Assembly (NCBI GenBank): GCA_963668175.1
Contig: OY764159.1
Span: 1,152,001-1,216,000 of the forward strand
Direction of reading: 5' to 3'
Length of the DNA stretch: 64,000 nucleotides
Source of the DNA: Syntrophales bacterium
GTDB taxonomy: Bacteria > Desulfobacterota > Syntrophia > Syntrophales > PHBD01
Positions within the stretch are counted from its first letter, which is position 1. Each line of letters starts with the position of its first letter. The notes under the pieces were generated by a model that saw nothing but the letters and a program-made list of their open reading frames with translations, was not told the origin of the DNA and searched no databases. Positions 1 to 64,000 of this stretch are shown in pieces. The position numbers and the translations under genes are program-made.

Positions 1-2
1 TG

Positions 3-620
3 GTGGTCACGGACGACAGGGAACTCTACGAACGGTCCGACTGGTATCACGACCACGGCCACGATCACGACCCCACGGTCAGCCGCGCCATGGAAGGGCG
101 GTTCATCCTCGGATTCAACTACCGGATGAACGAACTGCAGGGGGCGCTGGGGCTTGCCCAACTGCGCAAGCTTCCGGCGATCATCGCGGGGCAGAGGAAA
201 AACAAGGACGCTGTCAAGGCCCTGCTGCAAGGGGTTCCGGGACTGAAATTCCGGGAGATACCGGATCCGGACGGCGATACGGCGACGTTCCTCGGCTTCA
301 ATCTGCCCACGGCCGTGAAGGCGGAGCGCTTTCAGAAGGCCCTGGCCGCCGCCGGTGTCGAGACGGTCTGCTTCAAGAAGAACAAGTGGCATTACTGCCC
401 GAACTGGGAGCACCTCATGGCCTGGTCGACGGCCAACTCGAAGAAGTATCCGTTTACGTACCCGACCTACAGGGGCAAGGTGGACTACAGCATTCGCCAC
501 ATCCCACGGGCGGAGGACCTCCTGGGACGAACCCTGTTTATGGCGGTTCCCGTCAGGATGGACGAGGAGAGGCTGGGCGAGATCAAAACGGCCGTCGACA
601 AGGCGGCCCAGGTCGTATAG
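3..620 (+). CDS. DegT/DnrJ/EryC1/StrS PLP aminotransferase, KdnA-like (5'-truncated by window edge)
   Basis: HDHGHDH, GFNYRMNELQGALGLAQLRKL, FREIPDPDGD and NKWHY motifs; directly upstream of hldD. Confidence 0.8.
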   Translation: MVTDDRELYERSDWYHDHGHDHDPTVSRAMEGRFILGFNYRMNELQGALGLAQLRKLPAIIAGQRKNKDAVKALLQGVPGLKFREIPDPDGDTATFLGFNLPTAVKAERFQKALAAAGVETVCFKKNKWHYCPNWEHLMAWSTANSKKYPFTYPTYRGKVDYSIRHIPRAEDLLGRTLFMAVPVRMDEERLGEIKTAVDKAAQVV

Positions 621-649
621 CCGGAACAGACAAGGAGGACAGGCATTTC

Positions 650-1621
650 ATGATCGTTGTAACCGGCGGTGCCGGCTTTATCGGCAGCGCCTTTGTCTGG
701 AAACTGAATACGGAGCGGATCGAAGACATCGTCGTCGTAGACGACCTGGGGACGTCCGGCAAATGGAAGAACCTGGTCAACCGCCGCTTTGCGGACTACA
801 TCCATAAGGACGATTTCATGAAGATGGTCCGGTCCGACGATGTCCCTTTTGCCGTCGAGGCCGTGATTCACATGGGGGCGTGCTCCTCGACGACGGAGCG
901 GGATGCCGACTATCTCATGGAGAACAACTACCGGTACACGCTGCGGCTGGCGGAATGGGCGATGCGCGGAGGGATCCGCTTCATCTATGCCAGCTCGGCG
1001 GCGACGTACGGAGACGGTTCGCAGGGGTTTGCCGACGACGACGGCGTTACGAAGACCCTGCGGCCCATCAACATGTACGGCTATTCCAAGCAGGTCTTCG
1101 ATCTCTGGGCCCTGCGGACCGGTGCCGTCCGGAAGACGGCGGGGATTAAATTCTTCAATGTCTTCGGTCCCAACGAGTATCACAAGGGGGACATGACCAG
1201 CGTCATCTTCAAATCGTTTCACCAAATCAGGGAGACGGGCAAGGTGCGCCTCTTCAAGTCCTACCGGCCGCCGTACGGCGACGGCGGGCAGATGAGGGAT
1301 TTCGTTTACGTCAAGGATTGCGTCGACGTCCTCTGGTGGCTCCTGGTCCACAGAGAAGTCTGCGGGATATATAACCTCGGGACGGCGCAGGCCCGGACCT
1401 GGAACGACCTGGTCACGGCCGTCTTTACGTCCATGGGATTGCCGCCCTCCATCGAATATATCGAGATGCCCGAGGCGATACGGGACCAGTACCAGTACTT
1501 CACGGAAGCGAAAATGGATAAGCTGAAAGCTGCGGGGTGTACGGCAAGCTTCCGGTCTCTCGAAGACGCAGTGCGGGACTATGTTGTAAACCATTTGCAG
1601 AAGGCCGATCCCCATCTTTAA
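650..1621 (+). CDS. hldD: ADP-L-glycero-D-manno-heptose 6-epimerase
   Basis: MIVVTGGAGFIGS, HMGACSSTTE, YASSAATYG, YGYSK, FNVFGPNEYHKG; RBS AAGGAGG before ATG 650. Confidence 0.95.
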   Translation: MIVVTGGAGFIGSAFVWKLNTERIEDIVVVDDLGTSGKWKNLVNRRFADYIHKDDFMKMVRSDDVPFAVEAVIHMGACSSTTERDADYLMENNYRYTLRLAEWAMRGGIRFIYASSAATYGDGSQGFADDDGVTKTLRPINMYGYSKQVFDLWALRTGAVRKTAGIKFFNVFGPNEYHKGDMTSVIFKSFHQIRETGKVRLFKSYRPPYGDGGQMRDFVYVKDCVDVLWWLLVHREVCGIYNLGTAQARTWNDLVTAVFTSMGLPPSIEYIEMPEAIRDQYQYFTEAKMDKLKAAGCTASFRSLEDAVRDYVVNHLQKADPHL

Positions 1622-1799
1622 CGGGCAACTGGCGAAGCGTGCCCCGGCGAGACGCAGGTGCGTTTCCGCCTGAGCCGAATTTGCACGTGCCACACAGTCT
1701 TGATCGCCGGGGCCGGCGGTGGGGGGATGTTACGGGTCCGGGATCATTGCGGGGGTATATCGGGGATGTCCCGGTATCAAAACATTTACGGGAGGAAAT

Positions 1800-2852
1800 A
1801 TGACTTCAGACAGGGAAAAAGCGGTTGATCTGGCCATCAGCCAAATTGAACGTCAGTTTGGCAAGGGCTCCATCATGCGTTTGGGGGGGGACGAGAAGAT
1901 AAGCGATGTTCCGGCCATATCGACGGGCGCCTTGAGCCTTGATATCGCCCTGGGGATCGGCGGCGTTCCCCGCGGCAGGATCGTGGAGATCTTCGGTCCC
2001 GAGTCCGGCGGCAAGACGACGCTGGCCCTCCATATCGTCGCCGAAGCGCAGAAAATGAACGGACTGGCGGCCTTCATCGATGCCGAGCACGCCCTCGACG
2101 TGACCTATGCGAGGAAGATCGGGGTCAACACCGACGACCTCCTGATCTCTCAGCCCGATACGGGTGAGCAGGCCCTGGAAATTGCGGAAACCCTGGTCCG
2201 AAGCGGAGCGCTCGATGTCCTGGTCGTCGATTCCGTGGCCGCCCTCGTGCCGAAGGCGGAGATCGAGGGGGAAATGGGGGACGCCCAGATGGGGCTCCAG
2301 GCCCGACTGATGTCGCAGGCCCTGCGGAAACTCACGGGGAGCATCAGCAAATCGAAGACGACGGTGATCTTCATCAACCAGTTGCGCATGAAGATAGGGG
2401 TATTCTTCGGCAATCCAGAGACAACGACGGGCGGCAACGCCTTGAAATTCTACTCCACCATGCGCCTCGACATCCGCAAGGTCAACGTCATCAAACAGGG
2501 GCAGGATGTGGTAGGCATGCGGACCAAAGTCAAAGTCGTCAAGAACAAGCTGGCCCCGCCGTTTAGGGAGACGGAATTCGACATCATCTTCGGCGAAGGC
2601 ATCTCGCGGCTGGGCGACGTCATCGATCTGGCCTCCGAGGCCGGCGTCATCGAAAAGAGCGGCGCCTGGTATTCTTACAAGGGTGAGCGTCTCGGCCAGG
2701 GCAGGGACAACACGAAGGTCATGCTTACGGAAAACAAGGCCATGCTGGGTGAAATCGAGGCGCAGGTGAGGGCGAAGCACGGACTCGCCGCCGCGGTGGC
2801 GGAAGAGAAGGCGGAAAAGCCGGAGAAACCGGCGAAGCATGAGAAGAAGTAA
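1800..2852 (+). CDS. recA: Recombinase RecA
   Basis: [49 protein letters not shown]. Confidence 0.99.
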
Positions 2853-3343
2853 TGGCCGCGGACCCGCTTTTTGAGCGCGCCTTGCAAAAATCGTATCGCC
2901 TGCTGTCGCTTCGGGCGAGAAGTGAAAAGGAACTACGGCAGAAGCTGGCTCTGAGAGGGTTTGACGAGGACACCGTCGACGCGGCCGTTGCCCGGCTTTA
3001 CGAACTGGGCTATCTCGGCGACGAGAGCTTTGCGCGGCAGTGGGCCAGGCACCTTGCCGTCGACAAACTGCTGGGAGACAGGAAGATAGCGGCGAGTCTT
3101 GCGGAAAAAGGCATAGAGAGGAATGAGGCCCATAAGGCCATTCGCGAGGCGAGGCGGGAATTAAGCGAAGCAGAAGCCTTAAGAAGGCTGTTGGAGAAGA
3201 AGCGGCGTCCCGGGGGGGCGGCCATGGACGAGAAGCTGAGGAGGAGACACTTCCGGAGCCTGCTTGCCAAAGGTTTTCCCACGGGTTTGATTTATGAGGT
3301 CATGAATTCAAAGGAGGAGTGTCAATATGATGACGGGCAGTGA
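2852..3343 (+). CDS. recX: Regulatory protein RecX
   Basis: LLSLRARSEKELRQKL, GYLGDESFA, KGF motifs; overlaps the recA stop. Confidence 0.9.
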   Translation: MAADPLFERALQKSYRLLSLRARSEKELRQKLALRGFDEDTVDAAVARLYELGYLGDESFARQWARHLAVDKLLGDRKIAASLAEKGIERNEAHKAIREARRELSEAEALRRLLEKKRRPGGAAMDEKLRRRHFRSLLAKGFPTGLIYEVMNSKEECQYDDGQ

Positions 3344-5960
3344 GATCAGGCAACGTTTTCTTAAGTTCTTTGCAGAGCGGGGACATACGATTGTTCCCAG
3401 TTCGGGCCTTATCCCCAAGGACGATCCGACGTTGCTGTTCACCAACTCCGGCATGGTCCAGTTCAAGAACTGCTTCCTGGGACTCGAAGATAGAGGCTAT
3501 ACGCGCGCGACGTCATCGCAGAAGTCGGTGAGGGCAGGGGGAAAGCACAACGACCTGGAGAATGTCGGCTATACGGCCCGGCATCACACCTTTTTTGAAA
3601 TGCTGGGGAATTTCTCCTTCGGCGATTACTTCAAGAAAGAATCGATCGCCTGGGGGTGGGAATTTCTGACGGAAACCATGGGGATTCCGAAGGAGAAACT
3701 GTGGATCACCATCTACCAGGACGACGACGAGGCCTTCGAAATATGGAATAAACAGGTAGGGGTGCCGACGGAGCGGATTGTCCGCATGGGAATGGAAAGC
3801 AATTTCTGGATGATGGGAGAGACCGGCCCCTGCGGACCCTGCTCGGAAATCCTCTACGATCAGGGGCCCGGTGTCGGATGCGGCCGGCCGGAATGCAGCG
3901 TGGAATGCGACTGCGACCGCCACCTGGAAATATGGAACCACGTCTTCACCCAGTTCGACCGCGACAAGGACGGTAATTTGACACCGCTCCCGAAGCCCAA
4001 TATCGACACGGGCATGGGGCTGGAACGCCTGGCTGCCGTGATTCAGGGTTTCCCGAGCAATTACGATACGGACTTTTTCATGCCGATCATCCGGTTCATC
4101 GGCAAGATCAGCGGCAAGACATACCGGGTCAACGAGGAAAACGACGTCTCCATGAGGGTCATTGCCGACCACAGCCGGGCGGTGACCTTCCTGATCGGGG
4201 ACGGCGTGTTGCCGAGCAACGAGGGCCGGGGCTATGTCCTCCGCAGGATCCTCCGGCGGGCGGCCCGCCACGGGAAGCTACTCGGCATGGACAAGCCGTT
4301 CCTCAACGAGGTCGTGTCCGTCGTCGTGGAGGTGATGAAAGACGCCTATCCGGACCTCGTCGACAAGGAATCCTACATTCGAAAAGTCGTCGTCAACGAA
4401 GAGCAGCGCTTCACCGACACACTCGATTCGGGACTTAAGATTCTCAACGAGGAAGTGAAGGCCCTGAAGGCATCGGGAAAGAACGTGGTGCCCGGAGACG
4501 TGGTCTTCAAGCTGTACGATACCTTCGGCTTCCCCGTCGATCTCACGGCGGACATCGTCAGGAAAGACGGCCTCACGCTCGATATGGAGAAATTCGAAGC
4601 GTGCATGGAGGCCCAGCGGGAGAAGGCCCGCGAATCGTGGAAGGGAAGCGGCGAGCAGGCCGTGGCCGACAGCTATATGAAGCTCGCGACCCGGGGCATC
4701 GCCACCAGCTTTGTCGGCTATCACGGGCTCACCGAGGCGAAATCGGTGGTGACGGCCATCCTGAAGAAAGACGCCGACGTGACGACGATTGCGGAGGGCG
4801 ACAATGCGGAGATTTTCGTGGAGGAAACCCCGTTTTATGGGGAAAAGGGCGGTCAGGTCGGCGATACGGGCGTCATCGAAGGAGACGGATTCCTGTTCGA
4901 AGTCTGGGATGCCCAGTGTCCCACGGAAAACCTGATCACGCACATCGGCAAGCTCAAGAAAGGAAAGCTCTCCGTCGGGGATGTCGCGGATTTGAAAGTG
5001 GACGTGGAGAGACGGCGGGCCATCGAGGCCCATCATTCGGGTACGCATCTCCTGAATGCCGCCCTGCGAGAGACCCTGGGCGACCACGTCAAGCAATCGG
5101 GCTCTCTGGTCACGCCTGAGCGCCTCCGTTTCGACTTTACGCATTTTTCGAAAATAGAAGATGACGAGATGGATCGGATCGAAATGAGGGCGAACGAATT
5201 CATCCAGGCGAACGCCGACGTCAATACGAGGGTTCTCCCCAAGGAAGAGGCGATGAAGACGGGTGCCGCAGCCGTTTTCGACGAAAAATACAGCGACGAC
5301 GTGCGCGTCGTTAAGATGGGGGAATACAGCGCGGAGCTGTGCGGGGGTACCCACGTGGAAAAGACGGGCGACATCGGCCTCATTAAAGTGATCAACGAAT
5401 CATCGGTGGCCGCCGGCGTCCGGAGAATCGAGGCCGTGACGGGGAAAGAAGCCATCAAGCATTTCAAATCCGTCGAAACGGAGCTGAAGAAGGCGGCCGC
5501 CCTCCTCAAGGCCGCCCCCGCCGAAGTGGCGGAAAGGACCGAGAAGCTTCTGAAGCATCAGAAAGACCTGGAGAAGGAAATCGAAACGCTCAAGGGAAAA
5601 CTGGCGGCCAAGGATTCGGCCGATATCATGAGTAAGTTAAAGGAGATCAAGGGCGTTCGTGTCCTGGCCAGCGCCGTCGACGTGGCCGATGTGAAAACAC
5701 TGCGCGATCTGGGTGATAAGCTCCGCGACCGGATTCAATCCGGGATCATTCTTCTGGGAAGCAGGGCGGAAGGCAAGGCGATGCTCCTGTGCCTCATTAC
5801 CAAGGATTTGACCGACCGTTACAAGGCGGGAGACATCATCAAAACCATCGCTCCGATCGTGGGCGGAAGCGGCGGAGGCCGGCCCGACATGGCGCAGGCC
5901 GGGGGACCCAAGCCGGAAAACCTGGATCAGGCCCTGGCCAAACTCGAATCGATCATCTGA
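3327..5960 (+). CDS. alaS: Alanine--tRNA ligase
   Basis: DPTLLFTNSGMVQFK, HHTFFEMLGNFSFGDYFK, ELCGGTH, GGGRPDMAQAGG. Confidence 0.99.
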   Translation: MMTGSEIRQRFLKFFAERGHTIVPSSGLIPKDDPTLLFTNSGMVQFKNCFLGLEDRGYTRATSSQKSVRAGGKHNDLENVGYTARHHTFFEMLGNFSFGDYFKKESIAWGWEFLTETMGIPKEKLWITIYQDDDEAFEIWNKQVGVPTERIVRMGMESNFWMMGETGPCGPCSEILYDQGPGVGCGRPECSVECDCDRHLEIWNHVFTQFDRDKDGNLTPLPKPNIDTGMGLERLAAVIQGFPSNYDTDFFMPIIRFIGKISGKTYRVNEENDVSMRVIADHSRAVTFLIGDGVLPSNEGRGYVLRRILRRAARHGKLLGMDKPFLNEVVSVVVEVMKDAYPDLVDKESYIRKVVVNEEQRFTDTLDSGLKILNEEVKALKASGKNVVPGDVVFKLYDTFGFPVDLTADIVRKDGLTLDMEKFEACMEAQREKARESWKGSGEQAVADSYMKLATRGIATSFVGYHGLTEAKSVVTAILKKDADVTTIAEGDNAEIFVEETPFYGEKGGQVGDTGVIEGDGFLFEVWDAQCPTENLITHIGKLKKGKLSVGDVADLKVDVERRRAIEAHHSGTHLLNAALRETLGDHVKQSGSLVTPERLRFDFTHFSKIEDDEMDRIEMRANEFIQANADVNTRVLPKEEAMKTGAAAVFDEKYSDDVRVVKMGEYSAELCGGTHVEKTGDIGLIKVINESSVAAGVRRIEAVTGKEAIKHFKSVETELKKAAALLKAAPAEVAERTEKLLKHQKDLEKEIETLKGKLAAKDSADIMSKLKEIKGVRVLASAVDVADVKTLRDLGDKLRDRIQSGIILLGSRAEGKAMLLCLITKDLTDRYKAGDIIKTIAPIVGGSGGGRPDMAQAGGPKPENLDQALAKLESII

Positions 5961-6012
5961 TCCGACATAATCCGGAGGCAGGATGCTGGTCGTTCCCGCC
6001 TCCCGGAACCGA

Positions 6013-6525
6013 CTAGATTTCCTTTTCAAGCTTCATGTAGGTTTCTATGTCCGGCGTATAGATAACGACCGAACCATCGCTCTTCTCGATAACCGCAGTC
6101 GTCGCTTTGGGAATGGAATACCAGATGCCGATCTGCTGGTTGTTCTTATCGACGATCGTAAATCCCCAAGCCGGATGATTCATGGACCTCAGGTAGGATT
6201 CCATGCCGGTTATCATGTCCTTGAGCTGTTCCGGCTTTTTAACCTTTTTCCAGAGGTCGGCGGGTTCAAGCCGCAATCCTTTCTTGATGCCCAGTACGGC
6301 GATTGGATGGGCATCGGGACCGCTGGAATAATAGTTATAGGCGGGATCGAACGTATAGCTCTCGAAACTATTTCTGGCGTCGTCGCTGGCCTTGAACACG
6401 CCCCAGTTCTGATACTTCATTGCGCCGCAGCCCGTAAGCAGAATACCCGCAATCACGAGTGCTGTTCCGGCCGTCAGGAAAAAACGCCTCACGATTGTGA
6501 TCGATATTTTGTGTAACCGATTCAT
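6013..6525 (-). CDS. Hypothetical lipoprotein
   Basis: Hydrophobic signal with lipobox LLTGC; RBS GGAGGGG before ATG 6525. Confidence 0.7.
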   Translation of the reverse strand: MNRLHKISITIVRRFFLTAGTALVIAGILLTGCGAMKYQNWGVFKASDDARNSFESYTFDPAYNYYSSGPDAHPIAVLGIKKGLRLEPADLWKKVKKPEQLKDMITGMESYLRSMNHPAWGFTIVDKNNQQIGIWYSIPKATTAVIEKSDGSVVIYTPDIETYMKLEKEI

Positions 6526-6659
6526 TTTCTTCCCCTCCCCTGGTCCGTATGACTTTTTAACTATTATATGCATCATGGCTGAGATTGGCAAATCATTCCC
6601 ATTGTCCGTCGTGCTTTCCCCGCCGTGGATGACGGAAGAAGGGCGTCGGCCGTGCTTCG

Positions 6660-7808
6660 TTAGAGAAGATTGAAGTAATCCCGGCGACAGGCTTCTTCGG
6701 TTGCGGACAGCCGTCGGAAGGCATCGTTATAGTCCGTGAGGCCGGCCGTGAATATCCCATGCCCGTAGACAATGGCGGCGTTTCCGGTCAGCATGGCCGG
6801 TGGAACGGTGTGGCTCAGACCCTTGGGACCGCCGCCGGCCTCTCCGGGCACAATGGGCACCCCGGCTGCAAATCGATCGTAAGGGCAATCGGTCTGGCAA
6901 ATGTCCCCGGCTTTGCAGTCGGGCCGGTCGCAGGCCATGGATAGGATAACGGTGAATTTCGGATGGCCGTGCAGTATCGTCCGATACGCCGTCGCGGTCA
7001 GAATCCGACGATGGGCCGGAAACTCGGTCGAGACCGTTTTCGGAACGGGTTTTTCCGGCAGGAGAGAAACGGGGACGATTCCGTCGGTCAGTTCGTCGAG
7101 GGCGCTTCCCGTCCTGCTGATATAAAGCGTATCGTCCAGGCGGCAGGAAATGTTGCCGAAGGTCGAATCGACGAGACCGGATGCGACCAAAAGCTTCCCC
7201 GCCTCGTCCATGGCGCGAAGGACCTCTCGCTCGGCGGTGAAAGGGCCTGTCATCAAATGGTCCGGTAATTCCGGTACGGCTTTTAACCGGTCCACCGCCC
7301 TGACGAAGGCGTCCTTCCGCTTTCGGTCCGGCTTTCCCTGACGGGCCTCTGCCAGATAATCGGTAAAGAACTTGACGAATATCGCGAAGCAGACGGAGCT
7401 GATCGCTACGAATGCCATGTCCAGGCTGCCGGCAGTGGCGACAATGCCCCGGTTGCGTACGATGACGCCGCGCCTGTTTTTCAGGGCGGCGGCAAGGCCG
7501 TCACGCTGAAATCCTGACACGACGGGCAGATCGCGCAACAGCAAGCGGGTTTCGAAATCCCGGGGATAAATCGCACCGGGTGTGTCCTCTGTGAGAAAAT
7601 CGATTATGGTTTTATAGGGTTCGGCCGGCTCAACGTACAGAAGGACGTCGCGGTCCAACAAGGCCAGGGCGCCCGCAAGGTCCGCCGCCGCGGCGTTCCC
7701 GGTATCGGATATGAAGGCCGGCTCTCTGAAGACGGTCAGGGAGGACCCGCGGGCGGTTAACCCGGCCCGGATCATCTTTTCTTCGTACTTTTGTATCGTA
7801 ATGTTCAT
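6660..7808 (-). CDS. Class II aldolase/adducin family protein with a degenerate N-terminal aldolase-like domain
   Basis: GLVDSTFGNIS, STEFPAHRRI, ILHGHP, IVYGHGIF. Confidence 0.85.
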   Translation of the reverse strand: MNITIQKYEEKMIRAGLTARGSSLTVFREPAFISDTGNAAAADLAGALALLDRDVLLYVEPAEPYKTIIDFLTEDTPGAIYPRDFETRLLLRDLPVVSGFQRDGLAAALKNRRGVIVRNRGIVATAGSLDMAFVAISSVCFAIFVKFFTDYLAEARQGKPDRKRKDAFVRAVDRLKAVPELPDHLMTGPFTAEREVLRAMDEAGKLLVASGLVDSTFGNISCRLDDTLYISRTGSALDELTDGIVPVSLLPEKPVPKTVSTEFPAHRRILTATAYRTILHGHPKFTVILSMACDRPDCKAGDICQTDCPYDRFAAGVPIVPGEAGGGPKGLSHTVPPAMLTGNAAIVYGHGIFTAGLTDYNDAFRRLSATEEACRRDYFNLL

Positions 7809-7913
7809 AGGTATGTGTCTATCAATAGGTATACCGGAGTATGCTTCGGCAGGAAGGCCAGGATTGGGTTCGGAATAAAAGACAGCGGTGCAATTGTTTC
7901 ATCTGGTCTCACT

Positions 7914-8939
7914 TCACCGCTGCGGTTCGATAATGACTTTCATGGAGGCCCCGGAGCCCGCCACCAGGCGGAAACCTTCTCCCGTTTCGGCGAGGCTCAG
8001 GCGGTGGGTAATCATCTCCTTCACGGCGACTCGCCCGAGCCGCAGAAGATCGATGGCCACGACGGCATCAAGAGGGGCGTTGCCGTATGACGGCGTGATC
8101 TTGATCTCGTTGCGCCAGAATTCGTTGATCGGAACGGAGAGGTTCACGCCGGGTTCGGTTGTGGCGAAGCAGAGGATCGTTCCTCCCCTGTCCGCCGAGT
8201 GGAGGGCCTGTTCGAAAGCGGACGGGGCTCCCGTGCAGACGATCACCAAATCGGCCAGCCTGCCGTTGTTCAGGGCGCGGAATTTCGCCGGGATGTCGTC
8301 CCGGGCGTCGAGGGTGGCGCTGGCTCCCAGCCGCCCGGCCATGTCGAGGCTGAATTTCCGGACATCGGTCGTTACGATCGTCCCCGCACCGGCTGCCCTG
8401 GCTAGAAGGAGGTGGAGAAGTCCGGATATGCCGCTTCCCAGGATGAGAATGGATTGGCCGGCTTGCAGGCCGGCGATTCTCTGGCCGCGAACGACGCAGG
8501 CTAAGGGCTCGATAAAGACGCCTTCCTCATAGGACAGGCTGTCGGGGAGCGGAAAGACGCCGCGATCGACATTCAGAGCCGGAACACGGATGAACTCGGC
8601 GAAGCCCCCGGGGTCGTAGTTGGTCGTGTGAAGGGTTTCGCACGCCGTATGGTGACCCCTCAGGCAATAATGGCACGTATTGCACGGGATATGATGGGAG
8701 ACGAAGACGCGTTGTCCGGGACGGTATTGCCTGACGTCTGCGCCGACTTCGACGATGTCCCCCGCAATCTCGTGCCCCAGGACGAGGGGGGCCTTCTTGA
8801 TGCGGTACCACTCCAGAACGTCGCTCCCGCAGATGCCGCTTGCGATGACCTTCACCAGGATCTCTCCCGCTCCGATTCCCGGACGGGGCCTTTCTTCCAG
8901 GCGGACGTCGTCGTTTCGGTAGTATACGGCTACGCGCAT
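7914..8939 (-). CDS. Zinc-dependent dehydrogenase (MDR, sorbitol/iditol dehydrogenase-like)
   Basis: GICGSD, GHE, CNTCHYC...C structural Zn motif, GSGISG. Confidence 0.92.
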   Translation of the reverse strand: MRVAVYYRNDDVRLEERPRPGIGAGEILVKVIASGICGSDVLEWYRIKKAPLVLGHEIAGDIVEVGADVRQYRPGQRVFVSHHIPCNTCHYCLRGHHTACETLHTTNYDPGGFAEFIRVPALNVDRGVFPLPDSLSYEEGVFIEPLACVVRGQRIAGLQAGQSILILGSGISGLLHLLLARAAGAGTIVTTDVRKFSLDMAGRLGASATLDARDDIPAKFRALNNGRLADLVIVCTGAPSAFEQALHSADRGGTILCFATTEPGVNLSVPINEFWRNEIKITPSYGNAPLDAVVAIDLLRLGRVAVKEMITHRLSLAETGEGFRLVAGSGASMKVIIEPQR

Positions 8940-9104
8940 CTTCAGTTCTCCGACAAGTTTTTCATGCACCGGCGATATTGCCTCGGCGGCTGCTTCACAC
9001 GGACCGGGCTCCATTCCGACGGCGACGGGCCTCAATCAGGCAAGACCGTTATTCCTCCCGGACCCGGGAGGCAACTATTGCAGCGTCCTCGACTGCGCCA
9101 ACGA

Positions 9105-9899
9105 TTACTTTCGTTTTTTTACTGTGCTGTTATAGAGATCGAGGGCTTCGGTCGGTGACATATTCTTGTGAATGATGCCGTGGAGCGCCTTGGCCATCGC
9201 CACCGGGTTGGGGGACTGCCAGACATTCCGGCCCAGGTTCACGCCGATGGCGCCGTTCTGAATGCCGTCATGGACAAATTCCAGGACTTCCAGCGCCGTT
9301 TCGCACTTGGGGCCGCCGGCGAGGACGACCGGTACGGGACAGCCGTAGACGACCTTGTCGAAGTTTTTGCACCAGTAAGTCTTGACGACGCGGGCGCCAA
9401 GTTCGGCGGCAATACGGCTGGCCAACGCCAGGTAGCGGGCGTCCCTCTTCTCCAGTTCCTTGCCGACGGCCGTCACGGCCATGACAGGGATGCCGAAATC
9501 TTCACAGTCGTTCACCAGTTCGGCCAGGTTGGTCAGGGATTCCTTTTCGTAGTCGGTACCGACAAAGATCGACATGCCCACCGCGGCGGCGTTGAGACGG
9601 ATGATCTCCTCGATGGAAGTCGTGATGCCTTCGTTGGCCAGGTCGGCGCCGATGACGCTGGGCCCGCCGGATACGCGGAGGATGATGGGCAGGCTCTTTT
9701 CCGGAGGCAGGCACGCCCGCAGGACGCCCCGTGTGACAAAGATGGCGTCGCAATAAGGCAACAGCGGCTTGATCGTTTCCTGCGGCCTTTCCAGACAACT
9801 CGTCGGGCCCTGAAAATAACCGTGGTCTATCGGCATAAAGAAGCAGCGGCCATCCGGCTGGATGAGCTGCGACATTCTGTTTTGCATTCCCCAATCCAT
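9105..9899 (-). CDS. lsrF: LsrF-type thiolase / DhnA-family class I aldolase
   Basis: MDWGMQNRMS, DHGYFQGPT, RIAAELGARVVKTY, AGGPK, GVNLGRNVWQS. Confidence 0.9.
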   Translation of the reverse strand: MDWGMQNRMSQLIQPDGRCFFMPIDHGYFQGPTSCLERPQETIKPLLPYCDAIFVTRGVLRACLPPEKSLPIILRVSGGPSVIGADLANEGITTSIEEIIRLNAAAVGMSIFVGTDYEKESLTNLAELVNDCEDFGIPVMAVTAVGKELEKRDARYLALASRIAAELGARVVKTYWCKNFDKVVYGCPVPVVLAGGPKCETALEVLEFVHDGIQNGAIGVNLGRNVWQSPNPVAMAKALHGIIHKNMSPTEALDLYNSTVKKRK

Positions 9900-10105
9900 A
9901 TGCAATCCTCCTTGTTCTTATCTTGGGTGAATTCTCCCGGATTTTTTGCCGGAACCGGGACGAAAAATGACGACGCGGAAACACCTCGTCCGCAACGATC
10001 AGTCCTTATCATAATTAACAAAACAGGGACAACATAAATTGGATAACGGAGAAGACCCGCGGCCGGAACTGTACAGGTCTCGCCGAACAGGCGAGTACTT
10101 TTCCC

Positions 10106-10134
10106 TTGCCGTTACCCGATTGTTGCATTAAAAT
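10106..10134 (+). promoter_or_regulatory. Putative sigma-70 promoter of the PilZ gene
   Basis: TTGCCG-17 bp-TAAAAT. Confidence 0.45.
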
Positions 10135-10215
10135 CATAAATGGAAAGATTGGTGAACAACCCTCTGTACGAGGAAGAGGATTTTGATCCGATATCCGGAG
10201 GAAGGAGAGGAAATC

Positions 10216-10503
10216 ATGACGGGAGGAAAGACCGGGGAGTCTCGGGCTGCGGAACGCAGGCCTCTGCAGACGGATGTCGAGTTCATCGTGGATGGGGATA
10301 TCGAATCGGCCACATCGGTCAATGTGTCGGAAACGGGAATCCGTTTCGATACCCGCAAGCCCATGAAAGTGCGCATGCGGTTCGATATGGAGGGCCGGAA
10401 ACAGGAGTTTGTTGCCCTTCTGGTCTGGGCCGGGAGAAACGCCGACGAGACAATGGCCTACGGCTTTGAGTTTATTCCCGACGATGACGAGGGTGTCTTT
10501 TAA
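10216..10503 (+). CDS. PilZ domain protein
   Basis: RAAERR (RxxxR) and NVSETG (D/NxSxxG) motifs, YGFEF. Confidence 0.8.
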   Translation: MTGGKTGESRAAERRPLQTDVEFIVDGDIESATSVNVSETGIRFDTRKPMKVRMRFDMEGRKQEFVALLVWAGRNADETMAYGFEFIPDDDEGVF

Positions 10504-10544
10504 CTGAACAGCGGAAGGTGACGAATCCGATATTTGGACAAGAG

Positions 10545-10583
10545 AGAGGGCAGGCCGCTGCGAGCGGCCTGCCCTCTTTTTTT
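10545..10583. terminator. Rho-independent terminator between convergent genes
   Basis: AGAGGGCAGGCCGCT-GCG-AGCGGCCTGCCCTCT followed by a T run. Confidence 0.85.
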
Positions 10584-10589
10584 GTGTTG

Positions 10590-12158
10590 CTACAGCGGGA
10601 TGTTGTTGTGCTTCTTAACCAGGCGGACTTCGGCTTTGTCCTTCAATGCGTCGAGAATGGCGATGACGCGCTTGCGCGTTTCCCGCGGCGCGATGATCTC
10701 TTCGATGATGCCCATAGTGGCGGCAAAGTACGGGTTGTTGAACTGGTCTTCATAGGACTTGACAAGCTCCGCCCTCTTGGCCGCAGGGTCCGGCGCCTCG
10801 TTGATTTCCCGGCGGTAGATGATGTTGCAGGCCCCTTCGGCGCCCATGACGGCGATTTCAGCCGACGGCCAGGCCATGACGAAGTCGGCGCCCAGGTACT
10901 TGCTGCACATGCCGATGTAGGCCCCGCCGTAGTCCTTGCGCGTGACGACGGTCAGCTTGGGAACGGTGGCTTCCGCATAGGCATGGAGCAGCTTGGCTCC
11001 GTGGCTGATGATTCCCGACCATTCCTGCGCCGTTCCGGGCATGTAACCGGGGACGTCGGAGAAGGTCAAGAGTGGGATATTGAAAGCGTCGCAGAAGCGG
11101 ATGAACCGCGAGGCCTTGTCCGAAGCATTGACGTCGAGGACGCCGGCGCCGAATTTCGGATTGTTGGCGATGACGCCGACCGTTTTGCCCATGACGCGGA
11201 TAAAGGCGACGAGCATGTTCTTCGCCCACATTTCATGGCATTCGAAGACATTGCCGTTGTCGGCGACCGCTTCGACGACCTTCCTCATGTCGTAACCGCG
11301 GGTCGCCCTGTCGGGGATGATCTTGTCCAGTTCTGGACAGAGCCTGTCGGCCGTGTCCGTGCATTCAGCCGCGGGCAGGGGGGAATGGCAGCTGTCCGGA
11401 ATGAACGAAAGGAGTGTCTTGACCTGATTGATGCAGTCCTCGTCGTTTTCCGTCGCGAAATGGCAGACGCCGCTCTTCGTGGCATGGGCGACGGCGCCGC
11501 CGAGATCGTCATGGCTCACTTCTTCGCCGATGACGGCCTTGATGACGTCCGGCCCGGTGATGTACATGTAGCTGGTCTTCTTGACCATGAAGACCCAGTC
11601 GGTCAGGGCGGGCGAATAGACCGCGCCTCCCGCCGTCGGGCCCATGATGGCCGTAATCTGGGGAATATAGCCCGAACCGATGGTGTTGCGATAGAAGATG
11701 CCGCCGTATCCGTCGAGGGCCGGGACGCCTTCCTGGATGCGGGCGCCGCCCGAGTCGTTCAGCGCCACGAAGGGTTTCCTGGCGTCGATGGCCATATCCA
11801 TGACTTTCCAGATCTTCTTGGCGTGCATCTCACCGAGGCTTCCCCCGGAACTCGTGAAATCCTGGGCCGCGGCGAAGACGGTCCGGCCGTTGACTTTACC
11901 GAATCCGGTTACGACGCCGTCGGCGTTGATCTCCTTCTTGTCCAACCCAAACAGGGGCGAACGGTGTTTCACGAACAGCTGCACTTCCTGGAACGTGTCT
12001 TTGTCAAAGAGGAGTGCCAGCCGTTCCCGGGCCGTCATTTTGCCCAGTTCGTGCTGCTTCTTGACCATTTTGTCGCCGCCCATGGTCATCAGGGCGTCCC
12101 GTTTGGCCTCAAATGCCTCGATTTTTGCTTCCGTTAAGCTCTTTTTCTCCTTTTCCAT
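10590..12158 (-). CDS. Acyl-CoA carboxyltransferase beta subunit (propionyl-/methylmalonyl-CoA type)
   Basis: GKMTARERL, DSGGARIQEG, GGAVYSPALTD, EIAVMGAEGA, KKHNNIPL. Confidence 0.95.
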   Translation of the reverse strand: MEKEKKSLTEAKIEAFEAKRDALMTMGGDKMVKKQHELGKMTARERLALLFDKDTFQEVQLFVKHRSPLFGLDKKEINADGVVTGFGKVNGRTVFAAAQDFTSSGGSLGEMHAKKIWKVMDMAIDARKPFVALNDSGGARIQEGVPALDGYGGIFYRNTIGSGYIPQITAIMGPTAGGAVYSPALTDWVFMVKKTSYMYITGPDVIKAVIGEEVSHDDLGGAVAHATKSGVCHFATENDEDCINQVKTLLSFIPDSCHSPLPAAECTDTADRLCPELDKIIPDRATRGYDMRKVVEAVADNGNVFECHEMWAKNMLVAFIRVMGKTVGVIANNPKFGAGVLDVNASDKASRFIRFCDAFNIPLLTFSDVPGYMPGTAQEWSGIISHGAKLLHAYAEATVPKLTVVTRKDYGGAYIGMCSKYLGADFVMAWPSAEIAVMGAEGACNIIYRREINEAPDPAAKRAELVKSYEDQFNNPYFAATMGIIEEIIAPRETRKRVIAILDALKDKAEVRLVKKHNNIPL

Positions 12159-12373
12159 AAAAAAACGATCTCCTTCTGCATTTTATTTGTATTCCGCAGC
12201 GGGGATTGTTCTGCTTTTCACAAGTCCGATAACGCCAGATCGGCCCCCGGAGCGATCCGTCCCTTTCATCCTGCCTGACGATGGGAAGCGGCCTCTCACG
12301 GCAACCCCTGCTTATGGAATTTCTGCCGTCATTTCAAAGATCTGCCCCGCCGATCCTGCGTCGGGATTTTGCC

Positions 12374-12402
12374 TTGACCTTCGGTCTTCGCTACGATATA
12401 AA
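12374..12402 (+). promoter_or_regulatory. Putative sigma-70 promoter of pgk
   Basis: TTGACC-17 bp-TATAAA. Confidence 0.6.
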
Positions 12403-12488
12403 AACCGCTGTCTTGAGCTGGCAGGGCAATGTGCCTGTTAGGAATTGGCCTTATACCCTGTTTAAAAAAAAATGGCAAGGAGGCTTAC

Positions 12489-13682
12489 GTGAAATATATA
12501 GATGAAATGAATCTGAAAGGAAAAAGGGTTCTCTTTCGCTTCGATTTCAACGTTCCCATGGATAGTTCCCTGAATATTACCGACGATACCCGGATCCGGT
12601 CCGTCTTGCCGACCATCAATTACGCCCTCGACGAGGGGGCCAAGATCATCATCTCCTCGCACCTGGGGCGTCCCAAGGGAAAGGTGGTTCCGTCGATGAG
12701 TCTGGCACCTGTAGCAAAGAGGCTGTCCCGGCTGCTCGACAAGAGAGTGGATATCGCGGGAGACTGCATCGGAGACGACGTCATGAAAATAGTCGACGGC
12801 ATGAAGCCGGGGGACATCGTCATGCTGGAGAATCTCCGTTTCCACGCCGCGGAGGAAAAGAATTCGGACGAATTCGCCCAGCAGCTGGCACGTTACGCCG
12901 ATGTCTACATCGACGACGCTTTCGGCAACGCCCATCGCAGCCACGCCTCCAATGTCGCTATTACCAAGTTCGTCAAGGAATGCGGCGCGGGTTTTCTCAT
13001 CAAGAAGGAGATGAATTATCTGAAGAACGTGCTGGACATGCCGGCGCGGCCCTTTGTCGCCATTATCGGCGGCTCCAAAGTCTCGGACAAACTCGAGGCC
13101 TTAAGCCATTTGATTAAAAAAGTCGACAAGATGATCATCGGCGGCGGTATGGCCTTCACCTTCCTGAAAGCGCAGGGGTATGTCGTCGGCCAGTCCCTGG
13201 TGGAGGACGATCTCATTGCCAAGGCCCAGGATGTGATGAAGACGGCGAAAGAACTGGGCGTGAAACTCTATCTGCCCATCGACTGTGTCATTGCCGAAAG
13301 GAAAACCGCCGATTCGGAAACGAAGATCGTACCGGTCCAGGAGATCAATCCCCATTGGGCGGGTTACGATATCGGCCCGGCCACGATCACCCTCTTCTCG
13401 GAAGCTTTAAGCAACGCCAAGACGATCGTCTGGAACGGCCCCATGGGGGTTTTCGAGATCGACGCCTTCGGGCGGGGCACTTCGGCGCTGGCCCACAGCG
13501 TTGCCAATTCCTACGCCGTGACCATCGTCGGCGGAGGCGATACGGATGTCGCCATTCACAAGGCCGGCCAGAGCGACAACATCACATATATCTCGACAGG
13601 CGGCGGCGCCTCCCTGGAACTCCTGGAAGGCAAGGTCTTGCCGGGGATCGGTGCCCTGGAGATGTGCAACAATACGATATAG
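12489..13682 (+). CDS. pgk: Phosphoglycerate kinase
   Basis: [44 protein letters not shown] start after AAGGAGG. Confidence 0.98.
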
Positions 13683-13703
13683 CGAAAGCGATATATCGGA
13701 TTC

Positions 13704-13735
13704 AAAGGGGAAAGGGTGCTTTCCCCTTTCTGTTT
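13704..13735 (+). terminator. Rho-independent terminator after pgk
   Basis: AAAGGGGAAAG-GGTG-CTTTCCCCTTT then CTGTTT. Confidence 0.6.
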
Positions 13736-13748
13736 CAGGGGCATCCCG

Positions 13749-14486
13749 ATGCGCAACATCAAGATGATTGTGGAGTATGACGGTACCGCCTACCACGGCT
13801 GGCAGCGCCAGATCAACGGTATCAGCATCCAGCAGCTCCTGGAGGAAAAACTCGGTATCATCACCAGGGAAAAGATCAAAATCGTCGGTTCGGGGAGGAC
13901 CGACGCCGGCGTCCACGCCCTGAATCAGGTCGCCAGTTTCAGAATGGAATCGGCCATCGGGGAAAAGAACCTCCTCGACGGCGTCAACAGCCTCCTGCCC
14001 CGGGATGTCGTGGTCAAATCGCTTGTAGAAGTCGCTGCTTCGTTCCATGCCCGGCGCGATGCCGTAAGCAAGGTCTACTGTTACCAGGTCTTCAACAGCC
14101 CGGTCCGTCCGGCGATGCAGAGAAATTTTTGCTGGGCCGTCTTCCCGCCTCTCGATATCGGCCGGATGCACGAGGCCGCAGCTTATCTCCTCGGCCGTCA
14201 CGATTTTACCTCGTTCAGCACTGTCCACACCGATGTGAAGGATTTTGTCAGGACCATCAAGGACATAAACATCGAAACCGACGGGTCGGGCATGATCCGC
14301 TTCCTGGTGGAAGCCGACGGCTTTTTGAGGTATATGGTGAGGACGATTGTCGGCACCCTGGTCGAGGTGGGCAAGGGGAAGCGCGAAGCCGACAGCATGG
14401 CGGGCCTCCTTGAGGCAAGGGACCGTAACCTGGCCGGGATGACTGCGCCGCCCCAGGGGCTGTTTCTTAAAGAAGTGAAATACTGA
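13749..14486 (+). CDS. truA: tRNA pseudouridine(38-40) synthase
   Basis: EYDGTAYHGWQRQ, SGRTDAGVHA, GFLRYMVR, TAPPQGLFL. Confidence 0.97.
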   Translation: MRNIKMIVEYDGTAYHGWQRQINGISIQQLLEEKLGIITREKIKIVGSGRTDAGVHALNQVASFRMESAIGEKNLLDGVNSLLPRDVVVKSLVEVAASFHARRDAVSKVYCYQVFNSPVRPAMQRNFCWAVFPPLDIGRMHEAAAYLLGRHDFTSFSTVHTDVKDFVRTIKDINIETDGSGMIRFLVEADGFLRYMVRTIVGTLVEVGKGKREADSMAGLLEARDRNLAGMTAPPQGLFLKEVKY

Positions 14487-14624
14487 TTTTGCCGGGCAGA
14501 CGGGTTTGATGAACCCTCTTCCGCGGCCGATGGCGTCACACTGCGGCCCCCCCTGGCCCGGTATCGGCGGGTGCCGTATATATAATGGATGCAGGAGATG
14601 CTGAAGATGCTGGACAGACAGGCG

Positions 14625-15476
14625 ATGAAAATCCTGGTTCTGGGACACAAGGGCATGCTGGGGACGGACCTGATGGCGCGGCTCGGCCACCGTTACGAGG
14701 TCGCGGGCAGGGACATCGGCGATTTCGATCTTGCTTCGGCCGGATCCTGCCGGGATGTCATTTTTGACCTGCATCCCCGGGTGATCGTCAATGCGGCGGC
14801 ATTCACCGATGTAGACGGCTGCGAAACGCAGAAGGAAACCTGCATGGCCGTCAATGCCGGAGGCGTAAAAAATATTACCGAAGCCGCGGAAGAAATCGGC
14901 GCCAAGGTCGTTCATTTCAGTACCGACTACGTCTTTGACGGTGCCAAGGGCGAGCCTTATCTGGAAGACGACCCCACCTCACCGCTCAATGTCTACGGAC
15001 ATTCCAAGCTCGAAGGGGAGAAACTCCTGACCTCCTCCTCGGCTCCGTATATCCTGATCAGGACGGCCTGGCTTTACGGCGTCCATGGTAAGAATTTCGT
15101 CAAGACGATCATTCAAAAAGCGCAGACGGAGAAGAAACTGCGGGTTGTGGACGACCAGGTAGGGGCTCCGACCTTTTCCTGGGACCTTGCCGGGGCCGTC
15201 ATGGAGCTTATCGAAGGGGACCATACAGGCGTCTTTCACGTGACGAACCGGGGGACATGCAACTGGTACGAATTCGCCTGCAAAATCGTTCAATATCGAG
15301 GCATTACCGACGTTGATATCGCCCCGATCAAGACGGAGGAATTGCCGCGGCCGGCGATACGTCCCCGGTATTCCGTCCTGAATTGCCGCAAGTTCACCGA
15401 TGCGACGGGGAAGGTCATGCCTTTCTGGCAACTGGCCCTGCAGGAATGCTTGTCCAGGCTGCCCGCAGGCTTGTAG
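14625..15476 (+). CDS. rfbD: dTDP-4-dehydrorhamnose reductase
   Basis: GHKGMLG, NAAAFTDVD, STDYVFDG, YGHSKLEGE, VVDDQVGAPT. Confidence 0.95.
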   Translation: MKILVLGHKGMLGTDLMARLGHRYEVAGRDIGDFDLASAGSCRDVIFDLHPRVIVNAAAFTDVDGCETQKETCMAVNAGGVKNITEAAEEIGAKVVHFSTDYVFDGAKGEPYLEDDPTSPLNVYGHSKLEGEKLLTSSSAPYILIRTAWLYGVHGKNFVKTIIQKAQTEKKLRVVDDQVGAPTFSWDLAGAVMELIEGDHTGVFHVTNRGTCNWYEFACKIVQYRGITDVDIAPIKTEELPRPAIRPRYSVLNCRKFTDATGKVMPFWQLALQECLSRLPAGL

Positions 15477-15701
15477 CGGCCTTAACTGCCGGAAGGACTG
15501 AGGCGGTTCCGGACAGCGTATAAGAAATCATTTGATAATCCAACGAGATATGAATATGTACCTGCCGGACTTGCTTTTGCGGCCGGCTCCGGAGGTATGG
15601 TCCTTATCCTTGCCAGGCAGAATCCTTTTTAATTACGACTATCCCTGCAGCAGAAGACGATTCCGTGGCCGCTTCGATCGCTTTCAGTGTGTCCGACGTA
15701 G

Positions 15702-15717
15702 TGGAACACAGATTGCA
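15702..15717 (+). promoter_or_regulatory. Sigma-54 (-24/-12) promoter
   Basis: TGGAAC-ACAGA-TTGCA, GG-N10-GC spacing, one mismatch to TGGCAC-N5-TTGCW. Confidence 0.6.
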
Positions 15718-15904
15718 TAACATAATTTTACAAGCGGGGATGAACGGCACAGGCAGGGGAAAAGCCGGACCGGAAGAGGCCATCTTTGAAAGGTGAGGCA
15801 AGGATGGCCCGTCAAGGAAATATTTCGTAATCAGTCCTTGAGTTTTCATCCTTATATAGATAGGGTAGGCGAAAAAGAGAATCCACTTCCCGGAGGGGGC
15901 TGCC

Positions 15905-18679
15905 ATGGTAAGTTTATCTCATCCTAGGGTCGTTGCTTGGATAGGATTGGTTGTGTTGCTGGTGCTACAGGGTTGCACCGTTGCCACAAAAAGTACCATC
16001 ATATCTCCCGAGATTCGAAGTCTCTTTAAAGGTAAGTACGAAATCGGCCCCGACATGGAGAAGGAGAAACTGAGGCCGAAGTCCATTGCCGTGCTTCCCT
16101 TTGTGAACAAGGCCGCAAGCCAGCGGGGTTCCGAGGAGGTGCGCCGCGGCTTCTACAACCATTTCAGTTCCCTGCCTTTTAACGACATGCAGCTTTTCCG
16201 GGTGGACAATGCCTTGCGGAAGGCCGGGTATACCGATCCCCTTGCCATCAATCAGATGAAGCCCCAGGAACTGGGGAAAATTCTCGGTGTGGATGCCGTC
16301 GTCTATGGGGAAATCACCGACTTCGACAAGCTGTTCCTGGCGATCTATTCCCAGGTGGCTGTGGGGGCCAAGATCAGGATGTACGATACGAAGACGGGGA
16401 ATTTCCTCTGGAGCGGCGAGCATACGGCAAGGATTCACGAAGGAGGCATCTCGACGACACCCTTGGGAATCATCGCCACCGTCGTGGCGACATCGCTTAA
16501 TATGAGGGATATCCAATTGCTTCGGGCTTGCGACGATCTTTTCCGGGATATGGTCAAGACCATCCCGACGCCGTCCATCGCCGATGCCCTGCAGCCTCCG
16601 TCCATCACGTTGCTTACGCAGGACACGAAGAATCTGCCGAAGAAGGCCGGTGACGAGATCAAGGTCGTCATCCAGGGCGAGCCGAAGATGCTGGCCACGT
16701 TCGATATCGGCGATTACAAGAAACAGATCGATATGAAGGAAGTGGAGCCGGGTTGGTATCTCGGCGTCTACAAGGTCGTTCCCGGGGATAACGTCCGCAA
16801 GGCCATCATCACCGGCCGCCTCGCCTATCCCAATTCGCCCGGCCAGTACAGCGAATGGATCGATGCGGTGGGGACTGTGACGCTCAAGACGACGCCCCCG
16901 GATACGCCCAAGAATCCTGCGTCCGTCGGGCGCAACAGGGTCGTTCTTCTGAACTGGAACAAGTCTTCCGATTCCGATCTGATCGGTTACCGTGTTTACA
17001 GGAGCGCAACGCCCCTCGCCGGTTATCAGGAAATCGCCCGGACGGAGTTTACCGAGTACAGGGACCAGGCACCGGAGTTGGCGAACGATCAAAAATATTT
17101 CTATAAGGTGACCGCTGTGGATGCAGCGGGCAACGAAAGCGAAAAGTCCGATACGATAACCGGCATGCCGGTTGCGCCCGGCCCGACCCCCGTCGCGGGA
17201 ATCGTCGAGGCGGACCGGACCTGGTATTCGGGAGCGAGCCCTTACATCATCGAAGATACCGTGATCGTGAAAGACAAGGCCGTGCTGACGATCGAACCGG
17301 GGACGGAGATCCGTTCCAAGGGCGGTGCCCTGATCGTCGAGGGACAGATCAAGGCCCAGGGTGACGGCGAGCATGTGATCCTTTTCGATACGGCCGTCGA
17401 AGGCAAGGCCTGGAAGGGTATCGTCTTCAGGAACGTGAAAGACAAGGAGAACGTTCTTAGATATCTCCGCATCAGGAATGCCGATGCGGGCGTCACCTGT
17501 GAGGCGTCGTCGCCCCGGATAGAATTCTCCGAGTTTGCCGAAAACGCTTCGGCTGTGAAGATCACCGGCGCCTTTTCCAAGCCCCGCTTAAGCCGCAACA
17601 CCATCCAAAAGAACCGGGAAGCGGCCGTAGTTATCACGGACGGCGCGCAGCCGGCGATCGAGGACAACCGCATCATCGATAATGAAAAGGGCGGCATTCT
17701 GGCTAGGGGTTCCGCTCCGGCGATCATCCACAACGAGATCAGCCGGAACCGCGGGGCCGGCATCGTTCTCAATCGGAGCCAGGCCAACATCGCCGAGAAC
17801 AACATCACCGACAACGAGCCTTTCAATGTATCGGCCGACATGACGGGCGAGCCCGTCCCGGCGCTGAAGAACTGGTGGGGGTCCGCCAAGGGCGCCGACG
17901 TCCTGGCGAAAATCAGCGGCAAGATCAACATCGGAACGGTCCTCGGCGCACCATGGCCCGGCGGCAAGGATGTCGAACTGCCCATCCTGACAAGCCAGCT
18001 CGGCGGCGCCATCAAGGCCGATTCCTTCCTCATCCTGGCCAACAGCCCCTATCGGGTGGTGAAGGATGTCGTCGTCGACGGCGGGGCCACCCTCTATGTC
18101 GAGGCCGGGGTCGAGATCCGCTACGACCAGAACCGGTCCATCAGCGTGGAAGACGGCGGCATTATGGCCAAGGGCACCAGGAAGGCCCCGATTGTTTTCA
18201 CCGCTTCGTCGCCGTCGCCGTCGCCGGGTTTCTACAACAGCGCCGTCAAGTTCATGAAGAAAACCCAGGTCAACAGCGCCTTTTCCTACTGCATCGTCAA
18301 GTATGCCGAAACGGCCTTCGACGTCCATTACGGATCGCCCGATTTTTCCTACTGCTATATCGCCCATAACGCCCAGAGCGGTCTTTTCTGCCGCAACGAT
18401 TCGGCGCCGACGATCACCTACAATACGTTTACGGGCAACCGCGGCGAAGGGGCCGTCAAGAGCGTGGGCATGTCGCGGCCGCTCATCAAGAACAACAATT
18501 TCATCAACAACGAGGTGGCCGTCCAGACCTTCTCGACTATCTATATCGATGCGAGCAACAACTGGTGGGGCAGGAATCCGCCCGATCTCAACGTCATATG
18601 GGGGGACCCCGATAAGAACATCCGGATCAAACCGTGGCTGACGTCCCCGGAGAAGCAGGCCTTTTCCGAGAAGAAATAA
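15905..18679 (+). CDS. Large lipoprotein: GNA1162/DUF799-like domain + fibronectin type III + two right-handed beta-helix blocks
   Basis: Lipobox LQGC; PKSIAVLPFVN...LGVDAVVYGEI; FN3 LNW...GYRVYRS...YKVTAVD; two SPY...L(T/Y)(I/V)E.G blocks with Asn ladders ending in NWWG. Confidence 0.8.
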   Translation: MVSLSHPRVVAWIGLVVLLVLQGCTVATKSTIISPEIRSLFKGKYEIGPDMEKEKLRPKSIAVLPFVNKAASQRGSEEVRRGFYNHFSSLPFNDMQLFRVDNALRKAGYTDPLAINQMKPQELGKILGVDAVVYGEITDFDKLFLAIYSQVAVGAKIRMYDTKTGNFLWSGEHTARIHEGGISTTPLGIIATVVATSLNMRDIQLLRACDDLFRDMVKTIPTPSIADALQPPSITLLTQDTKNLPKKAGDEIKVVIQGEPKMLATFDIGDYKKQIDMKEVEPGWYLGVYKVVPGDNVRKAIITGRLAYPNSPGQYSEWIDAVGTVTLKTTPPDTPKNPASVGRNRVVLLNWNKSSDSDLIGYRVYRSATPLAGYQEIARTEFTEYRDQAPELANDQKYFYKVTAVDAAGNESEKSDTITGMPVAPGPTPVAGIVEADRTWYSGASPYIIEDTVIVKDKAVLTIEPGTEIRSKGGALIVEGQIKAQGDGEHVILFDTAVEGKAWKGIVFRNVKDKENVLRYLRIRNADAGVTCEASSPRIEFSEFAENASAVKITGAFSKPRLSRNTIQKNREAAVVITDGAQPAIEDNRIIDNEKGGILARGSAPAIIHNEISRNRGAGIVLNRSQANIAENNITDNEPFNVSADMTGEPVPALKNWWGSAKGADVLAKISGKINIGTVLGAPWPGGKDVELPILTSQLGGAIKADSFLILANSPYRVVKDVVVDGGATLYVEAGVEIRYDQNRSISVEDGGIMAKGTRKAPIVFTASSPSPSPGFYNSAVKFMKKTQVNSAFSYCIVKYAETAFDVHYGSPDFSYCYIAHNAQSGLFCRNDSAPTITYNTFTGNRGEGAVKSVGMSRPLIKNNNFINNEVAVQTFSTIYIDASNNWWGRNPPDLNVIWGDPDKNIRIKPWLTSPEKQAFSEKK

Positions 18680-18824
18680 TGCGCTTCGGGACAGATATAT
18701 TTTCTATTGAAAATCGGAGGGTGTTTTGTTATTCAAGCGCGGTGGGTTATGCATCACAAACGAATCGGTTGCCTTACCGCTTCCGGAGTCTGGCAAAGAT
18801 CAACATAAATCAAAGGAGGATTGT

Positions 18825-19730
18825 ATGAAATCAAGGCGCATGGCAGTAGTATCCATTGTTATGGGTTTGCTTTTCCTGTGGGTAGGCACCGGTTTCAGCC
18901 AGCAGCAGGGTGACGGTAAGGTCAGCATGACCGACTGGACGAAAATCATCGACTCGAAAGTCGCCGAACAGGTCGGCGACAAGGGTATCGTCAACTACGA
19001 AGAAGGGTATATCGAAGCAACAGGTACGGGCGCACCTCCCGAGAAGTACTACGGTAAACCGCAGGCACGCCCGATGGCCCTTCGCGCCGCCCAGATCGAT
19101 GCTTACAGGAACCTGCTTGAGGTTACCAAAGGCGTCCAGATCAGCTCCCAGACGACCGTCAAGGATTTCGTTACGGAAAGCGACGTGATCAACGCCCAGG
19201 TGGAAGGTCTCGTCAAGGGCGCGAAAGTGATGAACAAGGAATACCTCTCCGACGGGACGGTGGAAGTCACGGTCAGGATGCCCCTTAACGGCATAGCCAA
19301 GGCGGTCTTCCCCAAAGTAGTGGCCGACGATAAGAAAACCGTTGCCCTTCCTCCCCCTGTCAGGGTGAAACCGACGCCGTCGGGCGAAGATGTATATACG
19401 GGTCTCGTCATCGACGCCCGCGGGCTCCAGGCCCGTCCGGCCATGTCGCCCAAAGTCATCGACGAAAACGGCAAGGAGATCTACGGATCGCTCGTCGTCA
19501 ACAAGGACTATGCCGTTCAGCAGGGTATCAGCGGTTACGCCAGGGATCTGACGGCCGCCCAGGGGAACGCCAGGGTCACGAACAACCCCATCACGGTTAA
19601 GGGATTGAGCGCCGAAGGCGCCGGCAAGTCGGACATCAAGATCAGCAACGACGATGCCCAGAAGCTGCGGTCCGTGAAAGAGAATGTCGAGTTCATGAAG
19701 AAGTGCCGGGTCATGATCGTTCTCGACTGA
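18825..19730 (+). CDS. Secreted LPP20-like protein
   Basis: Signal peptide; MALRAAQIDAYRNLLE, YTGLVIDARG, PAMSPKVIDENG; RBS AAGGAGG. Confidence 0.7.
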   Translation: MKSRRMAVVSIVMGLLFLWVGTGFSQQQGDGKVSMTDWTKIIDSKVAEQVGDKGIVNYEEGYIEATGTGAPPEKYYGKPQARPMALRAAQIDAYRNLLEVTKGVQISSQTTVKDFVTESDVINAQVEGLVKGAKVMNKEYLSDGTVEVTVRMPLNGIAKAVFPKVVADDKKTVALPPPVRVKPTPSGEDVYTGLVIDARGLQARPAMSPKVIDENGKEIYGSLVVNKDYAVQQGISGYARDLTAAQGNARVTNNPITVKGLSAEGAGKSDIKISNDDAQKLRSVKENVEFMKKCRVMIVLD

Positions 19731-19759
19731 TCGACGGACTTAAGGAAAAACATTAATCG

Positions 19760-19797
19760 CCGCAGCCTTACGATCTCACGGGGCTGCGGTTTTTTTT
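19760..19797 (+). terminator. Rho-independent terminator
   Basis: CCGCAGCC...GGCTGCGG followed by T8. Confidence 0.8.
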
Positions 19798-19812
19798 GCA
19801 GAGGAGAAGAAC

Positions 19813-21678
19813 GTGCCGGGGATCATCCGTGTCCTTCCCGAATCGCTGACGAACAGGATCGCCGCCGGAGAAGTGGTCGAGCGGCCGGCGTCTATCGTCA
19901 AGGAACTGCTGGAGAATGCCATCGACGCCGGCGGGGACGATATCGCCGTTGAACTGGAGAAGGGTGGTTGCGCCGCCGTCCGGATCGTCGATAACGGCGC
20001 CGGCATGGATGCCGAGGATGTTCCCCTGGCCTTTGAGCGGTATGCCACAAGCAAGATTTACCGGTTCGACGACATATACAGCGTCCGTTCTTTCGGGTTC
20101 CGGGGCGAAGCCCTGCCCAGCATAGCCTCCATCGCCCGCGTCGAAATGACGTCCCGCAAAAAAGAGGCCGTCGCCGGGACGAAGATCATTGTAGAAGCCG
20201 GTACGGTGAAAGAAGTTACGGCAGCGGGCTGTCCCGCGGGCACGGCGGTGACGGTGTCCCGCATCTTCGAGCCTGTCCCCGTCCGGAAGAAGTTTTTGAA
20301 GGCGGAAGCCACGGAGCAGGGGGCCTGCATCGACGTCATCGTCCGGACCGCCCTTGCCCATCCTTCCGTCCGGATCAAGGTCGTCGCGAACAAACGCGAT
20401 ATCCTGAATATCCCTGCCGCCAAAGATGCCGCGGAGCGTGTATCCCTCGTTTTAGGGCTCGATTTCGCCGAAAGGGTCCTGCCTGTCCGGTTGGACCGGA
20501 ACGGGACGGCCATCAGCGGGTTCGTTTCGCCGCCCGATTTGACGCGATCGAACAGCAAGCAGGTCTATTGCTATGTCAACCGTCGGTATGTCCGGGATCA
20601 TCTCCTGAACCATGCCGTGATGACGGCTTACCGGCGGCTGATCGAGGCCAAGAGGTATCCCGCCGTCGTCCTCTTTATCGACCTTCCTCCGGAAGACGTC
20701 GATGTAAATGTCCATCCCGCGAAGATGGAGGTCCGTTTCCGTAATCCCCGGGAGGTGTATGACGCGATCGTGGCCGCCGTCTGGGGGGCGCTGTCCTCGT
20801 CGCCCCTTGCGGCCGTTGTCCGGGAGGATAAGGAGTATCCGGCCGTAGACCCGGCAAGCAGCCGGGACTATCAGGCGCGGGTCGGCGAGGCCCTGAAACG
20901 CTACACGTTATCTCCGGGGAGCGAGCGGCTTCCCTTCTCCCGGGAACAGTTCGGACGGCCGTATGCGAAGCCCGCGGCGCCGTTCATCCGGCAGGCGTAT
21001 GGAAAGGGCGAGGAGCAGGTGCATGTGCGGGAACAGGTACAAGAGGCGGGGCGGGAACCGGTGCCGGAGCCGATACGGGAGCCGGTACCGTCCATCATCC
21101 TGGGCGATCTCCATTACCTCGGCCAGATAGTCGACACATACCTGGTTTTTGCCGCGACCAGCGGCATGGTCCTGGTCGATCAGCATGCCGCCCACGAACG
21201 GATTCTTTTCGAAAAATTCAAGGCCGCATCCGCTTCGCAAAAGACGATCGGCCAGCAGCTTCTCATCCCCGAAGTCATCAGCCTGTCTCCCAGGGACCTT
21301 CGCTTCATTCTTGACAATACGGAGGTTCTTGCGTCGGTCGGTATCGAAATCGAGGCCTTCGGGGGTGATGCCGTCGTTGTCAAGTCCGTGCCGTCCATCG
21401 CCGGGCAGATGGAGCCCCGGGGCATCATCATGGATATCCTGGACGAGTTTTCCGAGACGGAACGCGCGTCGAGCATTGCGGACAAGAGGGAGAAGATGAT
21501 GGTCTCTCTCGCCTGCAAGGCGGCCGTCAAGGCCAACCGGAGGCTGGTGCCCGAAGAAGTGGCGGCCCTCTGCCGCGATCTCGACCGGCTGGCTTACGGC
21601 GGGACGTGCCCCCACGGCAGGCCGGTCTTCGTCGCCTTCCGGACCGGGGACCTCGAGAAGATGTTCAAGAGGAAATGA
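19813..21678 (+). CDS. mutL: DNA mismatch repair endonuclease MutL
   Basis: IAAGEVVERPASIVKELLENAIDAG, GFRGEAL, DQHAAHERILFE, CPHGRP. Confidence 0.98.
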   Translation: MPGIIRVLPESLTNRIAAGEVVERPASIVKELLENAIDAGGDDIAVELEKGGCAAVRIVDNGAGMDAEDVPLAFERYATSKIYRFDDIYSVRSFGFRGEALPSIASIARVEMTSRKKEAVAGTKIIVEAGTVKEVTAAGCPAGTAVTVSRIFEPVPVRKKFLKAEATEQGACIDVIVRTALAHPSVRIKVVANKRDILNIPAAKDAAERVSLVLGLDFAERVLPVRLDRNGTAISGFVSPPDLTRSNSKQVYCYVNRRYVRDHLLNHAVMTAYRRLIEAKRYPAVVLFIDLPPEDVDVNVHPAKMEVRFRNPREVYDAIVAAVWGALSSSPLAAVVREDKEYPAVDPASSRDYQARVGEALKRYTLSPGSERLPFSREQFGRPYAKPAAPFIRQAYGKGEEQVHVREQVQEAGREPVPEPIREPVPSIILGDLHYLGQIVDTYLVFAATSGMVLVDQHAAHERILFEKFKAASASQKTIGQQLLIPEVISLSPRDLRFILDNTEVLASVGIEIEAFGGDAVVVKSVPSIAGQMEPRGIIMDILDEFSETERASSIADKREKMMVSLACKAAVKANRRLVPEEVAALCRDLDRLAYGGTCPHGRPVFVAFRTGDLEKMFKRK

Positions 21679-21684
21679 CGGTCC

Positions 21685-22641
21685 ATGCCGGACATAAGTT
21701 CCATACCCCGACTTGTTATCCTCGTCGGTCCCACCTGTACCGGGAAGACGGATGCCGCCGTCCGGATAGCCGGGGAAGTCGGGGGGGAAATTATCAGCGC
21801 CGATTCGATGCAGGTCTATCGTTACATGGATATCGGAACGGCCAAGCCGGACCGGATGCAACGGTCGGCCGTTCCCCATCACGGCCTCGATCTCGTCGAC
21901 CCGGACGAGCCGTTCAATGCTTCCCTCTTTGTCGGGGAAGCCGATAGGATCATCGATCGTTTGCATGCACGGCAAGTGCCCGCTTTCGTGGTCGGCGGAA
22001 CTGGTCTCTACATCAAGGCCCTCCTCGGGGGGCTTCTCGACGGACCCGGGGCGGACGAAGCCCTGAGGGCGCATTACAGAAAAGAGGCGGCCGTCCACGG
22101 TAAGGCGTACCTCCATGAACAGCTTCAGGAGAAGGACCCCCAGGCGGCAGCCGCCATTGACCCCCGGGACGCCGCGCGGGTGATTCGGGCCCTGGAGGTA
22201 TTCGATTTGACAGGTGTTTCCATCGTCGAACGCCAGAAGGCCCATCGCTTCAACCGGCAGAGATACGCTTGTTTCAAGATCGGCCTGACGATGGAGCGGG
22301 ATGCCCTCTTCGAGAGGATCGACCGCAGGACCGACCGCATGATGGCGGCGGGATTCGTGGACGAGGTGCAGTCGCTGCTTGAGCAAGGCTATGCGCCGGA
22401 ACTCAAGGCCATGCAGTCCCTGGGTTACAGGCAGATCGTCGGTTATTTGCAGGGATTGTACAGCCTCGACGAGGCAGTCCGGCTTATAAAACGCGATACG
22501 AGGCATTATGCCAAGCGCCAGATGACCTGGTTCAAGGCTGACAAGGTCATTCAATGGGTATCCGGCGGAGATATAGATTTTATCGGGAGAGAAATCAGGG
22601 AATTCCTTGGCCGGCCGGAGTTGCCTGCGTCCGGACACTGA
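21685..22641 (+). CDS. miaA: tRNA dimethylallyltransferase
   Basis: GPTCTGKT, SADSMQVY, VGGTGLY, TRHYAKRQMTWF. Confidence 0.98.
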   Translation: MPDISSIPRLVILVGPTCTGKTDAAVRIAGEVGGEIISADSMQVYRYMDIGTAKPDRMQRSAVPHHGLDLVDPDEPFNASLFVGEADRIIDRLHARQVPAFVVGGTGLYIKALLGGLLDGPGADEALRAHYRKEAAVHGKAYLHEQLQEKDPQAAAAIDPRDAARVIRALEVFDLTGVSIVERQKAHRFNRQRYACFKIGLTMERDALFERIDRRTDRMMAAGFVDEVQSLLEQGYAPELKAMQSLGYRQIVGYLQGLYSLDEAVRLIKRDTRHYAKRQMTWFKADKVIQWVSGGDIDFIGREIREFLGRPELPASGH

Positions 22642-22754
22642 ATTTTCTTGACTTCAATATGCTATGATTGTAGATACATGTCCAAGTTCCATGTCTTCGC
22701 GTTGATCAAAGCCGGGAAAGATTTGGTGAGGGTTCAAAATGAAAGGAGACTTCT

Positions 22755-23921
22755 ATGTTTAAACAGATGAAACGTCAGAAACGGTTCCTATTCATGGCCG
22801 TCATTGCCGCCGCGATGCTGGTTATCTCCTGCGGGCCGCAGGCCGTCAAGCCCACCAGCGAAATGGACGATCCTGGTCACCACACCAATATGGGCATCAG
22901 GTTCCTGAACGAGGGCAATATCGGCGAAGCCCAGAACTCTTTCGCGCGCGCCATCCAGCTCAATCCAAAATTTTCCATGGCTAACGCGGGCTTAGGCATC
23001 GTGAAGGCTTATCAGAACGACTTCAAGGCCGCCTCCGGATATATCGACCGGGCCTGGAACCTCGCCTCCACGTCGGAAGAGAAAGTCTTTGCCTATGTGG
23101 CGTACATTCGCCTCTACACAATGAGCAAGGACCCGTCGAACTGGCTCAATCTGGCGAGAGAGAAGTTCGATTTTGCCGTCCAGACCGATCCGCGGTCGGC
23201 TCTTCCTTACTATTTCATGGGATTAGCCTACAAGGCGGCCCTGGAATTCGACAAAGCGGAAGGCATGTTTGCCAAAGTCATCGATCTTAAAGGCGACTAT
23301 ACCGCCGAGGCCAACGCCCAGTGGGAATTGATCCAGAAGATCAAGAGGGCCATGCCCGGAACCCTAACGGGTAAGAAGATTGCCATCGTGGAGAAAATTA
23401 CCCGTGCGGACACCGCCGCCCTTTTCATGGAAGAGCTGAAAATTGACAAGCTGTACGAGAGAAGAACCCCCAAGAAATTCGATACGAGCTTCAAGGACCC
23501 CGATAAGGCCAAGGAGAAACCGCGGGGGCCCGCTACGGCGTCCGACATTGCCGACAGCCCCTTAAGATCCGATATCGAGGGTATCCTCAGGGTCGGTGTC
23601 CGCGGTCTGGAAGTGAATACGGACGGCACCTTCGATCCGTTGGGACTGGTCAGGAGGGGGCCCTACGCCATGATGATTGAGGATATCCTGATCAGGGTAA
23701 CCGGCGACGAGAAGCTGGCCACCAAGTTCATCGGCAGCACGTCCACCTTCCCCGACCTGCGGTCCGATCTGCCCTATTTCAACGCCGTCATGGTCGTGAC
23801 CTCCAGGGGTATTATGAAAGGAAATATCGCCACCGGACAGTTCGATCCGGAAGGCACCGTATCGGGCGTAGATGCCTTGCTGATTATCAGGGAATTCAAA
23901 GAGCAGCTTAACTTCAGATAA
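22755..23921 (+). CDS. TPR lipoprotein with C-terminal SLH-like repeats
   Basis: Lipobox VISC; TPR-like helices; DGTFDPLGLVRR and GQFDPEGTVSG SLH-like segments. Confidence 0.7.
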   Translation: MFKQMKRQKRFLFMAVIAAAMLVISCGPQAVKPTSEMDDPGHHTNMGIRFLNEGNIGEAQNSFARAIQLNPKFSMANAGLGIVKAYQNDFKAASGYIDRAWNLASTSEEKVFAYVAYIRLYTMSKDPSNWLNLAREKFDFAVQTDPRSALPYYFMGLAYKAALEFDKAEGMFAKVIDLKGDYTAEANAQWELIQKIKRAMPGTLTGKKIAIVEKITRADTAALFMEELKIDKLYERRTPKKFDTSFKDPDKAKEKPRGPATASDIADSPLRSDIEGILRVGVRGLEVNTDGTFDPLGLVRRGPYAMMIEDILIRVTGDEKLATKFIGSTSTFPDLRSDLPYFNAVMVVTSRGIMKGNIATGQFDPEGTVSGVDALLIIREFKEQLNFR

Positions 23922-23938
23922 CAAAAGATTTATCAACT

Positions 23939-23995
23939 AGCTAAAGGCTGCGGGCAGATTTTCACTGATACACCTCGCGCCTTTAGCTTTTTTTT
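23939..23995 (+). terminator. Probable terminator
   Basis: AGCTAAAGGC...GCCTTTAGCT followed by a T run. Confidence 0.6.
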
Positions 23996-24018
23996 GATTT
24001 CGATCAGGGAGACCGTCG

Positions 24019-26676
24019 ATGGAAGAGACATCACTGGCCAAGTCATTTGAGCCTCACGAAGCAGAATCAAAATGGTACCGGTATTGGATAGAGAAAGGGT
24101 TTTTCAAGGCCGACGATCACAGCTCCAAGCCCCAGTTCTCCATCGTCATTCCGCCGCCGAACGTTACAGGGATGCTCCACATGGGGCACGCCCTCAACAA
24201 CACCCTCCAGGATGTCATGATTCGCTTCCGCAGGATGCAGGGCTACAATGCCATGTGGATGCCGGGTATGGATCACGCGGGGATTGCCACCCAGAACGTC
24301 GTCGAGCAGGAACTCGCCAAAGAAGGTATTTCGCGGCATGAGCTGGGCAGGGAAAAGTTCGTCGCGCGGGTCTGGCAGTGGAAGGAAAAATACGGCGGCG
24401 TGATCATCAACCAGTTGAAAAGGCTGGGTTGCTCCTGCGACTGGGACCGGGAGCGTTTCACCATGGACGAAGGGCTCTCCCGGGCGGTGCGCGAGGCATT
24501 CGTCCGTCTCTATAACGACGGCCTCATTTACCAGGGCGACTATATCGTCAACTGGTGCCCCCGCTGCCATACGGCCATTTCGGACCTGGAGGTCGAATAC
24601 AAGGAAGAACCCGGCTTCCTGTGGAACATCCGGTACCCTTACGCGGACGGCAGCGGCGATATCATCGTGGCCACGACCCGGCCGGAAACGATGCTCGGCG
24701 ATACGGCCGTGGCCGTGAATCCGGACGACGCGCGCTACAAGGACAAGGTGGGCAAGGAAGTCATCCTGCCCCTCGTCAACAAGAAAATACCGGTGATCGC
24801 CGACAGCTATGTCACGGTGGAATTCGGTTCCGGCGCCGTGAAGATCACCCCGTCGGCCGATCCCAACGACTTCGCCATCGCGGGGCGCCATAATCTGGAA
24901 ATCATCAAGATCATGGACGGCAATGCCGTCATCAACGAGAACGGGGGGAAGTACCAGGGACAGGACCGCTACGAGGCACGGAAGAATATCGTGGCCGACC
25001 TGGAGAAAGAAGGATATCTCGTCAGTACGGAACCCTACGTTCATAACATCGGCCAGTGCTACCGCTGCCGGACGGACATCGAACCTTTCGTCTCCCGCCA
25101 GTGGTTCGTGAAGATCAAGCCTCTGGCGAAAGCCGCCAATGCCGCCGTGATCAAGGGCAAGACGAAGATCGTGCCCTCCATGTGGGAGGGGACCTATTTC
25201 GAATGGATGAACAACATCCGCGACTGGTGTATTTCCCGGCAGATCTGGTGGGGGCACCGGATTCCCGTCTGGACATGCGAGGGATGCGGCAGGATGATCG
25301 TGGCGACGGACGATCCCGACAAGTGTCCCGATTGCGGCGGGACGAAGCTCAAACAGGAAGAGGACGTGCTCGATACGTGGTTCAGTTCCGCCCTCTGGCC
25401 CTTCTCCACCCTGGGCTGGCCCGACAAGACCCCGGCGCTCAAGACCTTCTACCCGACGTCGCTTCTGGTCACAGGTTTCGACATCCTTTTCTTCTGGGTG
25501 GCCAGGATGATGATGATGGGGATCTATATCATGAAGGACGTCCCTTTCCGGGATGTTTGCCTTCATGCCCTGGTCCGGGACGAAAAGGGCGACAAGATGA
25601 GCAAGTCCAAGGGGAACATCATCGATCCCCTGGAGATGATCGACAAGTACGGCACGGACGCCTTCCGGTTCACGCTGGTTGCTTTCACGGCCCAGGGCCG
25701 GGATGTGCGCATGTCGGAAGATCGCATCCAGGGCTACAAGTTCTTCGTCAACAAGATTTGGAATGCCCTGCGTTTCTCGCAGATGAACCTGGCCGACTAT
25801 CCGAAAACGACGCCGGCCGGTCCCATGACGGACGAGACGCTGCCGGACCGCTGGATCCGTTCGCGTCTCGCAAAGACCGCCGCCGACGTGGTGACCAGTC
25901 TCGATGAATACCGGTTCAACGATGCCGCCGCGGCCATCTACCAGTTCATCTGGCATGAGCTGTGCGACTGGTACCTCGAACTCGGCAAGCCCGTTTTGTA
26001 TGCCCGGGACAACGCCGCCGAGCGGCTTGCCGCCCAGCATACCCTGTATGAGGTTCTCAAGGACGCCCTGAAGCTGCTCCATCCGGTGATGCCCTTCCTG
26101 ACGGAAGAGATCTGGCAACACCTTGTCAACGACGGCACGTCCATTATGATCAGCGACTTCCCCAAGCCGGAGGCGATGAAGAGGGACGAGGAGGTCGAGA
26201 AACAGATGGAACTGGTCATGGGGATCATCAACCGCGTAAGAAACATCCGGGGCGAGATGAACATCGCCCCGTCGAAGAAGCTCAAGGTTCTGGTTACGTC
26301 TGCGGACCGCGCGTCGCTCGATCTGGTCGAAAAGAGCGTTGTTTATGTCAAGACGCTGGCCAACCTGGATGCCATCGAGATATCGTCCGGCAGCGAGGAG
26401 CCGAAGGGCGCCGCGACAGGCGTCGTCGGGACCATGAAGGTTTTCGTCCTCCTGGAAGGAATGATCGACATCGCCGGAGAACGCGCCAGGCTTGAAAAAG
26501 AATTGGCCCGGGTGAGCAAGGACCTTACCGTCGTGCAGAAGAAGCTCGCCAACAGCGATTTCCGCGAAAAGGCGGCCGCCGCCGTTGTGGAGAAGGAAGA
26601 AGAAAAGTACAAACAATTCATGGAAAAGCATGCCGTCCTGGAAGCGGCCATAGGCAAACTGAAACAGATGGCCTGA
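24019..26676 (+). CDS. valS: Valine--tRNA ligase
   Basis: PPPNVTGMLHMGHA, DWCISRQIWWGH, KMSKS, C-terminal coiled coil. Confidence 0.99.
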   Translation: MEETSLAKSFEPHEAESKWYRYWIEKGFFKADDHSSKPQFSIVIPPPNVTGMLHMGHALNNTLQDVMIRFRRMQGYNAMWMPGMDHAGIATQNVVEQELAKEGISRHELGREKFVARVWQWKEKYGGVIINQLKRLGCSCDWDRERFTMDEGLSRAVREAFVRLYNDGLIYQGDYIVNWCPRCHTAISDLEVEYKEEPGFLWNIRYPYADGSGDIIVATTRPETMLGDTAVAVNPDDARYKDKVGKEVILPLVNKKIPVIADSYVTVEFGSGAVKITPSADPNDFAIAGRHNLEIIKIMDGNAVINENGGKYQGQDRYEARKNIVADLEKEGYLVSTEPYVHNIGQCYRCRTDIEPFVSRQWFVKIKPLAKAANAAVIKGKTKIVPSMWEGTYFEWMNNIRDWCISRQIWWGHRIPVWTCEGCGRMIVATDDPDKCPDCGGTKLKQEEDVLDTWFSSALWPFSTLGWPDKTPALKTFYPTSLLVTGFDILFFWVARMMMMGIYIMKDVPFRDVCLHALVRDEKGDKMSKSKGNIIDPLEMIDKYGTDAFRFTLVAFTAQGRDVRMSEDRIQGYKFFVNKIWNALRFSQMNLADYPKTTPAGPMTDETLPDRWIRSRLAKTAADVVTSLDEYRFNDAAAAIYQFIWHELCDWYLELGKPVLYARDNAAERLAAQHTLYEVLKDALKLLHPVMPFLTEEIWQHLVNDGTSIMISDFPKPEAMKRDEEVEKQMELVMGIINRVRNIRGEMNIAPSKKLKVLVTSADRASLDLVEKSVVYVKTLANLDAIEISSGSEEPKGAATGVVGTMKVFVLLEGMIDIAGERARLEKELARVSKDLTVVQKKLANSDFREKAAAAVVEKEEEKYKQFMEKHAVLEAAIGKLKQMA

Positions 26677-26716
26677 TGCGGGGAACGGGGAAGCGGAATT
26701 CTTTTCCCCGCTGAAG

Positions 26717-27568
26717 ATGGAAGATGAAAAGATGATTCCAAAGCATACACTCCGGACCGTCATCCGGGCGGCCCTGCAAGAAGATATCGGCCGGCGGGAT
26801 GTAACGACCGCGGCGGTCCTGACCGGCGGGGAAACAGGCAGGGCTCAGGCCGTCGCCAAATCGGACATGGTCGTTGCCGGCCTTGAGGTCTTCCGGGAGA
26901 CGTTTCTCTCCCTCGATGCGACCCTCGTCTTTACCGGCCTTTGTGAGGACGGACGGCCGGCGGCCCCGGGAGACGTGCTGGCGGAGATTTCGGGCCGTCT
27001 TGCATCCATTCTGACGGCCGAGCGTGTGGCTCTCAATCTGTTCCAGCGTATGTGCGGCATCGCCTCGGTGACGAGCCGTTATGTCGCCGCAATCGAGGGG
27101 ACCGGGGCAAAGATCCTCGACACGAGAAAGACCCTGCCCGGTCTCAGGGTGCTGGACAAGTACGCCGTCAAAGTCGGAGGCGGTTTCAACCACCGCTTCG
27201 GTCTCGACGACGGCGTCCTGATTAAGGACAACCATATTGCCGCCGCCGGCGGCATCCGCGAAGCGTTGATGCGCATTCGAGGACAGGTGCCCCATACCAT
27301 GAAGGTGGAGGTGGAGGTCAGGAACCGGCAGGAGCTGGCGGAAGCGCTGGGCTCCGGCGCCGACGTGATCATGCTCGACAACATGAGCCCGGACGATATG
27401 AAGGCGGCTGTTTTCCTGGTCGGCGGCGCGATCCCTCTGGAGGCTTCCGGCAACGTGACCCTGGCGAACGTAAGACAAATAGCGGAGACAGGCGTGGACT
27501 ACATCTCCGTAGGTGCCTTGACCCATTCCGTAACTGCTGCGGATATATCATTGAAGATCAATTCATAA
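26717..27568 (+). CDS. nadC: Quinolinate phosphoribosyltransferase
   Basis: ERVALN, DTRKTLPG, LIKDNH, MLDN, EASGN; start could be 26732. Confidence 0.97.
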   Translation: MEDEKMIPKHTLRTVIRAALQEDIGRRDVTTAAVLTGGETGRAQAVAKSDMVVAGLEVFRETFLSLDATLVFTGLCEDGRPAAPGDVLAEISGRLASILTAERVALNLFQRMCGIASVTSRYVAAIEGTGAKILDTRKTLPGLRVLDKYAVKVGGGFNHRFGLDDGVLIKDNHIAAAGGIREALMRIRGQVPHTMKVEVEVRNRQELAEALGSGADVIMLDNMSPDDMKAAVFLVGGAIPLEASGNVTLANVRQIAETGVDYISVGALTHSVTAADISLKINS

Positions 27569-27653
27569 TCTTCCTTCCTGCGGTTTCAAATCGTGCGTGT
27601 GCATGGTCAAGAAGTCAGGGTGTGGATACAAACAGTATTGGTGAGGATGTCTC

Positions 27654-28475
27654 ATGGATAGCGAGTCTGATACCCGGCATCCGTCCGATATCAGCGAACA
27701 GGCCATCAGCGAACGAATGCGTGGATCGGTAATCGGCCGAGTTGTCCATTATCTGGACGAAATCGATTCGACGAACGCTTACGCGTTCAAGGCGGCCCTT
27801 AGGGGGGCGCCGGAAGGGACCGTCGTCGTTGCGGACCGGCAAACGAAGGGGAGGGGCCGCCTGGACAGAACCTGGGAATCGCCGCCCCGCTGCAACATCT
27901 ATACGTCGCTTATCCTGAGACCCGATATCGAGCTTGTTCGCGCCCCGCAATTGACGCTGTTGGCGGGCGTGGCCGTCGCCGAAGCGATCGACGCCCTCTG
28001 TCCGGGACTGGCGACGCTCAAGTGGCCGAATGACGTTCAGATCCGGGGGAAAAAGGTATGCGGCATCCTGACGGAGATGAGGAGCACCGCTTCGGGAATC
28101 GATAGCGTCGTCGTCGGCATCGGCATCAATGTGAACCTGTCTATGGCCGATGCCAGCCCGGATATCAGGGATATGGCCATTTCCCTGAGAGAAGCGGCTC
28201 AGAAGGAATTCTCGCGGTTGGATGTACTCGCCGCGCTTTATGGCGCATTTGAGAGGCTGTACGGTGTTTTTCTCAGGGAGGGTTTTGCGCCCGTCAGGTT
28301 GCAGTGGCTGAAATTCTTCGGCATGACGGGACAGCGGATACAAGTTGCGTTTAAGGATCAAATAGAAACCGGCAAGGTGGCGGGGATCGACCATGACGGC
28401 GCCCTGCTCATCATCGACGAGAAAGGGACCGAGCGACGAATCTATGCCGGCGATGCCACCATTGTTAAGGAGTAA
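27654..28475 (+). CDS. birA: Biotin--protein ligase without an N-terminal HTH
   Basis: DSTN, QTKGRGR, KWPND, KKVCGILTE, GIGINVN. Confidence 0.95.
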   Translation: MDSESDTRHPSDISEQAISERMRGSVIGRVVHYLDEIDSTNAYAFKAALRGAPEGTVVVADRQTKGRGRLDRTWESPPRCNIYTSLILRPDIELVRAPQLTLLAGVAVAEAIDALCPGLATLKWPNDVQIRGKKVCGILTEMRSTASGIDSVVVGIGINVNLSMADASPDIRDMAISLREAAQKEFSRLDVLAALYGAFERLYGVFLREGFAPVRLQWLKFFGMTGQRIQVAFKDQIETGKVAGIDHDGALLIIDEKGTERRIYAGDATIVKE

Positions 28476-28478
28476 CTT

Positions 28479-29264
28479 ATGCTATTGGTTATAGATGTCG
28501 GTAATACGAATACGGTCCTGGGGGTGTTCGACGGGATGGAATTGATTCACGACTGGCGTATCCGCACCGTCGTCGACCACACGGTCGATGAATACGGGAT
28601 GCTGATCTATACGCTTTACAAGACCAGCCGCATCAGTTCGCGGGTCGTCGATGATATCATCATATCCTGCGTCGTCCCGCCCATGCTCAACATCCTGGAA
28701 CCCCTATGCGAAAAATATTTCAACATCAAGCCCCTGATTGTAGGACCCGGTGTGAAGACGGGCATGCCCATCTATTACGACAACCCCCGGGAAGTGGGGG
28801 CCGACCGCATCGTGAACGCCGTTGCCGCATTCGAAAAATACGGCAAGGAATTGATCATTGTCGACTTCGGGACCGCCACGACCTTCGACTATGTTTCGGC
28901 GAAGGGGGAATACATGGGCGGCTGCATTGCCCCGGGCATCATGATATCGAGCGAAGCGCTGTTCGAACGGGCCGCGAAGCTCCCGCGGGTGGAACTCAGC
29001 AGACCCAAGTCGATCATCGCCAAGGATACGAGCAGCAGCATGCAGGCCGGCATCATGTTCGGCTATGCGGGGCTCGTCGACGGCATCGTGGAGCGCATCA
29101 AGGCCGAAGTGAAAACGAATCCCAAGGTCGTTGCCACGGGAGGGTTGGCCAAGGTTATCGCGCCGGAAACGCGGACGATCGACGTCGTCGATGAGATGCT
29201 CACCCTCGAAGGCCTCAGGCTGATACACGGCCGCAACAGACCGTTGGGAACGGAAACATGCTGA
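28479..29264 (+). CDS. coaX: Type III pantothenate kinase
   Basis: [28 protein letters not shown]. Confidence 0.97.
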
Positions 29265-29896
29265 ATGTCGGATTGACGGGCGGAATCGGCTGCGGAAAAT
29301 CAACCGTGGCCAAGATGCTTGCCGACAAGGGCGCCCACGTGATCGATTTCGACGTCCTGACGCACCGGGTCCAGGAACCCGGCCAGGCGGCCTGGCGGGC
29401 CATTATCGACCGCTTCGGCGAAGGCGTTTTGAATCCCGACCGCACGATCGATCGCACGCGGCTCGGATCGGTGGTCCTTGCGGACCCGGAGAAACTCCGA
29501 CATCTCAACGACATTGTCCACCCCGTCGTCCTGGCGGAGTGGCGTCGGCTGCTTGCGGAGATAGAGAAGGGGCATCCCGAGGCGATCGTGCTGTCCGATA
29601 TCCCGCTCTTAATCGAGGCAGGCCTGAAAGGCCTCTTCGACCTGGTCGTCCTGGTCTACGCATCGCCTGAAGATCAGATCAGGCGCATCATGGAGAGGAA
29701 CGGCTACAGCCGGGACGAAGCACAAAAAAGGCTTTCCGTCCAGATGCCCATCGACGAAAAACTCAAGCATGCCGACATCGTCGTCCGCAACGAGGCGTCC
29801 CTCGACCGGACGCGGGACGATGTGGACCAGGTATGGAAGGAATTCATTGCCAAAGAACGAGAAAAGCGAAAAGGCAATACCATAAAGGGAGGTTAA
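29258..29896 (+). CDS. coaE: Dephospho-CoA kinase
   Basis: [25 protein letters not shown]. Confidence 0.96.
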
Positions 29897-29900
29897 GAGC

Positions 29901-30515
29901 ATGATAGAGAAGAATGTCGTTACAGATTTCAGTCCCACTGCCTTTGATCCGGTTATCGATCCGACAACGTATGTGCATCCCCTGGCTTCGGTTATCGGTA
30001 ATGTCATCCTGGGCAAAAACATCATGGTGTCTCCGACGGCGTGCATCCGGGGGGACGAGGGGCAGCCGCTGTTCGTCGGCGACGACTCCAATGTCCAGGA
30101 CGGCGTCGTCATTCACGCCCTGGAGACGGAGAGCCACGGGAAACCGGTGGAGAAGAACCTTTGCGAAGTGGGCGGCAGGAAATACGGCGTCTATGTCGGC
30201 TGTCGGGTGTCCATGGCCCATCAGGCCCAGGTGCACGGACCGGCCGTGGTCCTCGACGATACTTTCGTCGGGATGAAGGCCCTGGTTTTCAAGGCCTCAG
30301 TCGGTAAAAATTGCGTGGTGGAGCCGGGCGCGATCCTTCTTGGCGTGAAGGTGGCGGACGGCCGGTACGTACCCGCGGGTTCCATTGTGAACAGCCAGAG
30401 CCAGGCGGACGCGCTGCCGGCGATTACGAACGATTATGCCTTTAAGGACCTGAATAAAGGCGTTGTGCACGTGAATACGTCCCTGGCGAAGGGATATCTG
30501 GCGGCGAAAAAGTAG
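29901..30515 (+). CDS. Gamma-class carbonic anhydrase (Cam-like)
   Basis: Hexapeptide repeats, IRGDEG, SNVQDGVVIH, AHQAQVHGP Zn ligands. Confidence 0.9.
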   Translation: MIEKNVVTDFSPTAFDPVIDPTTYVHPLASVIGNVILGKNIMVSPTACIRGDEGQPLFVGDDSNVQDGVVIHALETESHGKPVEKNLCEVGGRKYGVYVGCRVSMAHQAQVHGPAVVLDDTFVGMKALVFKASVGKNCVVEPGAILLGVKVADGRYVPAGSIVNSQSQADALPAITNDYAFKDLNKGVVHVNTSLAKGYLAAKK

Positions 30516-30521
30516 GACGGC

Positions 30522-30992
30522 ATGACGGCACCGGATCACACATACCTTTTCCGGGAGGCGCTCTGGAAGGCCGAAGGGACTTACCGGGACACGGCGGGGG
30601 CGGTTTACCCCGTTGAGGGAGAATCGACGGTCAGCCACGGCGCCGATGCCTGGTCCATTGAAGGGTATCTGCGCCTCTTCGGCGACGAGAGGGCGGCCTT
30701 CGTTACGAGCTGTCGGGTTGAGCCCTTCGCGACGGCGGCGGTGTATACCTCCTGGGTATCGGACAGCCCGCATCTCGGCAGGATGGAGGGCCGGTTCGCC
30801 GTCGTCGAGGATGTGATCCTGTCCCATTTCCAGTCGGATGACGGACACTGCGGCGGTTCGGAATGTTTCCGGAGGATTGACGCCCATACGTATCGAAGCC
30901 GCGGAGTCCTTTACAGAGATGGAAGCCTTGTGTCGTCCTGGGCCGTGCATTGGGCCATGCGCCGCGGAACGGGAGGAAAAAAGCGAACATGA
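30522..30992 (+). CDS. Hypothetical protein (beta-rich)
   Basis: Fills the operon gap; its stop overlaps the queF start (ATGA). Confidence 0.65.
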   Translation: MTAPDHTYLFREALWKAEGTYRDTAGAVYPVEGESTVSHGADAWSIEGYLRLFGDERAAFVTSCRVEPFATAAVYTSWVSDSPHLGRMEGRFAVVEDVILSHFQSDDGHCGGSECFRRIDAHTYRSRGVLYRDGSLVSSWAVHWAMRRGTGGKKRT

Positions 30993-31426
30993 CAAAGAAG
31001 AAAGCGACTCCAAAAATGGCATCGAAAAAGGGACGTTCCCCTGCCGCGGCCGGGCTGACCATCCTCGGCAGGGAGGCGAAGCCGGCACGGGTCCTGGAGA
31101 CGTTCCCGAACCGGCATCCCGGGAGGGACTATACCGTCACCCTGCGGACGGACGAATTCACGTGCGTCTGTCCCGTCACCGGACAGCCCGATTTTGCCCG
31201 GATAACGATCAAGTATATCCCGGACAAGGTCATCGTCGAATCCAAGTCGCTGAAGATGTATTTTCAGTCTTTTCGTAACGAAGGCGTTTTTCACGAGCAC
31301 GTGACCAACATGATCCTCGACGACCTGGTGTCCGTTCTCAAGCCCAAGTGGTGTCTGGTCACCGGCGATTTTTCCGTGCGCGGCGGAATCGCCATCGTCG
31401 TGGACGCCGAGTACGGGAAGAAGTGA
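30989..31426 (+). CDS. queF: PreQ0 reductase (unimodular QueF)
   Basis: EFTCVCPVTGQPDFA, VESKSLKMY, FHE, RGGI. Confidence 0.95.
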   Translation: MTKKKATPKMASKKGRSPAAAGLTILGREAKPARVLETFPNRHPGRDYTVTLRTDEFTCVCPVTGQPDFARITIKYIPDKVIVESKSLKMYFQSFRNEGVFHEHVTNMILDDLVSVLKPKWCLVTGDFSVRGGIAIVVDAEYGKK

Positions 31427-31433
31427 GGAGACC

Positions 31434-32144
31434 ATGCCCCATTACCGCTGGTTCGCGACGATAACCGCCGTTTTTGTCACGAGCCTCATCGTCTCCAATA
31501 TTATCGCCGTGAAGCTGATTTCGGTGGGGCCTTTGGCCCTGACTGCGGCCGTGGTGATCTTTCCCGTTTCCTATATCTTCGGCGACGTCCTGACGGAGGT
31601 TTACGGGTATGGACGCGCCCGCCAGGTCATCTGGATCGGTTTCGGCTGCAACGTGCTCGCCGTGGCGGCGATTTACTTAAGTATCCGCCTGCCCGCGTCC
31701 CCTTTCTGGGCGGCCGGTTCCCTGGAGTCCGCGCAGGCCTCCCAGCAAGCCTATGAAGCCGTTCTGGGATTCGCTCCGCGGCTTCTTCTGGCTTCGTTTA
31801 TCGCCTATCTCGTGGGCGAGTTCGTCAATTCGTTCATCATGGCCAAGATGAAGATCCTGAGCCGCGGCCGCCACTTATGGATGCGGACCATCGGCTCTAC
31901 CGTCGTCGGCCAGTTGGTCGATTCGGGGATTTTCATCCTGGTAGCCTTTGTCGGCGTCGTCCCCACCGACCGGCTGGTTCCCATCATCGTCTCCCAGTGG
32001 CTGGTGAAATCGGCGTACGAGGCCCTGTCCACGCCGCTGACTTATGTCGTTGTTTTCTATCTTAAAAAGTCGGAGAAGGTTGACCATTACGATCACGCGA
32101 CGGATTTCAACCCTTTCCTGTGGAATGAATTGCGGAGGCCTTGA
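31434..32144 (+). CDS. yhhQ: Queuosine precursor transporter (VUT/YhhQ family)
   Basis: SNIIAVK, DVLTEVYGY, RTIGSTVVGQLVDS; adjacent to queF. Confidence 0.9.
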   Translation: MPHYRWFATITAVFVTSLIVSNIIAVKLISVGPLALTAAVVIFPVSYIFGDVLTEVYGYGRARQVIWIGFGCNVLAVAAIYLSIRLPASPFWAAGSLESAQASQQAYEAVLGFAPRLLLASFIAYLVGEFVNSFIMAKMKILSRGRHLWMRTIGSTVVGQLVDSGIFILVAFVGVVPTDRLVPIIVSQWLVKSAYEALSTPLTYVVVFYLKKSEKVDHYDHATDFNPFLWNELRRP

Positions 32145-32147
32145 GGC

Positions 32148-32348
32148 ATGAGCGACAAGCGCGTTTCAGAAAAGAAAAGGAAGATGGCTGAGCGGTGCCT
32201 GGAATGTCCCGTATGCCGGCATGCAAGAAAGAAGCAACGGGGGCCCGTCTTCTGGTTTGTCCGCACCATCGAGGGCGATCTCTGTCCCTGGTGCAAGGCG
32301 TACGAAGAGGTGTACGGAAGGAAGGCTCACGAACCGACAGGCGGATGA
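32148..32348 (+). CDS. Small Cys-rich hypothetical protein
   Basis: CLECPVC...CPWC; starts 4 nt after the yhhQ stop. Confidence 0.65.
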
Positions 32349-32511
32349 AAAACGCCCGGCTATCTCTCAATTGGTGCGCCGCGCCTCCTGCATAGGACGT
32401 TGCGCGGCTGGTGCGTGTCCTGAGAAAGAAATGGCGGAATCCGCAATAACCATGATAGGAAAAGAAAGGATTGCGCCGTACAGATTGCGTGTAACAGAAA
32501 GGGGAATTAAG

Positions 32512-34206
32512 ATGGACCAGGGCAAGACACCCGTCCCGTCCGATTTCATCCGGGATATCATCGACGAAGACATCAAGAATGGCAAGCATCAGGGGCGCGT
32601 GGCGACGAGGTTTCCGCCCGAGCCGAACGGCTACCCTCATATCGGTCATGCCAAGTCGGTCTGCCTCAATTTCGGCATCGCCGCCCAATACAAGGGTACT
32701 TGTAACTTGCGGATGGACGATACGGATCCCACAGGGGAGAGCATGGAGTTCGTCGAGTCGATCATCCGCGACGTGAAGTGGCTGGGGTTCGACTGGGAGG
32801 ACCGCCTCTATTACGCCTCCGACTATTACGAAAAGCTGTACCAGTTCGCCGTCCATCTCATTAAAATGGGGCGGGCTTTCGTCTGCCAGTTGACTCCCGA
32901 CGAAATGCGGGAGCACCGGGGTTCCTTCACGGAGCCGGGTAAAGACAGCCCCTGCCGCAACAGGTCGGTCGCCGAAAACCTCGATCTGTTCGAACGCATG
33001 CGGGCGGGGGAGTTCGAAGACGGTTCTCACACGCTCCGGGCCAAGATCGACATGGCGTCGCCCAACATCACGATGCGGGACCCGATCATGTACAGGATCA
33101 AGAAGGAGCGGCATTACCGGACCGGCGATCAATGGTGCATCTACCCCATGTACGATTTCGCCCACTGCCTCTCCGATTCGATCGAAGGAATAACGCATTC
33201 GATCTGTACGCTCGAGTTCGAAAACAACCGGCCCCTCTACGACTGGTTCCTGGAAGCGGCCGATGTGGAGCATCGCCCGCAGCAGATCGAATTCGCCCGT
33301 CTGAATGTGAGCTATACGGTCTTAAGCAAGCGCAGGCTTATCGAATTCGTGGAGAAGGGCATCGTCGCCGGATGGGACGATCCGCGGATGCCGACTCTTT
33401 CCGGTATGCGCCGCCGTGGATACACGCCTGCCGCCATCCGCGACTTCTGCGAGAGGATCGGCGTCGCCAAGAACGACAGCCTGGTGGACATGGCGCTCCT
33501 GGAGAATTGCCTCCGGGACGACCTGAACGAAAAGGCCCCCCGGGTGCTTGCGGTACTGCGACCCCTGCGCGTCGTGATCGAGAACTACCCTGAAGACAAG
33601 GTGGAGATGCTCGATTGTCCCTACCACCCGAAGAAGCCGGAAATGGGCTCCCGCAAGGTGCCTTTCTCCCGGGTGCTCTATATCGAGAAAGACGATTTCC
33701 TGGAAAATCCTCCCAAGAAATTTTTCCGGCTGTCGGTCGGCCGGGAGGTCCGCCTCCGCTACGGTTACTTCATTAAGTGCACAAGCATCGTGAAGGACCC
33801 TGCCAGCGGCGAGGTGATAGAAATCCGCTGCACGTACGATCCGGAAACAAAAAGCGGCTTCGCCCCCGACGGGAGGAAGGTCGACGGCACCATTCACTGG
33901 GTGTCGGCCGCCCATGCGGTCCGCGCCGAGGTGCGCCTCTATGACCGGCTCTTCAACGTTCCGGACCCGTCCCGGGAGGATGCGGATTGCACGGATTTTC
34001 TCAATCCGAATTCCCTGGAGGTCCTGCACGGCTGCCTGGTGGAACCCGGCCTGAACGGCGCCGCCGCCGGTTCCGGTTTCCAGTTTGAGAGGCTGGGCTA
34101 TTTCTCAGTCGATGCGGTCGATTCGACGGAGCAGGCCCCGGTCTTCAACCGGACCGTCACGCTCCGGGACTCGTGGGCCAAAGCGGCGGAAAAGGGCGGC
34201 AAGTAG
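32512..34206 (+). CDS. glnS: Glutamine--tRNA ligase
   Basis: [41 protein letters not shown]. Confidence 0.98.
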
Positions 34207-34229
34207 GCTGAACGTTAATAAGAATGTGC

Positions 34230-34266
34230 AAAGGGGGATGAGCCCGTGAGGCCATCCCCCTTTTTT
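34230..34266. terminator. Rho-independent terminator after glnS
   Basis: AAAGGGGGATG...CATCCCCCTTTTTT. Confidence 0.8.
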
Positions 34267-34345
34267 ATATGCAGATGACCGGCCGTGGCGGAGGGATTTC
34301 CGTTTCCGATCAGGGGTGCATCAGCCGGCCGCTTTGACGGCGGAT

Positions 34346-35152
34346 CTATTTTTCCGCCGTTCCCTTGAAGAAGGTGTAGCAGAAGGTTCCGTCCCCGGCC
34401 GTTGTCCGCAGAAGTCCGCGGATGCCCTTCTCCCAGGTGTCTCGATCTATCAGACCCGCCGCCAGGGCCGCATCCTTGACTCCTTCGACCATGGCGGTAA
34501 ACGTCTGCTTCGTGAATCCTTCCACAAGATGCGGCCTGCTGGCGTCGACATAGACCATCCGGGGAGACACGCGGATGTCCCTGAAGCCCGTCTCCTTCAT
34601 CAGCGGGTAGAGTTGCCGTCCGATGAGCGAATTTCCGCCCAGTCCGGCCTGGAGGTCGATGAGGCACCGGATCGCTCTTAGGGCCTCGACGCTCTCGGGG
34701 TGGAAATAGGCGGAGCCGTGGTCGCCTTCGATGACGGTGATGGTGCCTCCCGGCTTCAACACCCTCATGAGATGTCGGAGGGCTTCCTGGGGGCGGCTCA
34801 GGTGTTCCAGGACAAAGCAGAGGAAGACGTGGTCGAACTGGCCGTCCGTAAAAGGAAGGTCGTAGATATCCGCCTTCCGGAAACGGACGTTGTCCAGGCC
34901 GGCTCTGTCCGCCGCCGCCTCGGCTTTGGCGAGGGAATCGTCGGAGATGTCGATGGAAAGAAAACGGGCCCGGGGACTCTTTTGGGCCAGGATCACCGTC
35001 TGGGCCCCGACGCCGCATCCAGCCTCCAGCACCTCCGCCCCCGGGGGGTACGAGGTGTCGCCGTGCAGCAGTTCCGTCAGCGAACCAGCCTGGGCAAGGA
35101 GCCTCCGGTCTTCCTCCCCGGAGTATCCGTGGACGTAACGATCGTCTTTCAT
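34346..35152 (-). CDS. Class I SAM-dependent methyltransferase
   Basis: VLEAGCGVG, FDHVF, VLKPGG. Confidence 0.9.
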   Translation of the reverse strand: MKDDRYVHGYSGEEDRRLLAQAGSLTELLHGDTSYPPGAEVLEAGCGVGAQTVILAQKSPRARFLSIDISDDSLAKAEAAADRAGLDNVRFRKADIYDLPFTDGQFDHVFLCFVLEHLSRPQEALRHLMRVLKPGGTITVIEGDHGSAYFHPESVEALRAIRCLIDLQAGLGGNSLIGRQLYPLMKETGFRDIRVSPRMVYVDASRPHLVEGFTKQTFTAMVEGVKDAALAAGLIDRDTWEKGIRGLLRTTAGDGTFCYTFFKGTAEK

Positions 35153-35221
35153 GGAAACAATCCTCCCTTGATCTTTTTACTTCACGATTTTACCGGATAA
35201 AGAAGAGACTTGTCTTGTACG

Positions 35222-36022
35222 TTATTGCGCAAATGAAGAATATTGTCCGGGCGTTAAACCCGTTATGGACTTGAAATGCCGGGTGAGGTGGCTCTGATCG
35301 AAGAATCCCGCGGCCTGAGCGGCATGTGCGAGGGGTACCCGGCGGGCCAGAAGTTCTTTCGCCTTGTCGACGCGTACCTGGGTCAGGTAGGCATGGGGGC
35401 TGAGTCCCGTCTCCATGCGGAAGACACGAATCAGGTGATACCGGCTCATGCCGGAGACGGCGGCCAAGTCGGCCAGAGAGATATTTTCCCGGTAGCGGTC
35501 ATGGATAAGGCCCCGGACCTTTTGCACGGCCGGCCGTTCCCTGCCTGTCCGGAAGCCGTTCGGCCGCGCGGTTGCATGGCGTCCTATCATTCCGATAAGC
35601 GCGGTAAGGAAACGCGTCTCTTTTTCAAGACGATTTCCGCAGTCGTCAAGCGATGCGAAGAAATCCCTGAGGAGGCAAGCGACATAAGTGTCGCGAATCA
35701 CCGGGGAAGGAAAATAGGGGACCTCCGCCGGCCGTCCCGCCGTATCTTCCGCCGCCTCCCGGAGTGCTGCAGCAGATGGATACGAGCATCGGTAAGTCCA
35801 GCCTCCCTCGTCCGGTGCATACCCCGTATGCGGTTCTCCGGGGTTGATAAGGCAGATATCGCCCGCCGTTGCGTAATGCTTGGCGCCGCGATAGTCCGTA
35901 GCCTGGACGCCGGCTTCGATCAGCCCGATTGCGAATCCTTCATGGATATGCCGGGGAAAGACATGGGTGATATAGGTCGCCTTGATGCATTCCAGGCCGG
36001 CAAGGTCGGAAAACCGCGACAT
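35222..36022 (-). CDS. AraC family transcriptional regulator
   Basis: FPRHIH cupin domain; C-terminal GFFDQSHLTRHFK...GLTPGQY. Confidence 0.93.
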   Translation of the reverse strand: MSRFSDLAGLECIKATYITHVFPRHIHEGFAIGLIEAGVQATDYRGAKHYATAGDICLINPGEPHTGYAPDEGGWTYRCSYPSAAALREAAEDTAGRPAEVPYFPSPVIRDTYVACLLRDFFASLDDCGNRLEKETRFLTALIGMIGRHATARPNGFRTGRERPAVQKVRGLIHDRYRENISLADLAAVSGMSRYHLIRVFRMETGLSPHAYLTQVRVDKAKELLARRVPLAHAAQAAGFFDQSHLTRHFKSITGLTPGQYSSFAQ

Positions 36023-36352
36023 CGTTGCCCCTTCTTTATGTGAAGGGTGTGCTTTGTCCGCCGTTCTTCTTTTCATTCCGGTCTGTAACACGATCTGTCT
36101 CACTGAGCCTTTAAGGTTCCTTACGTTTGTTTAGCCGGATGCGCTAGAAAGTCGTTACGCGCATCGGAAAGAATACATCCCCCCGGCCCATACGATACCG
36201 TTCAGGAGGGCGATCATAACACGGTGAGAAATGCTTGCAACAGGATAATCTCCGCCGGAAAGGCGGTCGTCGATAAACGATAATTACGGCGATAAGGTTT
36301 GGAAAAAAGACGAAATAATTCGGAAAAAAAACGGCAGACTGACGCCCCGTTT

Positions 36353-36847
36353 TTACATAAGATAATTCTGCAGGGTCTGGTAACTGCGGAAGTCGGCATC
36401 AACAAATGCCGTGCCGATCTGGACGTCCTCTTCGGATTCGAAGACACGCTGCGGCTGGCACCTCATCTTGAGCGGCCTTGTGGCAAAAGGAAGGGTAAAG
36501 ATGATGTCGAATTCCGCTTCCGTGTTACCGGCCTTGATTTCCAACGCCGTGCCTTTGGGGACCGATATTTTGATGCCTCCCAGGGAGATATCCATGATCG
36601 TACCCGTTTGGTACCCTCTCGCGTCCGCCCTGGCTTCGGCGATGAACGCGGGCAAAGCCACCTGCCTCCTTTCGAATTGTCGCTGGTCGCTCTCTACACC
36701 GCGGAGGACTTTTCTCTCTTTCAGGTATTTGTAGAGCATGTTTTCTATCACCGACGAGAGGCTCTGTCTTTCATCCGCCGATATCTTTTCCAGGGAATTC
36801 CTTATATCCATGTTGGTGCGGAAGCAAATGGTAATGTCTTTCTTCAT
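36353..36847 (-). CDS. Ribbon-helix-helix + PilZ domain protein
   Basis: N-terminal ITICFRT...SLSSVIENML; QRQFERR and DISLGG PilZ motifs. Confidence 0.8.
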   Translation of the reverse strand: MKKDITICFRTNMDIRNSLEKISADERQSLSSVIENMLYKYLKERKVLRGVESDQRQFERRQVALPAFIAEARADARGYQTGTIMDISLGGIKISVPKGTALEIKAGNTEAEFDIIFTLPFATRPLKMRCQPQRVFESEEDVQIGTAFVDADFRSYQTLQNYLM

Positions 36848-37622
36848 TTTCGAAAATCCTTCCCTGTTCTTGCCTTGCAGGCAAATAAGAAAATGATCAA
36901 CCCTCTCATCTAAACATCGGGCCGCGCAAAACCTGACTTTATGCTTCTTCGGCCAATAGTAATACAAAGCGAAACCGCATGTCAAGCGCTATCTTGTCCA
37001 ATAAGGGGTTTTTCCTGCCAGAATATTGCCAGGTTAACGGGGGTGACGGCTTGTCCGCGGACATGGCTCAGGGCAAAGATATTCGCGCATCGGGTCCTGC
37101 GATGTCGCCCTGGGCTTGCCGATCTTCAGTCAGAGGAATCCTCCTCACCCGTTTCTGTCCGTAACGAGGTGTATTTGGACTCCATCGTATGTTAGACGCG
37201 CCTGTCTTCTCCGGGATCATCTTGAAATTGCGGCAGAAGAATCAAATCACCTACCGCTATTTCCAAGGGGCGGCCGCCACAGATACGAGGTCAGCTTCAA
37301 AATTCTACAACAGGGCTGCAAATTCCGGATGTTGCCAAAGGGCGATGCCAGAGAATATAGCTTTTCCTGGCTTCGCGCCCGGTCTTGTCCCTGGAGGAAG
37401 ATATCATCGTAACCGAACGGAATCTGGCAGTGAAAAGCCGATCTACGCGCCGGGGAGACATGGTCGAAACTGAAGTTGAGCGAAATGCATGACGGAAGAA
37501 ATATTCTTCATTTACATTTCTTAATTTCACAAAGGCTGTCTGACAATGTAATGTCGTCCGTGCTGTCCGCTGCCCGCTGTCCGGCCCGGACAGGAATTCC
37601 CTGGAAAAGGAGAAGTTGTGAG

Positions 37623-37952
37623 ATGAAGAAGATCATAATTGGCCTGTTTGCACTTCTCGTCGTTTCACTCAACGGCGTTCCGGCGGGTTACCCTGCCGAT
37701 ACCGAGAGAACGCAGGACAAATCGGGCATGCCGCCTCCCGAAGACGGCCGAAAAGAAAGGAGACCCATACCGCAAGCCGCCATAGATGCCTGTACGGGCA
37801 AGAAGAAAGGGGCATCCTGTTCCGACGGAAGAATCACGGGTCTGTGCGATTACACCCCGGATAAGAAATATTTCGCCTGTAAACCCCAGGGACCTCCTCC
37901 CGACCAACGGAACAACAAACAGGGACCTCCTCCCGAACAGAACGCCAAATAG
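37623..37952 (+). CDS. Small secreted Pro/Cys-rich protein
   Basis: MKKIII signal peptide; AIDACTGK...C...C...C; RBS AAGGAG. Confidence 0.7.
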   Translation: MKKIIIGLFALLVVSLNGVPAGYPADTERTQDKSGMPPPEDGRKERRPIPQAAIDACTGKKKGASCSDGRITGLCDYTPDKKYFACKPQGPPPDQRNNKQGPPPEQNAK

Positions 37953-38151
37953 ACGCTTGCGCCGCTCCCTCATCTCGAGTTATCCGTGAGAGCGGATCGG
38001 GGATGTAACACCGGAAAAAGTATAAGGCAACGGCAGGATGAATCCTCGTTCATCTTTTGATAGAGGCGGAACGTTTGACGGAAACACCGGATAAAGCCCG
38101 GCTTTCCGGGCACGTTTCCGGTCCCGGCGATTACGTTATGCTCTAAAAAAG

Positions 38152-38186
38152 CAAAAGGTTACGGCGGTAGGGCCGTAACCTTTTGT
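38152..38186. terminator. Terminator downstream of tRNA-Lys
   Basis: CAAAAGGTTACGGC...GCCGTAACCTTTTG inverted repeat flanked by A/T runs. Confidence 0.75.
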
Positions 38187-38191
38187 TTTCT

Positions 38192-38267
38192 TGGTGGGCC
38201 GTATGGGAATCGAACCCACGACCAACGGATTAAAAGTCCGCTGCTCTACCGGCTGAGCTAACGGCCC
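38192..38267 (-). tRNA. tRNA-Lys(UUU)
   Basis: GGGCCGTTAGCTCAG...GGACTTTTAATCC...GGTTCGATTCC...GGCCCACCA. Confidence 0.98.
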
Positions 38268-38470
38268 AGGATGATCGAACTCTTGAAGGCGTGCCCTATT
38301 AACAGCATGGTGAAATGTTGTCAAGAGGAAACCACTTGCGGGGCGAAAAAAGATCGGTCTTCGGTTATATGCCTTTTTGGCGAGGAGCGGGGCGGGGTGC
38401 GGCCGCTTCTTGCGGCCGCTGCTCCCATCCGCTCTATACGGATCGTCTCCTTCGTCTTTATCAGCCGCCT

Positions 38471-39784
<1,314 letters not shown>

Positions 39785-41374
39785 TCACATTTCCAGTTGT
39801 TTCACGGCGATGACGTGCGGAAGGTTTCTCAGTTTGTCGAGAACGTCCTCGGTTACGAGTGTATCCGTCGTCAGGACGACCAGGGCCTGTTTGTCGAACT
39901 GCTCCCGACTCAGGTGGAGCCGTGCGATGTTCACGTTGTTCTGTCCTAGGGTCGAACCGATGTTGCCGATGACGCCGGGCCGGTCGTTGTTGGACAGGTA
40001 GATCATGTAGCCTTCAGGTATGACGTCCAGTGTGAATTTATCGATACGGACGATCCGTGCGTCCCGGCGGCCGAATATTGCCCCCGCCGTATAGTGGCTG
40101 TTTCCCTCGGACGTCTTTACGGTCAGGGCGATCATGCTTCTGTAGTCCTCGACTTTGGTGCTCTTCGATTCAATGACCTTGATGCCTCTCTCTTTGGCGA
40201 TGACCGGGGCATTGATGAAGTTCACGTGCTCATTGTCCAGGATGGGGGTCAAGAGCCCTTTCATCAGGGATATCGTCAAGGGGGCGACGTTGTAGTTCAG
40301 AATCTCCCCGCTGTATTCGATGTGCACTTCCTTAATGGCTTCCGATACCAACTGGGCCTGGAACTTTCCCAGCTTCTCCGCCAGATCGATATACGGCTGC
40401 ATGACGCTTAAAAGCTCGGCGCTCACGGAGGGCACGTTGACGGCGTTCTGTATCTCCCCCTTGGTCAGGTAGGCGGCGATCTGCTCGGCCACGGCGATGG
40501 CGACGTTGACCTGGGCTTCGTCCGTTGCCGCCCCCAGATGAGGCGTACAGATGACGTTTTCCAGGGATACGAGTTCCATGTTCTTGGTCGGTTCTTCCTC
40601 GAAGACGTCGAGTGCGGCCCCGGCGACCTTACCGGAAACGAGAGCGTCGTAAAGATCCTTTTCGCTGATGATCCCGCCGCGGGCGCAGTTGATGACGAAA
40701 ACGCCTTTTTTCATTTTCTCGAAAGCCGCCGCATTGATCAATCCCTTCGTCTCCTTCGTCAGGGGGGTATGGATCGTGATGAAGTCCGCCTTGGCCAGCA
40801 GTTCATCCAGCGTCACCAGGGTAACACCCATGTTGTCGGCGCTTTCCTTGGAGATGAAAGGATCGTAGACGACGACGTGCATCTTCAGGCCCTGGGCCCG
40901 GTCGGCGACGATGGCGCCGATTCTGCCGATGCCGATGACGCCCAGCGTCTTATTGTAAAGCTCGGTGCCCATGAACTTGTTCTTTTCCCACTTTCCCGCC
41001 TTCACGGAGGCCGTGGCCAGGGGGATTTGGCGGGCGAGGGAAACCATGAGGGAAATGGCGTGCTCGGCGGTGGTGATCGTATTGCCGCCCGGCGTATTCA
41101 TGACGACGATGCCCCGTTTGCTGGCCGCCGGGACGTCGACGTTGTCCACGCCGATTCCCGCCCTGCCGACGATGCTGAGCTTCTCCGCATGGTCGATGAT
41201 TTCCTTGGTGACTTTGGTGGCGCTCCTGATCGCCAGTCCGTCGTAATTCTTGATGACGGCTTTGAGCTCGTCGGGCGTCAGGTTCGTTATCACATCGACC
41301 TCGATGCCCGGCGTGTTTTTCAATATTTGTACGCCTTCCGGAGAAAGCTTATCGCTGATCAATACCTTTTTCAT
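39785..41374 (-). CDS. serA: D-3-phosphoglycerate dehydrogenase (long form, ASB+ACT)
   Basis: GRAGIGVDNVD, GIGRIG, NCARGG, TPHLGA, C-terminal ACT domain. Confidence 0.97.
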   Translation of the reverse strand: MKKVLISDKLSPEGVQILKNTPGIEVDVITNLTPDELKAVIKNYDGLAIRSATKVTKEIIDHAEKLSIVGRAGIGVDNVDVPAASKRGIVVMNTPGGNTITTAEHAISLMVSLARQIPLATASVKAGKWEKNKFMGTELYNKTLGVIGIGRIGAIVADRAQGLKMHVVVYDPFISKESADNMGVTLVTLDELLAKADFITIHTPLTKETKGLINAAAFEKMKKGVFVINCARGGIISEKDLYDALVSGKVAGAALDVFEEEPTKNMELVSLENVICTPHLGAATDEAQVNVAIAVAEQIAAYLTKGEIQNAVNVPSVSAELLSVMQPYIDLAEKLGKFQAQLVSEAIKEVHIEYSGEILNYNVAPLTISLMKGLLTPILDNEHVNFINAPVIAKERGIKVIESKSTKVEDYRSMIALTVKTSEGNSHYTAGAIFGRRDARIVRIDKFTLDVIPEGYMIYLSNNDRPGVIGNIGSTLGQNNVNIARLHLSREQFDKQALVVLTTDTLVTEDVLDKLRNLPHVIAVKQLEM

Positions 41375-41387
41375 ACTAGCTCCTTCG

Positions 41388-42512
41388 CTATGCGCTTATC
41401 TTCGCGAGATAAATCTTTTCCAGCTCTTCGATAGCCGTCCGGATGTCCGCCGGTTCAATCGTCGGCCCGCACCAGAACCGGAATCCCGGAGGGGCGTCCT
41501 TATAGGAACCGATGTCGTGGGCGATATTCTTCTTGCTCATCTCGGAGGCGATAGCCTTGAGAAATTTCGCCCGCTCATCCTGCGGCATGGCCTTCACTTT
41601 TTCGCTCACGACTGACAAGCAAACCGACGTATTGGAGCGTGTTTCCTTGGTCTCCGCCAGGAACTCGATCCAGTCGGTTTTCGCTACCCAGTCTTCAACG
41701 ATTTTAAGATTGGCCAGGCTCCGGTTAAAGAGCCCCTTAAGGCTTATTTCGGAGGCCCACTTCAGGGCATCGAGATAGTCCTCCACGCAAAGGAGGGACG
41801 GTGTGTTGATAGTGTCCCCGACGAAGATAGCCTTGTCCACCTTGCCCGATTTCTTCATGCGGAAGATCTTGGGCAGGGGCCAGGGGGGATCGTACGATTC
41901 GATCCGCGCAATTGCCCGGGGGCCGAGCACAAGCATGCCGTGGGCGGCTTCACCGCCGAGACATTTCTGCCAGGAAAAGGTTAAAACATCGATCTTGGAC
42001 CAGTCGATGTCCATGGCAAAGGCCGCACTGGTGGCATCGCAAAGCGACAGGCCCTGGCGGTCGGCGGGGATCCAGTCCCAATTCGGGATCTTAACGCCGC
42101 TGGTCGTGCCGTTGGCGACGAAGACGACGTCGTTGGTCCAGTCCACGGAGCGAAGATCGGGAATTTTTCCGTAGTCGGCCTTGAGAACGGTAGGACTGAG
42201 CTTCAGCTGCTTGGTGATATCGGTCGCCCAGCCTTCGCCGAAGCTTTCCCACACGAGGGCCGTGACGGGCCTCGGTCCGAGAAGCGTCCACATGGCTGCT
42301 TCAAAGGCGCCCGTATCCGATCCGGGAAGGATTCCTACAAGATAATCGCTTGGAATATTAAGGATTTTCTTCGTTTCGTCAATGGCCTTGGCGAGCTTCT
42401 CTTTGCCTGCGGCCGACCGGTGAGAACGGCCGACGGGAGCATCCCTGAGGACGTCCAGGTTCCATCGGGGTCTCTTGCTGCAGGGGCCGGAACTAAAATT
42501 GGGATTGTGCAT
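41388..42512 (-). CDS. serC: Phosphoserine aminotransferase (type 2)
   Basis: [28 protein letters not shown]; directly upstream of serA. Confidence 0.93.
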
Positions 42513-42743
42513 GGCTCTTTCCTTTAAAGTAGTGTGCAAGCCGTCTCATATATCAATATTATTGTGATTACTCAAGAGAACTTTTGGTTTGACGGGAAAG
42601 AAAAAAAAACATATGTATTCTGCGCATCTGGCCGGAACATGGCTGAACAGGTCTTCCGTATGACGAGCCTGACAGGATAGCGGCGGCCGCCCGTACAATG
42701 CGACCGTATTTTATATGGACGCAGAAATAAAATCCAGGACCAA

Positions 42744-44123
42744 ATGATGAAAACCCCTCCGCCCAAAAAAGTCAAGACGATGTTTTTCTGTCAGAATTGC
42801 GGCTACCAGTCGTCGAAATGGCTCGGCAAGTGCCCTTCCTGCCAGGAATGGAACCGCTTCGCCGAAGAGGAGATACGAGGGGAAAACTCCGTTGCCGGAT
42901 CGGCGGATTTTCAATTCAATGAGGCGGCCGTGCCAATCGACGCCATCGCCATCGACGACTCGGAGCGCCTGGCAACGGGAATGGGTGAAATCGACCGGGT
43001 CCTGGGAGGCGGTATCGTGGGCGGATCGGCAATCCTCGTCGGCGGCGATCCGGGGATCGGAAAATCGACGCTGCTTTTGCAGGTTTTACAGAAGCTGGCG
43101 GCAAGGGGGCAGCGGGTCCTCTATGTGTCGGGAGAGGAATCGGCCAAGCAAATCAAATTGCGGGGAAAGAGGATAGGGGCCTCGTCGGAGAACCTGCTCG
43201 TCCTCGTCGAAATCGCCCTGGAAAATATCGTTCAGCAAATCAAGGATATCAAGCCCGCAGCCGTCGTGATCGATTCGATCCAGACGACCTACTCGTCCCT
43301 CCTCTCTTCGGCGCCGGGAAGCGTCGGCCAGGTGCGGGAATCGTCCGAGCGCCTGATCCTCCTTTCGAAGAAAACGGGTATTCCGCTGTTCCTCATCGGG
43401 CACGTCACCAAGGACGGTTCCATCGCCGGGCCGAAGGTGCTTGAGCACATGGTGGATACGGTCCTCTATTTCGAAGGCGATTCCGGCCATGTCTACCGGA
43501 TTGTCCGGTCCATCAAGAACCGCTACGGGCCGACGAACGAGATAGGCGTATTTGAAATGAGGGACAACGGCCTCATAGAAGTGGGCAACCCTTCGGCAAT
43601 ATTTCTTGCGGAAAGGCCCGAGGGGGCCGCCGGTTCGGTCGTCGTTCCGAGCGTCGAGGGGACCCGGCCGATCCTCATCGAGATACAGTCGCTCGTCAGT
43701 CCGACCAGCTTCGGGATGCCGCGGCGGACGGCCATCGGCGTCGATCAGAACCGCGTTTCGCTTCTCGTTGCCGTCATGGACAAGATAGGCGGCATGCACC
43801 TGGGCAACCAGGATATCTTCATCAACGTCACCGGTGGCATCAAGGTGGACGAGCCGGCTGTGGACCTGGGCGTCGTGTCCTCCATGGCGTCGAGTTATTA
43901 CGACCGCCCCGTCTACCCGGGGACCGTCGTCTTCGGCGAAGTGGGGCTTACAGGCGAAGTCAGGGGGATCGGCCAGATGGACTCCAGGATCAGAGAAGCA
44001 GCCAGAATGGGATTTACCCGCTGTATCCTTCCCAGGACCCAGGGCCGGGATCAGGAAGCCGTGCCCGGCATAAAAGCGGTCAGAATAAGCAATATCAAGG
44101 AATTGGCGGAGTATTTGTTTTAA
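42744..44123 (+). CDS. radA: DNA repair protein RadA/Sms
   Basis: CQNCG...CPSC, GGDPGIGKST, KNRYG, GEVGLTGE. Confidence 0.98.
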   Translation: MMKTPPPKKVKTMFFCQNCGYQSSKWLGKCPSCQEWNRFAEEEIRGENSVAGSADFQFNEAAVPIDAIAIDDSERLATGMGEIDRVLGGGIVGGSAILVGGDPGIGKSTLLLQVLQKLAARGQRVLYVSGEESAKQIKLRGKRIGASSENLLVLVEIALENIVQQIKDIKPAAVVIDSIQTTYSSLLSSAPGSVGQVRESSERLILLSKKTGIPLFLIGHVTKDGSIAGPKVLEHMVDTVLYFEGDSGHVYRIVRSIKNRYGPTNEIGVFEMRDNGLIEVGNPSAIFLAERPEGAAGSVVVPSVEGTRPILIEIQSLVSPTSFGMPRRTAIGVDQNRVSLLVAVMDKIGGMHLGNQDIFINVTGGIKVDEPAVDLGVVSSMASSYYDRPVYPGTVVFGEVGLTGEVRGIGQMDSRIREAARMGFTRCILPRTQGRDQEAVPGIKAVRISNIKELAEYLF

Positions 44124-44199
44124 AGACCGCGGCGTGCTATTTTGGCGTTGACGAGAGGCGCGACCGGTCATTTCCGCTTATTGAAACCGAGGTAATCGT

Positions 44200-45093
44200 A
44201 TGATCGTGGATAGTATAGGCAAGTTGGGCGAGGGGCTCTACGCCATCGGTTCGGCGGACCTCCCTGCCTTCCTGCTTTTGGGGGAGCAGCCGGCCCTCTT
44301 CGATGCCGGGATGACCTTCATGGGACCCCTCTACCTGGAAGGCCTGAAAGAACATCTCGGCGATGCCGGCAGGCTCCGATATCTCTTTTTGACCCACTCC
44401 CACTTTGACCACAGCGGGGCGGCGCCCTATCTCAAAAGAAAAATTCCGGGACTTAAGATCGGCGCCCACAGCCTGGCGGCCGAGACCTTCAAGAAGCCCA
44501 ATGCCGTGGAGCTGATGAGGAGCCTGAGCCGGGACAGCGAGGAGAAATACAGGGACCTGATCGGCGGCGAGAATATTTGTTTTGACGCCCTGCCCGTGGA
44601 CATCGTCCTGGCGGACGGCCAGGAGATAGACCTGGGCGCCGGTTTAGGCTTCCGGGTGATTGCTACCCCCGGACACACGAAGGACTCCATCAGCCTGTAT
44701 ATTCCCCGGCTCAAGGCCCTGATCACCGGGGAGGCGGCGGGTGTCTTTGACCGCAACTTTACGACACACCCGCAGTACCTGTCCAGTTATGCGGATTATA
44801 TGGCCTCTTTGGAAAAAATGGTCTCCCTCGATGTCGATATCATCATGATGGCCCACCATTCCACACTGACGGGCGACGACGCCCGCACGTACATGCCCAA
44901 GGCCATCGAAACCGCCAGGCAATACCGGGAGCGTATCGTAAGGTATCTTGAAGAGTTACACGGAGATCGCGAAGCGGTTGTCCGGAAAATATTCAGGGAG
45001 GACTACGAGGAGAGGGGGGCCATCCGGCAGGAGACCCGGCCTTTTCTCATCAACCTCGCGGCGAAAGTCAAGGTTGTCGCCGAAAACAGATAA
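44200..45093 (+). CDS. MBL-fold metallo-hydrolase
   Basis: THSHFDH, TPGHT. Confidence 0.9.
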   Translation: MIVDSIGKLGEGLYAIGSADLPAFLLLGEQPALFDAGMTFMGPLYLEGLKEHLGDAGRLRYLFLTHSHFDHSGAAPYLKRKIPGLKIGAHSLAAETFKKPNAVELMRSLSRDSEEKYRDLIGGENICFDALPVDIVLADGQEIDLGAGLGFRVIATPGHTKDSISLYIPRLKALITGEAAGVFDRNFTTHPQYLSSYADYMASLEKMVSLDVDIIMMAHHSTLTGDDARTYMPKAIETARQYRERIVRYLEELHGDREAVVRKIFREDYEERGAIRQETRPFLINLAAKVKVVAENR

Positions 45094-45141
45094 GAATATT
45101 GAAATACATAGACCCGTGACGGGTTTGGAAATTGGTTCATC

Positions 45142-46146
45142 ATGTCTCAGGAAAAGCTTCAAACGCACTTGTTGCAGAAAGACAAAACAACAGAATCCTT
45201 CGTGAGGGATTTCTTCTTCGGCCAAAGCGGCATTGCCCGGGAAGGCCGTATAAGCCGCGCCGCGCTGTTATTCGATTCCCGGACCCAGGGATGGGTCGGT
45301 CTTCCCCATGGCGGTATCGGGATGGGGGCCATGGTGGAACTTGCCGAAACCCTTGACGCTTGCCCTGCCGACAGGGGCCTGCGCTATCCGATGTCTATAG
45401 AGTATCGCCTGGGCGGTTCGCCTGCCCGCATCGGCGACACGGCGATGGCAGAGGTCTCGGCGGGCGACGGCCATATCTCGGGCAAAATAACCATTGGTTC
45501 CGATCCGTCGCCTTACCTGACGGCCATGATCCGTTACGGAGCCCAGGACCAGGAGGGACAAGAGAATGTCCCACTCTTCCTGCCGAAGGATGCCTCGGGA
45601 TTGCTCAAAGACTGGGTGCGTCTGCCGCACTATAAATACTGCTTCGTTTGCGGCACCGAGCGGCAGCGCCCCGGCTTGAACCGCAGCTTTCACCTTCTCG
45701 GCTCTTCCCTTCCCGATAAGATTATCGTCTCTCCCATCGGTTTGGATGAAGGCGATCTCTATACCGTTTGCCGCTTTCAGGAGCGAGGCCTTATCCATCC
45801 GGTGGCTTTTCTGGCGCTTCTGGACGAAACGGTGGGCTGGGGCGGCTTCATGGCCTCCGGGAGCGGCGGGGTTACGGTCCGCATCCGGTTCACTTTTTAT
45901 CGCGATATCCGGGTCGGCGAACGCATTGTAATCTTCGGCCGCGGCGACCGGGTCAGGGGCAAGGCGCCGAGACTCCTCTTTTGGGGGTCCGGCGGGGCCA
46001 TGGCCGTCCACGACGACGGCCACCTGGAGACGGTAATCACTGTATCCGGGCAGTATCTCGGCGTAACGGAGCTTACCGAGCAGATGAAGGTGGAATTGCA
46101 GCCGGCGGATCTGACCCGGAAGGCCTTCGATATGGCCGGGTCGTGA
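45142..46146 (+). CDS. Tandem hotdog-fold thioesterase-like protein
   Basis: GWVGLPHGG; CFVCG...PGL; IHP...ALLDE. Confidence 0.7.
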   Translation: MSQEKLQTHLLQKDKTTESFVRDFFFGQSGIAREGRISRAALLFDSRTQGWVGLPHGGIGMGAMVELAETLDACPADRGLRYPMSIEYRLGGSPARIGDTAMAEVSAGDGHISGKITIGSDPSPYLTAMIRYGAQDQEGQENVPLFLPKDASGLLKDWVRLPHYKYCFVCGTERQRPGLNRSFHLLGSSLPDKIIVSPIGLDEGDLYTVCRFQERGLIHPVAFLALLDETVGWGGFMASGSGGVTVRIRFTFYRDIRVGERIVIFGRGDRVRGKAPRLLFWGSGGAMAVHDDGHLETVITVSGQYLGVTELTEQMKVELQPADLTRKAFDMAGS

Positions 46147-46194
46147 ATGTCGTGGCGGTTCTAGGCTTTCCCGGCTGCGGCATATTCGCTCGAC

Positions 46195-46953
46195 TCAGGA
46201 TGTTTCCGGTGTGCAGGCCTTCGTCAGCCTCAGGATATTGGCCCCTGCAATCTTTTCGTAGTCTCTCTCCGGGAGTTTCATGGAGGCGATTTTGCGAAGT
46301 TCCTGGCCCGGGCGGCCGAAAGGAAAGTCGCTGCCGAAAAGGAGCCGGTCGCTTCCATAGCGTTCAAGAAACATCTTGATCTCATACGTCGCCGCCAGCG
46401 CCGTGTCGGCAAAAACAGTCTCATCATCCCAAATACGGGCGTCGAAAAGGTCGTGGAATCCTCCGTTGAGCATGCCCATGTGGGGAATGATGACGGGAGT
46501 GCGGCCGGCCACCCGCTTGATGAAGCAGAGGGTGTTATCAAAGGACTCTTCGAGGACGACGGGCAGAGCCAGCCGGTAGGCTTCGTTCAGGTAGGCCTCG
46601 CAGAGGGGGTCGTCATAATGATAAACGGGTTCGTCTTCGTGACGGTGCCATTTGATACCCCTGAAACCGTCCTTCAGTTCGTCTTTGCGGAAATCGTTCC
46701 AGACGAAATGGTAGGCGAAGATGTCGTCCCGGGACTGCTGGATGTCCAGAAGATACTTGTTGGCCCTCCGGCGGCAGGCCGCCCAGAGGGGGGTGTCTTC
46801 GAAGCGGTAGTTATAGCGGTCGTATATGTCTTCCACGGGGGCGAAAAGGCAGGCACCGTCTATGCCGCCTTCGTCCAGGTATCCTTTCAGCAGGTTGTAG
46901 GGAAGCTCGCTGTTCTGAACGCCGCAGTGCATGTGGGAGTCGATAATTTTCAT
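46195..46953 (-). CDS. Amidohydrolase family protein
   Basis: IIDSHMH, GIKWH, IPHMG, LFGSDFPF. Confidence 0.9.
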   Translation of the reverse strand: MKIIDSHMHCGVQNSELPYNLLKGYLDEGGIDGACLFAPVEDIYDRYNYRFEDTPLWAACRRRANKYLLDIQQSRDDIFAYHFVWNDFRKDELKDGFRGIKWHRHEDEPVYHYDDPLCEAYLNEAYRLALPVVLEESFDNTLCFIKRVAGRTPVIIPHMGMLNGGFHDLFDARIWDDETVFADTALAATYEIKMFLERYGSDRLLFGSDFPFGRPGQELRKIASMKLPERDYEKIAGANILRLTKACTPETS

Positions 46954-47116
46954 GAGACCTCACGCTTTTCGCAAATCGATTAATCAATCCTTTCACGAAT
47001 ATCAAGATATATCGTCTAGATAGCACAAAATTTCAGGCACCGCTTTTCTTTTTGCACGCGTGATGAGTTTATGCTATAGGAACCTCCTTTCTTTGGAAAG
47101 TCTTTTTTTGATCGCT

Positions 47117-47193
47117 GCGCCCATAGCTCAGCTGGATAGAGTATCAGACTACGAATCTGAGGGTCCTTGGTTCGAATCCAAGTGGGCGTGCCA
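47117..47193 (+). tRNA. tRNA-Arg(ACG)
   Basis: GCGCCCATAGCTCAG...CAGACTACGAATCTG...GGTTCGAATCC...GGGCGTGCCA. Confidence 0.98.
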
Positions 47194-47200
47194 TAACCGA

Positions 47201-47232
47201 AAAAGGCCGGCATGATTTTGCCGGCTTTTTTT
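47201..47232 (+). terminator. Terminator after tRNA-Arg
   Basis: AAAAGGCCGGCA...TGCCGGCTTTTTTT. Confidence 0.8.
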
Positions 47233-47546
47233 CGTCGGTTCATAACCCGCTTCCATTCCAATGTTCTCTTATGGTTGTTTGACGTGCCTTTCCCGCGCTA
47301 TTCGTCCCCTTTTTTCTCCGTTCTCCAAGGGAGGCTTCCATTTTTTTTGTATCCAAGGAAAATTTTTTTATAAAAAAAGTCTATGGACAACAGTGTATAG
47401 ATTGTCAGTAGTATATAGTATATATATGCCTGAATCTGTTTTTAAAGGTATTTTTAAGGTCTATATAAGTATGTCAAATAAAGCGTAGAAGCTTGTTTGC
47501 GGGAATTTTATCAGGTGATGGAAAAATGTAAGTAAATATTAAGAAG

Positions 47547-47677
47547 TGTAAAGAAGAGTGACAGTGAGACGATGCCTCGAGGCATACCGGAAAGTCTTAA
47601 TTATTCCGTAGAATACGGTAGTAAGAGACGTGTTCTCGCGGTTACGCCGATTATTCGGGTTGTCGGATATTTTTACA
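47547..47677 (+). promoter_or_regulatory. Two TGT-N11-ACA enhancer-binding sites (47547-47563, 47661-47677)
   Basis: TGTAAAGAAGAGTGACA and TGTCGGATATTTTTACA, each with a TTTACA/TGTAAA half-site. Confidence 0.65.
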
Positions 47678-47740
47678 GCGTGAATGATAGCTGCGGGGCA
47701 GGCATAGGAGATTTGTTATTGAATTCGATATGTTTCAGGT

Positions 47741-47756
47741 TGGTATCAAATATGCA
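47741..47756 (+). promoter_or_regulatory. Sigma-54 promoter of the PEP-CTERM gene
   Basis: TGGTAT-CAAAT-ATGCA, GG-N10-GC. Confidence 0.7.
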
Positions 47757-47794
47757 ATTGCAGACGCATCAACTACAGTTCGAGGAGTGGGATA

Positions 47795-48421
47795 ATGAAA
47801 AAACTGTTTTGCGTTCTGGCGATTGTGGGTGTTTTGATGTTTTCGGTCCCGGCGATGGCCTTTTTCATCAATTTTGAAAACGGGACGGATGGAGCGGGCG
47901 TCATTGGTATCCCTGGCGTGACTTTTCAAAATTACGGCGGTTATCCTCCGATGTATGGAGACAGCCGTACGGGAGGCTACAACACAACTTCCGACGACTT
48001 GGGCTATGGTTCCGGTAACTATCATCACAACGGCAACTTCTTTATCTGGGCAGGGGAAGCGGCCGATGCAAGGGGCGTCAAGATCGATTTTACGAACAAT
48101 GACGGTACCTGGTTCAAAACGGGATATTCGTCTTTTAGTATCTTTGTCGTTGAAGCCTGGCTGACGGACGGCACCATGATCAGTGTAACAGGCGAGGCTA
48201 ATACGGATGGGCCCATGGGTTATCTCATGATTACTGCCCCTGATGGAAAGACCATCGATTACATTGTTCTGCACGATACGGGAAATTATTGGCTGGCCGA
48301 TAACATGAGCGGCGACGCTACGGGTGTTACTTACGGCGCAGTTCCCGAGCCCGCCACGATGTTGCTCTTGGGGTTTGGCCTGGCCGGTGTGGCAGTGGCA
48401 AGAAAGAAATTCCGCAAATAG
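47795..48421 (+). CDS. PEP-CTERM sorting domain protein
   Basis: Signal peptide; C-terminal VPEPATMLLLGFGLAGVAVARKKFRK. Confidence 0.95.
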   Translation: MKKLFCVLAIVGVLMFSVPAMAFFINFENGTDGAGVIGIPGVTFQNYGGYPPMYGDSRTGGYNTTSDDLGYGSGNYHHNGNFFIWAGEAADARGVKIDFTNNDGTWFKTGYSSFSIFVVEAWLTDGTMISVTGEANTDGPMGYLMITAPDGKTIDYIVLHDTGNYWLADNMSGDATGVTYGAVPEPATMLLLGFGLAGVAVARKKFRK

Positions 48422-48446
48422 TCTCTGTCTCCAAAAGGAAAAGCAA

Positions 48447-48477
48447 GGGAGGGCCATTGCAGGCCCTCCTTTTTTTT
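48447..48477 (+). terminator. Rho-independent terminator
   Basis: GGAGGGCC-ATTGCA-GGCCCTCC followed by a T run. Confidence 0.85.
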
Positions 48478-48964
48478 ATCCTGCAAACGCGATCAAGTCA
48501 TTAGAATAGCCTTTTGTGCGTGACGGTCGGCCGATGACGCCCGTAATAGTCTTTGGGCGCACCGGCAGGCGAGGCCCGTTTGCCGCTATCGTTTCATATC
48601 GCAATCGAACCGTTCGGTCACGACGGTATTTCCGGCGCACAGCTGGCGTCTCATCGATTTGCAGGGTGAGACGTTTGTCGCATCGCTGCCGAATGACGGC
48701 GACCTCTTGGCGCGCAACAATTTAAAATTCCAATAATAATCAGGGGTGATGTTTACCATCGGCCAATTATGCCAGGTATATGCTGGCATAATGACTGATA
48801 GCAAACGGCATTGCACTAGGCAAAGAAATGTTATACGAAGCAATGCAAGGAAGATAGCGAATACCATATCCGAACCGAAAAGCATCGGATTGGCAAGTAA
48901 TATCGAGTTATATAAGTAATTAATTATTGCTGAAATAATAAAAGATATTCCACGAGGGGGCATC

Positions 48965-49231
48965 ATGTGTTTGGCTGTTTGCAATAAGAAGTTAGGCGGT
49001 TGCGGTTATTTAGGTGACGATCAGGAGTGGGTGAGGCAAGGCGATCAATATCTCTGCCCGAACTGTCATAAAGACCGTATGTATTTCCTGTTCGACTATA
49101 ATGTCGAGGCCGTAGTTGAAGGATCGATATTGAAAAAAGCGAAGAACATGCTCGACGAATACTATGGGAAGCTCAACGGGAAATCGTATGATGCTGCCAT
49201 GGGCGCCGGAGCATCCCTCCATACCGTATAA
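48965..49231 (+). CDS. Small zinc-ribbon-like hypothetical protein
   Basis: C...GGCG...CPNC; RBS GAGGGGG. Confidence 0.6.
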   Translation: MCLAVCNKKLGGCGYLGDDQEWVRQGDQYLCPNCHKDRMYFLFDYNVEAVVEGSILKKAKNMLDEYYGKLNGKSYDAAMGAGASLHTV

Positions 49232-50131
49232 AGCTGTAAAAGGTGCGTATAGAGGCTTAACTCAGTCTATCAACGTTTTTTTACCGGCGCCGGCCCAAAA
49301 TCACCGAAGGGCCGGCGTCGTCTGTTCTGCACGGGAATCATTTGTTGTATGCCGTATTCGCATATCGACGGATACGGAACCTGCCGCTAGAATCACTCAT
49401 TCTATCTTGTTCCGATGAAATAACTCTTGCGGATAAATCGCTCGGCCGCGGTACGGCTCTCCGCTTATGTCTGCGTTCCTGCAGTTGCAGGCTCTTCTTG
49501 GATCAATCGCCGCACGTCTGGCATCGGACAAAATCCGGTGCGAATAAGGTTTCTCATCCTATGCCAGGAATATCGATTTTCGCAGGATAATATCAGACGG
49601 AGGCGGATTGCCCGGTGCCTGAAGCTATATTAGTATCCCTCGACCAAAGGTACCTGGGAAGAAGCAAGAGGAGGTGCCGCGACATGACGACGAATATGGG
49701 CATTGTCGGCGTGAAGATGAACGAAAAGGTCGAGTTCAATCCCCAGAAAGATCTCTTGGGGAAGGTTGACGGCTTTTCCTTAATCCCGCAGAATCGTTTG
49801 AAAGACAAAGGCCTGCGGCGGCGAATCCTTACAGCTATTTAACCGGTTATCGGCACAAGCATTTAAAGATTTGGGTCATGAAGCCTTATCCGTAGGTAGA
49901 AGTGGAAAGGGGGGCAGAATCATGAAAAAGACCAGAATCATAAAATATGCAAAGGCAAATAGCAGTAGAAAAACAAAGATAAACCAAGGCTGGGTTGACC
50001 CAACTTATACACCGAAGATTTTAACCAAGGGCTTTTAATAGCCCGCTAGTATCTTCCTTAGGAGTTGGAGGAGACAGTCAGCAGTTGTCGTTCGTTGTCG
50101 TCGCTTTTCTCGGAACTGTCTACTCCAGATG

Positions 50132-50171
50132 CATGAACGGGGCGCACGCCACGCCCCGTTTATGTTTTTTT
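50132..50171. terminator. Rho-independent terminator
   Basis: CATGAACGGGGCG...CGCCCCGTTTATG followed by T7. Confidence 0.75.
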
Positions 50172-50201
50172 AGCCCGCCGGCGGTAACTTCCCCGAATGT
50201 T

Positions 50202-50954
50202 CTAGGTATAAATCTTTTTGTCCTTTAATTTGTTCCAAGTATCTTCCGAGTACCATATATCGACGAACTCAAGAAGAGAATCCCGCTCCCTCATCCTGAT
50301 GTCCGCTGCAATGGGATTGCGGAGCAGAAGTTTGATGCTGCGAAACGGCGCATTATCCTTGGCGGCAAACTGCCGGGCGATATCATGCGCGTCTTTTTCC
50401 AGGCCGGCTTCGTTCGCAACCTGGTGCACCAGGCCGAGGCTGCAGGCCTCTTCGGCGGAGTACATCGCCCCGGTATAAACGGCCGTTTCCGCATTCTTCT
50501 GTCCCATCCATAACTTAATCATATCGACGCTGCCGGCGAAAAGCGATGAGCCGAAATTGATTTCGTTGAGGGATATTCTTGCCTTTCCGGAAACCATGAT
50601 CCGGTAGTCGCAGGCGATGGCGATCATGCAGCCGCCCGCGATCGTGTGGCCGTTCAACGCCGCAATGACCGGTTTGGGAAACAGAAAAAGATCACGATAA
50701 AAATCCGTAAATTTTGTCAAATAACGGAGAAAGGCCTCCCGGGCGTATCCCATGAATTCCGGTATATCGAAACCGAAAGTGAAGAATTTACCCGTTCCCG
50801 TCAAAATGACGGCCTTCGTTTCCCGGTCCTCCGCAATCTCCCGGAAACAGGCCGTCAACTCGTCGACGACCGATTCGTTCAGCGCGTTCACCTTTCCACG
50901 GCTAAGACGGACCGTCGTAATCCCTTCCGATCTTTCCGATATCAGATGCTGCAT
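50202..50954 (-). CDS. Enoyl-CoA hydratase/isomerase family protein
   Basis: KVNALN, GFDI, PKPVIAALNGHTIAGG, ACDYR. Confidence 0.93.
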   Translation of the reverse strand: MQHLISERSEGITTVRLSRGKVNALNESVVDELTACFREIAEDRETKAVILTGTGKFFTFGFDIPEFMGYAREAFLRYLTKFTDFYRDLFLFPKPVIAALNGHTIAGGCMIAIACDYRIMVSGKARISLNEINFGSSLFAGSVDMIKLWMGQKNAETAVYTGAMYSAEEACSLGLVHQVANEAGLEKDAHDIARQFAAKDNAPFRSIKLLLRNPIAADIRMRERDSLLEFVDIWYSEDTWNKLKDKKIYT

Positions 50955-51117
50955 GACTCCCCTCCTTTTTAAGGTATTGGCGTCCGGTATGCTACCAAAC
51001 CGGACGCCAAGACAGAGGGGACATTATATATTTCAGGATTGTTAAATCTTGGAAAGACGGGAACGGACGGCCCGCCTGGATCATCCCGGATGTTAACAAG
51101 CTTGATCGATGGGTGGG

Positions 51118-51798
51118 TTATTTCCCCGGGATGGGTTTCGAAGAAGCCCCGGCATTTTCCCTGTATGCCCCGGCAAAGGTGAGAACGCACATATGGCGGT
51201 AGGTTGGGTGTGTTCCGCAGGCGACGCCGATGACAACGAATTCGGGGTTCATGAGATTCGTTCGGTGTCCCCGGCCGGGAACGCCGTCGTCGACGATCAG
51301 GTTCATGACGACGGCCCGGGCTTCGTTGCTGCCGTATTCGATGTTTTCGCCGACGGACTTCACCCAGGTGCCGTAACGGTTCACCCTGTCGTCGGCGCCT
51401 TTCCCGTTGCGTCCGGCATGGCCTACGGCCCCGGATGACTCCTGCTCAGTCACGAGATCCCTGGCCCCCAGGGACATGCCTCGCGATACGGCTAGGGGGG
51501 GACTGCTCCGCGCCCGACCCAGATATCTGACCGCCTCGTCAAGGGCCGCTACGCCCTCTTTCGTAACGATGGGAATGCCGCCAGGCTTCTCCAATCTTTT
51601 TCCCTGGTAATAGATACGGTTCCGTTCGAGAATACGGCGGTAGTTTCCGGGATTGCCGCGGGCGAAGTTGATCTCTTCGACCACGGCCTGTTCCAGTGGG
51701 GAGAGAAAGGGGGCTTCCTTTGCATGGCCCGGCTGCATGTCTCCACCGGAAGGCAAAACATGTTGGACGGCCGACAACAGGAAAACCGCAATCAGCAT
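51118..51798 (-). CDS. CAP (SCP-like) domain protein
   Basis: EINFAR, GENIEYG, LIVDDGVPGRGHRTN; start position uncertain. Confidence 0.85.
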   Translation of the reverse strand: MLIAVFLLSAVQHVLPSGGDMQPGHAKEAPFLSPLEQAVVEEINFARGNPGNYRRILERNRIYYQGKRLEKPGGIPIVTKEGVAALDEAVRYLGRARSSPPLAVSRGMSLGARDLVTEQESSGAVGHAGRNGKGADDRVNRYGTWVKSVGENIEYGSNEARAVVMNLIVDDGVPGRGHRTNLMNPEFVVIGVACGTHPTYRHMCVLTFAGAYRENAGASSKPIPGK

Positions 51799-51856
51799 TG
51801 CCGTTACAAGGGGCGAAATATGCCGGTTCAGGGGGCCTCCGAATTAGTACAAACGG

Positions 51857-52078
51857 TTATTTCCGGTTGATAAGCCACAGGACGAGGGAGAGGACGATGC
51901 TGATGATGACGCTTGTCGCCAGGGGGAAATAGAAGGTGAAATTTTCTCCCTTGTATTGGATATCGCCCGGGAGACGGCCGAACCACGGGAACTTGCCGCC
52001 CAGGATCAGCAGCAACCCGATGACGGCGACCGCCAGGCCCACAAAGATCAGTATCCTGCCTATGGGGGATAGGTCCAT
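51857..52078 (-). CDS. DUF2905-like small membrane protein
   Basis: GRLPGDI...FYFPLATS between two TM helices. Confidence 0.85.
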   Translation of the reverse strand: MDLSPIGRILIFVGLAVAVIGLLLILGGKFPWFGRLPGDIQYKGENFTFYFPLATSVIISIVLSLVLWLINRK

Positions 52079-52161
52079 CGCGCCCCTAAGCCAAACCGGA
52101 AAAAGATATCCAGGTCAAAATGGTTTTAATGGTTTCAGTCTTATGAAACGGCCTGCCGGTA

Positions 52162-52569
52162 TCATGCGGTAACGTACACGCCTCTCTTCTGTTTGGTGAT
52201 TTGTCCCAGCTTCTGGGCCCTGTATATGACGCTCCGGACTTGCTGTTCGTCAAAGCCGGATTTTTTGACCAGGTCACCCGTGGTGATACCGTTGCTCTCT
52301 TTGATGAGTTCGATTAGTTTGATCGAAATATCTCCCCGCTTCACTTTCTTTCTTGCCGGTTTTACACCTTTGCCCGTTTTCGGAGATTTCCCGGCGGCCT
52401 TCTTTCCCGCTTTCAGTTTACGGGCGCCGGATCGCGCGGCCTTGCCGGCTTTCTCCTCCGCGAGCATTTTTTCGATAATCTTGAAATAGGTTTTTACAAA
52501 TTTCTCCGTCCCCTCGATTTCAATTTCCTTCGACTGCGGATTGATTCTGATTCTCGATCTTTCGGCCAT
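52162..52569 (-). CDS. Basic hypothetical protein with a Lys/Ala-rich linker and C-terminal winged helix
   Basis: RBS AAGGAGG; GITTGDLVKKSGF...VRSVIYR...KRGVY. Confidence 0.75.
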   Translation of the reverse strand: MAERSRIRINPQSKEIEIEGTEKFVKTYFKIIEKMLAEEKAGKAARSGARKLKAGKKAAGKSPKTGKGVKPARKKVKRGDISIKLIELIKESNGITTGDLVKKSGFDEQQVRSVIYRAQKLGQITKQKRGVYVTA

Positions 52570-52976
52570 TGTTCGCCTCCTTCAAGTGAATATCTGATAA
52601 CTTATATATAAATTATTATTTATGAAAAAGCAAATTATCTTCCCGCGGCAACGACAATCTTTTATATTAATGGATACATAGAGGGTGTTGTTTCCAATTG
52701 TTACATTTGCACAACTTCATATTTACAGTTTCAAAGGTGTATCCGCCTGTTTGTTGTTCTGCAAGATACAGAAATGATTTCGAACAGATAGCGATATAGA
52801 AGAAATGATCTCAGAATGAGTATTGAGAATTCAACAAGGAGGTTTTGTATAAATGCATTGCGGAAAGAAGCATGCATAAAAGAAAGGTGCAGCGGCCTTC
52901 GTTCCATAAAGGGACGGGGCCGCCGCCTGTTTCTTTTTCCGCCGATCAGAGAGAGACAACAGGACCGAGAGGCGCG

Positions 52977-55211
52977 TTACGCGCATTCGCTGTATCCGCA
53001 CAGGCGGCATACCATGCATCCGCCCTCATGTTCCACGATGCCGCCGCAGTCCGGGCAGGCGCCCCTAGCGAGGGCGACCTTTTCATGGATCGTTTCATAG
53101 CCGTTGGCCGCCATATGGGATTGGATGGCCTTGGCGACGGCGTCGGCGCAGGAGAGGATCTTGTTGTCGCCGAATCCGGACGGGGAATGGCAGGAGATGC
53201 CTTGCAACTGTTTGATAACCTGCTTGGCCTGGACGCCGCTGCGCCAGGCAAGGGAAACCATGCGTCCGATGGCTTCGCTCTGGGACGCGGCGCAGCCGCC
53301 CGCCTTGCCCATGGTCGTGAAAAGCTCGAATAGCCCCTGGGTATCCTGATTCACCGTGACGTAAAGGGGGCCGCAACCCGTCTGCATCTGGTACGTCCAG
53401 CCCTTCAAGACCTTGGGGCGCTCCCGCTTGATCACTTTTTTCTCTTTATCAGCCGTGAGCCTCGCGGGAGGGGCTTCCTTCTTGCCTTTGGAGAGGACCT
53501 GCTTGTCCCTGCTGCCGTCGCGATAGATAGTAACGCCTTTGCAGCCCAGTTGATAGGCCAGCCGGTAGACTTTTGTGACGTCGTCGACGGTAGCCCCGTT
53601 AGAGAAATTGACGGTCTTGCTGACGGCGTTGTCCGTGTATTTCTGGAAGGCTGCTTGCATCTTGATATGAACTTCCGGCGAGATGTCGTGTGCCGTCACG
53701 AAAATCTTCCGGACGTCTTCCGGAACGTCTTCCAGGTCTCGGACGGAACCGCGTTCGGCGATGAGTTGCATCAGCTCGGGGGTGTAGAAACCCCTTTCCT
53801 TGGCGATCCGTTCGAATAGGGGATGGACCTCCACCAGGATGTCGTTATCCATCACCTGGCGTACGTAAGACACGGCGAAGATCGGCTCCACGCCGGACGA
53901 GGCATTGGCGATGATGGATATCGTTCCCGTCGGGGCAATAGTGGTCACCGTGGCGTTCCGGATCGGGGGTTCGCTCTTCAGGTTGTAGGTGGACCCGCTG
54001 AAATTCGGGAAGGGACCCCGTATTTTCGCCAGTTCGCGGGATTGTTCGTGCCCGTTCTCCTGGATGAAGCGCATGACTTTCTGGGCCAGCTCAAGGGCCT
54101 CGTCCGAGTCGTAGGCGATATTCAACATGATCAGCATGTCGGCCCAACCCATGACGCCCAGGCCTATCTTCCGGTTGCTGCGGGTCATCTCCTCGATCTG
54201 CGGCAGCGGGTATTGATTCACTTCCACAACGTTGTCCAGGAAGCGAACGGCCAGCTGAACGACCTCTTTGAGCCTCGCCCAGTCGATCTGGTCCTTCTTC
54301 ACCATCTTCGCCAGGTTGATCGACCCGAGGTTGCAGGACTCGTAGGGCAGGAGAGGCTGTTCGCCGCAGGGGTTCGTCGATTCGATCTGGCCGACGTTGG
54401 GAGTCGGGTTGTCGCGGTTGAGGCGGTCCAGAAAAACAATCCCCGGCTCACCGTTTTCCCATGCCTGGGCGACGATCCTGTTGAAGACCTTTTGCGCGTT
54501 CAAGCCGCCGGTGACCTGCCCGTTTCGCGGATTGATAAGGTCGTAATTCTCGTCGTGCTCCACGGCGGCCATGAAGGCCTCCGTCAGGCCGACGGAGATA
54601 TTGAAATTGTTCAGCTGTTTGGTGTCGGCCTTGCACATGATGAAATCCATGATATCCGGGTGATCGACGCGCAGTATGCCCATGTTGGCTCCCCGCCGCG
54701 TTCCCCCCTGCTTGATGGTTTCCGTGGCGACATCGAAGACCCTCATAAAGGATATCGGCCCGCTGGAAATGCCCGCCGTGGTCAGAACCTGGTCGTTGGC
54801 GGGGCGCAGCCGGGAAAAGGAAAAGCCGGTGCCGCCGCCCGATTTGTGGATCAAGGCGGTATATTTGACGGCATCGAAAATCTCTTCCATGGAGTCGCCG
54901 ACGGGCAGGACGAAGCATGCGGAAAGCTGGCCCAGTTCCCGTCCCGCGTTCATCAGGGTCGGGGAATTGGGCAGGAACTCCAATCCCACCATCATACTGT
55001 AGAACTGTTCCGATAACTTGGCCGTGTCGGCCTGGGCATCGAATTTCCGGTCGGCCGCCGCGATGGCATCGGCGACCCGCTTGAACATATGGGCCGGCGT
55101 TTCCAGCACCTTGGCGTCCTTGTCCCGCTTCAGGTAGCGCCTTTCCAGGACGGTCATGGCATTTTTGGATAAGTGCAAAGTAGCAGGCATAGCGGAAACT
55201 CTGTTAGGCAT
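52977..55211 (-). CDS. nrdJ: Class II (B12-dependent) ribonucleotide reductase
   Basis: FLPNSPTLMNAG, QLSACFV, TNPCGEQPL, TIAPTGT, C-terminal TSCPD-like and Cys-rich tail; start could be 55189. Confidence 0.97.
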   Translation of the reverse strand: MPNRVSAMPATLHLSKNAMTVLERRYLKRDKDAKVLETPAHMFKRVADAIAAADRKFDAQADTAKLSEQFYSMMVGLEFLPNSPTLMNAGRELGQLSACFVLPVGDSMEEIFDAVKYTALIHKSGGGTGFSFSRLRPANDQVLTTAGISSGPISFMRVFDVATETIKQGGTRRGANMGILRVDHPDIMDFIMCKADTKQLNNFNISVGLTEAFMAAVEHDENYDLINPRNGQVTGGLNAQKVFNRIVAQAWENGEPGIVFLDRLNRDNPTPNVGQIESTNPCGEQPLLPYESCNLGSINLAKMVKKDQIDWARLKEVVQLAVRFLDNVVEVNQYPLPQIEEMTRSNRKIGLGVMGWADMLIMLNIAYDSDEALELAQKVMRFIQENGHEQSRELAKIRGPFPNFSGSTYNLKSEPPIRNATVTTIAPTGTISIIANASSGVEPIFAVSYVRQVMDNDILVEVHPLFERIAKERGFYTPELMQLIAERGSVRDLEDVPEDVRKIFVTAHDISPEVHIKMQAAFQKYTDNAVSKTVNFSNGATVDDVTKVYRLAYQLGCKGVTIYRDGSRDKQVLSKGKKEAPPARLTADKEKKVIKRERPKVLKGWTYQMQTGCGPLYVTVNQDTQGLFELFTTMGKAGGCAASQSEAIGRMVSLAWRSGVQAKQVIKQLQGISCHSPSGFGDNKILSCADAVAKAIQSHMAANGYETIHEKVALARGACPDCGGIVEHEGGCMVCRLCGYSECA

Positions 55212-55254
55212 TACAATGATCTCCTTGAAGATTCGATAAGATAACCAGAACTGG

Positions 55255-55301
55255 GTACTACATATAGTATAGGAAAGCTTTTTAAACGCAATATCTGGGA
55301 A
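55255..55301. promoter_or_regulatory. Tandem NrdR boxes overlapping the nrdJ promoter
   Basis: Cores CTACATATAG (55258) and CAATATCTGG (55289), 31 bp apart; minus-strand TTGACA adjacent. Confidence 0.8.
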
Positions 55302-55414
55302 ATGTCAACGGAAAAATGACCGATTTTTGCTGAGAAGGGATATCTGCCCGAAACGCTTTGTGTTTACGCGTGAAAGAAGAGAAAAATCCGCCGGCCGGAC
55401 GGGTCAGCTTCTGA

Positions 55415-56107
55415 CTACGGCGCGCTGCCGTTTATGCAATTGAGCATCTTTTCACTTTCGATAAAACGAAGGGTGGCTGTCCCTGCAGGGGATGTGCCGT
55501 TTCGGGATGCGATAAACGCCTTTAAATCTTCTATCGTGTCGATATCGCGCCAGCATGGAAGAATCGCAAGCCGCAGGCCTTTCGCCTTGATGATCCTGCA
55601 TGTGCTTTCGCAGACGCTGTCCGAGCCCCAGGGAATCTCCATGAAGGCATCCGGCAGAAATGCGGCGGCCTTGAAACCAATCAGGTAGTATCCGCCATCC
55701 GCGGCGGGGCCGATCACACAGTCGTTGGTTCCCAGTGCGGCGAATCCTGCCTCGACGATCGTCGCCGGCAGGTCGGGGAGGTCGCTGCCGATCAAAAGGA
55801 GCGAATCGTAGCCCTCCGAAAAGATCTTCCGGAAGGCATGGCTCATTCTTTCTCCCAGGTCGCTCCCCTCTTGGGGCTCGCAGGGACGGTCGTGGCCCAG
55901 CCAGGCCGCCACGCTCTCCTGTTGATCGGGCGGATAAAAGAAGAGCCTGACATCGAATGGTCCCCGGCCCATCGTCTCCAGGATATCCGCTACGAAGTGC
56001 CGATAGAGCATTCTTGCGTTCTCTTCCCCGATGGCCTTCGCCAGGCGGGATTTGACGGTTGCCGCACCGGGCGCCTTGACGAATATGATGAGTCCTTGCC
56101 GCTCCAT
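55415..56107 (-). CDS. TIGR04282/DUF2064-type glycosyltransferase-like protein
   Basis: IFVKAP...VKSRLA, QEGSDLGERM, IGSDLP, GPAADGGYYLIG, DIDTIEDL. Confidence 0.88.
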   Translation of the reverse strand: MERQGLIIFVKAPGAATVKSRLAKAIGEENARMLYRHFVADILETMGRGPFDVRLFFYPPDQQESVAAWLGHDRPCEPQEGSDLGERMSHAFRKIFSEGYDSLLLIGSDLPDLPATIVEAGFAALGTNDCVIGPAADGGYYLIGFKAAAFLPDAFMEIPWGSDSVCESTCRIIKAKGLRLAILPCWRDIDTIEDLKAFIASRNGTSPAGTATLRFIESEKMLNCINGSAP

Positions 56108-56234
56108 GGAACCATTATAACGGGGATGGCCGCTCCGGGCAAGAAGAAGGCGCAATGGCCCCGTTCCCGGGCGACGACCGGGAATCCACGGCCGCCGTTT
56201 CCGGCCGATATGACCGTTTCGCCGCGTTCCCGGT

Positions 56235-57320
56235 CTATTTGAAGATGTTGTAGTCGAGGCCCCGTATCCGCGCCCTTTCGGCGAACCAGTCGTCTTCCGT
56301 CAGGGGCGGTTTGGTCAATTTGTCCGGCGCCTTGCGGACCAGGCGGATCGCGTCCGCCGGGCAGCGGCGCACGCAAAGGCCGCAGCCGATGCACTTTTCC
56401 TCCACGACACGGTATGCATCTCCGTCTTCCGCGACGGCGCCGACCTGGCAGCGTTCGTCGGCACAGAGGCCGCAGCCGATGCACGTATCGGCGTCGATGA
56501 CGGCATAGTGGTAGGAATTGATGACCACCGACGCCGGGATGCCGAGGTCGTTGATGGCGCTGAGGACTCCGCAGCAGCACTTGCAGCAGTTGCAGATATA
56601 GATGTGCCCCGCCTGGATATTGTACGTGAGATGGACCAGGCCGGCTTCTTCGGCCTTGTCGAGCATTGCGTAGGCCTCCTCCTTGGTGATGACCCGTCCC
56701 GTCGGCGATTTTTTGAACATCCCGGGTACTGGGGCGATGCCCAGGCAGACTTCCAGCGGTTTGTCGCAGGGATGGCCCATCAGGGACTTCTCTTTTTTAC
56801 AGATACATTCGTTCAGGAGAAAGGACCGGCCGGCTTCGATAATGGCCGAAACCTTCTCATACGACAGGCTTTCCTGGTGGCTGGGTATCACCTCGTCGAC
56901 GGCGATGGTCTGCATGAGCGGCGGCTTCTTCGAGAAAAATTCCCTGCCGTAAAGAGGCCAGTATTCCTCCATCAGTTCGGCGAATTCTTTGTCCATCCGG
57001 CCGAGCTGAAATTCGTAGATACCGAATATCCAGGGCATCATTTTAAAATACCGGGTTTTGTCCAGGCGGATCGAGAACAGCTGTCCCGCGACGACCATGT
57101 CGAAAAGCTTTGCCTCCAGGCCTTCCAGGGGGCGGCCCGTGCGCTCGGCGATCTGCTCGGCCGATTCAAACGTCATCTTCAGGTCGCAGAAAAGGTCTGC
57201 CTGTTCGGGGAGGAAGACTTTCTTCAAAAGCTTGATTTCCACGCCGCTTTCCGAGGCAGGGTAGCCGTTCGGCAAGGTATCCAGGACTTTGGCCAACCGC
57301 TGATACATGTCGTCGCTCAT
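56235..57320 (-). CDS. 4Fe-4S binding protein
   Basis: ICNCCKCCC and two CxxCxxC...C ferredoxin motifs. Confidence 0.88.
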   Translation of the reverse strand: MSDDMYQRLAKVLDTLPNGYPASESGVEIKLLKKVFLPEQADLFCDLKMTFESAEQIAERTGRPLEGLEAKLFDMVVAGQLFSIRLDKTRYFKMMPWIFGIYEFQLGRMDKEFAELMEEYWPLYGREFFSKKPPLMQTIAVDEVIPSHQESLSYEKVSAIIEAGRSFLLNECICKKEKSLMGHPCDKPLEVCLGIAPVPGMFKKSPTGRVITKEEAYAMLDKAEEAGLVHLTYNIQAGHIYICNCCKCCCGVLSAINDLGIPASVVINSYHYAVIDADTCIGCGLCADERCQVGAVAEDGDAYRVVEEKCIGCGLCVRRCPADAIRLVRKAPDKLTKPPLTEDDWFAERARIRGLDYNIFK

Positions 57321-57373
57321 GATCCGATCTCCGTTCGTTATTTTGGCATGTTCTCTTTGTTTGCGTCCTATCG

Positions 57374-57967
57374 TTACGGCTCTGTTCTTATCTTTTCCGC
57401 TTTCTTGCCGGCGATGACGGTCTTTCCCGTTTCCATGAGGAGTTTCGTGACTTCCTCTTCCGTCATCTCGGCGATCACGCCGTTGTTGCTCAGGACGGCA
57501 AGGCCGTGGGAGAATATCCACATCTTGTAGAGAATGTCCTTCTTCTCTTCGAGGGTGAACCCCGGCAGGACCGATTCGTCGCGGAGCCTCTCCATGACGG
57601 CTTCGACGACATAGCCGTGACGCCCGCCTGTCTCGTCCCCGGGCTCGTCTTCGCCGGATTCCTTGGAGTAGAGCATCCGGAAGAGGTTCTTTTCGATTTG
57701 GGCGAACAGGACGTAACCGATCCCCATGTCGAGAAATCGCCATCTCGATCTCTCTTTTGTCTGGTAGCGGATGAGCAGGTCGGAAGCCCTCCGGGCGATG
57801 GCGTCCTTGAGTTTCTGCATGCAGCTCAGGCCCGAGTAGATCGGCATCGTGGACGACCCCAGTTCCCGGGCGATCATCCGGGCCGTGCACCTTTCCCAGC
57901 CGTGCTTCCGGGTAACGGAAAAAGCCGCGTCCACGATATCTTCTTTGGTAAATCGTACTTCCGGCAT
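57374..57967 (-). CDS. TetR/AcrR family regulator
   Basis: FTKEDIVDAAF...ARMIARELGSSTMPIY. Confidence 0.88.
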   Translation of the reverse strand: MPEVRFTKEDIVDAAFSVTRKHGWERCTARMIARELGSSTMPIYSGLSCMQKLKDAIARRASDLLIRYQTKERSRWRFLDMGIGYVLFAQIEKNLFRMLYSKESGEDEPGDETGGRHGYVVEAVMERLRDESVLPGFTLEEKKDILYKMWIFSHGLAVLSNNGVIAEMTEEEVTKLLMETGKTVIAGKKAEKIRTEP

Positions 57968-57982
57968 AGGATGTTATCTCTA

Positions 57983-58020
57983 ATAACTGCCGTTATATAA
58001 CAACAGTTATATTCAGTCAA
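57983..58020 (-). promoter_or_regulatory. TetR gene promoter with double palindromic operator
   Basis: Minus-strand TTGACT-17-TATAAC; ATAAC-TGCC-GTTAT directly followed by ATAAC-AACA-GTTAT. Confidence 0.75.
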
Positions 58021-58082
58021 GGCCAAAAACGAAGATAAATCCATAGGCGTTTCACGGTTCGGGATGCCGTGTTAAAAAAACC

Positions 58083-58113
58083 TTGACCTGACTACCGCTT
58101 CATAGTTCAGAAT
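58083..58113 (+). promoter_or_regulatory. MerR-type promoter with 19-bp spacer
   Basis: TTGACC-19 bp-CAGAAT with an ACTA...TAGT dyad in the spacer. Confidence 0.7.
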
Positions 58114-58132
58114 GATCTGAAAGGAGATTCCT

Positions 58133-58633
58133 ATGTCCATATTTACGGCGAAGCGTTTTGAATATGCGTGTTCCCTGCCCGTAGAGGCGCCTGCCGACGA
58201 GGTCTTTCCGCTTCTTTGTCCCGTGAGGGAGTACGAGTGGATCGACGGCTGGGATTGCCGGCTGGTCTATTCCCGGTCCGGTCTGGCGGAAATGAATGCC
58301 GTCTTCACGACGGATTTCTCCGGCGAGGGTCTCACGGTCTGGGTTACGTCCCATCACGATCCGGCGGCCCGCCGGGTTTCCTATATCCGGGTCACGCCGG
58401 GAATCAAGGTCCTGAGGATGGATTTGCAGGTGGAGGAAGTCCCGGAGGGGCATTCCCTGTGGCGGATAGCCTATACCATGACCGCCCTGGGGGAGGAGGG
58501 CAATGCTTTGATCGAGCATCTGTCGGCGACGAACGGCGGGGAACTCGCGGCCAGGGCCGGACTTCTGGGTCGCATGTTGAACCATTTCCTCAAGACGGGC
58601 AGGATGCTCAAAAAGGAGGAATGGCCCAAGTGA
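58133..58633 (+). CDS. SRPBCC-like (START-fold) protein
   Basis: APADEVFPLLCPVREYEWIDGW N-terminus, C-terminal long helix; RBS AAGGAG. Confidence 0.7.
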   Translation: MSIFTAKRFEYACSLPVEAPADEVFPLLCPVREYEWIDGWDCRLVYSRSGLAEMNAVFTTDFSGEGLTVWVTSHHDPAARRVSYIRVTPGIKVLRMDLQVEEVPEGHSLWRIAYTMTALGEEGNALIEHLSATNGGELAARAGLLGRMLNHFLKTGRMLKKEEWPK

Positions 58634-59178
58634 AGCCCTACCCCATGACAGTCGGCCAGTTGGCGAAGCAGGCGGGTCTGTCCCGAAGCACGCTTCTCTA
58701 TTACGATTCCATCGGTCTCCTGCGACCCACGGGACGGAGCCGCGCCAACTATCGGCGGTATACCGAGGAGGACGCCCGGCGTCTCGAAAAGATTCGTCTT
58801 TATCGGCAGATGGGTCTTTCCACGACGCTCGTCGCCGAAATTCTCGCCGCCCCCAAGAGCGGCGTCCGGGACATCCTGGAGAAAAGGCTTTGGGAACTGG
58901 GCAAGGAAATCGGTCGCCTGAGGGAACAGCAGGAGGTCATCATCCGGATACTGCAGGACAATTCCCTCCGGGGGCGGCTCTCGTTTCTCAGCAAGGACGA
59001 CTGGGTTGCCCTCTTTCGGTCCGCCGGCCTCGACGACGAGGGGATGGAGACGTGGCATCGGGAGTTCGAAAAGCTCTCCCCCCATTCTCATCAGGAGTTT
59101 CTGGAAGGGCTCGGCATCCCGGCCGCAGAGATTGACCTGATCCGGAAAGCGTCCCGGAAGGGGACTCCCGGGAAATGA
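58630..59178 (+). CDS. MerR family transcriptional regulator (no Cys)
   Basis: TVGQLAKQAGLSRSTLLYYDSIGLL, NYRRY; GTGA start/stop overlap with the upstream gene. Confidence 0.92.
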   Translation: MKPYPMTVGQLAKQAGLSRSTLLYYDSIGLLRPTGRSRANYRRYTEEDARRLEKIRLYRQMGLSTTLVAEILAAPKSGVRDILEKRLWELGKEIGRLREQQEVIIRILQDNSLRGRLSFLSKDDWVALFRSAGLDDEGMETWHREFEKLSPHSHQEFLEGLGIPAAEIDLIRKASRKGTPGK

Positions 59179-59197
59179 AGAAAAGGAGGTTCTGATT

Positions 59198-59956
59198 GTG
59201 AATAATCAACTGATGATCGGTTTGTGGCGCCTCATGATCCAGCTTCCCCCGTCCCTTCTGGAGGGCAGGATGGCCAAGGCCAAGGAGAAATTTGCCAGGG
59301 AACTGGCCTTCATGACCGGCGAACACCGGGCGGTCCATCATTATGTAGTCCGTCAGCTTCCCTATGCAACGTCCCCTCTCGCCCCGGAGGCGATCGCCGC
59401 CGCCCTGGGCATGGACCGGGAGAGGGTTGAAACCCTGCTGGACGACCTCGAGAGGCATATGACCTTTCTTTTCAGGAACGACCGGCGGGAGGTTGTCTGG
59501 GCCTATCCGGTTACGCTGGAAAAAACGCCCCACCATCTCACCTTCGGCACGGGTGAAACCGTTTATGCCGCCTGAGCGGCCGACGCGTTCGCGGCGCCCT
59601 TCGTGCAAGGGCGGTTGAGAAAAGAGTCCCTGTCCGTCACCGTTCGTTCGGAATGCGCCCATTGCGGCCGTCCCATGGAGATGGAAATCGACAGCGACCT
59701 TGCGTACCGCGTAAAAGATGACGACTGCCGGCCCGTCGTCTTTATGCCCGACGTCGATCTTTACAAGCTTAAGGATGCCAGCATCATCGACGCCTTCTGA
59801 AAGGAGAGCGTCTTCTTCTGGTCAGAAGAGCATGCCAAGGCTTACAGGAAATCCGTTCATAGGATTCGTGGCGTCTATTTCAGCGCCGCACAGCTGGTCC
59901 GGGCAACCCGCGTCGCCCAAAGCGCCCTTTTCGGCTTCGACGGTCCTGCGCCGTGA
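59198..59956 (+). CDS. MerB-like organometal lyase, predicted selenoprotein with two Sec (UGA at 59573 and 59798), 252 aa
   Basis: One continuous frame: WAYPVTLEKTPHHL, VYAA-U-AADAF, SECAHCG, IIDAF-U-KESVFFWSEEHA; SECIS-like hairpin after each UGA; RBS AAGGAGG. Confidence 0.85.
59592..59617 (+). other. Putative SECIS element 1
   Basis: CGCCCTT-CGTGC-AAGGGCG stem-loop with GU in the loop; loop starts 26 nt after the UGA. Confidence 0.65.
59808..59835 (+). other. Putative SECIS element 2
   Basis: GCGT-C-TTCTTCT-GGTC-AGAAGAG-C-ATGC; GGUC apical loop starts 19 nt after the UGA. Confidence 0.75.
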
Positions 59957-60079
59957 AGCCTTTCGTCGGCAAAGCTGCGAAGGTTCTTCCCGCCGCTTTT
60001 TTGCCTTGTTCGCCCTGCGTTATTATAGTATGAAAGTTCCCTCGAAACGTCGGATGCGTTTTCAACAGGGAACGGTACG

Positions 60080-61255
60080 ATGAGAATCATTCTTTTTACC
60101 GGCAAAGGGGGAACCGGTAAGACCACCTGTGCTGCGGCCACTGCTATGAAGACGGCAGCGTCAGGTTTGCGCACCCTCATCATCTCCACGGACTCCGCCC
60201 ACAGCCTGGCCGATGCCCTCGACGTCAAATTGGGGCCCGAGCCGGCCGAGGCGGCGGAAAACCTCTACGCCCAGGAACTCGACATCTATTACTCCATGCG
60301 CAAGTACTGGGGGAACCTCAGCAATATGCTCCGCCAGGCCTTAAGCTGGCAGCGCATGGACCGGATGCTGGTGGAGGAAATGGCCGCCCTGCCGGGTATG
60401 GCGGAGGCCTCGGCCTTCCTGTGGGTCGACAAGTATTACCGGGAAGGGGAGTACGACGTCCTTATCGTCGACAGTGCGCCCACGGGCGAAACCCTGACCC
60501 TCCTCACGCTGCCCCAGGTCAGCCGATGGTGGACCTCCAAGCTTTTCCCCTACCCGAAGATGGCGACGAAGGCCTTCGGCGCCTTTGTGCATGCGACGAC
60601 CGGCATCCCCCTGGACGAAAGCTACCGGGAGCTGGACGACCTTTTCACGAAGCTGGAGAGTCTCTATGAGATTTTCAGCAACCCCCTGATCACCTCCGTC
60701 CGCGTCGTCACCAACCCGGAGAAAATGGCCGTCCAGGAGGCCAAACGGGCCTATACGTATCTGCTGCTTCACGGCTACAGCGTCGACGCCGTGATCGTCA
60801 ACCGAGTCCTGCCCGATGCATCCGCCGACTCTTTCTGGAAGGGTTATCTGCAATCCCAAAAGCATTACCTGGAGGATATCGGGACGTCTTTTTATCCCCT
60901 GCCTGTCTTCACGCTGCATCATACAGGCCGGGAGGTGTTCGGCATAGAGATGCTCGGCCGCCTCGGCGACGGGCTCTATGCGGGGCGAAATCCCGTCGAG
61001 GTCCTTCATGCGGAAAAATCTTTTGTACTGGAAGATGTGGGGGAAATCGTGAGGCTCAAATTGAGGCTGCCGTTCTTTGAGAACAGCGACTTCAGGATCG
61101 AGCAGTTCGGCGACGAGTTGGTCATCAACATCCGGAACAACCGGCGCAATCTCTTCCTGCCCAAATTCATGGGCCATTTCGTCATCCGGGACTATTATTA
61201 CGAAGATCCGAACCTCGTCGTTCTCTTTTCACGGATTACGCCTTTCGGATCATGA
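60080..61255 (+). CDS. ArsA/GET3-like ATPase with C-terminal HSP20-like domain
   Basis: GKGGTGKTT, STDSAHSL, DSAPTG, VTNPEKM; C-terminal LRLPF...GDELVI. Confidence 0.9.
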   Translation: MRIILFTGKGGTGKTTCAAATAMKTAASGLRTLIISTDSAHSLADALDVKLGPEPAEAAENLYAQELDIYYSMRKYWGNLSNMLRQALSWQRMDRMLVEEMAALPGMAEASAFLWVDKYYREGEYDVLIVDSAPTGETLTLLTLPQVSRWWTSKLFPYPKMATKAFGAFVHATTGIPLDESYRELDDLFTKLESLYEIFSNPLITSVRVVTNPEKMAVQEAKRAYTYLLLHGYSVDAVIVNRVLPDASADSFWKGYLQSQKHYLEDIGTSFYPLPVFTLHHTGREVFGIEMLGRLGDGLYAGRNPVEVLHAEKSFVLEDVGEIVRLKLRLPFFENSDFRIEQFGDELVINIRNNRRNLFLPKFMGHFVIRDYYYEDPNLVVLFSRITPFGS

Positions 61256-61343
61256 TTGCGATGTCGGACCGTTTACGCCGGGCCTCTTTTCGCGCATCCG
61301 AACACAGGCCATGTATTCCCTTGCCCGGACGGCTGTTTGAAGA

Positions 61344-61374
61344 GGGGGCGGATGTCCGCCCCCAGCGATTTTTT
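61344..61374. terminator. Hairpin terminator between convergent genes
   Basis: GGGGGCGG-ATGT-CCGCCCCC followed shortly by a T run. Confidence 0.6.
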
Positions 61375-61396
61375 ACTTAGCGGAATGTGTATTTGC

Positions 61397-61699
61397 CTAT
61401 TTCTTGTGACATTGCGTGCAGGTGTTGAACGCTTTGGTCCCGTTGTGGCAGGCAAAGCAGAACTTCCCCGAGGTGTGATCGGCCATGGTGATCTTGGCCT
61501 CTTTCTTCATTGTGAACAGTCCCGAATGGCAGTCGTTGCACGACAACCCTTTATCGGCATGGGTTTTCCCGTGAAAAACGACCTGCCCTTGTCCGCCCCC
61601 GGCGTAGGTGATATCCTTGCTGCCGTCTACAGCCATAACGTTTACGGCCATAAATGCAAAAACAATGATAATGGCTGCTGCACTAAAATACTTCATCAT
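61397..61699 (-). CDS. Periplasmic triheme c7-type cytochrome
   Basis: Signal peptide; CNDCH, CFACH, CTQCH; VFHGKTH. Confidence 0.9.
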   Translation of the reverse strand: MMKYFSAAAIIIVFAFMAVNVMAVDGSKDITYAGGGQGQVVFHGKTHADKGLSCNDCHSGLFTMKKEAKITMADHTSGKFCFACHNGTKAFNTCTQCHKK

Positions 61700-61764
61700 G
61701 GGTTTTTCTCCTTCCTTCGTACTCCTGCTTTTAAATTTTTTTACCGCTATGCATAGTCTTGCAA

Positions 61765-62631
61765 CTAATCGCCCGATTTCCATTGTCCGCCTTCCTTGAC
61801 GAAGGTGAACCAGGTATTGTCCCCGCACAGGGCCACCGCCCGGTCGTCCCGGACGACGACGCGCTTGAGGGATTTGAGGGTTTTTTCCAGGTCTTCGGCC
61901 CCCTCCTTGGCGAACGCCTTGACGCTCTCTTCCGTCAATTTTTCCATCATGACGGCGTTACGGCGATTCGCCTGTTCGCTGGATACGGCCTTGATCCCTT
62001 CCAGATCGCCCTTTTTCATGGCGGCGATTTTCTGCCGCAGGACCTTGATCTGCGGGCTTTCCTGGGCCTGTTTGCCTTTCACGTCCGCCGTAACCGGCAA
62101 CTCCTGGAAAAGCGGGGCACTGAATTTTACCATGTACGATAACTTCGGCAGTTCCTCGCTGCCTGACGCCCGATCCTCCGTATGTGCGACCTCTCCCGAG
62201 ATACGGGTCTTCGAAATCGTAAGTCCCTTCAGGGGCGGCTTTGCCGTATCGACGAGAGAAAGGGTCATCAGGGTCAAGCCTTCCTGAGGGGGTTTGGCAA
62301 GGAGCGTCACCAGCACTTTGCTGCGGTCTTTGGGGTCGAACTGGAGGAGCAGGCCCGTCACCCGGCCTTCCTTGGCCAGTTCGGCTACCGGCAGGAAGGC
62401 AATCCCTCGCAGTGACTCCTGCGGGATTTGCCGGTCGGCAAGGACGATACGGATCTCCCTGGGTCTATCCAGCAGGCCTTCGGCGTTATCGTGATAATGG
62501 GCGTAGGCCTCCGTTAACGCCACCTTCGTTTCGTTCATCGTCAGCACGCCCTGCGCCTTGCCGGGATCGATGGCATGGGCCGACGGGCAACAAAAGAATA
62601 TCAAAGAAGATATGACTATGGCTTTTTTCAC
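61765..62631 (-). CDS. Secreted hypothetical protein
   Basis: GTG start after AAGGAGG; signal peptide ending AHA; C-terminal FVKEGGQWK (NTF2-like end). Confidence 0.7.
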   Translation of the reverse strand: MKKAIVISSLIFFCCPSAHAIDPGKAQGVLTMNETKVALTEAYAHYHDNAEGLLDRPREIRIVLADRQIPQESLRGIAFLPVAELAKEGRVTGLLLQFDPKDRSKVLVTLLAKPPQEGLTLMTLSLVDTAKPPLKGLTISKTRISGEVAHTEDRASGSEELPKLSYMVKFSAPLFQELPVTADVKGKQAQESPQIKVLRQKIAAMKKGDLEGIKAVSSEQANRRNAVMMEKLTEESVKAFAKEGAEDLEKTLKSLKRVVVRDDRAVALCGDNTWFTFVKEGGQWKSGD

Positions 62632-62794
62632 CGAAGTATCCTCCTTACCGGGAATCACCTCCGGCGGGCGCGCCGGGATATGCCCGACGGTCACTTCCTG
62701 CGACGCCTTGATCCTTATCCCAATTTACGAAGAATCACGGCCGGTTGTCAACGAGATTTTGCAGAGTCTCGCGTGCGGGGATTATTTTCGAATA

Positions 62795-62841
62795 ATACTA
62801 TATATGGATATATAATCGTTATCTTCTACTATATATTGTGT
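62795..62841. promoter_or_regulatory. Tandem NrdR-like boxes
   Basis: Cores CTATATATGG (62798) and CTATATATTG-TGT (62829), 31 bp apart. Confidence 0.7.
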
Positions 62842-62847
62842 TTTTTC

Positions 62848-62876
62848 TTGACTTTTTCCATGAAAGTCCGTATACT
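62848..62876 (+). promoter_or_regulatory. Sigma-70 promoter
   Basis: TTGACT-17 bp-TATACT. Confidence 0.75.
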
Positions 62877-62882
62877 GACATC

Positions 62883-63013
62883 ACCCTGAAATAAGAGATA
62901 CTTATACGGCTTATTCTTGTGCCTGAAACAAGAGGCGGCTAAGTATCAACATATCTATGGACCAAGGCGGCCGGTTGCCTGACGATTGTTCCCGGCCGCC
63001 TTTTCTATGGTCC
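62883..63013 (+). ncRNA. Candidate structured leader RNA or sRNA
   Basis: Two hairpins directly after the promoter, with an alternative pairing available. Confidence 0.4.
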
Positions 63014-63258
63014 CGAGGGCAATATCCGCAACGGGGACAACATACGGCAAGATATCCCGTCGATGCCCGATTCAACGTGTTCGGGCCGGGTCCCTGCCGA
63101 TTTTTTCGACATTCGACCTGAAATCGGTTATTGTTTGTGAACGGCGGCTTAAAAGGGAACCGATTGCTCTTCTGTTAGATGCATTCAATCCGCATGGAAT
63201 CAGATGGAAGAAATGGTAAATCGCCGCTCATATGGCAGACGCATTAATGGAGGCATCA

Positions 63259-64000
63259 ATGAAGACAGTCAGGTTGGGCAAGACGAATCTGATGGTTGCC
63301 GAGTTGGGATTCGGCGGTATTCCCATTATCCCGTTGTCTGTGGAAGAAGGGGCGGCCGTCGTCCGCCACTGCTACGATCTCGGGATTACCTTTTTCGATA
63401 CGGCGAATATTTACGGAGACAGCGAAAAGAAGATAGGGATTGCCCTTGCGGATGTCCGGGGCAAGATCGTCCTCGCCACCAAGTCGCTGCGGCGGGACGC
63501 AGAGGGCATAGCCGGCCATATAAGCAGCAGCCTCGAAAATCTCAGGACGGACAGGCTCGATATCTACCAGCTTCATAATATCTCGAACGACGATACGGTG
63601 CGGCAGATCTTCGCCCCTGGCGGCGCTTACGAGGCGGCGGAAAAAGCGAAACGGGAAGGAAAAATCCGTTTTATCAGCTTCTCCTCCCACAACGTGGCCA
63701 TTGCCATTAAGATGTGCCGCACGGGGCGGTTCGCGACGGTTCAGATCCCGTTCAATTTTATCGAAACGGAGCCGGCGGACGAACTTTTTCAGGTCGCCCG
63801 CGAACTCGACATGGGGATCATCGCCATGAAGCCCCTGGGCGGAGGACTCCTGGAACGCGCCGATCTCTGTTTCAAGTTTCTACAGCAATATCCGGAAGTC
63901 CTCCCGATTGCCGGCGTCGCCTCCAGGGAGGAGATGGACGAGATCGCCACCCTGTACCGGGCGCCCCAGCCCCTTTCCGAGGCCGACCGGGCCAACATGG
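63259..64000 (+). CDS. Aldo/keto reductase (3'-truncated by window edge; missing from the ORF track)
   Basis: Manual translation: MKTVRLGKTNLMVAELGFGGIPI...GITFFDTANIYGDSE...LATK...LDIYQLHN...IAMKPLGGG. Confidence 0.93.
   Translation, partial: MKTVRLGKTNLMVAELGFGGIPIIPLSVEEGAAVVRHCYDLGITFFDTANIYGDSEKKIGIALADVRGKIVLATKSLRRDAEGIAGHISSSLENLRTDRLDIYQLHNISNDDTVRQIFAPGGAYEAAEKAKREGKIRFISFSSHNVAIAIKMCRTGRFATVQIPFNFIETEPADELFQVARELDMGIIAMKPLGGGLLERADLCFKFLQQYPEVLPIAGVASREEMDEIATLYRAPQPLSEADRANM

Follow-up and report, generated by a model that had tools for sequence, protein, structure and literature searches.

A MerB-like gene of a Syntrophales bacterium with in-frame UGA codons at both catalytic cysteine positions

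As far as sequence can tell, a segment of the window, i.e., the whole analysed stretch of 64,000 nucleotides from a Syntrophales bacterium, forms one intact gene that belongs to a large family of anaerobes (Table 1). It carries two internal UGA codons at the positions of the two metal-ligating cysteines of MerB, and its product is very probably a genuine protein with two selenocysteine (Sec) residues. To our knowledge, no enzyme other than MerB breaks the Hg-C bond. The best overall explanation is a MerB-fold protein in which both UGAs would be recoded through SECIS elements and SelB, and which would work like MerB; confidence in this explanation as a whole is slightly better than even.

Reading frame and homologues

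The frame was read from its GTG start with TGA translated as U. The internal stops are TGA only, at codons 126 and 201, and a third TGA terminates the frame. The motifs VYAA-U-AAD, SECAHCG, and IIDAF-U-KESVFFWSEEHAKAY were found in the product. In the open reading frame (ORF) list the gene is split into 59198-59575 (125 aa) and 59603-59800 (65 aa), and the gene call deposited publicly for this genome corresponds to the 125-aa piece. The sequence-only reading had joined these fragments into one frame of 252 aa interrupted by TGA only, had named the same motifs, and had expected standard annotation to break the gene up; all of this is borne out. Most homologues have a GGAG-type site ahead of the aligned start codon. 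The region 59100-60050 was matched with 0 differences by contigs from two public runs, which is no independent support because a single sample, from which the genome itself probably derives, supplied both runs.

Table 1. Features of the two-UGA gene and its upstream neighbour (positions are those of the window)
Feature	Position	Strand	Description and basis
MerR-family regulator gene	58618..59178	+	Probable start ATG 58618, 186 aa; directly upstream; no Cys
Shine-Dalgarno AAGGAGG	59183..59189	+	8 nt ahead of GTG; read from sequence
Two-Sec MerB-like CDS	59198..59956	+	GTG start, TGA stop 59954-59956, 252 aa
UGA-1, read as Sec126	59573..59575	+	Equivalent to MerB Cys96; profile alignment; TGA in 26/26 and 80/80 loci
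Asp129 codon GAC	59582-59584	+	Equivalent to MerB Asp99; profile alignment
Putative SECIS hairpin 1	59592..59617	+	Core stem 59596-59601/59607-59612, loop CGUGC 59602-59606; fold
Cys153 codon	59654..59656	+	Equivalent to buried MerB Cys117, invariant in family; profile alignment and family conservation
UGA-2, read as Sec201	59798..59800	+	Equivalent to MerB Cys159; TGA in 26/26, 80/80, and 43/43 metagenome loci reaching the site
Putative SECIS hairpin 2	59808..59835	+	11-bp stem, C.C mismatch, apical loop GGUC 59820-59823; fold

In-frame TGA stands at both aligned sites in 92/92 distinct genes from species genomes (26 strong homologous loci and 80 loci of a second set, overlaps merged), with 0 internal TAA or TAG. 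In a sample of 401 genomes from one phylum, 26 carry the family, and a search of the species-genome collection gave 253 stretches with it. Its host lineages are Syntrophales, Desulfomonilaceae, Desulfobacterales, Nitrospirota, and Chloroflexota.

Among 223 tallied database proteins, 118 end exactly at residue 125, 38 are gene calls reading W at both sites, and 17 have Cys at site 1 and end at residue 200. Six, divergent but full-length, combine Cys at site 2 with Ser or Gly at site 1, and none of the 223 is a Cys/Cys form. Asp occupies the D129 position in almost every tallied protein spanning that site. The family is recorded in databases only as truncated "hypothetical" fragments or as Trp-read calls.

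The sequence-only reading had counted on TGA or Cys at the two sites of homologues and on conservation past each UGA. The homologues agree, i.e., they have TGA, or Cys at site 1, never TAA/TAG, apart from the few divergent variants, and the frame stays conserved downstream of both UGAs, to about residue 247. Judged from these alignments, the marks of a bacterial selenoprotein gene, i.e., a conserved in-frame UGA, Cys homologues, and downstream conservation, are all present.

Correspondence to MerB and SaoL

The read-through product matched Pfam MerB (PF03243) over residues 106-236 with 59.9 bits, against a cut-off of 27. A six-frame genome search with PF03243 gave 43.4 bits, with 2 TGA within the match. 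The AlphaFold2 model of the read-through protein reached a pLDDT of 86.9 and a pTM of 0.85, and its 11 best PDB matches in Foldseek were all MerB or MerB2 (E 3.7e-12 to 2.6e-7). On the predicted model, the three-dimensional fold is that of MerB. Profile and structure, the two comparisons by which the sequence-only reading proposed to check the likeness, point the same way.

In the profile alignment to E. coli MerB (1s6l/3f0o), U126, D129, C153, and U201 fall on Cys96, Asp99, Cys117, and Cys159, respectively; the numbering of Cys159 was fixed by the C160S mutant chain 3f2g. This supports the earlier claim that both UGAs lie on the catalytic Cys of MerB. All four residues are invariant in the 26/26 strong homologous loci. 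The MerB signature of Cys96, Asp99, Cys117, and Cys159, as used in the accessible part of Christakis et al. 2021 (PMC8261052), is incomplete here, i.e., Asp99 and Cys117 are kept and 96 and 159 are UGA (Sec). In the alignments, the catalytic positions of MerB are conserved, but the residue identity at 96 and 159 is not.

Compared with MerB of plasmid R831b (1s6l, 3f0o, 3f0p) and MerB2 of Bacillus (5c17), the fold is alike, with a target-normalised TM-score of 0.62-0.83, and the columns of Cys96, Asp99, Cys159, and buried Cys117 align one-to-one. However, both catalytic Cys are read as Sec here and the sequence identity is 17-20%. The scores are below the curated MerB cut-offs, i.e., 56.4 against 200 bits for NCBIfam NF033555 and 57.4 against 193 for NF009710. 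The two-Sec gene also has no mer operon around it, and its hosts belong to strict-anaerobe lineages.

SaoL (NF040728), a MerB-like "selenocysteine-assisted organometallic lyase", is the only published MerB-like selenoprotein and has one Sec (Haft and Gwadz, bioRxiv 10.1101/2022.07.06.499078). According to the accessible part of that preprint, SaoL shares with the present family the MerB fold, a UGA-encoded Sec at the Cys159-equivalent position, anaerobe hosts, and shortened database entries. It is described there as a protein of about 213 aa with its Sec in a Cys-Sec (CU) dipeptide and a retained Cys at the Cys96 site. Its gene marks the SAO locus of nine genes (SaoP, SaoB, SaoX, SaoE, SaoC, SaoT, and others), among them genes for ABC transport and efflux. 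In contrast, the present protein has predicted Sec at both positions, reads F-U and not C-U at site 2, and, at 252 aa, carries an additional N-terminal segment, and its gene lies beside a lone regulator with no SAO-like cluster. No Sao family was found by NCBIfam and Pfam scans of the neighbouring ORFs in the window, and no recurrent ABC-transporter set was found among the neighbours of 81 loci. The SaoL model gave 44.7 bits against its cut-off of 140. The two-Sec form, on whose novelty the sequence-only reading had deferred to databases because of SaoL, differs from SaoL, and it is not among the 119 selenoprotein families of a 2026 catalogue.

Predicted selenocysteine insertion

The Sec machinery, whose presence the sequence-only reading had asked to confirm, was found in the host genome as selA, selB, selD, and tRNA-Sec. 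SelA matched with 514.6 bits, and the SelB wing domain was found inside a 639-aa frame. The tRNA-Sec scored 77.4 bits with anticodon TCA, and selD, which scored 391.4 bits, itself has an in-frame TGA. A SelA match was absent in two of the 25 other carrier genomes (G148 and G360), both of which have SelB. The co-occurrence of SelA is not discriminating, because 373 of the 401 phylum-sample genomes have it.

Each internal UGA would be recoded as Sec by its own downstream mRNA hairpin, i.e., a bacterial SECIS read by SelB. The putative hairpin 1 is built from the codons of P134-F-V-Q-G138. Of its cells, 90.7% are paired; sliding the partner strand lowers the share to 16-55%. The hairpin codons have an entropy of 0-0.24 bit and those of other invariant residues 1.1-1.7 bit, so that synonymous positions are fixed nowhere but in the hairpin codons. 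As a result of this invariance, hairpin 1 shows almost no covariation within the 26-genome set; compensatory variants were found in the metagenome loci L159 and L180. The stem is complete in 30/30 metagenomic genes with TGA at site 1 and in 0/17 with Cys, these 17 controls being one close clade that may reflect a single event.

Single-Sec members of the family, i.e., with Cys at site 1 and UGA at site 2 (P0045, P0047, and L133-L148), share 44-62% identity with the two-Sec protein over 15 aligned proteins. Their length, motifs, UGA-2, and hairpin 2 are the same as in the two-Sec gene. However, site 1 is TGC or TGT, hairpin 1 is degraded to 4-5 of 6 pairs, and the PFVQG motif is replaced by PFVES, PFVQA, and similar. 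These members are a natural control for the first SECIS.

The putative hairpin 2 is built from the codons of V-F-F-W-S-E-E-H, and 92.0% of its cells pair, against 45-63% when slid. Its closing pair is U-A in 16 genes, C-G in 10, and broken in 0, and it is kept despite a Trp-to-Arg change. Of the 7 bp of the upper stem, all are formed in 38 of the 43 metagenome loci and 6 in the other 5.

Folding of single sequences against shuffles was not discriminating, i.e., z was +0.81, +0.40, and +0.05 for the 60-nt stretches that follow UGA-1, UGA-2, and the terminal UGA, respectively. A permissive Rfam scan of 59100-60100 gave chance-level matches only and no SECIS family. A predicted stem-loop is nevertheless present shortly after each UGA, and its support is comparative.

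Gene context, proposed function, and significance

The frame of the upstream regulator is open from 58168, and its translation has no Cys after M151. A Pfam MerR_1/MerR HTH match lies at ORF residues 160-227. Against NCBIfam models of ZntR, CueR, MerR, and similar regulators all scores were below cut-off, with 36.8 against 150.85 bits for MerR proper. A regulator lies directly upstream in 40 of the 75 loci with upstream DNA, i.e., MarR in 23 and the MerR type, on the same strand, in 17. The MarR neighbours have no Cys in 23/23, and the MerR-type neighbours have two invariant His in the C-terminal part and no conserved Cys triad such as that of Hg-sensing MerR.

Neighbour clustering (81 loci, 800 ORFs) gave MarR, the MerR type, and a 4HBT thioesterase (9 loci) as the only position-fixed partners. 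Glyoxalase-fold, SnoaL, and ABM proteins occur occasionally. No recurrent mer transport or reductase gene (merT, merP, or merA) was found among the neighbours of the 81 loci, and no MerA over cut-off was found in this genome, the best match having 386.6 against 454.45 bits. A mer operon context, i.e., MerA, MerT/P, and a Cys-containing MerR, is absent, and the two-Sec gene lies outside any classical mer resistance operon.

An arsenic link was considered and set aside as too rare to carry interpretation, i.e., the ArsA-fold ATPase adjoining the gene has just one counterpart among the other loci (L066). No ArsS was found near the gene, and the ArsM search gave weak methyltransferase matches only. 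TIGR04282/TIGR04283-type transferases recur in L079 and L095 (= L019). The promoter/terminator scan found no terminator-like site after the gene; a weakly evidenced promoter-like site (9-of-12) lies at 60001-60029, ahead of the ArsA-fold gene.

HgcA over the curated cut-off was found in this genome. It is present in 14 of the 26 carriers and in 105 of the 375 other phylum-sample genomes, a modest enrichment among related genomes that are not independent, and it is missing over cut-off in 12/26 carriers. The enrichment is uneven by family, i.e., 5/6 carriers against 2/7 listed non-carriers in f38 and 0/5 carriers in f19, these per-family tallies being partial and drawn from listed non-carriers.

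If the protein is a genuine two-Sec protein, it is reasonably probable that it is a carbon-metal(loid) lyase, a chemistry inferred from the fold and the active-site positions only. Both metal-ligating Cys of MerB (Cys96 and Cys159) would be replaced by Sec, with the proton-donor Asp99 and buried Cys117 kept. The gene may be co-transcribed with, or controlled by, the Cys-free MerR-type regulator just upstream. At neutral pH selenolates are already ionised, and their nucleophilicity exceeds that of thiolates, so they would need no activation by Asp. The two selenolates would act as ligands of the metal or metalloid in an organometal(loid) compound, and Asp129 would donate a proton to the departing carbon, so that the carbon-metal bond would be cleaved by protonolysis. 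Such selenolates would also be well suited to anoxic, sulfidic habitats in which the substrate is present in traces.

Among the candidate substrates, methylmercury or another organomercurial ranks first, with organoarsenicals and other soft organometal(loid)s as alternatives; an organomercurial substrate is nonetheless held only tentatively. A role in mercury is weakened by the missing MerA and recurrent mer genes, the Cys-free regulators, and the carriers without HgcA (12/26). Also, Hg(II) bound between two selenolates would come off only with great difficulty unless a dedicated acceptor took it over, which speaks against a mercury role.

Other explanations of the gene were weighed. It is highly improbable that the TGAs are true stops of a split or decaying gene, or are decoded as Trp or Cys, whether through ordinary read-through or under an alternative code. 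Gene callers do stop at residue 125 here, 38 database entries read W at both sites, and the single-sequence hairpin energies are unremarkable. However, decay would give TAA/TAG, frameshifts, and lost downstream conservation, whereas 92/92 genes keep the TGA pair and an open conserved frame. TGA is not a general sense codon here, because the terminators of the gene and of the upstream gene are both TGA. Moreover, hairpin 1 tracks the presence of UGA-1, and the Sec machinery is complete, including the Sec-containing selD. That the gene is an ordinary mercury-resistance MerB of a mer operon, merely using Sec, is barely credible. The Pfam MerB match, the conserved catalytic positions, and an upstream gene of the MerR family would fit it, but the scores fall below the NCBIfam MerB cut-offs, the MerR-type neighbour has no Cys and falls far below MerR proper, and neither MerA in the genome nor merT, merP, or merA among recurrent neighbours of 81 loci was found.

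Two further explanations accept both Sec residues and give them another use. Many UxxC/CxxU selenoproteins cycle in a redox manner, and the two Sec, lying near each other in the MerB active site, could likewise alternate between the diselenide and the selenol forms, with an organic electrophile or peroxide as substrate and under MarR/MerR-type stress control. The neighbours, i.e., Cys-free MarR/MerR-type regulators, the 4HBT thioesterase, and the occasional proteins named above, with no recurrent metal genes, fit such a role, and most prokaryotic selenoproteins are thought to be redox proteins according to the accessible part of a 2026 review. This redox role is improbable, since the fold is that of MerB and not thioredoxin-like, two parts of the MerB catalytic apparatus, the conserved Asp and the buried Cys, are retained, and no recurrent reductase partner lies in the neighbourhood. 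Somewhat less improbable is a non-catalytic protein, i.e., a high-affinity binder, buffer, or hand-off chaperone for a soft metal (Hg(II), Cd, Cu(I), or As(III)) with a bis-selenolate site in a MerB scaffold. In the accessible parts of two sources (PMC8261052; Haft and Gwadz, 10.1101/2022.07.06.499078), MerB keeps Hg(II) after catalysis and passes it to MerA, and MerB variants bind other metals. No MerA over cut-off is present in this genome to accept a product, and the divergent full-length relatives (6/223), in which site 1 is Ser or Gly and site 2 is Cys, show that the MerB scaffold survives without a full catalytic pair. Against binding, the proton donor Asp129, needless for a pure binder, is invariant in 26/26 loci and in almost all tallied proteins, the cost of two Sec insertions is kept in 92/92 genes, and the adjacent regulators have no thiolate metal-sensing site.

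The MerB-like two-Sec lyase remains the preferred explanation, and it bears on how mercury genes are surveyed. In the accessible part of Christakis et al. 2021 (PMC8261052), mer-gene surveys screen annotated proteins for Cys96, Asp99, Cys117, and Cys159, no genome encoding only MerB also encodes HgcAB, and selenocysteine is not mentioned. The two-Sec family is invisible to such screens because its annotated proteins end at UGA-1. It is conceivable, though unlikely, that the family is the missing mer-independent methylmercury/organometal demethylase of anoxic habitats, i.e., a bis-selenolate MerB alongside HgcAB in mercury-methylating lineages (Syntrophales, Desulfobacterota, Nitrospirota, and Chloroflexota), hidden from every mer survey by the UGA that cuts its annotated product to 125 residues.

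Whatever the function, all public gene calls of the family that were seen are wrong, i.e., shortened or Trp-read, and a family model would correct them. Should organomercurials or other organometal(loid)s prove to be substrates of the protein, anaerobic demethylation would have a gene, and the cycling of mercury or arsenic would be coupled to the availability of selenium. The protein would then also be the first enzyme in which both ligands of the catalytic metal-binding pair are Sec in a MerB scaffold. If the demethylase reading is true, net methylmercury production in sediments would depend, via this enzyme, on the supply of selenium.

Read-through gene, probable Sec decoding and homologues

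The sequence-only reading had joined two open reading frames (59198-59575 and 59603-59800) and a tail into one gene for a MerB-like protein with selenocysteine (Sec) at both catalytic positions. This was found to be a real feature, correctly read. Both frames are in the ORF list, and all motifs quoted for the protein were found in the read-through translation. The region 59100-60050 was matched with no differences by contigs from two public runs; the two share a single sample, which is probably where the genome came from, and the match therefore excludes only a slip in the window. A low-depth contig (about 3.5x) from runs X1 and X3 of the same sample matched only 36 nt of hairpin 2 (59800-59835) and then diverged. 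A second organism in that sample seems to carry a homologue sharing the conserved hairpin 2.

Features of the MerB-like gene and its surroundings (window positions, or source genome G000, contig C1)
Feature	Position	Strand	Remark
MerB-like CDS with two predicted Sec	59198-59956	+	one frame from GTG, translated with TGA as U
Shine-Dalgarno AAGGAGG	8 nt 5' of GTG start	+	read from sequence
UGA-1 (U126)	59573-59575	+	in-frame TGA
Hairpin 1	59592-59617		putative SECIS 3' of UGA-1
UGA-2 (U201)	59798-59800	+	in-frame TGA
Hairpin 2	59808-59835		putative SECIS 3' of UGA-2
Terminal stop	59954-59956	+	third TGA in frame, real stop
MerR-family gene	frame open from 58168, probable start 58618		19 nt 5' of MerB-like gene; no Cys after that start
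Promoter-like site	60001-60029		ahead of GET3/ArsA-family ATPase
GET3/ArsA-family ATPase, C-terminal HSP20-like domain	60080-61255	+	TIGR00345, 240.4 vs 135 bits
TIGR04282 "arsenosugar biosynthesis glycosyltransferase" family gene	55415-56155	-	193.3 vs 134 bits; 3 kb upstream of MerB-like gene
TIGR04283 partner	G000:C1:1216919-1217584, just past window end		249.8 vs 182 bits; about 5 kb downstream of MerB-like gene
551-aa protein	56235-57890	-	two [4Fe-4S] motifs at C-terminus
Ribonucleotide reductase NrdJ	52977-55211	-	NF006417, 1270.7 bits; TSCPD domain
selD	G000:C1:4129230-4130159, outside window		391.4 bits; one in-frame TGA
hgcA, with ArsM-family gene about 200 nt 5' of it	G000:C1:2037614-2039629, outside window		hgcA 451.1 bits vs cut-off 275
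Radical-SAM ArsS family gene	G000:C1:1892545-1893444		elsewhere in genome

The Sec machinery on which such a reading depends is present in the source genome, i.e., selA (514.6 bits), a SelB wing domain inside a 639-aa frame, tRNA-Sec (77.4 bits, anticodon TCA), and selD. The in-frame TGA makes selD a selenoprotein gene too, and Sec decoding of UGA in this organism is thus supported independently of the MerB-like gene. SelA was found in 23 of the 25 other carrier genomes; genomes G148 and G360 gave no SelA match, and SelB was found in both. Since SelA occurs in 373 of the 401 genomes sampled from the phylum, its presence in carriers is expected and not discriminating. TGA terminates both the MerB-like gene and the upstream gene, and a general TGA sense code is thereby ruled out.

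By six-frame search of the 401 genomes, 30 had a match and 26 a strong one (E <= 8.3e-56, own genome counted). All 26 showed in-frame TGA at both aligned positions, with no TAA or TAG. A scan of the species-genome collection gave 253 relatives, and two TGAs were found in all of the best 80 of these; TAA/TAG at residue 248 in loci L056 and L114 is the natural stop. The two sets share 14 genes, so that TGA/TGA was observed in 92 distinct genes of species genomes. Neither the search patterns nor the tblastn ranking preferred TGA over Cys. In genome G275, a second copy (G275:C7:5030-5765, minus strand) lies beside the two-TGA copy and matches as two adjacent pieces with one TGA each; it may be a frameshifted paralogue. 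It is very probable that the gene encodes a genuine two-Sec protein.

Hairpins after the UGA codons

A stem-loop was found by folding 3' of each UGA. Taken alone, neither hairpin had a folding energy better than that of shuffled sequence (z +0.81 for hairpin 1, +0.40 for hairpin 2), and no Rfam family matched either. The comparative signal for these putative hairpins is strong. The 26 orthologues share only 41-64% protein identity, yet the hairpin-forming codons hardly vary: P134, F135, V136, Q137, G138, F207, and E210 have a codon entropy of 0-0.24 bit, against 1.1-1.7 bit at the invariant P17, V51, V99, A102, P104, V105, T106, and G225. Pairing was found in 92.0% of cells for hairpin 2 and 90.7% for hairpin 1, compared with 45-63% and 16-55% when the partner strand was slid. 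In hairpin 2, the closing pair is intact in all 26 sequences (16 with U-A, 10 with C-G), and the C-G form needs a Trp to Arg change in the protein. Hairpin 1 is too invariant for covariation in this set.

A natural control was provided by 57 metagenomic loci fetched around a clade with Cys at site 1, of which 47 cover that site. Hairpin 1 had its full 6-bp core in 30 of 30 loci with TGA at site 1 and in none of 17 with TGC or TGT (4-5 pairs). Compensatory changes were seen in L159 (U-A to C-G, at the cost of Phe to Leu) and L180 (C-G to U-A, at the cost of Pro to Ser). In the 17 Cys loci, the PFVQG motif had drifted to PFVES, PFVQA, and similar forms. All 43 loci that extend to site 2 have TGA there; the upper stem of hairpin 2 has all 7 pairs in 38 of them and 6 of 7 in the other 5. 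Hairpin 1 is thus present where UGA-1 is and decays where UGA-1 is absent; the 17 Cys loci form one close clade, so its loss may be a single evolutionary event.

Fold, gene neighbourhood and proposed chemistry

Pfam MerB matched the read-through product at residues 106-236 (59.9 bits, cut-off 27). The product did not reach the NCBIfam cut-offs for MerB (56.4 vs 200 and 57.4 vs 193 bits) or SaoL (44.7 vs 140 bits), and no model of NCBIfam release 20 claims it. An AlphaFold2 model built on the 26 orthologues was confident (pLDDT 86.9, pTM 0.85). MerB and MerB2 structures made up all of its best 11 PDB matches, with E-values from 3.7e-12 to 2.6e-7, target-normalised TM-scores of 0.62-0.83, and 17-20% identity. 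The profile of the orthologues was aligned to E. coli MerB, with numbering fixed by the C160S mutant chain. U126 fell on Cys96, D129 on Asp99, C153 on Cys117, and U201 on Cys159, which bears out the claim that both UGAs lie on catalytic Cys. These four residues are invariant in 26/26 orthologues. No other MerB-family gene was found in the source genome.

Neighbours were surveyed at 81 loci in flanks of at most 6 kb (800 crude ORFs, clustered). Directly upstream on the same strand, a MarR gene was found in 23 and a MerR-type gene in 17 of the 75 loci having upstream DNA. A 4HBT thioesterase lies directly downstream in 9 loci, 8 of which also have MarR; no other neighbour of fixed position was found in the survey. 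All 23 MarR neighbours are devoid of Cys, and the MerR-type ones have two invariant His and no conserved Cys triad, so these regulators bear little resemblance to metal sensors of the thiolate type. A mer operon was rejected because of this Cys content, because no MerA passed the cut-off in the source genome, and because no metal transporter or reductase recurs among the neighbours of the 81 loci.

In the bacterial family f19, the order is MarR, a small SAM-dependent methyltransferase, and the MerB-like gene (L029:833-1453, L030:814-1446, L034:2318-2746). This methyltransferase is weakly like ArsM-type domains (E 1e-10, far below cut-offs). In the window, about 460 N-terminal residues of the 551-aa protein match no family, and its homologues (26-35% identity) lie a few kb from the MerB-like gene in L031, L015, L064, L127, and L128. 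NrdJ is an ordinary B12-dependent enzyme.

The protein has a MerB fold, conserved catalytic positions, and recoding signals. From the fold and active-site positions, we infer that it would act as a carbon-metal(loid) lyase. The two selenolates, U126 and U201, would bind the metal(loid) of the substrate in MerB-type protonolysis, and Asp129 would protonate the leaving carbon. Selenols have a pKa near 5 and a nucleophilicity above that of thiols. A selenolate as second ligand would need no deprotonation, and the pair may favour capture of trace substrate against competing sulfide and thiols. The same high affinity would make Hg(II) release problematic. A less probable reading is that the protein is a binder or sink that holds metal rather than turning over; the tight selenolate hold on Hg(II) is the main chemical argument for it.

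For the lyase, mercury and arsenic leads were considered. HgcA is over the cut-off in the source genome and in 14/26 carriers versus 105/375 other genomes, a difference that is uneven between families and drawn from related, non-independent genomes. The hgcA gene lies about 200 nt 3' of an ArsM-family arsenite methyltransferase gene (358.5 bits vs cut-off 263) on the same strand. The MerB-like gene is followed immediately by a TIGR04283-like gene in L095 (L095:2896-3552 = L019:751-1407), and both TIGR04282/TIGR04283 transferases are near it in L079:10091-11422, with no further case in about 92 loci; the association with organoarsenical-type genes is rare but repeated. The GET3/ArsA-family ATPase, starting about 125 nt 3' of the MerB-like gene, is far below ArsA pump cut-offs and recurs beside it only in L066 (72% identity). 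Both leads are too weak for the substrate to be named from them.

Annotation of the family and comparison with SaoL

Profile search of 1.84 billion representative proteins gave 1275 matches at E <= 1e-3; cut-offs of 1e-10 and 1e-30 left 448 and 79. Among 223 tallied proteins, 118 end exactly at residue 125, and another 17, with Cys at site 1, run on to residue 200 and stop there. Another 38 (P0002-P0044 and others) are full-length with Trp at both Sec sites; they appear to stem from gene calling on short metagenome contigs with TGA set to Trp, and this artefact could be used for mining other multi-Sec proteins. Full-length forms without stops have Ser/Cys (P0032, P0046, P0142) or Gly/Cys (P0082, P0121, P0135) at sites 1 and 2, and a few entries are more divergent. 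No Cys/Cys form was found among the 223, which is odd for a MerB-type family. All source names seen were "hypothetical protein". As predicted, standard annotation splits the gene, and the public call for the source genome is a 125-aa fragment.

In the accessible text of Haft and Gwadz (bioRxiv 10.1101/2022.07.06.499078), SaoL (NF040728) carries one Sec, which forms a CU dipeptide at the position of Cys159; the Cys96 position is still Cys, and the gene belongs to the nine-gene SAO locus. The two-Sec protein differs in each of these features. SaoL (CU, 1 Sec) is the sole MerB-like entry in Table 1 of a 2026 prokaryotic selenoproteome review, which is called the most comprehensive inventory (119 families), and the accessible part of a 2022 review has one MerB-like entry. 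As far as these sources extend, no MerB-like selenoprotein other than SaoL has been published. No mention of a two-Sec form was found in the full-text literature, although subscription-only papers and supplements could hold one. What is new here is a MerB-like protein in which Sec supplies both catalytic ligands, belonging to a family that is widespread and systematically mis-annotated.

Follow-up and report, generated by a model that had tools for sequence, protein, structure and literature searches.

The gene at 59198..59956 on the plus strand of the window, by which we mean the whole 64,000-nucleotide stretch of DNA that was analysed, probably carries two separate bacterial SECIS elements in one coding sequence, and its product would be a MerB-fold protein with two selenocysteines; we put the probability of this reading, which is drawn from sequence comparison, at roughly 85%. 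Both metal-binding cysteines of a MerB-like lyase are most likely made as selenocysteine here, and the lyase is probably an undescribed selenoprotein subfamily. Each hairpin, which follows its own UGA closely on the 3′ side in the mRNA, would recruit SelB carrying Sec-tRNA(Sec) while the ribosome stands at that UGA, which would thereby be read as selenocysteine rather than as a stop, as in the known bacterial mechanism. In the 252-residue MerB-fold product, U126 and U201 would replace the metal ligands Cys96 and Cys159, with the proton-donor aspartate kept as D129, and, by analogy with MerB, an organometal would be bound between the two selenolates and its metal-carbon bond cut by protonolysis. 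The substrate may be an organomercurial or another organometal(loid).

The lyase gene and its two UGA codons

The lyase gene consists of 252 codons and a stop, with in-frame UGAs at residues 126 and 201. Its translation belongs to the MerB superfamily, matching PF03243 with an E-value of 3.3e-16 and 59.8 bits against a gathering cut-off of 27, and the family profile matches the structures of MerB (1s6l, E 2.6e-6) and MerB2 (5c17, E 7.6e-7). A Shine-Dalgarno-like AAGGAGG, read from the sequence, is found 8 nt upstream of the GTG start (59183..59189, plus strand), and the N-terminus of the lyase agrees with those of its homologs. The AlphaFold2 model of the full 252-aa read-through has a pLDDT of 83.4, and the best 11 fold matches of the model in the PDB are all MerB or MerB2, with TM-scores of 0.60-0.80 normalised to the target.

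In the numbering of MerB, the catalytic residues are Cys96, Asp99 and Cys159 (bioRxiv 10.1101/2022.07.06.499078). UGA1 (59573..59575, plus strand), the proposed Sec126, falls in the Cys96 column (alignment lyaaCavD/LYAWCALD), and UGA2 (59798..59800, plus strand), the proposed Sec201, in the Cys159 column (afCkesvFF/SFCCHVHFF). The equivalent of Asp99 is D129, invariant in 40 of 40 sequences. Both cysteine columns of MerB are thus UGA in the lyase gene, and the triad is retained only if UGA is read as Sec. Cysteine, the counterpart of Sec in a Sec/Cys pairing, is present at site 1 in 19 relatives and at site 2 in 5 relatives as well as in MerB.

The genome loci that were compared are the best 80 of 286 relatives, collected with a profile of N-terminal fragments; because the fragments in that profile had been truncated at UGA1 and the comparison was restricted to the 80 best loci, the sample leans to Sec forms. 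UGA1 is TGA in all 80 sequences and UGA2 in all 79 that reach the site. Both codons are kept as TGA in the window and in 78 of 78 genome loci that extend over the two sites; one more locus, the 79th, ends before site 2, and there is no further in-frame TGA in any of the 80 sequences. As aligned, the layout of two UGAs and two hairpins is the rule within the lyase family, as represented by these best 80 of 286 relatives. The view of the earlier note that a chance double nonsense mutation is unlikely is strongly supported by this retention of TGA at both sites.

The nearest sequences to the window gene on the tree are from Syntrophales, and the gene family is found mainly in anaerobic Thermodesulfobacteriota (Syntrophales, Desulfobacterales and Desulfomonilaceae), with some members in Nitrospirota and Chloroflexota. 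Decoding of selenocysteine by the organism of the window is plausible, judged from its relatives; Desulfobacterota head the BSepDB list of selenoprotein-rich organisms (BSepDB), and no selA, selB, selD or tRNA-Sec gene lies within the 64-kb window. Nineteen nucleotides upstream of the lyase is a gene for a MerR-family transcription regulator of 185 aa (58621..59178, plus strand; MerR_1 E 1.3e-14, MerR E 6.3e-12), the ATG of which is at 58621 with AAAGGAGGA directly before it. A MerR-family homolog is directly upstream of the lyase in 18 of 79 related loci and a MarR-type regulator is found in 15 of 79, and beyond the regulator the neighbours are not conserved. The window ORFs include no merA, merT or merP that would indicate a mer operon, and the upstream MerR-family protein contains no cysteine. 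A link to arsenic was considered and rejected: the downstream ArsA/GET3-like ATPase recurs in only 1 of 79 loci, and elsewhere within that locus.

Two unlike hairpins and their conservation

Hairpin 1, the proposed SECIS 1 (59595..59613, plus strand), was defined from the sequence, RNAfold and comparison, and consists of a 7-bp stem, CGCCCUU/AAGGGCG, closed by the loop CGUGC (CGCCCTT at 59595-59601, CGTGC at 59602-59606 and AAGGGCG at 59607-59613). Hairpin 2, the proposed SECIS 2 (59808..59835, plus strand), was defined in the same way and has a 4-bp lower stem, a 1x1 C/C mismatch, a 7-bp upper stem and the loop GGUC (GCGT at 59808-59811, C, TTCTTCT at 59813-59819, GGTC at 59820-59823, AGAAGAG at 59824-59830, C, and ATGC at 59832-59835), with 7 + 4 = 11 pairs including one U.G wobble. 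The placement given in the earlier note, with loops beginning 26 nt past UGA1 and 19 nt past UGA2 and an interrupted 11-bp stem in the latter, was confirmed in the sequence. The RNAfold minimum-energy structures contain both hairpins; as segments, hairpins 1 and 2 of the window gene have minimum free energies of -11.2 and -10.7 kcal/mol. When single 60-nt pieces were compared with 200 shuffles each, no excess stability was found (z +0.81 and +0.40, with 163 of 200 and 123 of 200 shuffles at least equal).

Published constraints on bacterial SECIS elements specify a loop of 3-9 nt in which one of the first two bases is G and the next base is G or U, an upper stem of 4-16 bp, a spacing of 16-37 nt and a dG of -7.5 kcal/mol or lower (PMC13188914). 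Hairpin 1 combines a loop of 5 nt with a stem of 7 bp, and in CGUGC the G is at position 2, followed by U; hairpin 2 combines a loop of 4 nt with an upper stem of 7 bp above the 4-bp lower stem, and in GGUC the G is at position 1, followed by G. Both hairpins lie within the published limits for loop, stem, G(G/U), spacing and energy, which bears out the proposal of the earlier note that a SECIS-like hairpin follows each UGA. The frequent sub-pattern N1-G-[G/U]-N-N2 with pairing of N1 and N2, which holds mostly rather than for all bacterial SECIS elements (PMC13188914), is fitted by hairpin 2 with N1 and N2 absent and is not fitted by hairpin 1, where C and C cannot pair.

In a scan that was our own crude implementation of these constraints (PMC13188914, Fig. 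2 legend), 70 of the 1834 TGA triplets in the window (3.8%) precede a compliant hairpin, and 25 (1.4%) precede one with an upper stem of at least 7 bp. Both in-frame TGAs pass the scan, at -9.8 and -9.5 kcal/mol, and the true stop codon of the lyase gene, the TGA at 59954..59956 (plus strand), fails it, with no SECIS-like hairpin after it. Nine further in-frame TGA codons with candidate hairpins occur elsewhere in the window. A candidate at 9504 on the minus strand was set aside as its translation is low-complexity, Arg/Pro/Gly-rich antisense, and one at 8070 as it is out of frame with an overlapping alcohol dehydrogenase ORF. Rfam, run on the whole window at gathering thresholds, returned two tRNAs only and no match to a bacterial SECIS; a permissive scan of 59400-60050 gave only irrelevant minus-strand matches below threshold (IRES_Bip at 17.7 bits versus 40, snoR30 and PhrS). 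A covariance model of hairpin 2 found hairpin 2 itself in the window, at 69.8 bits, and nothing else; the next match, at 36847-36906 on the minus strand, scored 15 bits (E 0.059).

It is conservation among the relatives, as read from their alignments, that settles the matter against chance hairpins. Lack of conservation in UGA-containing homologs had been named in the earlier note as the check on its proposal, and the opposite was found: the loops are invariant, the stems are kept, compensatory changes occur and synonymous sites are frozen. The SECIS scan passes UGA1 in 54 of 80 relatives, UGA2 in 64 of 79 and the terminal TGA in 3 of 42. RNAfold forms the apical part of hairpin 1 in 80 of 80 sequences and of hairpin 2 in 79 of 79, with a dG of -7.5 kcal/mol or lower in 69 of 80 and 76 of 79, so that hairpin 1 is weaker than this in 11 of its 80 versions, and RNAalifold independently predicts both. 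The loop CGUGC is invariant in all 80 sequences and the loop GGUC in all 79.

Synonymous sites are frozen only within the hairpins. In hairpin 1, Pro134 is CCC in 79 of 80 sequences, and Phe135, Val136 and Gly138 are TTC, GTG and GGG, respectively, in 80 of 80; in hairpin 2, Phe206 is TTC in 79 of 79, Phe207 is TTC in 78 of 78 and Glu210 is GAA in 78 of 79. Outside the hairpins, the same amino acids use their top codon in only 35-70% of cases, and the normalised codon entropy of 10 hairpin codons differs from that of 66 other conserved codons with a Mann-Whitney p of 4.7e-7.

Compensatory change is clearest at the closing pair of hairpin 2, where pairing is maintained in every sequence, as U-A in 64, C-G in 13 and U.G in 2. 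The switch couples a Trp to Arg replacement at codon 208 (TGG to CGG) with a synonymous serine change (TCA to TCG), and the Arg codon is accompanied by this pair-restoring change in 13 of 13 sequences. On the protein tree the closing pair requires at least 7 changes; for U-A to C-G there are 5 independent pairs on supported branches, in which the partner follows in 4.9 of 5, never in the reverse direction. Pair 19/30 of the same hairpin has changed from U-A to C-G in one further sequence. Hairpin 1 gives little covariation because it is almost invariant: pair 24/40 is G-C in 65 sequences, U-A in 4 and unpaired in 8, its partner followed only once in 3 independent pairs on the tree, and 27 of 77 distinct sequences lack pairing at the outermost position, 23/41.

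Relatives that have cysteine in place of a UGA provide an internal control. The stem of hairpin 1 can be encoded only by the peptide P[FL]x[QEK]G, which was found in 39 of 39 relatives that have W at site 1, where W in the gene calls was taken as TGA read under code 4, in only 6 of the 19 with Cys and in 0 of the 10 with Glu, Gly or Ser (Fisher p 8.6e-9). Q137 and G138 are relaxed in the relatives with Cys. The coding constraint of hairpin 1 vanishes when UGA1 becomes Cys, which ties hairpin 1 to UGA1. The corresponding test for hairpin 2 is weak: the strict peptide FF[WR]SEE is found in 35 of 41 relatives with W at site 2 and in 0 of 5 with Cys, and several of the misses are near-compatible.

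Other explanations for the UGAs and hairpins

What else might explain two in-frame UGAs, each followed by a conserved hairpin? The gene could be a pseudogene, or two nonsense mutations could have divided it into three ORFs, with chance palindromes after them, in keeping with the single-sequence fold energies, which are not above those of shuffles, and with public annotation, where the pieces are separate short proteins and, among the best 150 cluster representatives, 88 terminate precisely at UGA1. Such decay is barely credible for sequences that share 52-65% protein identity and, in 79 of 79 cases, carry TGA at both of these codons; the frame and conserved residues run on through both sites, a start codon or ribosome-binding site after the TGAs is neither needed nor conserved, and the whole 252-aa read-through is predicted to fold as one MerB domain. 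For about 39 relatives the public gene calls also have W at the two sites, which would agree with translation of UGA into one of the standard amino acids (Trp by table 4, Gly by table 25), the hairpins then being irrelevant. TGA is, however, an ordinary stop here, since 12 of the 30 Pfam-backed ORFs in the window have full-length domains and a TGA stop, and the MAGs that supplied the loci belong to Thermodesulfobacteriota, Nitrospirota and Chloroflexota, for which no recoding of UGA is known. The W calls are on contigs of about 0.9-2.6 kb, where the gene caller would have chosen table 4 as the code that lengthens ORFs. The UGA columns are the catalytic cysteine columns of MerB and relatives lacking UGA at site 1 carry Cys there, not Trp, so we consider a standard amino acid very improbable.

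A subtler possibility is that the conservation reflects protein constraint and codon bias in TPFVQG and VFFWSEEH rather than RNA structure, with the UGAs read through independently of the hairpins. Classical MerB also keeps the P, G and R that follow site 1 and the FF that follows site 2 (FPALIGR and HVHFF), which places some of the conservation at the level of the protein. Protein constraint does not account for third codon positions that are frozen in hairpin codons only, for the pair-restoring serine change that accompanies every replacement of Trp208 by Arg, or for the relaxation of Q137 and G138 in relatives with Cys at site 1, and we regard this explanation as improbable. Somewhat less remote, and still unlikely, is that only one hairpin is a working SECIS, most plausibly the fdhF-like hairpin 2, with hairpin 1 serving instead in, for example, ribosome pausing or mRNA stability, or with UGA1 acting as an inefficient or regulated stop that gives a 125-aa product. 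The loop of hairpin 1 is less canonical, its spacing is longer, its covariation is almost nil and its stem is weaker in the 11 versions mentioned above; against this, hairpin 1 is within the published constraints, its loop never varies, and its coding constraint is lost where UGA1 is replaced by Cys. By the established mechanism, the reach of a bacterial SECIS is limited to the UGA directly 5′ of it (PMC13188914), which would leave hairpin 2, at a distance of 225 nt downstream, unable to serve UGA1. Two SECIS elements, each serving its own UGA, remain our preferred reading.

Relation to known systems and significance

The earlier note had given GGUC as the apex of the E. coli-type fdhF SECIS, and the literature agrees: in enterobacterial fdhF, the identity of GGUC and a bulged U18 matter, and GGUC lies 18 nt after the UGA (PMC4489274). 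Like that element, hairpin 2 is located in the coding sequence right after the UGA, has a GGUC loop closed by a Watson-Crick pair, and has nearly the same spacing, 19 nt compared with 18 nt in fdhF (PMC4489274). Unlike it, hairpin 2 has an uninterrupted, AU-rich upper stem without a bulged U and a C/C mismatch 7 bp below the loop. Hairpin 1 differs from fdhF in its CGUGC loop and its spacing of 26 nt. That the unlike loops result in unlike efficiencies of Sec insertion is speculation.

SaoL (NF040728) is the one known MerB-like selenoprotein. It likewise has the MerB fold, occurs in anaerobes and carries Sec at the MerB Cys159 column, and it is routinely mis-annotated as truncated at the UGA (bioRxiv 10.1101/2022.07.06.499078). 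SaoL has a single Sec, in a CU dipeptide, Cys at the Cys96 column, a length of about 213 aa and a nine-gene SAO locus (bioRxiv 10.1101/2022.07.06.499078), whereas the window protein has two proposed Sec residues in AAU and AFU, with no CU, and is 252 aa long. It scores 44.7 bits against NF040728, below the cut-off of 140, and no SAO-like neighbourhood was seen around the lyase loci. With MerB itself (EC 4.99.1.2; 1s6l, 3f0o, 3f0p; MerB2 5c17) the window protein shares the fold, with Foldseek E-values down to 4.8e-12 and TM-scores of 0.75-0.80 to the crystal structures, and its two metal-ligand positions and aspartate coincide with those of the enzyme. However, identity to MerB is only about 19%, a UGA codon stands in place of each ligand cysteine, about 40 additional residues form a helical segment at the N-terminus (with low pLDDT at residues 1-30), and the scores against the NCBIfam MerB models are far below their cut-offs (NF033555, 56.5 versus 200; NF009710, 57.4 versus 193).

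Bacterial proteins with two or three Sec residues exist, for example MbdU, MduS and arsenite methyltransferase fusions (PMC13188914, Table 1), and two UGAs in one bacterial gene are therefore not unprecedented. None of the families in that table has a MerB domain (PMC13188914, Table 1), and in the window protein the two proposed Sec residues are 75 residues apart and would both be ligands of one catalytic metal site. No two-Sec form of MerB is listed in a 2026 catalogue of 119 selenoprotein families, and a literature search for one returned SaoL-related work only; MerB and mercury are not mentioned in the deep-Sep paper (PMC12013277), and one BSepDB supplement contains no MerB, SaoL or alkylmercury term.

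The gene offers a natural case of two unlike SECIS hairpins, one GGUC and fdhF-like and one CGUGC, in a single bacterial mRNA under dual protein and RNA constraint, and would be a good system for studying the tolerance of SelB for loop diversity and the efficiency of double insertion. The lyase family is systematically broken in public databases, its members stopping at UGA1 or carrying Trp under the wrong genetic code, and surveys of merB-like genes in anaerobes will therefore miss or miscount it. Pathways of anaerobic organomercury turnover have been described as not validated, and selenium compounds and a selone mimic of MerB cleave Hg-C bonds chemically (PMC10114901). More tentatively, and with appreciable doubt, the window gene could be the founding member of a widespread and as yet uncatalogued family of selenoenzymes, MerB-type lyases for organometals, with a diselenolate active site of two Sec and Asp and two different SECIS elements in one mRNA, present in hundreds of anaerobic lineages (Syntrophales, Desulfobacterales, Nitrospirota and Chloroflexota) without a mer operon; it might be the missing enzyme for mer-operon-independent degradation of methylmercury in anoxic sediments, or might act on another organometal(loid). 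The affinity of mercury for selenium is very high, and with a diselenolate site, if it exists, release of the product would need explaining. A MerB fold in which both ligands are selenolates, common in sulfate-reducing and syntrophic lineages, would be a candidate for anaerobic organomercury turnover.

A MerB-type gene with two in-frame UGAs

How can a gene of the MerB superfamily contain two UGA codons and still encode a whole protein? On the forward strand, an ORF preceded at 8 nt by AAGGAGG runs from a GTG at 59198 to a TGA at 59954-59956, a single frame if two internal TGAs are read through: UGA1 at codon 126 (59573-59575) and UGA2 at codon 201 (59798-59800). Translated through both UGAs, the protein matches the MerB family of Pfam (PF03243; E 3.3e-16, 59.8 bits, cut-off 27), and a 40-member family profile matches both MerB2 (5c17, E 7.6e-7) and the E. 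coli-type MerB (1s6l/3f0p, E 2.6e-6). The AlphaFold2 model of the product (pLDDT 83.4, pTM 0.82) has a predicted MerB fold: its top 11 PDB matches are all MerB or MerB2 (best E-value 4.8e-12), with target-normalised TM scores of 0.75-0.80 to crystal structures and 0.60 to the NMR model. In profile alignments to MerB, the Cys in LYAWCALD lines up with codon 126 and the first Cys in SFCCHVHFF with codon 201, placing the UGAs on the catalytic columns of Cys96 and Cys159, with D129 as the equivalent of Asp99 (numbering from bioRxiv 10.1101/2022.07.06.499078). The protein's scores fall far short of the NCBIfam thresholds, at 57.4 and 56.5 for the two MerB models (cut-offs 193 and 200) and 44.7 for SaoL (cut-off 140).

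A 185-aa MerR-family regulator is encoded 19 nt upstream (58621-59178, forward strand). MerR senses metal through thiolates, and this regulator contains no Cys, so it cannot detect metal in that way. Among 79 related loci, a MerR-type regulator homolog lies directly upstream in 18 and a MarR-family gene in 15. Downstream is a 391-aa ArsA/GET3-family ATPase with a single ATPase domain and a C-terminal HSP20-like domain (60080-61255, forward strand), which is not a conserved neighbour (1/79 loci). Just upstream of the regulator-lyase pair, on the reverse strand, a 551-aa protein (56235-57890) has a recognisable 4Fe-4S dicluster domain at its C-terminus only, the N-terminal part of about 460 aa being without assignment; 4 of the 79 loci have weak homologs of it close to the lyase gene. 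Further away, a SAM-dependent methyltransferase (Methyltransf_11/25/31) adjoins an AraC-family regulator (34346-36103, reverse strand). The window is chromosomal (recA, alaS, mutL, miaA, purA, serA and others); no merA, merT or merP was seen among its ORFs, and no sel genes or tRNA-Sec within its 64 kb.

The two sites among relatives

A first protein search found 77 relatives, those from NCBI being cut off at a UGA. In their alignment, 25 stop exactly before site 1, the UGA1 column, and a further 10 carry Cys there and break off ahead of site 2, the UGA2 column. About 38 more are full-length, come from short contigs and have Trp at both sites, which we read as TGA translated under table 4; in all, some 39 public gene calls of the family (P0004-P0032 among them) show this pattern. 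It looks as if the gene caller picks genetic code 4 because the ORF becomes longer; if so, this annotation artefact conceals selenoproteins.

Genomic loci were sought in one scan of genome contigs with a profile of N-terminal fragments, so the patterns avoid the UGA columns. The scan yielded 286 relatives; the 80 that ranked highest were retained, as 79 loci. They are labelled mostly as Thermodesulfobacteriota MAGs (Syntrophales, Smithellaceae, Desulfomonilaceae, Desulfobacterales), with a few Nitrospirota, Chloroflexia/Anaerolineae, Abyssobacteria or Bacteroidota, and the window lyase is nearest to Syntrophales sequences. Among these best 80 of 286, TGA occupies both sites in every one of the 78 loci that extend across the two (L067 stops short of site 2), and none of the 80 sequences, window included, has a further in-frame TGA. 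Such conservation excludes a pseudogene or split gene and bears out the earlier note's view that two chance nonsense mutations are unlikely. Use of a recoded genetic code for UGA by the organism is unlikely as well, because TGA is an ordinary stop in this genome, ending 12 of 30 Pfam-backed window ORFs; the true stops across the related loci are a mixture of TGA, TAA and TAG.

When 1.84 billion cluster representatives were searched exhaustively with a profile, 983 matched at E <= 1e-3; 376 of these had E <= 1e-10, and 56 had E <= 1e-30. In the 150 best of the 983, 88 sequences stop precisely at profile position 125, nine have Cys at site 1 and terminate at or just before site 2, and four are a middle piece (positions 128-200). 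The full-length UGA-less forms in these 150 have Ser/Cys, Gly/Cys, Glu/Leu, Gly/Gly or Ser/Arg at sites 1/2; full-length UGA-less relatives include P0033, P0048, P0142, P0116, P0132, P0084, P0088 and P0090. Cys/Cys was absent from the best 150, so it seems that every catalytically complete member of this branch has one Sec or more.

Hairpins conserved under RNA-level selection

The earlier note proposed a separate SECIS-like hairpin after each UGA, and its stems, loops and spacings agree exactly with the window sequence. Hairpin 1 pairs CGCCCTT (59595-59601) with AAGGGCG (59607-59613) around the loop CGTGC, which starts 26 nt past TGA1. Hairpin 2 (59808-59835, forward strand like hairpin 1) has the loop GGTC (59820-59823), starting 19 nt past TGA2, on an 11-bp stem of 4 + 7 pairs that flank a C/C mismatch and include one U.G wobble. 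Both are contained in the minimum-energy RNAfold structures, but the folding energies of 60-nt pieces are no better than those of dinucleotide shuffles (z = +0.81 for hairpin 1 and +0.40 for hairpin 2). We coded as our own scan the bacterial SECIS limits in the Fig. 2 legend of PMC13188914 (loop 3-9 nt, spacing 16-37 nt, dG <= -7.5 kcal/mol, upper stem of at least 4 bp, loop opening with G then G/U) and ran it on every TGA triplet of the window. A compliant hairpin follows 70 of 1834 (3.8%), and one with a stem of at least 7 bp follows 25 (1.4%); both in-frame TGAs pass and the real stop fails. On its own, the window sequence is suggestive, not decisive. An Rfam IRES_Bip match opposite hairpin 2 (59779-59846, reverse strand; 17.7 bits against a gathering score of 40, E 0.0039) was taken as a spurious palindrome match. 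The hairpin 2 covariance model also weakly matches 36847-36906 on the reverse strand (15 bits, E 0.059), within or beside a PilZ-domain ORF (36353-36985, reverse strand).

Gap-free alignments of TGA plus 51 nt, with 80 sequences for hairpin 1 and 79 for hairpin 2, show that both hairpins are kept in the UGA-containing homologs. The loops are unchanged in 80/80 and 79/79, RNAalifold recovers both structures independently, and RNAfold of the hairpin segments forms the apical hairpin in every sequence, with dG <= -7.5 in 69/80 for hairpin 1 (median -10.9, weakest -5.1) and 76/79 for hairpin 2 (median -11.3, weakest -5.7). The crude SECIS scan is passed by 54/80 UGA1, 64/79 UGA2 and 3/42 terminal TGAs. 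Over 77 distinct rows, hairpin 1 pairs 25/39, 26/38 and 29/35 (alignment columns) are invariant, 27/37 is C-G in 76 and U.G in one, 28/36 is U-A in 65 and U.G in 12, 24/40 is G-C in 65, U-A in four and unpaired in eight, and 23/41 is C-G in 50 and unpaired in 27. Over 78 distinct rows of hairpin 2, four upper-stem pairs are invariant, 22/27 is U-A in 64, C-G in 12, U.G in two and never unpaired, 19/30 is U-A in 77 and C-G in one, and 16/33 is U-A in 68, U.G in nine and otherwise in one; the lower-stem pairs 11-14/35-38 form in 88-99% of sequences and columns 15/34 are mismatched in 74. Candidate pairs 9/40 and 10/39 are mostly unpaired and are thus not part of hairpin 2. Shuffle and slide controls favour the named structures (92.4% and 79.9% of cells paired, at most 62% with the partner slid), with a bias toward structure that was itself derived from the same sequences.

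Does hairpin 1 follow its UGA? Only P-[F/L]-x-[Q/E/K]-G, at residues 134-138, can encode its stem; this peptide, a protein-level proxy, is present in 39/39 relatives with Trp, read as TGA, at site 1 and in 6/19 with Cys (Fisher p = 8.6e-9), in 0/10 with Glu, Gly or Ser, and in the single relative with Arg. By this proxy, hairpin 1 is kept with UGA1 and decays without it, which is the comparison that the earlier note called for. The corresponding test is weak for hairpin 2: of the relatives with Trp at site 2, 35/41 have the strict peptide FF[WR]SEE, as against 0/5 of those with Cys, but several that lack it could still specify most stem nucleotides.

Protein constraint alone is excluded by frozen synonymous sites together with compensatory change. 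At codon columns with the amino acid at least 90% conserved, hairpin 1 uses CCC for Pro134 (79/80), TTC for Phe135, GTG for Val136 and GGG for Gly138 (80/80 each), and hairpin 2 uses TTC for Phe206 (79/79) and Phe207 (78/78), GAA for Glu210 (78/79) and only TCA (64) or TCG (15) for Ser209. Outside the hairpins in the same gene, the top codons of Pro, Phe, Val and Gly reach fractions of 0.35-0.70. Normalised codon entropy separates the 10 hairpin codons from 66 other conserved codons (Mann-Whitney p = 4.7e-7), the latter having a median of 0.86 and a minimum of 0.32. On a quick IQ-TREE tree (LG+G4) of 79 proteins, hairpin 2 column 22 changes at least seven times, and column 27 follows it in 4.9 of 5 independent pairs on well-supported branches and never in the opposite direction (sign test p = 0.0625, the best reachable with five pairs). 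The change couples Trp208 -> Arg (TGG -> CGG) to a synonymous TCA -> TCG, and C at column 22 is accompanied by G at column 27 in 13/13 sequences. The covariation check suggested in the earlier note thus favours this pair, and is weak for hairpin 1 pair 24/40, where the partner follows in 1/3 pairs. In L010, L037, L043 and L045, Thr ACG -> ACT with Arg139 -> Lys (CGA -> AAA) restores 24/40 as U-A; four other sequences with ACA and AAA leave it unpaired.

A putative two-selenocysteine lyase family

By analogy with the established bacterial mechanism, Sec would very probably be inserted at both UGA1 and UGA2 in a SelB-dependent manner (probability about 0.85). Two or three Sec in one bacterial selenoprotein have precedents (PMC13188914 Table 1), so the mechanism would be of a known kind. 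Hairpin 2 closely resembles the fdhF SECIS of enterobacteria as described in PMC4489274, in which GGUC lies 18 nt after the UGA, and the earlier note was right about this apex; unlike the fdhF element, it lacks the bulged U that PMC4489274 calls important, hairpin 1 differs in loop and has a longer spacing. A difference in efficiency between the two, as the earlier note suggested, is speculative. SaoL is the only MerB-like selenoprotein in the 119-family table of PMC13188914 and in NCBIfam 20.0. Its single Sec lies in a CU dipeptide at the column of Cys159, and at that of Cys96 it retains Cys; the lyase described here has UGA at both columns. A two-Sec MerB form was not found in the parts of the literature, deep-Sep and BSepDB accessible to searching, and an earlier description elsewhere is possible. 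Judged from sequence, this would be a diselenolate MerB-type lyase family, made by means of two unlike SECIS elements, that appears to be new.

In such an enzyme, organometal protonolysis could take place between two selenolates, with Asp129 as the proton donor. Analogy with MerB makes some organometal lyase activity about an even prospect, and methylmercury in particular a more doubtful substrate. According to PMC10114901, pathways of anaerobic demethylation have yet to be validated, anaerobes frequently carry MerB homologs, and Hg-C bonds are cleaved by selenium compounds and by a selone MerB mimic; in the light of these points, the putative two-Sec MerB-type family merits enzyme assay.
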